Shown piece by piece: positions 1-64,000 of a stretch of DNA of 64,000 nucleotides. This DNA is from Eledone cirrhosa (lineage: Eukaryota). Every line of letters begins with the position of its first letter. Positions within the stretch are counted from its first letter, which is position 1. The stretch covers positions 11,656,001 through 11,720,000 of the forward strand of contig OZ024755.1 of NCBI GenBank assembly GCA_964016885.1, written 5' to 3'. Under the pieces are notes generated by a model. That model did no database searches. It was not told the DNA's origin and was given only the letters and a program-made list of their open reading frames with translations. The position numbers and the translations under genes are program-made.

Positions 1-104
1 TGAACATTGAAAAAGAAGAAGAGGAAAGAGAGAGAGAGAGAGGGGGGGGGGGTCGATTGAGGCTCGAGATAGAGAGAGGGAGGGAGATGCTGGATAGATA
101 TTAC

Positions 105-142
<38 letters not shown>

Positions 143-897
143 TATAGATGAGAGAGAGAGAGAGAGAGAGATAAAGAGAGAGAGAGAGCGAGAGAGAGGA
201 CATATACACGAGAGAGAAGGGGGAGGAGATGCTGCAGATAGACAGTGAGGGAGAGCGAGAAGTGTCTAGAGAGGGAGAAAGCGAGGCTGAAGGAAAAAGA
301 GAAAAGAAAAATAATTTCTAGCATTTAACCAAGAGATACGGAATATGGAGGAAGTAACAAAGGAAGGAGGAAATTAGGGACCCAATCTAATCTGTTTCTA
401 CAAAGTCCTTCTTGGTTTCTATGTAATTGCAGCTATGAGCCCTTACATTGCGTAAAGTTAAACCTAGAAATTGAATAACAATCTCCATTTCCCATCTATA
501 TCTAATATACCCAGATAAAATTACACAAGGCTATATGTATCTATGTATGCATGCATGCATGCATGTATCTATGCATGTATCTATGTATGCATGTATGCAT
601 GTGTCTATGTATGTATGTATGTATGTATGTGTCTATGTATGTATGTGTGCATGTATATATGTATGCATGTATATATGTATGTATGTATGTATGCATGCAT
701 GCATGCATAGATGCATGTATGTATCTATGTATGTATGTATGTATGTATTTAAGTATGTATGTATATGTATGAATGTGTATATATATATATATATATATGT
801 ATTATGTATGTATACACGTATGAATCTCTCTCTCTCTCTGGTTAACTTAAAAAGCTTTGGGGAAATTTGAAATTTCCTCTGAACGCAGATGACTATA

Positions 898-1086
898 ATA
901 ATTGTTCCTACTTTTGGCACAAGGCCAACAATAATCCAAGTGTATTACTGGTACTTTATTTTATCGACCCCGTAAGGATGAACGGCAAAGTTAACCTCGG
1001 CGGAATTTGAAGTCAGACCATAAAGGGCCGTAACTCTTTGCTGCAAAGCATGGCGTCCGACCCTCTGCCGATACTGCCGATCCACT
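898..1086 (-). mobile_element. tRNA-derived SINE, family 1 (about 190 bp)
   Basis: Reverse complement has an A-box-like TGGCAGTATCGG, a B-box-like GACTTCAAATTCC, body 'ttcatccttacggggtcgataaaataaagtaccagtaa' and tail 'ggccttgtgccaaaagtaggaacaatta'. Many copies in the window. Confidence 0.85.
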
Positions 1087-1294
1087 AATAATGGTCAATC
1101 AACATAAGCAGTAGTTAATACCGAAGTGGAAGAGATGGAAAACAGTGGAAAGAAAAGTCAGGACAGTGGTTAACCCACTCGTCCAGCGTCCGCAATTTGA
1201 GAGCCTTGATGCCTCGCTAGCCCCTACTGCCCACTTTCCTTCTGTTTCTGTCAAGAGGTGTACTTTTTACGTTTTCGGTTTTTACTCCTATCTA

Positions 1295-1482
1295 TAATTG
1301 TTTCTACATTTTGGTAGAAGACCAGCAATTATCCCAGTGCATTACTGATACTTTATTTTACCGACCCCGTAAGGATGAATGGCAAAGTTAACCCCGGCAG
1401 GATTTGAATTCAGACTGCAAAGGGATGTAACTCTATGCTGCAATGCATGGTGTCCGAGCCTCTACCGATACAGCCAAACCTA
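1295..1482 (-). mobile_element. tRNA-derived SINE, family 1, diverged copy
   Basis: Colinear with 898-1086. Confidence 0.8.
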
Positions 1483-1567
1483 TCTATAATGATCCACAAT
1501 TATTATGGACATCTGCTTTGGGGCGACTATATATATGTGTATGCATTTATATATATATGCGTGTGTG

Positions 1568-1624
<57 letters not shown>

Positions 1625-1634
1625 GTATGTATAG

Positions 1635-1770
1635 AGCAGAAATTACTTCTACTGGACTAGATCTGTTCCATTCGTATGAAATAATTTCTATATAATAAAT
1701 ATGGCTATTCTCTATCAACGTATTGAGTACGTTATATAACTGTGGTTATTTCCCGTTCTTTAATAAAATA
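1635..1770. mobile_element. Degenerate Penelope-like pLTR fold-back remnant (family A)
   Basis: 'ttctactggactagatctgttccattc' and 'gtattgagtacgttatataactgtggtta' match the inverted arm and tail of the elements at 23738-23931 and 50778-51161; abuts (TA)n. Confidence 0.55.
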
Positions 1771-1810
1771 TATAAACACACACTACAATTCATAGAATGT
1801 GTTCATGTAT

Positions 1811-1848
<38 letters not shown>

Positions 1849-1849
1849 G

Positions 1850-2212
1850 GGGGGATAGAGAGACGTAGAGGGGGGATAGAGAGGCGTAGAGGGGGGAGAG
1901 AGAGGCGTAGAGGGGGGATAGAGAGGCGTAGAGGGGGAGGGAGAGAAAGGCGTAGAGGGGGGAATAGAGAGGCGTAGAGGGGGATAGAGAGGCGTAGAGG
2001 GGGAGGGAGAGAGAGGCGTAGAGGGGGGATAGAGAGGCGTAGAGGGGGGATAGAGAGGCGTAGAGGGGGAGGGAGAGAAAGGCGTAGAGGGGGGATAGAG
2101 AGGCGTAGAGGGGGGATAGAGAGGCGTAGAGGGGGAGGGAGAGAGAGGCGTAGAGGGGGGATAGAGAGGCGTAGAGGGGGGATAGAGAGGCGTAGAGGGG
2201 GAGAGAGGGGGG
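1850..2212. repeat. G-rich minisatellite, 21/24-bp unit GAGAGGCGTAGAGGGGGGATA
   Basis: Direct tandem repeat; gives the 7-aa periodic PPSTPLY pseudo-ORFs. Confidence 0.9.
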
Positions 2213-2466
2213 GAGTGTGATATCAGGACTATACATATGTATGCTGTACACAACGTTGTTCATTCGCTGAGACGAGAGAACGATGGAGACTTACAGTAAT
2301 GAACTAATGTCAGAAGAGCATGCAACGTGTTAGACTGGGAATCCACTGCTATTCTCTGTAGAGGGAGTAAGTCGATATGAGAATTACAGAAACGCAAACT
2401 TGCATTGCGATGTTGCGTGTTGCATATTTATACACATCCCTTAAGCCTTCATGTACACACACACAT

Positions 2467-2523
<57 letters not shown>

Positions 2524-2724
2524 TAGAGAAAAATATACATATATATAAATATATATATACATACATAATATATATACATACATAGATACATACATACATA
2601 CATAATATATATATATATACATAAATACATACATACTATATATATATATATATACTTACATACATACTATATATATATATATATACTTACATACATACTA
2701 TATATATATATATATACTTACATA

Positions 2725-3464
<740 letters not shown>

Positions 3465-5055
3465 GACTGGATAAATGCGCCAAAGCAACGTTCACCAGAG
3501 GAAAGCTGCTGAAGAGTTCAGACATTAATCTTGATCGGGGGAACGTGATAAGAGAGCTTGATCAAGAACAAACTTACAAATATCTAGGTGTTTGTGAAGG
3601 AGACGGAATCAAGCACTCGACAATGAGGGAAAGGATAAGGAAGGAATGTTACCGCAGAGTCAGAGCAATCTTAAGAACGGAATTGAATGCAAGGAATAGG
3701 ATCGATGCCATAAACACGCTTGCCATACCAGTAGTAACCTACAGTTACAATGTCATCAACTGGTCAAGCACAGAGATCCGTAGGCTCGATACAAAAATCC
3801 GAAAATTCTTAACCATGCACAGAATGCATCACCCTAAGGCAGACATAGATAGAATATATCTCCCTAGGAAAGAAGGAGGACGTGGGTTAATCCAGTTAGA
3901 CATTGCGTTGAAAACTGCAACAATTGGATTATCCACATATCTAAGGGAATCACATGATTGGATGATCAAACTCGTTTTGAAACACGAAAGCACCAAAAGA
4001 TCATATTCCATTACAAAAGATGCACAAAGACACAGTAATGGACTACAAATTTCAGAAGTCCCATTTACTGCTGAAATGGAAAACACAGAAAAAGCAAAGC
4101 AGGTAAAAGTAACTGCAAAGAAAGAACTGCTACAGAAACTGGCTAAGAAATGGCAAGAAAAGCCTCTGTATGGAAAATACCCAGAGCGAGCTAACAATCC
4201 TGATGTTGACAAAACTTTAACCCATCAGTGGTTGGCATCCTCTGGACTGAAATCGGAGACTGAAGGACTGATTATATCCGCACAAGATCAGTGTCTGCCA
4301 ACAAAAAATTACCAAGCCAACATAATAAAAAATGGGTGCAGCCCACTATGCCGTGTATGCAAAAAACAACCAGAGACCATTGACCATATAATTTCAATGT
4401 GCAGTCCTATAGCTCCAACCGAATACCTAAACAGGCATGACAGAGCTGCACAATACATACATTGGATAATGTGTAAGCATTTTGACCTGCCCCATCAAAA
4501 GAATTGGTGGGAGCATCAACCACCTCCCATACTTGAAAAAGATCACATCTCAATCTTGTGGAACTTTAGCATCCAAACAGACCGAAAAATAGATGCAAAT
4601 AGACCTGATATAATATTGAAGGACTTTCAAAGGAGGGTATGCCTGCTAATTGATATGTCTGTTCCAATAGACAAGAATGTATCTATAAAAACATTTGAAA
4701 AATTGAGCAAGTATAAGGACCTGGAGATAGAAATTGGAAAAATGTGGAAATTGAGAACTAAAACAATACCAGTGGTTGTAGGCGCTCTGGGAATGATACC
4801 TAAGGGGTCTAACGACTACTTATCGCAAATCCCAGGAAACCCGCGTATAGGAGAAATACAAAAGATAGTACTAATGGGAACTGCCCATATACTAAGGAAG
4901 ATCCTGTCAATATAAGTACATCACAAGTCTAAACACTAAGGATGCATGTGTGAATATGTGTGTTCTTTCTTGAACATGGCGGACCTTGTTGTCTCTTGAG
5001 GTCACTGGTTGTGACTTGGTGATAACTCGTATAAACATAAAGCAAGATAAATGCA

Positions 5056-5056
<1 letters not shown>
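3465..5056 (+). mobile_element. 5'-truncated R4-clade (Dong-like) non-LTR retrotransposon inserted in (TAA)n
   Basis: Uninterrupted frame (see CDS), 140-bp 3' UTR, (TAA)n on both flanks (3451-3464 and from 5057). Dong elements are known to target TAA repeats. Confidence 0.88.
3467..4915 (+). CDS. C-terminal RT/thumb, CCHC knuckle and restriction-like (REL) endonuclease of an R4/Dong element; no true start
   Basis: LDKCAK..YKYLGV, RIYLPRKEGGRGL, CRVCKKQPETIDHIISMC, RHD, RPDIILKD, LIDMSVP, EKLSKYKDL, IPVVVGALG. Frame is open upstream of the annotated GTG at 3545 back to the (TAA)n junction. Confidence 0.9.
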   Translation: MDKCAKATFTRGKLLKSSDINLDRGNVIRELDQEQTYKYLGVCEGDGIKHSTMRERIRKECYRRVRAILRTELNARNRIDAINTLAIPVVTYSYNVINWSSTEIRRLDTKIRKFLTMHRMHHPKADIDRIYLPRKEGGRGLIQLDIALKTATIGLSTYLRESHDWMIKLVLKHESTKRSYSITKDAQRHSNGLQISEVPFTAEMENTEKAKQVKVTAKKELLQKLAKKWQEKPLYGKYPERANNPDVDKTLTHQWLASSGLKSETEGLIISAQDQCLPTKNYQANIIKNGCSPLCRVCKKQPETIDHIISMCSPIAPTEYLNRHDRAAQYIHWIMCKHFDLPHQKNWWEHQPPPILEKDHISILWNFSIQTDRKIDANRPDIILKDFQRRVCLLIDMSVPIDKNVSIKTFEKLSKYKDLEIEIGKMWKLRTKTIPVVVGALGMIPKGSNDYLSQIPGNPRIGEIQKIVLMGTAHILRKILSI

Positions 5057-5098
<42 letters not shown>

Positions 5099-5177
5099 GC
5101 AATAATAATAATAACGACAACAACAATAATAATATACATATTCATATATATATACACACACACGCACGCACATAAGC

Positions 5178-5216
<39 letters not shown>

Positions 5217-5231
5217 AACACACGATAGCAA

Positions 5232-6989
5232 CTAACAGTGCTGCGATCGAATGTGGCTTTTTAGCCCAGCCAATGATCCAAAATGTCTTGCACAGAGTCG
5301 GCAACCAAAACATTTACTGGGAATAGTCGGCTGTGGTTGGAGTTCGTGTACTTTTGCATGTCGCTTGAGTCCTCCTGCTGATTTACATTCTCTACCACAT
5401 GTTTGGCAAGCATGATGAGTAGCATCTCCAACAGCAGCCTGGTAGTCAACCACTGGTCTTACTTTATGACTGCGAAGATGACTTTCGAGTCCAGCTTTGC
5501 TTAGGCAGAGTCTCGCACAGACGCTGCATGTCAGAAACATAGGAGGACCCTCGCCGTCTGGAAGTGCAACAGCAATACCCTTCCTCACGTCCCGCTTTAC
5601 TTTCTCGTGTGCGATTCGAGATGCCTCAAAGGCAACTTTTCCCTCATATACAGTCTTTCTCCATTTATTACGATCAGCAGCAATATTTTCCCATGTATCA
5701 GCAGAGATGTTAGCGTCTTTCAGAGAGGCCTTCAAGGAATCCTTATACCTCTTTTTTGGTTTATGTGGCGGTCGTTTTCCTTTAACCAACTCTCCATAGA
5801 AGAGTTGTTTTGGTATTCTAGAATCCTTCATCCTGGCAAGGTGACCACTCCAACGGAGTCGCTGCTTAAGCACAAGAGCTTCTATACTGTCACACATAGA
5901 GCTTTCCAAAATCTCGACATCACTGATGTGGTCCCTCCAGCGAACGCCATGTATCCGTCTGAGACACATCTGATGGAAACGCTCCAATTGCTTAAGGTGG
6001 CGTCGATATGTGACCCAGGTCTCGCAGGCATAAAGAAGACAAGAGAGTACACATGCCCTGTACACCTTTACCTTTGTCCTCCTGCATATGTCTCGCCGAC
6101 CCCAGAGTCGCCTTTCTAGCTTTCCGAAAGCATCACTTGCTTTCCTAATCCTAAGTGAGATTTCACTGTCAAGGTTGCCGTATCGATTGACAGTGCTTCC
6201 CAGGTAGACAAACTGATCAACCACTCCAAGTCGTTTGCCATACACATAGATGTTTGGTTCAGTGTACTGCCTACCAGGTGCAGGTTGGTACATGACGACG
6301 GTTTTCTTGAGACTGACAGTCAAACCCAGGGCAGTGCAAGCGTCAGAAAATACATTCAAAATGTGCTGCATATCACTCTCTGTGTGCGCTACAAGATCGC
6401 AATCATCTGCATACAAGAGGTCTCTTATGACTGATGTAAATACTTTTGTCTTCGCAGCAAAGCGCCTGATGTTAAATATGCTGCCTGAGGTTCGATATCG
6501 GATGTAAACACCATGCTCGCAATTCCTGAATGCAATACAGAAAACCATTGCAAAGTATATGGCAAACAGGGTCGGTGCTGGAATATCCCCCTGTTTCACT
6601 CCATTTTTTACTGAGATAGGCTCCGACATGTTACCTCCGACATTAACCCAAGCCTTCATGTCGTCATGGAAAGACCTAACTAAAGCAAGGAACTTATCAG
6701 GGCAACCAAGTTTCTGGAGAACCTTCCATAATGCATCTCTGTTGACAGTATCGAAAGCCTTTGTCAGATCGACAAAAACCTGATACAGATCCAAGCCCTG
6801 TTCAATGCACTTCTCCTGGAGCTGTCTAGCTGAGAAGATCATATCAGTAGTGCCGCGTCCAACACGAAAACCAGATTGACTTTCAGGAAGGACACAATCT
6901 GCAATGTGTGTCAGCAGACGGTCCAGAAGCACCCTACATAAAACTTTCCCCACGACAGAAAGCAATGATATACCTCTGTAGTTCCCACA
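5232..6989 (-). mobile_element. 5'-truncated RTE (BovB-like) LINE: RT domain plus three C-terminal C2H2 fingers, open frame of 585 codons
   Basis: [77 protein letters not shown] endonuclease is absent; the 5' end abuts (ATGT)n, so the upstream part of the listed ORF is microsatellite. Confidence 0.93.
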
Positions 6990-7030
6990 ATACATACATA
7001 CATACATACATACATACATACATACATACA

Positions 7031-7066
<36 letters not shown>

Positions 7067-7147
7067 TATACATACATATATATATATACATACATATATA
7101 TATATACATACATACATATATATACATACATACATATATATACATAC

Positions 7148-7181
<34 letters not shown>

Positions 7182-7651
7182 ACATACATACATACATATA
7201 CATACATACATACATATACATACATATATATATATACATACATATATATATACATACATACATACATATATATATACATACATATATATATATACATATA
7301 TATATACATACATATATATATATACATATATATATACATACATATATATATATACATACATATATACATACATATATATATACATACATATATATATATA
7401 CATACATATATATATACATACATATATACATACATATATATATACATACATATATATATACATATATATATACATACATATATATATACATATATATATA
7501 CATACATATATATATACATATATATATACATACATATATATATACATACATATATATATACATACATATATATATACATACATATATATATACATACATA
7601 TATATATATACATACATATATATATACATACATATATATATACATACATAT

Positions 7652-7682
<31 letters not shown>

Positions 7683-7892
7683 CATACATACATACATACA
7701 TATATATACATACATACATATATATATACATACATATATATATATATATATATACATACATATATATATACATACATACATATATACATATATATATACA
7801 TACATATATATATACATACATATATATATATACATATATATATATACATACATATATATACATATATATATATACATACATATATATACATA

Positions 7893-7942
<50 letters not shown>

Positions 7943-7947
7943 CATAC

Positions 7948-7992
<45 letters not shown>

Positions 7993-7993
7993 C

Positions 7994-8024
<31 letters not shown>

Positions 8025-8081
8025 CATACATACATATATATATATATACATATATATATACATACATACATATATATATAT

Positions 8082-8114
<33 letters not shown>

Positions 8115-8118
8115 CATA
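6990..8118. repeat. (TACA)n/(TA)n compound microsatellite
   Basis: Direct inspection. Confidence 0.95.
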
Positions 8119-8135
8119 ATATATCTATCTATCTA

Positions 8136-8250
8136 AGGCGGGTAAAATTCCCGAGATCCATGGACGAGTTCTCTCCAGCGGTCTCATTATCGCTGCCATG
8201 TCCTGCGTCTCTAACAGACCAGTGTCTGTCCTTAGGGCATCAACATACAT
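8136..8250 (-). mobile_element. RTE-X-like LINE 3' fragment
   Basis: Minus frame [21 protein letters not shown] resembles the RTE-X C-terminus (TYVDxLxxDTGL..AMxDR); (AGAT)n tail. Confidence 0.5.
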
Positions 8251-8257
8251 ATATTTA

Positions 8258-8342
8258 GACATCGTAAAGGGACGTAAAGGGACGTAACTATGCTGGAAAG
8301 CATGGCGTCCGACCCTCTACCGATACTGCCAATCCACCGCCT
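8258..8342 (-). mobile_element. SINE family 1, head-only fragment
   Basis: 'gtaaagggacgtaactatgctggaaagcatggcgtccgaccctctaccgatactgccaatccaccgcc'. Confidence 0.8.
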
Positions 8343-8549
8343 AATTATAATGTCAGTTTACAATTGTTTCGCTACTCCATATAATATTTCTGGATCAGAT
8401 GACTATATATCATAATTGATCTGGTTCAGTTGAAAATAATTAACATATTTAAAAAAACAGAGTGGCTCATCGGAACTTCAAAGGAATAATATAATGTTCC
8501 ATATATTGGTTTATACTATGGTGTCTTGGTTGCATCAGCTGTCAGCCAT

Positions 8550-8634
8550 AATCAAGCAGTATTCATCTGTCGAGGCTGTTACCCGTAGGCAGATCTCACA
8601 AATTCAAGCCTCGACAGATGAATACTGCTTGATT
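8550..8634. repeat. Perfect 28-bp inverted repeat, 29-nt spacer
   Basis: aatcaagcagtattcatctgtcgaggct (8550-8577) / agcctcgacagatgaatactgcttgatt (8607-8634). Confidence 0.9.
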
Positions 8635-10208
8635 CCGGCATTTATTCCGGCCCTTTATGCTCTGACACACTGAAGTCTAACAACGTCCACAATGTCTATA
8701 TTTTGGGAACTATAACAAACATCCAACGCTCTAGCAACTCCACTACACTGAAGCAGAACAACAGCTCCATTACTAATCCCAACATCTCTATCAGCACAAC
8801 GTTTATATTTTGGGAACTGTAAAAAACCATGAATGTTCTAACGACTCCAACACAATGGAACAAAACACCACTTCCACTAACACGAGTAACAAAACCTCCA
8901 ACAACAACACTATCTCCACTATGCCTATATTTTGGGTTGGAAAATAAATAAACCAAAAATAAAATTCCGTAATTGCAAAAGCTAGATATTCAACAGTTAA
9001 ACGTTGTGTATATAGTTTGATACGATCGCGTCTGTATGTAAAAACATTTCAAATGAATGAACAACTGAATGTTCATCGGTGACAGCAACAGAGATTACAC
9101 CGTTATTTTTGCTGAAAATTAAATGAAAACCAAAACAAAACTCTGTACTAACAAAATCTAGACATTTAGATAAATATTACATAGTCTATGGTATATTATC
9201 ATGAATATTGAGTTGTTTAAGAAAGCTACGAAGTAACAATTTTGCAGTTGAATGCTCATCATTGATACATGTTCTGTAGTCTATGGTATATTATCGTCTG
9301 AATCTTCAGTTTGTAAGTAGGTAAAGTAACAAGTTTATGGACACCAGTACCTATTGTGTGTATATTTGTGTCTATATCTGTATAAATATCTTCATTTGTT
9401 CGCATATGCGCATATATTTGAGTGTCTGTTTGTATATATTTGTATATATGTGTGTATGTATTTGTCTATAATTGTGTGTATATATCTACGCATATTTGTG
9501 CCTATGCGTATATATGTGTGTATATTTTTATGTGTTTGTGTGTATGTGTATATATTTGTATATATTAGTGCGAATATATGTATATATGTGTGTGTATATT
9601 TGTTTGTTTCAATCATCGTTGAAATAAAAGAAGGAACTGTAGAGATTCAACAGATAAAACAAAATGGCTTCTTCCTTAACTCAAGGTTTATCTCACTAAC
9701 AAATCTGACCTATGGTTGAGTCATGACAACAAGCTTGATACGCTTTTTCTTATGTTAGGTTCTTGTACGACATACATTCCGTGTCCCATCTTTCTTTATG
9801 TCTTTCGTTCATTTTTTTTCTTTATTTTCTTTTCTTTCTCTCTCTTTTTCTTTATATCTTTCTCGCACTACATTCCTGTTCTGTATTCCCCACACCTCTC
9901 TCTTTATCTATTTATCTGTCTATTTATTCATCTAGCTATCTTCCTCAGTCAATCTATCAATCTGTGATCCTTTATCAGTCTCCGTCTCTCTATCTATCTG
10001 TGTATATATCTATACCCCTCTCACTCTCACACACACTATCTATCTCGGATTCTCTAGCAATTTCCATCTCTCTATCTATCTGTCTATATATCTATACCCC
10101 TCTCACTCACACACACACTATCTATCTCGGATTCTCTAGCAATTTCCGTCTCTCTATCTATCTCTTTTTCTCTATCTTATTCGCCCCCCCCCCCCATCTC
10201 TCTCTCTT

Positions 10209-10245
<37 letters not shown>

Positions 10246-11400
10246 CTCTCTCTCTTGCACACACACACACACTCTCTCTCTCCCTATCTATCTATCTATC
10301 TATCTTTCTATCTCAGTCTCTCTATCTCTCCGACGCTGTTACTCTGTTCTATCTTTTGCCTATCCTTCTCTGTATTTCTTCCTCTCTGTTTCTTAATTTT
10401 TGCTGTTTTCTTTAAAAACCTCATCCTCTCTCCCTTAGCATCTTAGTCTTTCTACTTATATTGTACTCTTATACTTTCACCGACTCTCACTTCTGCTTTG
10501 TCCAGCTCTTCTTCTTCACACTCTGTTAGTCTCTCCAATTCGCGCTATCCATACCATGAGTTTTGAACTCCTGATTGAGTCATAGTGATGCCGTCATGAC
10601 ATACGGCTTTTATGGGGCATTTATAACTGCTAGAGACCTTCAATTCTGGTAGAGACTCTTCAATTCTGGGCACAACTAATTTCTTTCAGAGAGAGGGAGA
10701 TATTGGAGTGAAAAAGATACATAAAGTTAGACAAGACCTCAATACAAGTCTAGTAGTTTATTTATCGACATTGGTGGGATTTGATCCGAGAGTGCCTTGA
10801 GCTAGAACACATAGCACGGTATTTAAACCGACACTGCCATGTTCCCGCTTTATTTGATTAACTTCAAAGGAAAGAACGTTTAATTCAAATCTAGCAAGAT
10901 TTGAACTAAAAAATATATACATCAATAAACGTAGGCTAAGAGAAATATTTGAAAATATTTTGCTCCGCACACCATCACATCAGGTGTGCAATACTGCATG
11001 GCTATTGTTTACAGAATAATGATGAATGGCATATTCAGGATTGTCAGCCTTAAGATATTGTTCAGTTTGTGTATGAGTATTCCTGTCTTTGCGTGCGATA
11101 GCAATATATTTATGATATTATTTGTTTTCTTGCTTGTAATAACGATGTTGGCGTTTGTGTTAGTATTCATGCCGGAATGTTTTTTGATGGTAGTAGTCGG
11201 GATGATGAATGTGATACCTATAACAATATTGTTGTTGTTGTTGCTGCTGCTGCTGCTGTTATTGTTGCGGTCAGTGTGTGTTTGTGTGTTGTTTTAGGAA
11301 ATGTTGATCTTTTTTATTGTAGTTCTATTAGTTTGTATTTGTGAGGATGTTGAATGTGAAAGCCGTAGATATATTGTTGTTGTTGCTACAGTAGCAGTTA

Positions 11401-11439
<39 letters not shown>

Positions 11440-11687
11440 CAGCAGCAGTGGTGGTAATAGTAGTAGTAGTAGTAGCAGAAGCAGTGATGATGTCGTTACA
11501 ATCGTAATTGTTATTGTAGTAGTATTTGTAGTAGTGGGAGGAGGAGGGGGATGAGGGGGAGGAGCAACAATAGTAGTAGCAGTAGTGGTAGTAATAGTAG
11601 TGGCAGCAGCAGTAGTAGTAGTAGTCCTCACACAAGGAATAACTCAAAATACCATTCCTTTTGAAATTCTACACCCCGTAAACTCAC

Positions 11688-11736
11688 GAAAGATGATGAC
11701 CGCTAAGAAAAAGTCATAAGATAGTTGAGACGCCAT
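11688..11736 (-). CDS. Candidate first coding exon (signal-peptide-like) of an unidentified host gene; exon 11787-11688
   Basis: Minus strand: acceptor 'tttgttttgtttcttgtcAG', 'aagATGGCG' start, MASQLSYDFFLAVIIF + 1 nt, then donor GTGAGT (phase 1). No partner exon was identified. Confidence 0.33.
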
Positions 11737-11944
11737 CTTAGTTTTCAGAAACCTTATTATGCAACTAAACACGCTATGTTGACTGTCCTGACAAGAAACA
11801 AAACAAAGATACATTATATTCTCACAAAAATAAAAAATAATAATAATAATAAAGTTATACACATATATAAAAAAATAATATAACTCAAATCAATAAAATT
11901 ACGATATATGTGTGTGTTTGTTTATGTGTGTGTATGTGTAGGTA

Positions 11945-12215
11945 TGGGTGTACATATACATGTATACATATGTACATTTATGTATATCTAGATGTGTGGT
12001 GCGTGGTGTGTGTTGTGTGTATGTATATGTGTGTGTGCGTGTGTGCGTGTGTGTAGGTAGGTGTGGGTGTACATATACATGTATACATATGTACATTTAT
12101 GTATATCTAGATGTGTGGTGTGTGTTGTGTGTATGTATATGTGTGTGTGTGTGTAGATAGTTGTGGGTGTACATATACATGTATATATATGTACATTTAT
12201 GTATATCTAGGTGTG
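11945..12215. repeat. Three-copy tandem repeat 'gggtgtacatatacatgtatacatatgtacatttatgtatatctag' + (TG)n
   Basis: Copies near 11946, 12065 and 12165. Confidence 0.8.
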
Positions 12216-12589
12216 TGTGCGTGTGTGCGTGTGCGTGTGCGTGCGCGTGCGCGTGCGTGTGTGTGTGTGTGTGAGAGAATAAGAAGATATGTCCTGGTTT
12301 AAATTCCAAGCTTAAAATTATTCATAACTAAACCGAGTCACCGCCGCCATTTACTACGTAAGTCTTCTAATGCATATAATTATGTTGTCTCATTTTACCT
12401 TTGAACACAGATTAAATAACATGTTCAAAGGAAACAACATTTTAACAGGTTACATAGCGGAGACTGTTTGCTTTCAATAGGATCCTAGGCATCTTCACGC
12501 GATGCGTTTTTATAACAATCTGTCTATCACTCCTTCTCTCCCTGTGTATATATAGTTACTGCCACGCACACATACACACACAGATGTAA

Positions 12590-12653
<64 letters not shown>

Positions 12654-12656
<3 letters not shown>

Positions 12657-12910
12657 CAAAAGGGATATTCAATTTGTTGGTAATTCAACAAATATAAATG
12701 TTTATAACTGATTCAGAGCACTCGACAAGTTTTATTCAATGATATTAAATAAACTATATGTATGAAATCATATTTATTCTAGTATATATATTTCAAGGGT
12801 ACCAAAACTTTGGTATGCTTTCATCAGATGAAATACGAAGTGTGTTTTATAAATTTTGACATGACCAAGAAAAATAACTTAACGGTTCAAGTTTTCCTTG
12901 GATAGCGAAT
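12654..12910 (-). mobile_element. Penelope-like pLTR (family B), diverged, with hammerhead core
   Basis: Minus strand CTGATGA-aagc-atacca..tggtac-cctt-GAAA-tatata-TA at about 12775-12835; homologous to 50348-50660 and 53192-53356; 3' end in (TA)n; stem I is degenerate. Confidence 0.65.
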
Positions 12911-13384
12911 ATATATTTATATATATAATATATATTTATATTTACATAATATATATTTATATCTTTATATATATAATACATATTTATATATATATATATA
13001 TATTTATATAAATAATATATATATATATATATATATATAATTATAAATATAATATATATTTATATAATATATATTTATATTTATATATATAATTATAAAT
13101 ATAATATATATTTATATTTATAGATATATTTATATCTTTATATATATAATACATATTTATATATATATATATATATTTATATAAATAATATATATATATA
13201 TATATATATATAATTATAAATATAATATATATTTATATAATATATATTTATATTTATATATATAATTATAAATATAATATATATTTATATTTATAGATAT
13301 AATTATAAATATAATATATATTTATATTTATAGATATAATTATATATATAATATATTTATATATTTATATATATATATATAATT

Positions 13385-13596
13385 ATATATATAATATATT
13401 TATATATATATATATTTATATATATATTTATATATATATTTATATATATAATATATTTATATATATATATTTATATATATATTTATATATATAATATATT
13501 TATATATATATATTTATATATATAATATATATATTTATATATATATTTATATATATAATATATATTTATATATATATATATATATTTGTATATATA

Positions 13597-13637
<41 letters not shown>

Positions 13638-13669
13638 TCTAATATATATATATATATAATATATATCTA

Positions 13670-13701
<32 letters not shown>

Positions 13702-14570
13702 TCTAATATATATATATATATATATAATATATATATATATATATAATATATATTTATATATATATATAATATATATCTAATATATATATATAATATATAT
13801 TTATATATATAATATATATTTATATATATATATATATATAATATATATTTATATATATAATATATATTTATATATATATATATATATAATATATATTTAT
13901 ATATATAATATATATATATTTATATATATATATATATTTATATATATAATATATATTTATATATATAATATATATTTATGTATATAATATATATTTATGT
14001 ATATAATATATATTTATGTATATAATATATATATAATATATATTTATATATATAATATATATCTAATATATATATATATATATAATATATATGTAATATA
14101 TATATATATATATAATATATATCTAATATATATATATATATCTAATATATATTTATATATATAATATATATGTAATATATATTTATATATATAATATATA
14201 TCTAATATATATTTATATATATAATATATATTTATATATATAATTGTTTCTACTTTAGGCACAAGGCCAGCAATTACCCAGTGCAATACTGGTACTTTAT
14301 TTTATCGACCCCGTAAGGATGAAAGGCAAAGTCAACCTCGGCAGGATTTGAACTCAGATCGTAAAGGGACGTAACTATGCTGGAAAGCATGGTGTCCGAC
14401 CCTCTACCGATACTGCCAATCCACCACCCTTATATTTATATATATAATATATATATAATATATCTAATATATATCTAATATATATATATATTTATAATAT
14501 ATATTTATATATATATATTTATATATATAATATATATTTAATATATATTTATATATATAATATATATCTA

Positions 14571-14604
<34 letters not shown>

Positions 14605-14918
14605 TTATATATATAATATATATCTAATATATATATATATATATAATATATATTTATATGTTTATATATATAATATATATCTAATATATATTTATATATA
14701 TAATATATATCTAATATATATATATATATATATATAATATATATTTATATATTTATATATATCTAATATATATTTATATATATAATATATATCTAATATA
14801 TATATTTATATTTATATATATAATATATATCTAATATATATATTTATAATATATATCTAATATATATATATATATATTTATATATATAATATATATATAT
14901 ATAATATATATATATATT

Positions 14919-14970
<52 letters not shown>

Positions 14971-16492
14971 AATATATATCTAATATATATATATATATAT
15001 ATATTTATAATATATATCTAATATATATATATATATTTATATATATAATATATATATATATATATTTATATATAATATATATCTAATATATATATATATA
15101 TTTATATATATAATATATATATTTATATATATAATATATATTTATATATATAATATATATTTATATATATAATATATATTTATATATATATTTATATATA
15201 TAATATATATTTATATATATAATATATATTTATATATATAATATATATTTATATATATAATATATATTTATCTATATATTTATATATATAATATATATTT
15301 ATATATATATTATATGGAGGAGGTTATAGTTCACTTGAAGCATTGTGTAATGAGGTATAAACGTTTGAATATGTGTAATAAGGCCAAAACAATGCAGGTA
15401 TGGACATAGAAAAAAGAATGCAATGGTAAAAGATATTGATGAGAATTCGTCTTTCACCTTGAATTTATTTAAATGTCTTTAATTTTCGAGATAATATCTC
15501 TTCTTCGGAGGGAAGTAAAGGTCTCAAACCAGCGTCTTAAATCTCTAGCCAAGCCATGCTGACCCGAAATAGTATAGAGTATCTGTTCTAACTCTAATAT
15601 CAAAGAATTATTTATATATATATTTATATTTATATATATAATATATATTTATATTTATATATATATTTATATATATATTTATATACATATTTATATATAT
15701 ATTTATATACATATTTATATTTATATATATATTAATATTTATATACATATTTATATATATATACATATTTATATATATATACATATTTATATACATATAC
15801 ATATTTATATACATATTTATATATATATACATATTTATATATATATATACATATTTATATATATATACATATTTATATTTATATACATATTTATATATAT
15901 ACATATTTATATTTATATACATATTTATATATATACATATTTATATATATACATATTTATATATATATACATATTTATATATATACATATTTATATATAG
16001 ATACATATTTATATATATATACATATTTATATATATATACATATTTATATATAGATACATATTTATATATATATACATATTTATATATATATTTATATAT
16101 ATAATATATATTTATATATATATTTGTATATATAATATATATTTATATATATATTTGTATATATAATATATATTTATATATATATTTGTATATATAATAT
16201 ATATTTATATATATATTTGTATATATAATATATATTTATATATATATTTGTATATATAATATATATTTATATATATATTTGTATATATAATATATATTTA
16301 TATATATATTTGTATATATAATGTATATTTATATATATAATATATATTTATATATATAATATACATTTATATATATATTTATATATATAATATATTTATA
16401 TATATATATTTATATATATAATATATATATTTATATATATATTTATATATATAATATATATTTATATATATATATATATATTTGTATATATA

Positions 16493-16533
<41 letters not shown>

Positions 16534-16569
16534 TCTAATATATATATATATATATATAATATATATCTA

Positions 16570-16601
<32 letters not shown>

Positions 16602-17218
16602 TCTAATATATATATATATATATATAATATATATATATATATATAATATATATTTATATATATATATAATATATATCTAATATATATATATAATATATAT
16701 TTATATATATAATATATATTTATATATATATATATATATAATATATATTTATATATATAATATATATATATTTATATATATATATATATTTATATATATA
16801 ATATATATTTATATATATAATATATATTTATGTATATAATATATATTTATGTATATAATATATATTTATGTATATAATATATATATAATATATATTTATA
16901 TATATAATATATATCTAATATATATATATATATATAATATATATGTAATATATATATATATATATAATATATATCTAATATATATATATATATCTAATAT
17001 ATATTTATATATATAATATATATCTAATATATATTTATATATATAATATATATCTAATATATATTTATATATATAATATATATTTATATATATAATATAT
17101 ATATAATATATCTAATATATATCTAATATATATATATATTTATAATATATATTTATATATATATATTTATATATATAATATATATTTAATATATATTTAT
17201 ATATATACTATATATCTA

Positions 17219-17252
<34 letters not shown>

Positions 17253-17528
17253 TTATATATATAATATATATCTAATATATATATATATATATAATATATA
17301 TTTATATGTTTATATATATAATATATATCTAATATATATTTATATATATAATATATATCTAATATATATATATATATATATATAATATATATTTATATAT
17401 TTATATATATCTAATATATATTTATATATATAATATATATCTAATATATATATTTATAATATATATCTAATATATATATATATATATTTATATATATAAT
17501 ATATATATATATAATATATATATATATT

Positions 17529-17580
<52 letters not shown>

Positions 17581-19030
17581 AATATATATCTAATATATAT
17601 ATATATATATATATTTATAATATATATCTAATATATATATATATATTTATATATATATATATTTATAATATATATCTAATATATATATATATATTTATAT
17701 ATATAATATATATATATATATATTTATATATAATATATATCTAATATATATATATATATTTATATATATAATATATATATTTATATATATAATATATATT
17801 TATATATATAATATATATTTATATATATAATATATATTTATATATATATTTATATATATAATATATATTTATATATATAATATATATTTATATATATAAT
17901 ATATATTTATATATATAATATATATTTATCTATATATTTATATATATAATATATATTTATATATATATTATATGGAGGAGGTTATAGTTCACTTGAAGCA
18001 TTGTGTAATGAGGTATAAACGTTTGAATATGTGTAATAAGGCCAAAACAATGCAGGTATGGACATAGAAAAAAGAATGCAATGGTAAAAGATATTGATGA
18101 GAATTCGTCTTTCACCTTGAATTTATTTAAATGTCTTTAATTTTCGAGATAATATCTCTTCTTCGGAGGGAAGTAAAGGTCTCAAACCAGCGTCTTAAAT
18201 CTCTAGCCAAGCCATGCTGACCCGAAATAGTATAGAGTATCTGTTCTAACTCTAATATCAAAGAATTATTTATATATATATTTATATTTATATATATAAT
18301 ATATATTTATATTTATATATATATTTATATATATATTTATATACATATTTATATATATATTTATATACATATTTATATTTATATATATATTAATATTTAT
18401 ATACATATTTATATATATATACATATTTATATATATATACATATTTATATACATATACATATTTATATACATATTTATATATATATACATATTTATATAT
18501 ATATATACATATTTATATATATATACATATTTATATTTATATACATATTTATATATATACATATTTATATTTATATACATATTTATATATATACATATTT
18601 ATATATATATACATATTTATATATATACATATTTATATATAGATACATATTTATATATATATACATATTTATATATAGATACATATTTATATATATATAC
18701 ATATTTATATATATATTTATATATATATACATATTTATATATATATTTGTATATATAATATATATTTATATATATATTTGTATATATAATATATATTTAT
18801 ATATATATTTGTATATATAATATATATTTATATATATATTTGTATATATAATATATATTTATATATATATTTGTATATATAATATATATTTATATATATA
18901 TTTGTATATATAATATATATTTATATATATATTTGTATATATAATGTATATTTATATATATAATATATATTTATATATATAATATACATTTATATATATA
19001 TTTATATATATAATTTATATTTATATATAT
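13385..19030. repeat. About 2.7-3 kb tandem duplication of AT-only low-complexity DNA with a 290-bp unique core
   Basis: Core 'ggaggaggttatagttcac...aatatcaaagaatta' appears identical at 15316-15610 and 17973-18268; flanking microsatellite variants are colinear. Confidence 0.85.
14245..14430 (-). mobile_element. SINE family 1, full length, 18-bp target-site duplication
   Basis: TSD tatatttatatatataat at 14227-14244 and 14431-14448; SINE is absent from the duplicated block near 17080-17100. Confidence 0.9.
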
Positions 19031-19454
19031 AATATATATTTATATATATATTTATATATATAATATATATTTATATATATAATATATATTTATATATATA
19101 ATATATATTTATATACATATTTATATATGTAATATATATTTATATATATAATATATATATGGGGTACCCCATATTGTTTTACTTATTGTTTCGACTTCCT
19201 CCCCCTCCCTAGTATCTTCTTTGACCTCATGCCCAGCTGTAGTCGGCACTATCAACGCATGACTGGGTCTCATCCACCCCCTCTCCCTCTTACTGGCAGG
19301 TTCAGCTACTCCTTCCCTCCACAAATTGCCATGATAGAATTATTATGTCTCAACAACAAACTTTTCACCAATCCTTGTGACAATCACTTTTACCATATAT
19401 GGAATTACCCCTTGAGAAGCTCGGCTATTCAAATACCAGGATTAAAACTTTCAT

Positions 19455-19512
19455 TTAGTCCAGAATTAGCCGTCGAAACGGCTTGAGCTCAGCCGTCGGG
19501 TTCCTACTCGTT

Positions 19513-19520
<8 letters not shown>
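19455..19520 (+). mobile_element. Penelope-like pLTR fragment (family C), 3' half of a hammerhead
   Basis: gtccagaattagccgtc-GAAAC-ggc-ttgagctca-gcc-GTC-gggt; matches 32923-33101 and 52998-53167; ends in (TA)n. Confidence 0.6.
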
Positions 19521-19576
<56 letters not shown>

Positions 19577-19712
19577 CGATCCTTTTGCGTGCTATTGATT
19601 TGTATGAATTAAAATCTTTATATATGAATATGTTATTATCTGTAAGTGTATATTATCTTAAATAGTTGTACACGAGTTGTCAACAATTTTTGCATTATTA
19701 AACTATTACACA

Positions 19713-20052
19713 TTTGGTTATCTGGATGCATGTACAGAATTCGTAAGTATTCCTTAACTATTAGTTAAAGAGACTTTATAAAGCATGATGGAGTGTTTCT
19801 ACAAAAGACCAATGAGTCCTCTTTATTACATTCTAGAAAACATTATTTGTACACCTGCCCTAGAAATTCATTAATATATTTCGCTATATATTAATAAATT
19901 TCTAGGGCAGGTGTACAAATAATGTTTTCTAGAATGTAATAAAGATGACTCATTGGTCTTTTGTAGAAACACTCCATCATGCTTTATAAAGTCTGTTTAA
20001 CTAATAGTTAAGGAATACTTACGAATTCTGTACATGCATCCAGATAACCAAA
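19713..20052. repeat. 340-bp near-perfect palindrome (167-bp arms, 6-nt loop TTCGCT)
   Basis: Arms 19713-19879 and 19886-20052 are reverse complements with about 3 mismatches. Confidence 0.92.
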
Positions 20053-21509
20053 CGTAAAAAACGAACACGTCGATTTGATTGTGAATATGTTTGACAATGT
20101 TTCCCAACAAGTTAATAAAGGTAGAATACATATCAAAGGTAAATTTAGGAATGCAACATGTTCTGGATATGCACTACTCTAAACGTAAATGGTATAACTG
20201 AAGTCGTGGGAGGAATGTTACCATTAAGCCATCATTAATCTTGCTTTATTGTAAACATTTACCACTTCAATACATTTGTACAATTGCTTTGAATTGTAAC
20301 GTCGTCAATGTTTGATACTACAAGAAATATATATTTTTGTAAATAAGACAATAGAACCGTGTGGAAATGGAAGCATCAATTGAAACATAAGTTTTAAATC
20401 TCTGAAGCCGTTTATGAAAGTATTGAAGAAGACAAGAAAACACACGTCGATCTTCCGACGTGGAAGAGGCTCCTATCAGAAGAAACCGTCACCGAATCAT
20501 CATTTTTCTTACCTGTTGTACAAACCTGGCTGGACACAGAACACTGCACAAACATTCTAATAGTTCTATAGAGTTATGAAATAATACATATGAATAAGCC
20601 ATAGATGACGAACATCATTAGGTAATGTCAGTTTCATGAGGAGATAAAACGCCTCCATCCTTTTGAAGGAAAAAAAAAATGAGTATAGAACCTGGAAAAC
20701 TGTAAGTCGGGTATTGAAAAAAAAAAAAAAATTACAAGGGATTGACACTCCAAATTCACTATTCTCCTTTTACTTTGCTCCACTTTTCAAATTAAATCAG
20801 CCACGTTTAGAAATATACATCCGAATTCAGCAATTTGCATGTTGATTTCACGAGCAGGTTGTTCAAACAACTGGAACATTCGTCGCCTGAGCCGACGTTT
20901 GTCTAACGTACAGAGGAAGCTTTCCTTACGATATAACATCGTTCTATACAGGATGGTATTCATCTCACCTCTGCTGGATGTTACGGCAGCCAGGAATATG
21001 CAGTGATTGTATGGATCATTGTGATTCGTAAAAAAAAATATTATTAAATAATAATAAGATTAGTATGATATTACGCAGTGAATGTAATACATTGCCTCTC
21101 CAGTTGCTTGGCAAATAACTTATCTACCGCGACGGTTCTTTTTATTTTCCTCTTTGGAGATGTGTAGCAAAACGAAACACAAGATGGCGTAACATTTTGG
21201 TTTTTCATCGTTTTTGCGATATCGCTTTATTTTATTACGATTCCTCATTTTAGCTGCCATTCAATATGCCCCTCATGTTTTTCTTTCTTTCATCATTTAA
21301 AAAAATATATTTAATATCAGTTTTCCTTTTTATATCTGGATTTAACTCTTTTGATTCTTGTTGATTTAAAATAATATTTACTTAATTATTTTGTTGTTGT
21401 TTTTAAAATAACATTTCTTTCAAGAGTTTTCAATCAATATCTGTTATATTTCTTTATCTATTTGTGTTGCGCTTTAAAGATATTTGATTATATTTTAACG
21501 CACACACAA

Positions 21510-23737
<2,228 letters not shown>

Positions 23738-23931
23738 TTTTTATTTTATAGAAGGAGCTTCTACAGGACTAGTACTGTTTCATTCAGATGAATGTGCTTC
23801 CTGAAGATTTCATCTGAATGAAACAGTACTAGTCCTGTAGAAGCTCCTTCTATAAAATAAAAAGAATTTACTCTGCCATGTATTGAGTACCTTACTTACT
23901 GTGGTTATCCCCGACTCAACCCGGGACCTAC
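23738..23931 (+). mobile_element. Penelope-like fold-back pLTR element (family A): 55-bp inverted arms plus unpaired tail, embedded in (TA)n
   Basis: Arms 23738-23792 / 23809-23863 are perfect; tail 'gtattgagtaccttacttactgtggtta..tcaacccgg' is shared with 51091-51161. Confidence 0.8.
23796..23844 (+). ncRNA. Type I hammerhead ribozyme (predicted)
   Basis: gcttc CTGAAGA t-ttc-atct-gaa-t GAAA cag-tactagtc-ctg TA gaagc: stem I gcttc/gaagc, cleavage triplet GUA, palindromic ACTAGT in loop III. Confidence 0.8.
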
Positions 23932-24707
<776 letters not shown>

Positions 24708-25005
24708 GAGCCGAGTTGTGGACGCTACAGAGAGTGGTCACGGATCGTCGGTGCCGTCTGACAGGCCATATTCTGCGTCTGCCAAATGAACGGCATTCGA
24801 AAACAACGATGAACTTGACTCCACCTGGCGGAAAACGGAGGCGGGTTTACCCAAGGATCATCTGGCGACGAACGTTCAGGAAGAACGTGATGGCAGCCAA
24901 CATCACCTGACACGGTCTCGAAAAAGTGGCCGCTGATCGTGAGCATTGGCGAATACTTAGTGCTCGATGCGCCGAACGCCGCGGAAGAATCTAAGACTAA
25001 GACTA
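24708..25005 (+). mobile_element. RTE-clade LINE 3' fragment with (CTAAGA)n tail
   Basis: [43 protein letters not shown], one in-frame stop, tail ctaagactaagactaa. Confidence 0.8.
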
Positions 25006-25017
25006 AATATATACATA

Positions 25018-25048
<31 letters not shown>

Positions 25049-25057
25049 GGGGGGGGG

Positions 25058-25427
25058 GACTCATAAGAGTCAACGGCCATCCAAAAGTGTGTAAATATGT
25101 ATATACACATGTACCGCGCGGTTAAACCACTGGGAGTAAAGACCCCTAGCCTTTGTCAGCGCATTCTTCTAGGAGAGGGCAACTCAGGAAACCGGGACAA
25201 TTCCAATATAAAACCTGCGGCTCAGTAGTTACCGATGATGTTGATCTTTTCTTTTTTTCGGGTGATAGCTACTGTCGCTCAGAGAGTGGGATTGGCTCAG
25301 TGCACAGTCTTTCCTCACTTTAAAAAATATCTTTATGCACAGGCATTGCACGATACAATTAATTAATAATTATTAATAATGGTATATCGTGCAGTGTCCA
25401 TACACGATAACGAGGGGGCAGCCATCA
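25058..25427 (+). mobile_element. Non-coding RTE-tailed element, distant relative of the 607-bp family
   Basis: Shares 'aagagtcaa..ccatccaaa', 'gacccctagcctttgtca..ttctaggaga', 'cagtgcacag' and the 3' tail 'cgataacgagggggcagccatca' with 61644-62250 and 2987/3391. Confidence 0.6.
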
Positions 25428-25473
25428 TATATATATATATATATACACATCATTTTATGTATATATATGTGTT

Positions 25474-25513
<40 letters not shown>

Positions 25514-25997
25514 CTTCATTCCTTTCCTTCCTTCCGGGTATCATTGCTATTTTCTCGCTAACTTGATTTGCTCGTTTCTCTTTCCTCCACCATTTATTCT
25601 TCCTTACTCCTTTTCTTCAGTTTTTTATTTCTATCTCTTTTGCTGCTTTTTCTTTCCTCCCTCATATATCCCATTTTTTCATTAATTTATATTCTGATAA
25701 TTTTTTTGGCTTTTTTTACATTTTTCCGGGGTTTTTTTTTTATTTTTATAGACATACCGCTATTTTTTCTAGCTATCTCTATCAAAAATATATTTTATTT
25801 AAACATTGTTTTTGTTTTATTAAATTTGAGTGACATTCAGTCATTTTCGCCACCATCTCCCTATCACTATCAAATATATACATATCTTATTTCTCAAACA
25901 ATCTTACTGCGTTTTCTGCCTGATCTTAGATATTCGGCACCATCATATATGCTTTGGGGAATTTTCTCTTGTATTATTTTTTTTCCATTCCACGACG

Positions 25998-26126
25998 CGA
26001 GTAGATTGGTAGAGTAGTTCAAACATCTCTCTCTCTATATATATATGTGTATATATATATATTATATGTTGAAGCTGTTTACGAATTTTAGTTCAAATCT
26101 CACCAACGTGGTAGAATAGTTAAAGC

Positions 26127-26158
<32 letters not shown>

Positions 26159-26321
26159 TTTTTTTTTTTTTGAGGCTGTTTATGAATCTTAGTTCAAATC
26201 TCGTCAACGTGGTAGAATAGTTAAAGCCTCTGTTTCTCTCTCTATATATATATATATTGAGGCTGTTTATGAATCTTAGTTCAAATCTCGTCAACGTGGT
26301 AGAATAGTTAAAGCCTCTGTT

Positions 26322-26353
<32 letters not shown>

Positions 26354-26600
26354 GAGGCTGTTTATGAATCTTAGTTCAAATCTCGTCAACGTGGTAGAAT
26401 AGTTAAAGCCTCTGTTTCTCTCTCTCTATATATATATATATATTGAGGCTGTTTATGAATCTTAGTTCAAATCTCGTCAACGTGGTAGAATAGTTAAAGC
26501 CTCTGTTTCTCTCTCTATATATATATATATATATATTGAGGCTGTTTATGAATCTTAGTTCAGATCTCGTCAACGTGGTAGAATAGTTAAAGCCTCTGTT

Positions 26601-26632
<32 letters not shown>

Positions 26633-27365
26633 GAGGCTGTTTATGAATCTTAGTTCAAATCTCGTCAACGTGGTAGAATAGTTAAAGCCTCTGTTTCTCT
26701 CTCTCTCTATATATATATATATATTGAAGCTGTTTATGAATCTGAGTTCAAATCTCGTCAACGTGGTAGAATAGTTAAAGCCTCTGTTTCTCTCTCTCTC
26801 TATATATATATATATATTGAGGCTGTTTATGAATCTTAGTTCAAATCTCGTCAACCTGGTAGAATAGTTAAAGCCTCTGTTTCTCTCTCTCTCTCTATAT
26901 ATATATATTGAGGCTGTTTATGAATCTTAGTTCAAATCTCGTCAACGTGGTAGAATAGTTAAAGCCTCTGTTTCTCTCTCTATATATATATATATATATT
27001 GAGGCTGTTTATGAATCTTAGTTCAAATCTCGTCAACGTGGTAGAATAGTTAAAGCCTCTGTTTCTCTCTCTCTATATATATATATATATTGAGGCTGTT
27101 TATGAATCTTAGTTCAAATCTCGTCAACGTGGTAGAATAGTTAAAGCCTCTGTTTCTCTCTCTCTCTCTATATATATATATTGAGGCTGTTTATGAATCT
27201 TAGTTCAAATCTCGTCAACGTGGTAGAATAGTTAAAGCCTCTGTTTCTCTCTCTCTCTATATATATATATATTGAGGCTGTTTATGAATCTTAGTTCAAA
27301 TCTCGCCAAATCTCTTTTCGGGGTCGATAAAGTATCGTTTAACTACTGAGGTCGATATAATCGAG
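25998..27365 (+). repeat. Tandem array (14 units, about 87-101 bp) of a SINE tRNA-like head, followed by one SINE body
   Basis: Unit: aacgTGGTAGAATAGTTaaagcctctgtt(tc)n(ta)nttgaggctgtttatgaatcttAGTTCAAATCTCgtc. Thirteen 'aacgtggtag' starts from 26105 to 27217 plus a diverged first unit; ends with 'ttttcggggtcgataaagta' SINE body. Confidence 0.88.
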
Positions 27366-28309
27366 ATTCCCATATTTATTCATTCCTGGTACCATCTCTC
27401 AGTACCTCATTCTCTTTCTTCTCTCCCTCTCTCTTTCCCCCTACTCTTTATCTCCTTTACATCCTCCCGTTCCCATCTTTTTTTCTATAGTGTATTTCTT
27501 CTGAAGCCTAAATTATATTCAGCTTTCTCCAGTTAAATATTCAAACATTAAACCAATACTACATACGTATATACTCACACACACATATATATATAGAGAG
27601 AGAGATATATAATATATACACATACATACACACACACATATCTATACATACATATATACGCATATACATAGATATATATATACACATATACATATATATA
27701 TATACACATATACATATATATATATACACATATACACATACATATATACACATATAAATATATATACACATACATATATATATACACATACATATATACA
27801 CATACATATATATATACACATACATATATACACATATACATATATATATATATACACATATACATATATATATACACATATAAATATATATATATACACA
27901 TATATATATATATACACATATACATATATATACACATATACACATATATATATACACACATATATATATACACACATATATATATATACATATATATATA
28001 TATACACATATATACACATACACATATATATATATACACATATATATATATACACATATATATATACACATATATATATATACACATATATATATATACA
28101 CATATATATATATACACATATATATATACACATATATATATATACACATATATATATATACACATATATATATATACACATATATATATATACACATATA
28201 TATATATACACATATATATATATACACATATATATATATACACATATATATATATACACATATATATATATACACATATACATATATATATAATATACAC
28301 ATACACACA

Positions 28310-28397
<88 letters not shown>

Positions 28398-28756
28398 CAG
28401 AAAGAGGGAGATGTAATGTAGGTGTGTACATTTCAACACATACACTTGCGTATATACACAGACATATTTATTGACAGTGTATGTGTGTGTGTGAATGTCT
28501 TTAATTGCTTCTGTGTGTATGTGTATGTGTGTGTGTGTGTGTGTGTATGTGTGTGTGTTGGTCTGCACGTATGAATATGCCCGTGTACGTGACATACGAG
28601 AGAATTCCCAGAGTTACATAATTTCAATAAATATCATTAACTTCTGAATCCCACACGAGGTCAACAACAACAACAACAACAACACAACAATGAATAAGAT
28701 GATAATTATGATGAGGTCAACAATTATAACCTTAACAAATATAATAACACTTTGTA

Positions 28757-28943
28757 ATTTAGGCACAAGACCAGCAATTTGAAAGAAGGCAAAGTCGATT
28801 ATATCGACCCACCAATCTTCTGGTAATTATTTTATCGACCTCCACATGATGAATGGCAAAGAATTTGAACTCAAAGATTAAGGAAACGGATCCTACTGCA
28901 ATGTATTTGTCCGAAACTCTAACGATTCTGCTATACACCGCCA
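28757..28943 (-). mobile_element. SINE family 1, old diverged copy
   Basis: 'ggcacaagaccagcaattt..tttatcgacc..gaatttgaactca..accgcc'. Confidence 0.6.
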
Positions 28944-28960
28944 TAAACAAATGACAATAA

Positions 28961-29150
28961 TAATTGTTTCTTTTTTTGGCACAAGGCCAACAAAAACCGA
29001 GTGCATTACTGGTTCTTTATTTTATCGACCCCGTAAGGATGAAAGGCAAAGTTAACCTCGGCGGGATTTGAGCTCAGATCATAAAGGGACGTACCTCTAT
29101 GCTTCAAAGCATGGTGTCCGACTCTCTACCGATACTGCCAATCCACCGCC
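28961..29150 (-). mobile_element. SINE family 1, full length
   Basis: Colinear with 14245-14430. Confidence 0.88.
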
Positions 29151-29371
29151 ACCACCCAATAATAATAATGGTTAGAGAGAAAGGACAATCAATAAGTAAA
29201 TTTTAATGAGAAAACTGCTTTTGCAAATAAATTAATAATTTAGGAGAAAGTGTAATAAGATTTATGTATTTCATCCAAATGTGTTCTGAGTAAGATTTGT
29301 CTATGCCTTGCAATGTGAAGTTGTAACGTACAGATAATTGACGAGGTCATGTATTTTATTGGCTACATTTT

Positions 29372-29383
29372 GATGTGTGAGCT

Positions 29384-29425
<42 letters not shown>

Positions 29426-29480
29426 AGCTCACATATCCCACCATAGACACCACAAACATACACCACTCACACCCCTACAC

Positions 29481-29542
<62 letters not shown>

Positions 29543-29589
29543 GTGTAGGGGTGTGAGTGGTGTATGTTTGTGGTGTCTATGGTGGGATA
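29372..29589. repeat. Two abutting palindromes, each centred on a (TA)n tract
   Basis: 29372-29437: gatgtgtgagcttg(ta)ncaagctcacatatc. 29434-29589: about 53-bp perfect arms tatcccaccatag..acatgatg / catcatgt..ctatggtgggata around (TA)n. Confidence 0.9.
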
Positions 29590-29605
29590 CGTGGGGGAAA
29601 ATTAT

Positions 29606-29664
<59 letters not shown>

Positions 29665-29869
29665 TATATGTATATAATCAATCGCCTCCTCTCACTCTTT
29701 CTCGTGAACATTGCATTGTCTATGCATTTTCTGTTATATCATTTCGCTTTTTCCTACTTCCTCTCAAATCCACACGGATTTCCTCTGTGGGTATCTTGAA
29801 GTGTGTGTACATATATATCAATAACAGTTTCATACCTATATAACTATATACATATATATACGTATAAAT

Positions 29870-29907
29870 ATACATAAGGATCGTACATATATATACATAA
29901 GGATAAC

Positions 29908-29949
<42 letters not shown>

Positions 29950-29952
29950 AGG

Positions 29953-29991
<39 letters not shown>

Positions 29992-29994
29992 AGG

Positions 29995-30036
<42 letters not shown>

Positions 30037-30152
30037 ATACATACATATATATATATATATATATTTATATATACATAAGGATACATACATATGTATATAT
30101 ATATATATATATATGTGTAAGGACACATATATATATATATATATATATATAG

Positions 30153-30183
<31 letters not shown>

Positions 30184-30224
30184 AGGACACATACATATAT
30201 ATATATATATATATACATAAGGAC

Positions 30225-30255
<31 letters not shown>

Positions 30256-30300
30256 CATACGGACACATACATACATATATATACATAAGGACACATACAT
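29870..30300. repeat. Minisatellite 'cataaggayacataca(ta)n'
   Basis: About 10 units with variable TA length. Confidence 0.8.
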
Positions 30301-30374
30301 ACATATACATACATACATACATATACATATATATACATACTTATATATGCGTAGATATTACATATTATATATGC

Positions 30375-30424
<50 letters not shown>

Positions 30425-30854
30425 GTTTGTGTGCATGTGTGGTTGGCAAATAGATATATATGAGTATATATGTGCAAATGTGCATATTTCTTTCGTAAAC
30501 TTTCGCAGCACTCTTTCAATTTATCAGGAATGTCGAGTTGGAGAAAACGCAGTTGAGGGAATGAAGAAATAAATACATTGAAACAGCAATATTTCGTATT
30601 ATAATGATTAGCTCATAAATATTTACCATCGTATATTTTACATCTGTTTATGTTGAGTGTGCTTTATGTGCGATGTATAGGTTCCTGCATGTGTGCATGT
30701 GACTATCGGGTAGTTATATATGTGGCATTGTTTCAGCGTATGTTTTTAAACACACACACAAAAATATATACATAAATATAAATACGTATGTGTTTTTGTA
30801 TATATATATATATATATATATATACATACATACATGCATGTATGTATTATATAT

Positions 30855-32225
30855 GTGCTTGTTCAACAGTTTGTGCTGAGTATGTTTTATGCGCGTGGTG
30901 TGTCTACATATGCTTGTGTGAGTTTGTGCATATGTTCATGTGAATTTTATATATCTACACGTGACTTTGCTCTGTGTATATATTTAAGTTTACCCATATG
31001 TATGTATTATATGTGTGATTGTGGGTTGTTGATGAGTATCTCTTCCTTCTATATGTTCAATTTCATTTTATGTATTACGATGCCGTTCCGAAAGACTTTC
31101 GGAATGAAACAGCTCAGTAATCTGTAACTGAAACCCCAGGAATAAAAGAAAAGTAAAGTCACTGAAATGAAAGCATTGCCTTACATTTATTAATTGATCA
31201 GAATTATACATAAAGGCGACATTGAAGTAGCTAATGTGTTATTCTCTGGCTTCCAAATCTAAAAGAAAGCAAGCGAAACGAAGAACAATGCTATCTGTAT
31301 ATCTATCTATCTATCTATCTATCTATCCAAATACTCTCACCTCACATTTGAAATTAGAAAAAACCCTTTTCTCTGAATTTTCATTTTTGTTCTTTCTAAT
31401 TTCATTTCTTTTGCGCTGTCTCTCTCTTTCTCTCACTCTCCCTTTCTCTCCGGTCAACAACTGATTCTTTTTTTCAAATACCACTTTGGAAGAAGAATCA
31501 GGATGGAGAGAGAGGTGCTGCACCCCAGCAAGTTTTATGAAAGGTGGGTGAAAGTGGCGAGAATGGCCCGAGTGAATGGGCCTTCTCTCTATATCAGCCT
31601 GTAGGTTGAGGAAAAGGAGGAGAGGAAAGGAGTACAAACTCTTCGTACTCCTGGAGTTGAGGGTTGCACATTTTTTCGGGGGTATGTGTTACCCATATGA
31701 ACTGTCTCCCCCTATTGGGGAAAATCGACTAACTTTTTAAATTGCATTTGTGATAACATTTTACACGTTTTTATTGTATGAAAACTTCCCCCTTTGTATT
31801 TGTCCCCTTCTTTTGTGCTCCTGTGGCTAATAAAGAAACATATCTATCTATCTCTCTCTCTATATACGTAATAAAGAAACATATCTCTCTATATACGTGT
31901 GTCTGTCTGTCTGTCTGTCTGTGTGTGTGTAAATATGCATATATAATGGTAAAAAGGTAAATTAACATTGATTAACATTACTATTATGTAATTGTTTCAT
32001 ATTTCAATGTTCCTTACATAAGAGCTCGAATGATTCTAATGTATGTACATATATACGTATGTATGTTTTCTCTCTATCTTAATTTCGAGTTCATGTTTGA
32101 CCAGGAACTTTCCCGGTAGCAAGGTTGTAAAGAAAAGGAATTTTTTGTCGTCCCTTTTGTAAGTGTTCATATGTAGACACACCACGCGCATAAAACATAC
32201 TCAGCACAAACTGTTGAACAAGCAC
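30855..32225. repeat. Perfect 58-bp inverted repeat pair about 1.25 kb apart
   Basis: 30855-30912 gtgcttgttcaacag..tctacatatg equals the reverse complement of 32168-32225. Confidence 0.9.
31441..31852 (+). mobile_element. L1/Tx1-like LINE 3' end with AATAAA and (TATC)n tail
   Basis: Frame LILFFKYHFGRRIRMEREVLHPSKFYERWVKVARMARVNGPSLYISL* (31461-31604), 3' UTR hairpin ggagtac/gtactcc, 'ctaataaagaaaca(tatc)n'; second copy inverted at 34221-34474. Clade call is by resemblance only. Confidence 0.55.
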
Positions 32226-32863
32226 GCGCGCGTGTGTGCGTGTGCGTGTGTGCGTGTATTTACGTTTGTTCCATAATTTAACGGTTCAACAAAAAACTAT
32301 TGGGGGTTGATATGGTCGACTAAATCAAGGCGATACCATTGCCGCTATCTTATGACTCGAGATGTTCGTTGTCCTTGATGGCTGAGCTGATGTTTTCCTC
32401 CAATAAATAAACCCCATTTCATTGGCTTTAGCATGGTGCAGTTACGACGGAAAACATACGCGATGACTACATGTTTAAAGAATTTGTATTATCGTCTCAT
32501 TTTTGTATTCACTAATGAATAGTTATTGTCTATTTTATAATTTCAGTATTTTTAACAAAACTCGCAACACATTTGTATGGTATAGTTCAAGAACAAACGT
32601 CTGTCTGATCTTTCAACGAAGATAACAAAACAAAAATAAAAAACCATTACAAATTACAGAAATATTTTATACATACTTCTAGTATTTTGTCTGATAGAAA
32701 TTATAGATGTTCTTTTTCATAAGCTTTTCACAGAGGAAGTGGTTGTTTTATTAAGGAGTTTATAATGCAACTATCAGTGTTTTCTGTTATAGCTTCGGGT
32801 TGGCATGCGAATGAAACATGGTAGATCGAAACTTGTTTGGAAGCGTTTCATGTCTTATATATC

Positions 32864-32894
<31 letters not shown>

Positions 32895-32922
32895 AGGCAC
32901 TACACACACACATATATATATA

Positions 32923-33101
32923 TAATAGGAAAATGTATGACCCTGACGGCAGAGCTCAAGCCGTTTCGACGGCTATTTCTGGACGGCTCGAGTTCTGCCG
33001 TCGGGGTCATACATTTTCCTATTACCCACTCTACTACCCTAAATATTGAGTAATCTGGTGCGTTATGGTCCATCTGGTTCCTTACCACAACTCCTTCGTT
33101 A
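32923..33101 (+). mobile_element. Penelope-like fold-back pLTR element (family C) between (TA)n tracts
   Basis: Arms taataggaaaatgtatgacc..gacggcaga / tctgccgtc..ggtcatacattttcctatta (to 33024), then an unpaired tail homologous to the reverse complement of 52998-53070. Confidence 0.7.
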
Positions 33102-33169
33102 TATATATATAATGAAATGTGGTAGTCGGAAACTTGTGTAGAATGGAAACCTGTCTCATCTATACACAT

Positions 33170-33320
33170 TGAGCGTTTGTTTACGTGTACTGTTTGCCTC
33201 TGTCTCGTATCATAGCGGTTCGACAAAAACGATCCATAATATATTAAATTTGGGTCAGAATGATCGACTAAATACTTTAAGGTGGTGACCCAGCATGGCC
33301 GTAGTGTGAATATTAAAGCT
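33170..33320 (+). mobile_element. SINE family 3, diverged ('tagcggttcgacaaaa..tcgactaaa..aaggtggtg..ccagcatggccg')
   Basis: Related to reverse complements of 55835-56000, 58685-58835 and 60860-61010. Confidence 0.55.
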
Positions 33321-33479
33321 AGTCTATGAATAAGTTCAGCTTTAAATCCCTAAAATCCTATTAACAAATAGAACCGCTACCACACTATACAATTAATACA
33401 ATCATCAACTCTACCTCTCTCATGAAATAGGAAAAAAAGAAACAAATAAATAGACACCTCACACCGGCGTAGGTTTAAC

Positions 33480-33675
33480 TGGTTTCCCACGAGAGTACAT
33501 CTCATAGGAAGTTTCTCGTGTGTTTTAATGATAGGGTGACATAGTCCTGTCAAGAAAACCAATGTGAAAAGCAGCATCTTACTCAAAACACAACGTACCA
33601 CCCGTTACAGCCCAGAAATCGAACCCACAACTATGTGATCGCGACTACGACAATAACCATATCCGCTATGCCACC
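33480..33675 (-). mobile_element. tRNA-derived SINE family 2, diverged
   Basis: Minus-strand B-box GGTTCGATTTC and 'ttgtgttttgagtaagatgctgctt'. Confidence 0.5.
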
Positions 33676-34140
33676 AAACAAGAATATTTACTCCAGCAAT
33701 AATGCAACTACCAAAGTTATGATTATCAAAAACAAAAACAAAAAAAAATGTCAGAGATGAGACAGGCCTGGAATATTTTGGTTCTAGGAATGGACAGGCA
33801 GTTTCGTAATAGAAAGGATGGGGTCATCAGAGGACAAATAGTCGTAAGACAAGCCAAGCTGACGCTGTTCAGAGTCTATAGGAAACAAAGAGATGAATAT
33901 TCGCTTGTTTTTCCAGCTTGGCATTCAGTATGGAGGAAGTGAAGTGTAAAAGATAGCTAATTGAAAGAATTCGTTCAGTTTAAATGCCTCTCTGTTCTTC
34001 GTAGACAATTATATAACTGTCATTACCACTCAAACTATGCTTATAGTTCCATAGGCAAACGTAGTGGTATAAACAGAAGAAATAATAGACGAAGATGATA
34101 GATAAATATATAGAGAGGGTAGCTAGATAGATAGATAGAT

Positions 34141-34165
34141 ATGTTTCTTTATTAGCCACAGGAGC

Positions 34166-34223
<58 letters not shown>

Positions 34224-34474
34224 TGTTTCTTTATTAGCCACAGGGGCACAAAAGAAGGGGACAAATACAAAGGGGGAAGCTTACATACAATAAAAACGTG
34301 TAAAATATTATCACAACTGCAATTTAAAAATTAGTCTATTTTCCCCAATAGGGAGAGACATTACATATGGGTAACACATAACCCCGAAAATATTGTGCAG
34401 CCCTCATCTCCAGGAGTACAAAGAGTTTGTACTCCTTTCCTCTCCTCCTCTTTTTCCTCAACCTACAGGCTGAT
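34141..34474 (-). mobile_element. L1/Tx1-like 3' end plus an extra 25-bp tail copy within (GATA)n
   Basis: 34221-34474 is the reverse-complement homologue of 31593-31845; 'atgtttctttattagccacagg' is repeated at 34141. Confidence 0.7.
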
Positions 34475-35019
34475 GTACAAAACGAGGATTATTTGTGAGT
34501 CTGTCCACAATCTGTCTTTATCAGTGTATGCAAACATCCTTCGCATTGTATGTCCCCCTTTCATTGTCTCACTATCTACCTATCTATATATATATAGGAG
34601 ATAATTATACAATACACATTGTAAAGTACATGTGCTTATAGCGAGTCGATTACTTCATCATATATATATACATATATATATATTTATATATAATTGGTGG
34701 TAGCTCTAAGACAGTGTTTAAGTATCATTGAGGTTATATGGAAACTTATATAAGCATATATAATACGTTTATATACAATAAACATATGGGTAACCTCGCT
34801 GCCGAAGAAAACTAATTTTTCGTAACGAAACGAAAACGAAAACAAACGAAACAAAATTATATTTTCTATTTGCTATATGCAAATGAGTATCCCCAGTAAG
34901 TGATCATCAAGCAAAATACTAAAGCGACTATAGTCTATTCCATGCCAGTATGTTCTCAATGAGTGTTACTGATAAAAGGCTAATGAATCTTGAAACAGCA
35001 TTGTCGGATACACTCAGAA

Positions 35020-35205
35020 TATACTGGCAGTAGGTAAACTGCTGGGCTCCCAATTGTTAGCTCGTGAATTCGATTTCCGGATCGGGCGACGCGTTGCGTT
35101 CTTGAGCAAAACATTACTTCTCGTTGCTCTAGTCCCATCGGCTGAATGAAAATAAGTTGCGATGACACTAGTGGCAATCCGTATCGGCCTTTGCCTTTCC
35201 CTTGG
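35020..35205 (+). mobile_element. tRNA-derived SINE family 2
   Basis: B-box-like 'gaattcgatttcc', core 'gttcttgagcaaaacatt..ttgctctagtcc..cggctg'. Confidence 0.55.
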
Positions 35206-36194
35206 ATAGCATCTATGAAATGTAAGGAAAGGCATGCATGCAAGGGCAACCGGTGGCCATCTAAAAACATCTCGCTCGGATGTGTGCTTCAGCGAAGCAA
35301 AGCTATAGTCAATCAGTAATGGTTGCAAAACCCATGCCCAGTCATGGCCAAAAGAAGATCTTTCCCATGGCAAGTATGTAGTAACTCGAACGGCTAACCA
35401 CAAAAGACAGCTGCATCTTCCGTGAATTATATGGAGTTCAGTGTGACATGATAACAATTGTTTTGACGTAAACCTCAACTGTTTAATGATCTCAACTTTC
35501 TAATGTCACGGAATATTATTATTTCAATACGGCAGATAACAAAGACGTTCAGTCAAATACGCCAATTAACAAGGATATCAGCACACAAATCTTACGTTAT
35601 TTGGAATTATTCAACCTCTGAAATAAATGAAATAGTAAAGTTCAAATTTGGAATTTTAATAAGTCTGTTGTAAAGAAAACACTATCATATATTGCCTGAA
35701 TTCTCTCAACCGCCACAGAAATCATAGGCATCTTTATATAATGGTCATAAACATACAGCTTTTGATAATACTGAGGGTTTGCAACCAAGCAACAGCAGTG
35801 TCAGATGATGATCCACTGTAACTAAATTCATATCTGCATTTATATTTTAAAATAATGGTTGGGCCCACGCTGCTTTCGATAAAGAATGTTTTTTTAAGTT
35901 GTTCGATCATCAGAACGCCAAACACATGTAATTAATGGGTAAAGGTTGAGCATTCCACAGACACGTGTACCCATAACAAATTTCCGAAGCCGAATAAACG
36001 TTACCGAACATGTGACATGTCAATCCGGTGAGATTGCACATAGTTTCCATTGAATCAAATGTTTACGGACAAGGCTTGGGTTATTTCTAGGTTTTTATTA
36101 AAGACACCTGCACGATATAATACACAACCGGATATAATACACACTCGGTCATAACGTATCTAGGACTACATTATTCAATGTATCCTTTGAAGGA

Positions 36195-36590
36195 TCTTTG
36201 GCTGTTGCTTGCTCGGATTTGTTCGACTCGACTATGTCACCCGTCTCGAAATCCTTCATAGAGTTCAGAAGTTCAGCAGGATAACATTCTGTGCTCGTAC
36301 AGAGCTGGTTGATGAAGGTTTTGTTGGACGGCCGCTCCGTCTATATTAAGTTATACTGCCCATAAGAGTTTATCAATAATGAGTTATTGCTGAATTCTCA
36401 AACAATAACTTACATCTAGGTCTCCTTCAAATTACATCAGTGATTGCAAAACGTTTACCGTAGTCTGTTTGGTCGTATGCGCCGTGCAGAAGATATCTAA
36501 AATGGTCCGCAACCTGCAGTCAATACTCGTATATCACTCATCATTTCTTGCTGAGCTTTCCATCAATGTAATAGCGCATGTATCTTTCTT
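36195..36590 (-). mobile_element. Degenerate RTE-X LINE 3' fragment
   Basis: Minus frames give GRP..TFINQLCTSTECYPAELLNSMKD and LRTILDIF..HTTKQ with stops and frameshifts. Confidence 0.5.
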
Positions 36591-36617
36591 TTAAAAAATT
36601 CAGTGCTTGCAAAATGA

Positions 36618-36680
<63 letters not shown>

Positions 36681-36719
36681 TGTGTGAGTGTGAGTGTGAG
36701 TGTGTGTGTGTGTTATTGG

Positions 36720-36990
36720 ACCATCGTTTGTTCCGACGAAAAGTATCCAAGTTGATTGATCAAGGAAATCCTACAAGTGGGTGAGCATTCCACAACTACG
36801 TGTAACCTTTACTCAGGACAATTCAGAGTGAAACAGTTTCTGGGTCAATGCCGACCCTTTGAATTACAGGCATAACTCCAGCAGCAAGAATTCAAGTTTC
36901 TCGCTCAGGGACACAGTGGACACCAGAAGTCGTAACCCGGCCTTACGATCGTGAGCCTAACATTCTAACTAGTAAGCCATGCGCCTTCAC
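36720..36990 (-). mobile_element. tRNA-derived SINE family 2
   Basis: Minus strand head 'gtgaaggcgcatggcttactagttagaatgtt..cacgatcgtaagg', core 'tgtgtccctgagcgagaaactt'. Confidence 0.65.
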
Positions 36991-37771
36991 AATGATTGCA
37001 GTACAGAGCCAAATTAAACCCTACATAATACTGACATGAATACAACATAGAGATCTAAGCTTCAACTGTTTACTTTGCTGTTGGTTTTAATGAATTGTTA
37101 TCGTTCTAAGGTTTCCTCACTTTAACCCTTTCATTACTACAATTCTAATGATAGGCATTTTCAAATCCTGTTGGGAAAATGATCAATAATTTGGAACTAT
37201 GTAGCAATATTACTAAGTTTCTCATTATTAAGTTGGTGTTTGATACATAACTTAAAGATTCTTACATATGATAGGATTAAACATAACACACGTTAAGTTA
37301 TGCTGGAAGGCATGGTACATAACTTAAATGTTCTTACAGAAAATTATGATAGGAGGTTTTCAGATAAATATTTTAAAAAAAACAACCTAAAAATAAACAA
37401 TTGTGTATGAAAGAATTAGGGCCGATTTCAGGCGGTTTGGAATCGAATGTGTTAGTGATGACGAAAGCTCAAATAGTAAGGTTGATAAACAAGTCCGGCA
37501 ACCAACATGATCTCTTGAGGCACTTAATTACGTCAATTTATGTTCTCTGACCAAAATTCGCTGGGGTCGATTTTTAACTTTTAACGTTTCGAAGTCATCA
37601 CTGCAATAACTATCAAGCATGTAACGCCAGAGACTATTTAAATGTCCAAAATCAATATCAACATAGACATAATATTGAGCGTTTATATAGAATTGTTTAT
37701 ATATATGTGTACACGTAGTGGCACAGATGTGCATGTGTGTCGTGTTATATGTATGTGTATGTGTGAATGTC

Positions 37772-38085
37772 TGTGGCTTAGTGGTTAAAGTGTTCCGATT
37801 AGGATTGTAAGGTCGTGAGTTCAATCTCAAACAGCATGTTTTCTCCTTGAGCAATTTACTTTATTTCACATGGCCCCAGTCCACTCAAACAGAATAAAAA
37901 ATGAGTTGTCAAAGAGCAGCTTTGTCACACGCCGTGTCACGTTGAATCACTCTGAGAACTGGGTTAAGCGTACGCGTGCTTGTGGCCTGCTCAGACACAT
38001 GCCTATGAATTTCACGTGCAAGCTGTTTCGTTGTTCTAACAATTAGAACAGTTCTCATCGTCGCAACCGACGGAGATCCAACACA
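37772..38085 (+). mobile_element. tRNA-derived SINE family 2, near full length
   Basis: A-box TGGCTTAGTGG, B-box GAGTTCAATCTC, core 'ccttgagcaa..actttatttcac..ccagtccactca', tail 'ctcatcgtcgcaaccgacggag'. Confidence 0.75.
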
Positions 38086-38086
38086 C

Positions 38087-38120
<34 letters not shown>

Positions 38121-38360
38121 GTTTCAGTGTACAGTTATGGATATGTGTATAGTTTGTGTGCGCGCGTATAATTATGTGTATGTGTGTATATATATACGTG
38201 AACGGTTGTGTACGTGTGTGTATAATTGAGTCTATGTGCATATAGTTAAGTGTATGCGTTAGTGTAGTTGTGTGTATCGGTGCATATAATTGTGTAAATG
38301 CTTATGTATAATTGTGGGCATAGTTTTCTGTATGCGTGTACATAGTTGTGTATATGTGTA

Positions 38361-38626
38361 GGACTGGCTTTGTGCAGTGCCTTTGCTCACTATAAAAGCT
38401 TCACGGCACAGGCATTGCTTTATATCTGGAGATCTCTTTGCACTTGTCACATGGTACCATGGGCCCAGGACTATGTGTCAGTAATTGTCACAAGTGTAGT
38501 GTTTGTACCAGAGTTTTCAAGTCGCTGGCTGGACTAAAAAGTCACACTCGTTCAGCGCATCGGTAGGGGTTCTCCTACATGGATATAAAGTAGTGGCCGT
38601 ACTCGAAAACGAGTTGGGAGCCACCA
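38361..38626 (+). mobile_element. 5'-truncated copy of the 607-bp RTE-tailed element
   Basis: Matches 61982-62250 with an intact 3' end. Confidence 0.88.
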
Positions 38627-39679
38627 TATGTGTGGCTATAGTTGAGTGTATGTGTATTTATAGTTGTGTGTATGTGTGTTTATACTTATGTCTGTATGTA
38701 TGTTTTCGCTTATTTACTGTGTAATTAAACAAGTATTATTCATGGAAGCACTAATTTGTGCTGTTTGTCTCAAACGTGGCAACATATATTCGTAGCTAAT
38801 ATTTCATAAATGTAAGACAATTCAATGGTGGTGGTGGTGGTGGGTGGGGCGGCAGTAGCAGTGTTAATGGTTGTGCTGTTGATGGTGATGTAGATGGGGA
38901 CATGATGGTGGTGCTGGTGATAATCTTAATGGCAGTGATGGTGAAGATGATTATAGTGTGATGGTGATGCTAAATATATTAGTGGTAATTGGTGGTGGTG
39001 ATGGTGATGATGATTGTGAAGACGGTGGTAATATAGAGGATGAGAGTATGATTGTGGCGGTGGAGATGATGATGATGATACGATGCAACGAGTCTTCAAG
39101 CTAAATATGACTTCCTTTTCAACTTGGAGAGCGACAAAAGTTTACTTTATATATTAGAGGTGGGGGTAAGAGAGAGGGTGAGGGGAAGAGAGGCAGAGAA
39201 AAAGCTGAGAGATAGAGTGTAAAATATATAAAAAATTATATAATCGTGGGAGAGAAAGATGAGGGGGGGGGGGTAGAGGGAGATAGAGATAGAAGAAAGA
39301 TGGGAGAGGAAGAGAGAGATGAGATGGGGAGGGAGAGGAAGAGAGAGATGAGATGGGGAGGGAGAGGGAGAGAGAGGGAGAGAGAGAGGGAGAGAGAGGG
39401 AGAGAGAGGGAGAGAGAGAGGGAGGAGGGGGGAAGAGGTAGAGAAAAGAAAGAGAGAGAGAGGTGGGGGGGAGGGAAATGAAGAGATATATAGATTAGTT
39501 ATTTATAAGAGAAATGAATTTCTAATTTGGATATCCCATTGATTTTAATAATATCGCTAAATCACTATTCAAATATCTCTGTACGAGTCACTATCTTCCT
39601 ACACATAATTTCACACACACACACACACACACATATATATGTGTGCATGGTTATGTTTATGTACACAGTTATACAGACG

Positions 39680-39712
39680 CACATATATATATATATATAT
39701 ATATATATTATG

Positions 39713-39744
<32 letters not shown>

Positions 39745-40136
39745 TATATACACATATATATATACACATATATATATACACATACACACATATATATATA
39801 TACACATATATATATATACACATATATATATATACACATATATATATATACACATATATAAATATACACATATATATATATACACATATATAAATATACA
39901 CATATATATATATACACATATATATATACACATATATATATATACACATATATATATACATATATATATACACATATATATATACACATATATATATATA
40001 TACACACATATATATACACATATATATATACACATATATATATACACATATATATATACACACATATATATATACACATATATATATATACAAATATATA
40101 TATACAAATATATATGATATACACATATATATATAT

Positions 40137-40179
<43 letters not shown>

Positions 40180-40432
40180 TATATATATACACACACATAT
40201 ATATATATATATACACACACATATATATATATATATACATATAAACATATATATATATATATACACACACATATATATATATATATACATATAAACATAT
40301 ATATATATATACATATAAACATATATATATATATATATACATATATATAAACATATAAACATATATATATATATATACATATATATAAAACATTATATAT
40401 ATATACATATATATATATATACATATATATAC

Positions 40433-40489
<57 letters not shown>

Positions 40490-40500
40490 CATATATATAC

Positions 40501-40533
<33 letters not shown>

Positions 40534-40973
40534 CATATATATACATATATATATATATATACATATATATACATATATATATATACATATATATATATAC
40601 ATATATATACATATATATATATATATACATATATATAAACATATATATATATACATATACATAAACATATATATATACATATATATATATATACACACAT
40701 ATATATATATATACATATATATATATACACATATATATATATATATATATAAACATATATATATATACATATATATATACATATATATATATATACATAT
40801 ATATATATACACATATATATATATATACATATATATATATACACATATATATATATACACATATATATATATACACATATATATATATACACATATATAT
40901 ATATACATATATATATACATATATATATACACATATATATATATACACATATATATATATACACATATATATA
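39680..40973. repeat. (TA)n/(CATA)n microsatellite
   Basis: Direct inspection. Confidence 0.95.
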
Positions 40974-41580
40974 TGGTGGCTGCCAACTCGTTTTCGAGTA
41001 CGGCCACTACTTTATATCCATATAGGAGAACTTCTACGATGCGCTGAACGAGTGTGACTTTTTAGTCCAACCAGCGACTTGTAAACTCTGGTACAAATAC
41101 TACACTTGTGACAATTATTGACACATAGTGCTGGGCCCATGGTACCCTGTGACGACAAGTGCAGAGAGATCTCCAGATATAAAGCAATGCCTGTGCCGTG
41201 AAGCTTTCATAGTGAGCAAAGGCACTGCACAAAGCCAGTCCCACTTTCTTAACCAAGATGATATTTACCAAAAAGAAGAAACAAGTCAACATCATTGGAT
41301 ACCATCAGGGTTGCAGGTGTTATATAAGAGTTTTCCTTCTCCTAGAATTCTGCCTTGACAAAGGCTAAGGGGTCATCTCTCCCAGTGATTTGGATGGACA
41401 TTGACTCTTAAGAGCTCCTTTGCCCTTTGACAGGTTTTGTTTTTAGTCCTGCAGGATGTCCAAAGTCACCCTCCTCACCAAGAAACCTGGGTGGGGTTGC
41501 CAGTTTAGTCGCCAACGACCCGACCATGGGACAGGTTGTACTGGATACATGTTACCAGTAGCACCAACTGATGACCTGAC
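40974..41580 (-). mobile_element. 607-bp non-coding element with RTE-type 3' stem-loop tail, in (TA)n
   Basis: End-to-end reverse-complement homologue of 61644-62250 with the same termini (gtcaggtca...gcagccacca). Confidence 0.88.
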
Positions 41581-48590
<7,010 letters not shown>

Positions 48591-48741
48591 CGTACTTAGA
48601 AAATCTACTAGAATGCCTTTCGTATTACTTCCAGCTCTGTCAGTTCTGAGTTCAAATCCTGAAATCCCGCTGAGGTCAATGCTGACTGCTGTGATCTGAC
48701 GTTAAATGAAGAAAGAATTCCTATGTCCTTCGTTAAAGACG

Positions 48742-48772
<31 letters not shown>

Positions 48773-48972
48773 TTTGTTTCTCAGTTGTTTGTCTCTTGTT
48801 AGATATATTGAAGTCCCCCCCCCCCCCCCATGGCCAGACAGTTCATCAGAGAGAAAATAACTTGATCAGCAGAATTACTATATCTTATTATGCTATCATG
48901 CCGTTCCCTTTCGTTTGTTAATGCTACCATGTATATATTATATAAAGGGTGTATTTATATATGCATATATAC

Positions 48973-49015
<43 letters not shown>

Positions 49016-49116
49016 GGGGGTGTATTTATATATGTATATATGTATGTATACATTTATATATATATATATATCTATATCTATGGGCTGTATTTATATATGT
49101 ATATATGTATGTATAC

Positions 49117-49152
<36 letters not shown>

Positions 49153-49307
49153 ATATATATAGGCTGTATTTATATATGTATATATGTATGTATACATTTA
49201 TATATATATATATAGGCTATATTTATATATGTATATATGTATGTATACATTTATATATATATATATATATATAGGCTATATTTATATATGTATATATGTA
49301 TGTATAC

Positions 49308-49348
<41 letters not shown>

Positions 49349-49433
49349 CTGTATTTATATATGTATATATGTATGTATACATTTATATATATATATATAG
49401 GCTGTATTTATATATGTATATATGTATGTATAC

Positions 49434-49490
<57 letters not shown>

Positions 49491-49522
49491 CTGTATTTAT
49501 ATATGTATATATGTATGTATAC

Positions 49523-49553
<31 letters not shown>

Positions 49554-49667
49554 GGCTGTATTTATATATGTATATATGTATGTATACATTTATATATATA
49601 TATATATATATATATAATAATGAAATGACAGGAGGCTGGATTTGTGTAAATCCTTGAAAGGTTTATT

Positions 49668-49725
49668 ATACTATGATCATTTCAATGACCGGGTTCCGTA
49701 TGAATCCGGTGATATCATCAGGTAT
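49668..49725 (-). ncRNA. Type I hammerhead ribozyme (predicted), mirror copy
   Basis: Exact reverse complement of 49887-49944. Confidence 0.7.
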
Positions 49726-49886
49726 TCGAAATATAATACGTGAATGTAATAGGTAAAATCCATGGGGCTGAAAATCGAGACCCAGCGCGACCGGCTGAGG
49801 TTGAAGGAACAGAATAGCGGTCGCCCTCGGGTCTCGATTTTCAGCCCCATGGATTTTACCTATTACATTCACGTATTATATTTCGA

Positions 49887-49944
49887 ATACCTGATGATAT
49901 CACCGGATTCATACGGAACCCGGTCATTGAAATGATCATAGTAT
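49887..49944 (+). ncRNA. Type I hammerhead ribozyme (predicted)
   Basis: atac CTGATGA tatc-accgg-attcatacggaac-ccggt-catt GAAA tgatca TA gtat: stem I atac/gtat, palindromic minimal stem III (TGATCA), cleavage triplet AUA. Confidence 0.7.
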
Positions 49945-50237
49945 AATAAACCTTTCAAGGATTTACACAAATCCAGCCTCCTGTCATTTCATTATAATAT
50001 TTAACTCCGTAATAGCACCACCAACTACAAAAACAAAGACGGTTGAACTGCTTTACGTTGAGTACTCTCTATATTATTGCATTACGATTGACCATACGGA
50101 ATAGACCAGCTCTATACAGTGGTGAACCTCAAACCTGAATATATATATATATGGGCTGTATTTATATATGTATATATGTATGTATACATATATATATTTA
50201 TATATGTATGTATACATATATATATATATATATTTAC

Positions 50238-50725
<488 letters not shown>

Positions 50726-50793
50726 GGGGTGTATTTACATATGTATATATGTATGTATACATTTATATATATATATAGTTTTAATATAGAAGA

Positions 50794-50842
50794 GATTCTA
50801 CAGGACTAGAACTGTTTCATTCTTTAGAAATCATCAGGAATC
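50794..50842 (-). ncRNA. Type I hammerhead ribozyme (predicted)
   Basis: gattc CTGATGA t-ttc-taaa-gaa-t GAAA cag-ttctagtc-ctg TA gaatc; stem I covaries with the 23796 copy (gcttc/gaagc vs gattc/gaatc). Confidence 0.82.
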
Positions 50843-50898
50843 CCTGATGATTTCTAAAAGTCAAACAGTTCTAGTCCTGTAGAATCTCTTCTATATTA

Positions 50899-51083
50899 TC
50901 GGTGGATTGGCAGTATCGGTAGAGGGTCGGACGCCATGCTTTCCAGCATAGTTACGTCCCTTTACGATCTGAGTTCAAATCTCGCCGAGGTTGACTTTGC
51001 CTTTCATCTTTACGGGGTCGATAAAATAAAGTACCAGTAATGCACTGGGTAATTGCTGGCCTTGTGCCTAAAGTAGAAACAAT
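50899..51083 (+). mobile_element. SINE family 1, 7-bp TSD (tatatta)
   Basis: A-box TGGCAGTATCGG, B-box GAGTTCAAATCTC; TSD at 50892-50898 and 51084-51090. Confidence 0.9.
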
Positions 51084-51214
51084 TATATTAAAACTTTTAT
51101 ACTCTGCTATGTATTGAGTACCTTACTTACTGTGGTTACCTCCGATTCAACCCGGAATAACGTATATATATATATATATATATATAAGGGGTGTATTTAT
51201 ATATGTATGTATAC

Positions 51215-51266
<52 letters not shown>

Positions 51267-51268
51267 AC

Positions 51269-51318
<50 letters not shown>

Positions 51319-51355
51319 GGTGTATTTATATATGTATACATGTATGTATACATTT

Positions 51356-51405
<50 letters not shown>

Positions 51406-51409
<4 letters not shown>

Positions 51410-52160
51410 TACCAGAATGGACCGGCGTTTCTCGGGATTCTAAACATAGATTGGCATGTTTATCCCTCCTTTCAGAAACAGTACAGAGAAGTACGCAATA
51501 CCTCGGCCTGGCGATGGTGTCTACATTTTGTGTTTATAAAAAGAATTCGTCGTAGATTACCAGGGGTTTAACTTAATTGGGTGCCTGAGAGTAAAATGTT
51601 CAACCCACGAAAGCCAAGACGATAAGGTTAAGTAAAACGGCATTCGACAGACCGAACATGTAATTGTTGTGTTATGGTACAATGAAAGCAATAGTTACAC
51701 AGCAGTAAGCATTTGGGACTGCAGTGGTGGAGAGCATGAAGGGAATTAATTGGATCCTTGTAAGGTTACAGGTCCTAACGCAAACAAAATGCTAAACAAT
51801 GCGGTCCCTGGGCAAACATTTGAAATCTTTTTCAGTCAAGAAACATAAGTAATGCATCTGCAAAGTTTAAAAAAATTCGGTTGGTTACTTCTCGAGTTAC
51901 AGGCCATAACGCAACGAAAACGTTTTTAAAAAAAAGATTTTTCACCTAATGCGGTCCCTGGGGGAAAAAAATGAGAAAATCTTTGTGCTCAAAACACTCA
52001 CATGACCATAAGTATTACATGTGTAAAGTTTGAAAACAATCGTTTGGTGGTTCTGGAGGTGTGCGTGTGCGTGCGTGTGTGTGTGTGTACTGATGGAATC
52101 GCAGGGGCGACGAAGTGAAATACAGCGTTTCTTGAGTATTTCAAACTTTGCGGAGCCCAT
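51406..52160 (+). mobile_element. Non-autonomous Helitron/Helentron-like element
   Basis: Starts 'tactaccagaatggaccggcgtttctcggg'; internal two-unit repeat ('aatgcggtccctggg', 'aaagttt..aa..tcg..tgg') followed by a (GT)n tract, an architecture like HINE/DINE-type elements. The 3' end is uncertain. Confidence 0.45.
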
Positions 52161-52244
52161 CTCCTCGCCAGGTCTGAACAAAGCTGCTTTCTTCCAAAGA
52201 ATGGGTGAGAGTGATAGAGAGAAAAAATATCGAAGAAGAATCAA

Positions 52245-52385
52245 TACCAGTATTGCACTGCTACTTCATTTATCGACCTCGAAAAAAATGAAAGGCAAAG
52301 TTAAACTCGGCGGGATTTGAACTCAGAGAAAATATCGCAAAGAATTCTATCCAACATTTAAAAAGTTCTGCTAATCCGCCGCTTT
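52245..52385 (-). mobile_element. SINE family 1, diverged
   Basis: 'tttatcgacc..tgaaaggcaaagttaaactcggcgggatttgaactcag..aatccgccgc'. Confidence 0.7.
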
Positions 52386-52819
52386 CTAAAGAAATGAATA
52401 CAACAATTATATTATATTCTACAGAACCTATGTATACGTATAGCTGAATATTAACTTGTTTCGTAAACATTTTCTTTAAAGCAAAATTGCGTTTTATATT
52501 TGTGCATTTCTAAGGTTAGAATAGATTTGAGCAAATTTTGGTTTTTCTTTTAGTGATAATAACTCTTGAGTTTATTCGCATGAAAGGAATAATTACGTGA
52601 GTGTTAATATATTTTAAAGCAGGCAGCATTTAAAAGTTAATTACTAAGTTAGCGTGGCTGTGTTCCGTACTCGGCGAAATAATTAGAATAGAGTTTGCCA
52701 TTGAATATTAGCGTATGTGTGCGTCAGTGGTTACTCACCAAATAATTATTTCTAGTTCACCTTTTTAATGATACTTGCAATTAACACGTAAACATGTTAA
52801 TTAATGTGTGTTTTTCCAA

Positions 52820-52911
52820 TAATTGTTTCTAATTTAGGCACAAGGCAGCAATTACCCAGTGCATTACTGGTACTTTATATTATCGACCTCGTAAAGATGA
52901 AAGGCAAAGTT
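52820..52911 (-). mobile_element. SINE family 1, 3' half
   Basis: 'taattgtttctaatttaggcacaagg..gatgaaaggcaaagtt'. Confidence 0.75.
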
Positions 52912-52997
52912 TTTCCAATAATGTTAGACAGCGAGATATCTCAGTTTTGTAAGGCCACTGAAATAAATCTACGATGTAGCAGATGTGTATATTTATC

Positions 52998-53167
52998 AAA
53001 GGAATTGTGGGAAGGAACCAGATGGACCACAACGCACCAGAGTACTCAAAACTTAGGGTAGTAGAGTGAGAAATAGGAAAAAGTAAGACCCCGACGGCAG
53101 AGATCAAGCCGTTTCGACGGCTATTTCTGGACGAGTCCAGAAATAGCCGTCGAAACGGCTTGAGCTA
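52998..53167 (-). mobile_element. Penelope-like fold-back pLTR (family C)
   Basis: Palindrome tcaagccgtttcgacggctatttctggac-ga-gtccagaaatagccgtcgaaacggcttga; tail homologous to 33025-33101; abuts (TA)n. Confidence 0.7.
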
Positions 53168-53231
53168 TATATATATATATATATATATATACGATATTAA
53201 CAAATGGAAACTATATTTATAAAACCATATT

Positions 53232-53296
53232 TATTTCATTATACATATTTCAAAGACACCAAGTTAAATTATGGTGTGCTTTCATCAGATAAAATA
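53232..53296 (-). ncRNA. Type I hammerhead ribozyme (predicted) in a family-B pLTR
   Basis: tattttat CTGATGA aagc-acacca-taatttaact-tggtgt-cttt GAAA tatgta TA atgaaata; 8-bp stem I with one G-U; same strand as the GIY-YIG fragment. Confidence 0.75.
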
Positions 53297-53702
53297 TAAT
53301 ATAGAGCAGTTTTATAAATAAATATTGTCATACCCTTAAAGAGTGCAACCATTACTGTTCGAAGCTGTGTAACCATTACTATTCGATAGTGGATTTATAA
53401 CTTTAATTATATTATTAGGTAAGTTAGTATTGGATATGTTTAATTAAGCCGTTGGGTTACGGAGAAAGAGAGAGAAAGAGCAGAACAACAGAGAGAAAAA
53501 GATAGAGAGAGAGGAGACAGAGAAAATGAGAGAGAACGAAAACTCTAAGTCATATCTTGTTGAGTTATCTTAACATTTGAGATGAAATGAATCGTTTTCG
53601 GTGCACCCGGCCGATGAACCCACTCGATATGCTAATTGGGCTACTCAGCCGTTAATATGCATAAGGTAAGTATATACGTTCAACAATCTGGCAGGAAGGT
53701 AT

Positions 53703-53745
53703 ACGTTGCTGACGATAGCTAATAAGCTTGAAACTAGTACAGCGT
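53703..53745 (+). ncRNA. Minimal type I hammerhead ribozyme (predicted)
   Basis: acgttg CTGACGA t-agct-aata-agct-t GAAA cta GTA cagcgt; stem I acgttg/cagcgt; palindromic ACTAGT stem III of the dimer-forming type. Confidence 0.75.
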
Positions 53746-54158
53746 TCCTTTGTCAGTGTTGAACAAACGAGCAACGATGGTTGCTGGACACTACGGCTTA
53801 ATACGGGATGTTTGTTTACGCAAAACTTCTAATAGTAATATTATAATGTATTAAAAAAAATATAGTTTTAATGGCCAATAATATGAGGAAAGATGGAAAA
53901 ATTGATAGTGCTGTAGTGAGTAATACTATGAATTGAGAAGTAATTGGGAGGAAAAAGTACAGATTAGAGATTAGAAATTTAAAAAAAAAGGAAGAAAGGA
54001 AAATGATAAAGAAGAAAGATAGGGGATTATGACATAGAATGAGTAAATTGTATTATATAATATATAATACTGAAATAAGGTAGAAAGATGGGTATATTTG
54101 TAAAATATATATAAGCCTTTGAGAAAAGAGGATTTTAAACTAATATGGTATTGAGATA

Positions 54159-54762
54159 TTAGCTGTATACTTTATGGAATGTTCTATGGGATTTATGCAA
54201 GCAGAGCAAAAATAAATCTGTGCATCTATTTATTATAGAATTGAAATTAGATATAATGGTAAATTTCTCGGCTAGGCAGAGATTACATGTTCTGGATAGG
54301 GAAGAATTCAAGTAAGGAAAGGCGGTGCAAACCTTCCTCCAAGAGATGTTATAGTTAATATTTGTGTCTTTTAAGGACCATATGAGTTCCGAGAGTGCCG
54401 TGTTAGTTCTTTAAGTTGGTATTTAAAATACGATTTGTGATTATAAAATCTAGCTTTGAAGGAAGTGGAAGTGGAACCGAAATAGGTAAAAGAATTAGTA
54501 TCAGTTATAACCTTACATTCATAGACTAAGTTTTTATCAAGACAATGGTTATTAAGAGGACATTTAGTTCTAATAGGGCAATTACAATTATGATTAGAGG
54601 AATTAACAGAGTTATTAACAAGTGACCTAGTATTATTTATAGAAGGAATTGGATTGGAGAAGTTATTTACGATAGGAACAATAGTTTCCTGATTTAGATT
54701 GGAAGTTACGTTTGACGTCGTATTTAAATTTACAGAATCTAGCCTAGAGTTAACAATGACGT

Positions 54763-54766
<4 letters not shown>
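54159..54766 (-). pseudogene. Penelope-like (Naiad-type) GIY-YIG endonuclease fragment, one frameshift, 5'-truncated at (TA)n
   Basis: CNCPIRTKCPLNNHCLDKNLVYEC..YFGST..FKARFYNHK, then after a frameshift near 54400 TALSELIWSLKD..ISW..AFPY..CNLCLAEK..INRCTDL..CLHK..* (stop at 54161-54159). Confidence 0.85.
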
Positions 54767-54816
<50 letters not shown>

Positions 54817-55339
54817 CGTGTGTGTGTATATATATCCAGTGGTTGGTGCAGAAACGGAATAAAGTATTCATTAAAGCAACAAGAGAAAATTCGATCCGAG
54901 GACACCCTGCAAATATGTTTATATCGATACCAGACGGTCCCCGATAGCAGTGAGTGTCTTAGAAATTGGACAGGGCAGAGATTAACATGTATTGACTAAC
55001 ATAATTGTTCACAATGTGTCCACCCGTATATTCTGAAAATGTGCTTATATGTGCATGGGGAGGGGTATACTCTTTTCTATCACAAGTTGACAGTTAAACA
55101 ACATTCAATCATTATGGTGTCGTCTAAATATTTAGACTTGATACACCTAGGCCAGGCAAGTGGATATTCTTTGCTGAGAAGATCTAATAAGATTGAAACA
55201 TGTATGTTGCTTTCACCAAGTTGAATTATAAACAAACTCCACTCACACGTTTTGCCACGATTATAGGATTTCTCTCCTTTGTAAATTTCTCTACAACTGA
55301 ACTCCCCTAAAGGGATTTAGGTCGTGAAATTGCGACGAT

Positions 55340-55565
55340 TGTCTCAGGTGATTGAAGTGGCTGAGCATTCCATAGGAACACGTAACCTTAATATAGTGCT
55401 CAAGATATTCACCATGACACAATGTACAACTCACGTTTTCCAGCTGAGTGGACAGTTGCAATGAAAATTAATGTATCATGCTCAAATACATATCGTGTTG
55501 CATGAATTCAACGTACCACCTTATAACCATGAGCTGAATATCCTAACCATTAAACTGCGCAACTT
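55340..55565 (-). mobile_element. SINE family 2, diverged
   Basis: 'aagtggctgagcattcc..cagctgagtggac..gctcaa..tatcctaacca'. Confidence 0.55.
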
Positions 55566-56927
55566 CGACAACGTAGTATAGAAACGTTACTAAACTTAGA
55601 CAAACAGTGTAACAATGCTTCTAGAAGGAAATAGTAGTAGTAGTAGTGGTGTTACTTTAACTTAAGCTAGACGTGCTGTGATAAACACAAACCCATGTTG
55701 ATACCAATTTAGATTTCTGACCAATTATTTTACAATTTGCTATCACTTTCAGTTTCTTGAATCTCTGACAGACAGCCATCTATTGGGAATTTCGCTAGCT
55801 GTGTTTGTGCATTCTTCTTATTCTTTTATTATTTAACTGGTTTTCAGTCATTAGATAGCGGCCATGCTGGGGTACCATTTTGAAGAGATTTAGTCGTTTA
55901 TATCCACATCAGTGCATATTTATTTTCTGAATTCTTATACTTATTTTAGTCATCTTTACTTTTGTTATAGTTCGGTTTTTTTTTTGTTGAACCGCTAGAT
56001 AATATCATAAGTACGCAGGTTCGAAACCACCGGCATCTTACGTATGTGTCATTTTCCAATTAGGTAAACGGGAACTGTCTAAATTCCGTTTCATGGAGTG
56101 TACTTGTAGTTCAATTGGCCACCCTTGTTACAGCTTGTCGTAGCGTTTTCTATGAGGATTACGTTAATCCCTTTCAAACCAAATCGCCTGAAATAACCCC
56201 TGGTTCTATAATATAAAATTGTTTTAAATAATTTATGTATAGGAATCTGAAAATCTTCAATTATAATTTTATGTAAAATGCTCTATTAAGTTAAGTTCCA
56301 AACATCAGTTGAATAATGAAAAGGCAAGTTATATGTCTAAATCTCTCCATTTAAAAAATTATTTATAAAATGATTTGAAAACCATTAGCAGTATTTTCAT
56401 TAGAAATATAGCAAGGAAAGTGTAAAGGGTATACGTATCTGTGAAATGCTCAGGCACTTGGACGTGAATTTCGCAAGCAGATTGTTCCGTTGAGTCAATT
56501 CCACTCACTTCTATGTACCACAGCCAAGGAAACATCACAACGCCATTGACAGAATACTAAGCTTAGGCTAGTTTTATCCGGCACTCTCTTAAATCAGCAA
56601 TAAATAAATCACCAATAATATTGTCGGGTCAGTGAAATCTAAATGACACTTAGGATTCTAAACTTAAATCGTGCATCTGCAAATCTTACTCAAATATTAT
56701 TTCTCGAATAAACTCTCTTGGGCTTTCATTGTTTAACCTGGCAGCTAATGAAACGTCGACTGAATCTACTGGGACGATTCCAATAACTACTCTTCACACG
56801 ATATAATTTCAATAGGAATATTTAACTCTTAACGTCATGTACCGCATAAAACAGTATTATTAAGACATATTTGAAAAGTATTGAACACTACTATGATGCA
56901 TTACATTAAAATTATTAGTATATCATA

Positions 56928-57186
56928 TAATTGTTTCTACTTTTGGCACAAGGCCAGCAATTACCCAGTGCATTACTGGTACATAACTATGCTGGAAAGC
57001 ATGGCGTCCGACCCTCTACGGAGAGGGTCGGACGCCATGCTTTCCAGCATAGTTACGTCCCTTTATGATCTGAGTTCAAATCCCGCGGAGGATGACTTTG
57101 CCTTTCATCCTTACGGGGTCGATAAAATAAAGTACCAGTAATGTACTGGATAATTGCTGGCCTTGTGCCTAAAGTAGAAACAATTA
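56928..57186. mobile_element. Head-to-head fold-back SINE family 1 dimer flanked by a 13-bp direct repeat
   Basis: Inner perfect arms 56984-57017 / 57022-57055; outer SINE tails face outward; aattattagtata at 56910-56922 and 57182-57194. Confidence 0.8.
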
Positions 57187-57202
57187 TTAGTATAATATCG
57201 AG

Positions 57203-57420
57203 GGCGGTGGATTGGCAGAATCATTAGAGCATCAGACAACATACTTTATAGCATATAATTACAGACTTTAAGTTTTGAGCTCAAATGGGGTCTAGGTTAG
57301 CTTTGTCTTTCATCTTTACGGGGCCGATAACATAAAGCACGGGTAATGTGACGGAGTCGATTTAATCAGCTTTCCATTTTCCTTTAAATTGCTGGCCTTG
57401 CTCTAAATCTAGAAATAGTT
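57203..57420 (+). mobile_element. SINE family 1, older copy
   Basis: 'ggcggtggattggcagaatc..tttcatctttacgggg..tgctggccttg'. Confidence 0.7.
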
Positions 57421-58405
57421 GTTAGCATAATATCATTAGAATCGTATTGTTTACAACAAATTATTGTAATCTTTTACAATGAATCCACGGGTAAGGGGTG
57501 TGCGTGTGCGTGCGTGTGTGTTAGGTAATTACGAAGGAAAAGTGAAGGAAAAAAGAGAGCTCTATGTATAGAACAGGGCTATTTAATTAGAAAGTGAACA
57601 ACACAAACGACCGATCCAGATGTATATTATTATTGTCTGGGATCCAGAAACCTTTGGTAATGGAGCAGTTATATTTTGTGCTATTCACTTTCCAATTCAT
57701 GTATGTATGTATGTATGTATGTATGTATGTATCTATGTATGTATGTATGTATGTGTCTGTGTGTGTGTGCGTGTGAATTAACAAACCCATTTTTAGATCT
57801 TTTCAGCTAAATTTTACACGATGTTAAAAGTTAAGTACGTTCCGTGCATCATTGTGAAGGGCCGTGGATTAGTGGTTAGGCAGTTGGATACACACACGCC
57901 ACACATGTACATAATAACATCAGCAGAAAACTACCCGCAGTATATATATTACACACACACGTACTATATTATGTATAATATATAGAAGGCCATATAAGCT
58001 TTAACTTAACTGTATTTTCTAATTATGACGGGGTTAGCTAATTAATATAAAAGCATTTTCTTGTTTAAAATGACTTGTATTTAGCTTGTCAGTGTGTATT
58101 TAGCTTAGACTGAGTATGTCACAGTGTTCTAGAGACGTCTTGAATTATTTCCCAATAAAGCAAGCTAGTATACATACAGATACATATATAAGTACCTGCA
58201 TGCGTATATATGTATATCGAAAGAACTCTTGCAATTATAATAAACAAAGATAGAAATATAATTAAAAGGATTATCGTTCACTATCAATGAAATATATTAT
58301 TTCGAAGTGACATATATTCATTGGGGATACATTAAAACATTGTATATATATATTAAGAGTTCCTAGTCTGATATATATCATCAACTTATATATCTATAAA
58401 CATTA

Positions 58406-58682
58406 TATTCAAATCCCACCAAGGTTAACTTTGCCTTTCATCCTTACGGGGTCGATAAAATAAAGTACCAGTAATTTACTGGGTAATTGCTGGCCTTGTG
58501 CCTAAAGTAGAAACAATTATATTCAATTACTGGCGGTGGATTGGCAGTATCGGTAGAGGGTCGGACGTCATGCTTTGACGCATAGAGTTACGGCCCGTTC
58601 CATGCTGAGTTCAAATAAAATAAAGTACCAGTAATGTACTGGGTATTTGATAGCCTTGTGCGAAAAGAAGAAACAATTATAT
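58406..58682 (+). mobile_element. Two tandem partial SINE family 1 copies
   Basis: 58406-58520 is 5'-truncated; 58531-58682 has an internal deletion. Confidence 0.75.
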
Positions 58683-58849
58683 TCAATGACTGGGCTCAAT
58701 CATTGGACTATGGTCATGCTGGTGCACAGTCCTGAAGGGACTCAGTCGATGATATCGATGCCAGTATCGATTTTCAATCCTGGTACCTACATTACCGATC
58801 TCTTTTCGTGGAACTGCTACGTTAACACGACCTAACCTCCCCGTCCCCA

Positions 58850-58887
<38 letters not shown>

Positions 58888-59195
58888 CATACATACATAC
58901 ACACCGTCCGAAACATTAAGTCTCTCTTCCTGCTATATGAAGCGTTAACCTAATATATACCTTCCATATACTGTACCGATTGTGTTTATATTTATGTTTA
59001 TCTTTTACATGCAAACATCACGGACGCTTTATCTCAAAATTATTTTTGAAAAGCATTAGAAATGCGCAACCGGTAAAAACTTAAAACTTAAAACTAAAAC
59101 TGAATACTAACCAATACTTATTACTAATTTTTGCTTATTCCTAATTAATCTATTTTTCACTGGGAAAAATTTGTCAGCATTTTCTTTTCCTTTTA

Positions 59196-59239
<44 letters not shown>

Positions 59240-59244
59240 CACAC

Positions 59245-59430
59245 AATTGTTTCTACTTTAGGCACAAGGCCAGCAATTATCCCAGTGTATTACTGGTGCT
59301 TTATTTTATCGACCCCGTAAGGATGAAAGGCAAAGTTAACCTCGACTGGAATTGAACTCAGACCGTAAAGGGATATAACTATGCTGAAAAGCATGGCGCC
59401 CGACCCTCTACCGATACTGTCATCCACCGC
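59245..59430 (-). mobile_element. SINE family 1, full length
   Basis: Colinear with the other copies. Confidence 0.85.
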
Positions 59431-59613
59431 TTAATAATATTTATTTATTTACTTTACCAGTTTCACAGTTCTTATGCTTTTCAAAAGTAGAATTGAGATG
59501 GATGGTTTGTGGGTTTACTCGTATCTGGTTGGGGTTCGAAAGTTCTTTCTGTGGAAAGAGTGGCTCGAATTGGTGGTTTTTTAAATACTTATGTATATAC
59601 ACACACACACATA

Positions 59614-59651
<38 letters not shown>

Positions 59652-59655
<4 letters not shown>

Positions 59656-59781
59656 AAGGGTGTGGTAAAATAGCAAGTGGATACTTGGGGTAGTGGAGTA
59701 ATATGAAAAGACTCAGGACCCCGCGATGTTCGGATCTAACTCTCGAAACGGCCGGAGTTCAGCTTTCTGGGTCCTGAATCT

Positions 59782-59789
<8 letters not shown>
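59652..59789. mobile_element. Diverged family-C-like fold-back pLTR between (TA)n tracts
   Basis: IR atatgaaaagactcaggaccc (59701-59721) / gggtcctgaatcttttcatat (59769-59789) around 'cgaaacggc'; 'ggggtagtggagt' resembles 53056-53068. Confidence 0.55.
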
Positions 59790-59825
<36 letters not shown>

Positions 59826-59846
59826 CCTGTCATTAAGGAAACTACA

Positions 59847-59931
59847 CGTCTGATGAACTATTGGTTCCAGAGTCGGGCACAATCGATATTGATTATACCG
59901 TGAGCTGATCGATCGCGAAACGCGCGTCACA
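59847..59931 (+). ncRNA. Hammerhead-like motif with long domain II (predicted, possibly decayed)
   Basis: gt CTGATGA ...60 nt... GAAAC GCGC GTC ac; palindromic ACGCGCGT stem III; stem I only 2 bp. Confidence 0.45.
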
Positions 59932-60859
59932 CATGAATAGACATATTACTATATGCCGCAAAATATGTCTGACGCCCTATCGATACGGTGAAGAAATGAA
60001 TATGGAGACAACTTTGATTATATTACTGAGTGTTGGACCTCGATCAGTTTCGACGACGACTATTCGAGCTGTTTGATCAATGGAACAGCCTGTATGTTAA
60101 TTCAACGAACAAGTGGCTGTGTATTCCGCAGTCACATGCAACCAGAACACGATTCCCATGAAGTAAATTGTATAGCTCAACAACATGACGTATTACTGAC
60201 AATAAAGCTGGTGACTTTAGGATCGCGAGCCGAACACTCTGACCACTGAGCTATAGGTCACCATAGTGGTATAATTACTGTCATGCGAGGAGGGGGGGGG
60301 GACATAACCAAGGGGTTAGGGAAGAAGAAGAAGAAGAAGAAGATGATGACAGTGGTATAAATTAGATAAGGAAGACGAAGAGAAAACGATGAAAAGAAAG
60401 AGGGAAGATCGAAGACGGAGAAAAACAAAAGAAGAGAAGAATTAGAAGAAGCGGAGAAAGAAGATGAAGTAGTAGACGTAGAAGGGGGAAGCAGAAGAAG
60501 ATACGATGAGGATGGAATAGTAGTAGTAGTAGTAGTAGAGGGGAGGATGAGGAGGGGGAGGAGGGGGATGGATTGAACTAAGGAGAGGGTGGTTGCAGAT
60601 TCAGATTCAAAGAAGAAGAAGGGGTGGCATTAAACTAGAAGGTGGTGGGTGCAGGACAACCAACAGAATCCCAAACCAAAAGCTAAGCAAAGCAAAACCA
60701 AAATTTGTTATCCATTCACAACGCAGTTGAGTTTTTCAAAATTTCAATAAAAATGGTCTAAGGGAGATAACTTACATTTTACCAGTCAAATTCGCTTCTT
60801 TCATTTATTTTGTCACTTTGTTGACAGTAAGTAAAAAAAAAAAGAACCTACACTTTTTA

Positions 60860-61010
60860 TTTGTTTTAGTCATTGGAATGCGACCATGCTGGGGCATTGC
60901 CTAAAAAGCATTTAGTTGATATATCGACCCCAGCACTTGTCTTGTTGAAGTCTCGTTCGTGTTTTATCGATCTCTTTATGTCAAAACCGTCAGTTAACGG
61001 GATATAAACA
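60860..61010 (-). mobile_element. SINE family 3
   Basis: 'tttagtcattgg..gcgaccatgctgggg..atcgaccccag..tttatcgatctcttt..aaccg'. Confidence 0.6.
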
Positions 61011-61074
61011 CACACACACACACACACACACAAGGCATTGTCTCTTTCTATATACGTGCTCGATTGTATATATA

Positions 61075-61153
61075 TAGTAATATATATATATATATATATA
61101 TATACATTTATATAGTAATATATATATATATATATATATATACATTTATATAG

Positions 61154-61187
<34 letters not shown>

Positions 61188-61410
61188 TTATATAGTAATA
61201 TATATATATATATATATATATACATTTATATAGTAATATATATATATATATATATATACATTTATATAGTAATATATATATATATATACATTTATATAGT
61301 AATATATATATATATATATACATTTATATAGTAATATATTTATATATATACATTTATATAGTAATATATATATATTTATATATATACATTTATATAGTAA
61401 TATATATATA
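61075..61410. repeat. Minisatellite 'catttatatagtaa(ta)n'
   Basis: About 10 units. Confidence 0.85.
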
Positions 61411-61643
61411 TACACATTTATATATATATACATTTATATATATACATTTATATATATACATTTATACATATATATATTTATATATATATGTATGTATATA
61501 TATATGTATATGTATATATATATATGTGCATGTATATATATGTATGTATATATATATGTATATATATATATGTGTATGTATATATGTGTATGTATATATG
61601 TGTATGTATATGTATATGTATGTATATATATGTATATATATAA

Positions 61644-62250
61644 GTCAGGTCACCGGTTGGTGCTACTGGTAACATGTAACCCAGTACAACCTGTCTCATG
61701 GTCGGGTCGTTGGCGACTAAACTGGCAACCCCACCAATGTTTCCTGGTGAGGAGGGTGGCTTTAGACATCCTGCAGGACTAAAAACAAAACCTGTCAAAA
61801 GGCAAAGGAGCTCTTAACAGTCAATAGCCATCCAAAATTACCGGGAGAGATGACCCCTTAGCCTTTGTCAAGGCAGAATTCTAGGAGAAGGAAAACTCTG
61901 ATATAACACCTGTAACCCTGATGGTATCCATGATGTTGACTTGTTCTTCTTTTTGGTAAATATCATCTTGGTTAAGAGAGTGGACTGGCCTTGTGCAGTG
62001 CCTTTGCTCACTATAAAAGCTTCACAGCACAGGCATTGCTTTATATCTGGAGATCTCTCTGCACTTGTCGTCACATGGTACCATGGGCCCAGCACTATGT
62101 GTCAATAATTGTGACAAGTGTAGTGTTTGTACCAGAGTTTTCAAGTCGCTGGCTGGACTAAAAAGTCACACTCGTTCAGCGCATTGGTAGGGGTTCTCCT
62201 ACATGGATATAAAGTAGTGGCCGTACTCGAAAACGAGTTGGCAGCCACCA
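61644..62250 (+). mobile_element. 607-bp non-coding element with RTE-type 3' stem-loop tail, in (TA)n
   Basis: Same termini as 40974-41580; tail 'gtggccgtACTCG-aaaa-CGAGTtggcagccacca'. Confidence 0.88.
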
Positions 62251-62343
62251 TATATATATGTATATATATATCTATATATATGTATGTATATATGTATGTA
62301 TATATATATGTATATATATATATATATGTATATAATATATATG

Positions 62344-62379
<36 letters not shown>

Positions 62380-62384
62380 TATGG

Positions 62385-62456
<72 letters not shown>

Positions 62457-62465
62457 TATGTATAT

Positions 62466-62673
<208 letters not shown>

Positions 62674-62674
62674 G

Positions 62675-62705
<31 letters not shown>

Positions 62706-62948
62706 GTATGTATATATATATGTATGTATATATATGTATATATATATATGTATATATGTATATATACTATATGTATGTATATATATGTATATATATAAAT
62801 GTATGTATATATATGTATATATATATATGTATATATATATATATGTATATATATATATACGTATATATATAAGTATATATGTATATATATATGTATGTAT
62901 ATATATGTATATATATATATATATGTATATATATAAGTATATATGTAT

Positions 62949-62982
<34 letters not shown>

Positions 62983-63185
62983 GTATATATATGTTAATAA
63001 TATATGTATGTATATATTGTATGTATATATATATGTATGTATATATATATGTATGTATATATATATGTATGTATATATATATGTATGTATACATATATGT
63101 ATATATATATATGTATGTATATATATGTATATATATATATATATGTAATATATTAAGATATATATATATATATGTATATATATAA

Positions 63186-63246
<61 letters not shown>

Positions 63247-63247
<1 letters not shown>

Positions 63248-63368
63248 TGAAGGCGTGTGCTGAGTGGTTAGAGAATTGGATTCACAATCTTGAGGTTGTG
63301 AGTTCGATTCCTGGACCGGGCGAATGCATTATTTCCTTGAGCAAGACACTTTATTTCACGTTGCTCCT
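63247..63368 (+). mobile_element. SINE family 2 head and core
   Basis: 'gtgaaggcgtgtgctgagtggttagag..GAGTTCGATTCC..ccttgagcaagacactttatttcacgttgctcc'. Confidence 0.8.
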
Positions 63369-64000
63369 TCTACCTGGAGTTGCGACCGATAGATAGTACT
63401 AGCAACTGGAAAGACCAATGGAAACATTGTTTCCTCGGTCCAATTTGATGAAAGTCGATCGACTTAAAAAAAAAAAAATGTATATATATAAATATATATA
63501 TATATGTATATATATAATGTATATATATATGTATATATATAAGTATATATAAATATGTATATATATAAGTATATATATATATGTATATATATAAGTATAT
63601 ATAAGAAGTATATATATGTATATATATATATAAATTATATATATATATGTATATATATAAATATATATGTATATATATAAATATATATATATATAAATAT
63701 ATATATATGTATATATATAAATATATATATACATATATATGTATATATATAAATATATATGTATATATATAAATATATATATATATATGTATATATAATA
63801 AATATATATATATAAATATATATATATAAATATATAAATATATATATATATATATAAATATATATATATAAATATATATATATAAATATATATATATAAA
63901 TATATATATATGTATATATATATATGTATATATATAAATATATACATATATGTATATATATAAAATATATACATATATGTATATATATATATATGTATAT

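Follow-up and report, generated by a model that had tools for sequence, protein, structure and literature searches.

A perfect palindrome with paired hammerhead-like motifs as a probable integration product of a non-coding, Penelope-like retroelement

What produces a DNA palindrome whose arms match without a mismatch and each carry the same hammerhead-like motif: a hairpin that moves as a unit in its own right, or the integration of another element? The palindrome in question lies in a window of 64,000 nucleotides of Eledone cirrhosa DNA, the whole stretch analysed here. Its longest exact inverted repeat pairs 49617-49783 with 49829-49995 over 167 nt with 0 mismatches and spans 379 bp, as the initial annotation had claimed, and the runner-up in the same window scan is 27 nt of (TA)n. 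Our analysis indicates that the palindrome probably arose when an abundant non-coding element, likely Penelope-like (PLE), inserted head-to-head, and that it represents the shortest form in which such insertions commonly occur.

Unit positions are those of the parent element described below (L031:5177-8348, used as the ruler; window position = unit + 49752), in which the GC hairpin occupies 32-75, the ribozyme motif 135-192 with its predicted cut at 188, end A 243-251 and end B 388-393. The A limb (49609..49783, minus strand) is a pLTR copy that starts at unit 77, where the GC hairpin has its 3′ foot, and finishes at unit 243-251 (end A); its outermost bases blend into (TA)n, leaving 49617-49783 as the exact arm. 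The 45-nt spacer (49784..49828, plus strand) is the family’s own GC-rich hairpin (unit 32-75) and the 5′ end of the B limb, with fold statistics giving z -3.5 for 49775-49835. It contains the limb junction, and its base 49786 is unlike that of the other 29 closest copies. The right arm (49829..49995, plus strand) is the pLTR core of the B limb and continues into a tail of ~145 nt (49996..50145, plus strand), missed by the initial annotation, which represents the stretch from end A to end B. End B, a fixed end of the family, lies at 50140-50145 in this copy and adjoins (TA)n. The target on the left (49014..49608) is a TA-rich minisatellite, the insertion having gone into its (TA)n run, and on the right (50146..50200) the same minisatellite unit picks up again. 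The window copy thus joins the two commonest stops of the family, with its A limb ending at unit 77 and its B limb at ~32-37.

Both arms carry the same motif, as had been proposed, with CTGATGA...GAAA-TGATCA-TA starting at 49891 on the plus strand and at 49721 on the minus strand. The complete minimal type I hammerhead-like motif is laid out as ATAC-CTGATGA-31 nt-GAAA-TGATCA-TA-GTAT and occupies 49887..49944 (plus strand), where the predicted cut after 49940 agrees by position with the one expected earlier; its mirror copy at 49668..49725 (minus strand) has a predicted cut 3′ of 49672 on that strand. These are the only two matches in the window when a 4-bp stem I and a palindromic stem III are required. 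The motif comprises the 4-bp stem I, CUGAUGA, a long imperfect stem II with a closing U-U pair, GAAA, and the palindromic stem III, so that the short helix I, long helix II and palindromic helix III of the PLE minimal hammerhead are all present. The G10.1-C11.1 closing pair is missing, its place being taken by U-U, or by a bulge plus A-U. In 99 of the 100 copies listed, a T both follows CTGATGA and precedes GAAA, and stem II variants among copies preserve or restore pairing. Rfam returns no hammerhead match at E<=10 on 49610-50140 and, on 44-56 kb, only miRNA models on (TA)n. The best predicted fold of the 58-nt motif is a non-hammerhead rod (-13.9 kcal/mol, z -1.3), with -3.0 kcal/mol predicted for the hammerhead-like fold and -7.2 kcal/mol for a stem III self-duplex. 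Judged by its motif, the ribozyme is plausible, and probably weak or dimer-dependent.

The initial annotation further proposed that the RNA must choose between a long rod and the self-cleaving fold, a proposal that fares poorly in folding predictions: the full-palindrome rod is placed at -325.5 kcal/mol versus -3.0 kcal/mol for the hammerhead-like fold. In the read-through transcript, the ribozyme core is predicted to pair with the 5′ arm at a probability >=0.997. An RNA switch between rod and ribozyme is therefore unlikely on these models, and read-through RNA would make a silencing rod instead. An overlay of reads carrying another organism label places 0 of the 40 variants listed (of 70) in CUGAUGA, GAAA, the cut site or stem I, and no strand-changing joints are listed in the same overlay.

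The palindrome belongs to a large family. The 54-nt arm core has 1,875 exact matches in the 3.0-Gb genome (reversed control 0), rising to 4,813 when stem II is left free (reversed control 0), and a 524-nt query returns 1,633 candidates; 33 of the 40 that were scored are full length, and they lie on many contigs. The parent unit measures 2,923 nt and carries a 249-nt pLTR at both ends, the direct pLTRs of L031 (5177-5425 and 8100-8348) being 99.6% identical over 249 nt. No ORF over 120 aa is found within L031 4470-8348, and we therefore file the family as non-autonomous. The pLTR carries a TCACT motif at unit 25-29 and, in younger copies, TATAAA at 8-13, this TATA-like box being confined to younger subfamilies. 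Of the 30 closest copies, 29 have a TA-rich run at each outer end; in L016, the left side is a second tail. The earlier description of a young, non-coding insertion of Penelope-like origin, with a minimal type I hammerhead-like motif, palindromic stem III and an inverted pLTR, is supported. For a coding neighbour family, the closest named homolog comes from Octopus vulgaris (68%). We note that at least half of the sampled family words occur in runs of five organism labels, which suggests that the family is common to related animals or samples.

Analysis of loci sampled by position reveals a rule for how the limbs end. Exact matches to the core were grouped into clusters along contig C1, starting from 100 listed places out of the 1,875, and the first 61 clusters form the sample. 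An inverted 5′-truncated copy lies beside the upstream pLTR at 44 of the 61 loci, giving 44 two-limb head-to-head arrangements; 41 of these combine one end A with one end B, and three have one odd end (223, 226, 292). Neither A+A nor B+B occurs among the 44. Were ends A and B equally likely and picked independently by the two limbs, 41 A+B loci out of 41 would have a probability of ~5e-13. The 17 one-limb loci divide into 7 with end A, 9 with end B and 1 that is cut short. Among the 30 closest copies, a set drawn by similarity, L016 is the sole B+B. Similarly, other hammerhead families in the flanks have unequal ends in 29 of 33 head-to-head pairs, with 1 equal (L121) and 3 unclear, in a count made by eye from which internal, cross-insertion and cut-off rows were dropped. 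The 29 include a coding family with a 1,238-aa ORF, in which the ends are unequal in 9/9 pairs.

The limbs also reach to different depths. In 37 clean A+B loci, the A limb extends further upstream in 23 and the B limb in 13, with 1 tie. In 18 of the 37, neither limb contains the other (the 23 A-further loci minus 5 in which the B limb spans the whole unit); the margin exceeds 11 nt at 14 of these 18 loci. No such locus could result from a single cDNA folding back or from self-priming on an antisense RNA. Junctions are spread along the entire unit, with a gap of <=20 nt in 40 of the 44 loci. Extra or unmatched bases appear at 22 of 40 junctions, partly reflecting subfamily drift relative to the ruler, and 7 of the 18 joins without extra bases have microhomology of >=3 nt, compared with 7% in simulated blunt joins (p ~2e-4).

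Limb ends concentrate at unit 24-37: in the 26 loci that closely resemble the ruler, this interval takes 14 of the 52 ends, compared with 4 for the 48 flanking positions (p ~1e-6). A further 5/52 fall at the hairpin foot (unit 76-86), and 0/52 lie within 5 nt of the ribozyme cut. The pile-up at unit 24-37 is independent of the partner end and is therefore a property of the template. With TCACT at 25-29 and the TATAAA of younger copies at 8-13, an RNA start is likely here, and unit 24-37 is thus, on these sequence motifs, the probable 5′ end of the RNA; the pile-up could also come from the hairpin instead of an RNA start.

Arms within a copy agree with one another. A C-to-T marker is present in both arms of 15/15 carriers, and within-copy arm divergence is 0.020 versus 0.035 when shuffled, with 0/5,000 shuffles as low (39 pairs, position-ordered set). 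This concordance argues that each palindrome is made from one source at insertion, or could alternatively arise from a single subfamily being active at a time. In L031, L037 and L119, no difference separates the three pLTR copies over the 213-215 nt compared, and identical pLTRs within a locus fit both a circular and a tandem template. Older copies carry separate mutations in each arm. At L037 (4230-5604), both limbs pass the same deletion joint of a tandem 467-nt unit, a retrozyme-sized derivative, and this joint is evidence of one template type common to both limbs. In L012, two right-arm changes at the centre lengthen the hairpin to a perfect match; they are also present in L101 and L107, and are either a junction effect or a subfamily allele.

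We consider it probable that the palindrome is built at insertion from two separately primed cDNAs of a non-autonomous Penelope-like retrotransposon. A borrowed RT/GIY-YIG enzyme, probably a dimer, would introduce a nick into each strand of a (TA)n target, and these nicks would prime reverse transcription of uncut element RNA from one source, one at site A, the other at site B. Both cDNAs would run back through the hammerhead, most of them halting in unit 24-37 or on reaching the hairpin foot (76-86); their free ends would be joined via short microhomology or a few added bases. For the window copy, this would mean an A cDNA that halted at the hairpin foot and a B cDNA that extended to near the 5′ end. 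Both hammerheads would be passengers, silenced by the read-through rod. This account builds on direct observations: the parent unit and its pLTR, fixed ends ~145 nt apart, the A+B pairing, variable centres, matching arms and (TA)n targets. Weighing against it are the 17 one-limb loci, the like-ended pairs of L016 and L121, the junctions with extra or unmatched bases, the local snap-back in L123 and an enzyme partner that was looked for and not found.

The initial annotation saw instead a self-propagating, non-autonomous hairpin whose RNA toggles between the rod and the self-cleaving fold, and proposed that repeated finds of an identical palindrome and spacer would support it. Such finds do occur superficially: the 33 full-length matches among the 40 scored candidates are near-identical palindromes, a few junctions recur in 2-4 copies each, and the L012 centre might derive from an earlier palindrome. 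The recurrence goes no deeper, however, because it stems from two template sites at which limb ends accumulate. Each copy has a centre of its own making, with ~23 junctions (approximate aligner calls) among the 30 closest copies, and the junctions that recur (L002/L006; L003, L007/L010, L011) are found with either allele of a subfamily marker. The centre of the window copy is unlike all 29 others, and the spacer is in the opposite, A-limb orientation in 6 of the 30, with 2 hybrids and 1 copy holding both. The query itself selected for the full-palindrome shape, whereas position-sampled loci grade in length from ~200 bp up to 5.4 kb, with limbs from ~35 nt up to more than the whole 2.9-kb unit. 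Taken with the energies of rod and hammerhead-like fold given above, these observations make a mobile hairpin unit highly improbable.

Self-priming or snap-back, in which one cDNA or antisense RNA folds at the hairpin and copies itself before an endonuclease trims one end into a one-sided tail, would explain the natural hairpin at the window copy’s junction and the agreement of arms within copies; it also suits the 13 of 37 loci in which the A limb lies wholly within a further-reaching B limb, and a short templated fold-back in L123, where a 17-nt local snap-back sits at the junction. As the sole route it is contradicted by the 18 loci with non-nested limbs. It sits poorly, too, with the A-limb spacers in 6 of the 30 closest copies and with junctions scattered over the whole unit, and the partner end lies at or near the hairpin 3′ arm in just 2 of the 11 loci with an end at unit 24-37; we regard it as unlikely. 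An inverted limb arising from DNA-level rearrangement after or apart from integration, or from a second insertion into the AT-rich end of a first copy, appears quite improbable. Elements do nest within one another’s (TA)n flanks, L128 joins two subfamilies (21/215 differences) and an older copy adjoins L115, but the limbs meet at their 5′-truncated ends across the short gaps described above, the three pLTR copies are identical in L031, L037 and L119, and separate events would not yield one A plus one B. The mismatch-free arms of the window copy might suggest a read fold-back or assembly artefact, which is almost certainly not the explanation: ends are unequal, junctions are diverse, older arms have mutated independently and full-length candidates lie on many contigs. 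In fact, end B followed by (TA)n recurs in contigs of two other sequencing runs, and raw reads from a third organism label include ~200 reads per run with loose ends at end A.

Whether PLEs in general integrate by coupled asymmetric double priming, with one dimer and one RNA, A and B on opposite strands and the cDNAs joined, is a wider question to which we lean slightly towards answering yes. If true, a single rule would account, across about nine families here, for palindromes with two ribozymes, for a tail on one side only and for the inversion of a pLTR, and coupled double priming would supplant the antisense self-priming model. According to the open text of Frangieh 2024 (PMC11167929), the Anolis carolinensis Poseidon element in vitro nicks and extends both strands at AT-rich targets, two RT start sites define the tail, the enzyme is a predicted dimer, and uncut RNA is used with the ribozyme cut dispensable. 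A strand difference in start site is absent in vitro in that text. In contrast to Poseidon as described there, A and B are paired one each here, and the inverted product is not part of that text’s analysis. The A-to-B coupling is therefore new and unproven, being unexplained by the in vitro start sites. The value of these observations is mechanistic, as the A+B pairing, the independent limb lengths and the absence of limb ends near the ribozyme cut sharply predict what the Poseidon system of PMC11167929 should show, and the end rule makes the PLE inversion mechanism directly testable.

The head-to-head architecture itself is already published. In their accessible text, Arkhipova 2013 (PMC3846280) describes head-to-head palindromes with an optional tail on one inverted pLTR and proposes antisense-RNA self-priming, and Craig 2021 (PMC8557442) reports a tail often at one end only, suggests endonuclease trimming as its origin, and names the formation of tandem and inverted PLE structures as an open question. 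Like the EN+ PLE insertions in these accounts (PMC3846280, PMC8557442), the present loci have direct pLTRs around a body, an inverted 5′-truncated head-to-head copy, a tail at one end, (TA)n targets, a junction palindrome and a TCACT initiator-like motif. Unlike those insertions, as far as the same texts describe them, this family is without an ORF and its tail is ~145 nt compared with a published 30-40 (PMC3846280, PMC8557442); contrary to the model outlined in PMC3846280, the limb lengths and ends here contradict self-priming as the only route. The strict pairing count is apparently new in the literature searched: neither such a count, nor a PLE double-priming model, nor an octopus hammerhead family was found in the open-access literature searched, on which supplements might bear.

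Cervera and De la Pena 2014 (PMC4209133), in the text available, report minimal hammerheads of Schistosoma mansoni paired on opposite strands 100-700 bp apart. The motif here shares with the metazoan PLE minimal hammerheads described there a type I topology, a 4-bp helix I, a long helix II and a palindromic helix III, and differs in lacking the G10.1-C11.1 pair, usually G-C in that account. Non-LTR retrozymes are presented in the open parts of Cervera 2020 (PMC7229834) and Li 2026 (10.64898/2026.07.22.740005) as short head-to-tail tandems with same-sense ribozymes; like them, the present family is non-coding, carries a type I hammerhead-like motif and is kin to PLE pLTRs. Unlike retrozymes as presented there, the window copy is head-to-head and its parent unit is 2.9 kb, and only L037 has a short tandem (a 467-nt deleted unit). 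Taken by itself, the palindrome is an unremarkable outcome of Penelope-like integration. The analysis also suggests that many long genomic hairpins in the host animal are retroelement by-products and not selected RNA switches.

As for the enzyme partner, a pLTR match was found beside none of the coding PLEs in the 33 loci examined. Two coding families were followed and are rejected as candidates, since they have their own, different pLTRs and ribozymes. One is a young coding PLE family with open frames of 1,238-1,257 aa and 27,860 candidates (L159 2353-6066 and L157-L161). It follows the A/B rule, and its tail of ~58 nt lies inside the ORF start, as in published PLEs. The 1,238-aa ORF has RT and GIY-YIG-like motifs and aligns to an RVT_1-positive ORF (E 1e-9); Pfam detects RVT_1 in 2 of 5 ORFs and nothing significant on the 1,238-aa ORF, and a PDB sequence search returns one chance-level match only. 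In a single case, L086 at ~4810, the 5′ end of an A limb is fused directly to a coding-family PLE ORF on the same strand, a possible template switch to the partner. L132 (64-5243) and L133 (468-5380) are 5-kb RT elements with direct repeats of 115-117 nt; no canonical hammerhead occurs in these repeats, and L132 contains a 440-nt palindrome.

The same 64 kb holds at least three further palindromes of other families. A 346-bp palindrome at 19710-20055 is 96.5% matched and outside (TA)n, and a hammerhead motif was not found in it; further short palindromes adjoining (TA)n but without a clear hammerhead core lie at 32923-33024, 53101-53166, 29374-29654 and 56978-57061. A second hammerhead family forms a palindrome with a tail at 50782-51165, split at ~50899-51086 by a dispersed repeat that we take to be SINE-like, and is also present at 23750-23930 with A and B ends. 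A third hammerhead family, with a 6-bp stem I and a palindromic stem III, occurs at 50350-50670, 53200-53350 and 12700-12900, the copy at 50350 being head-to-head with a tail of ~100 nt.
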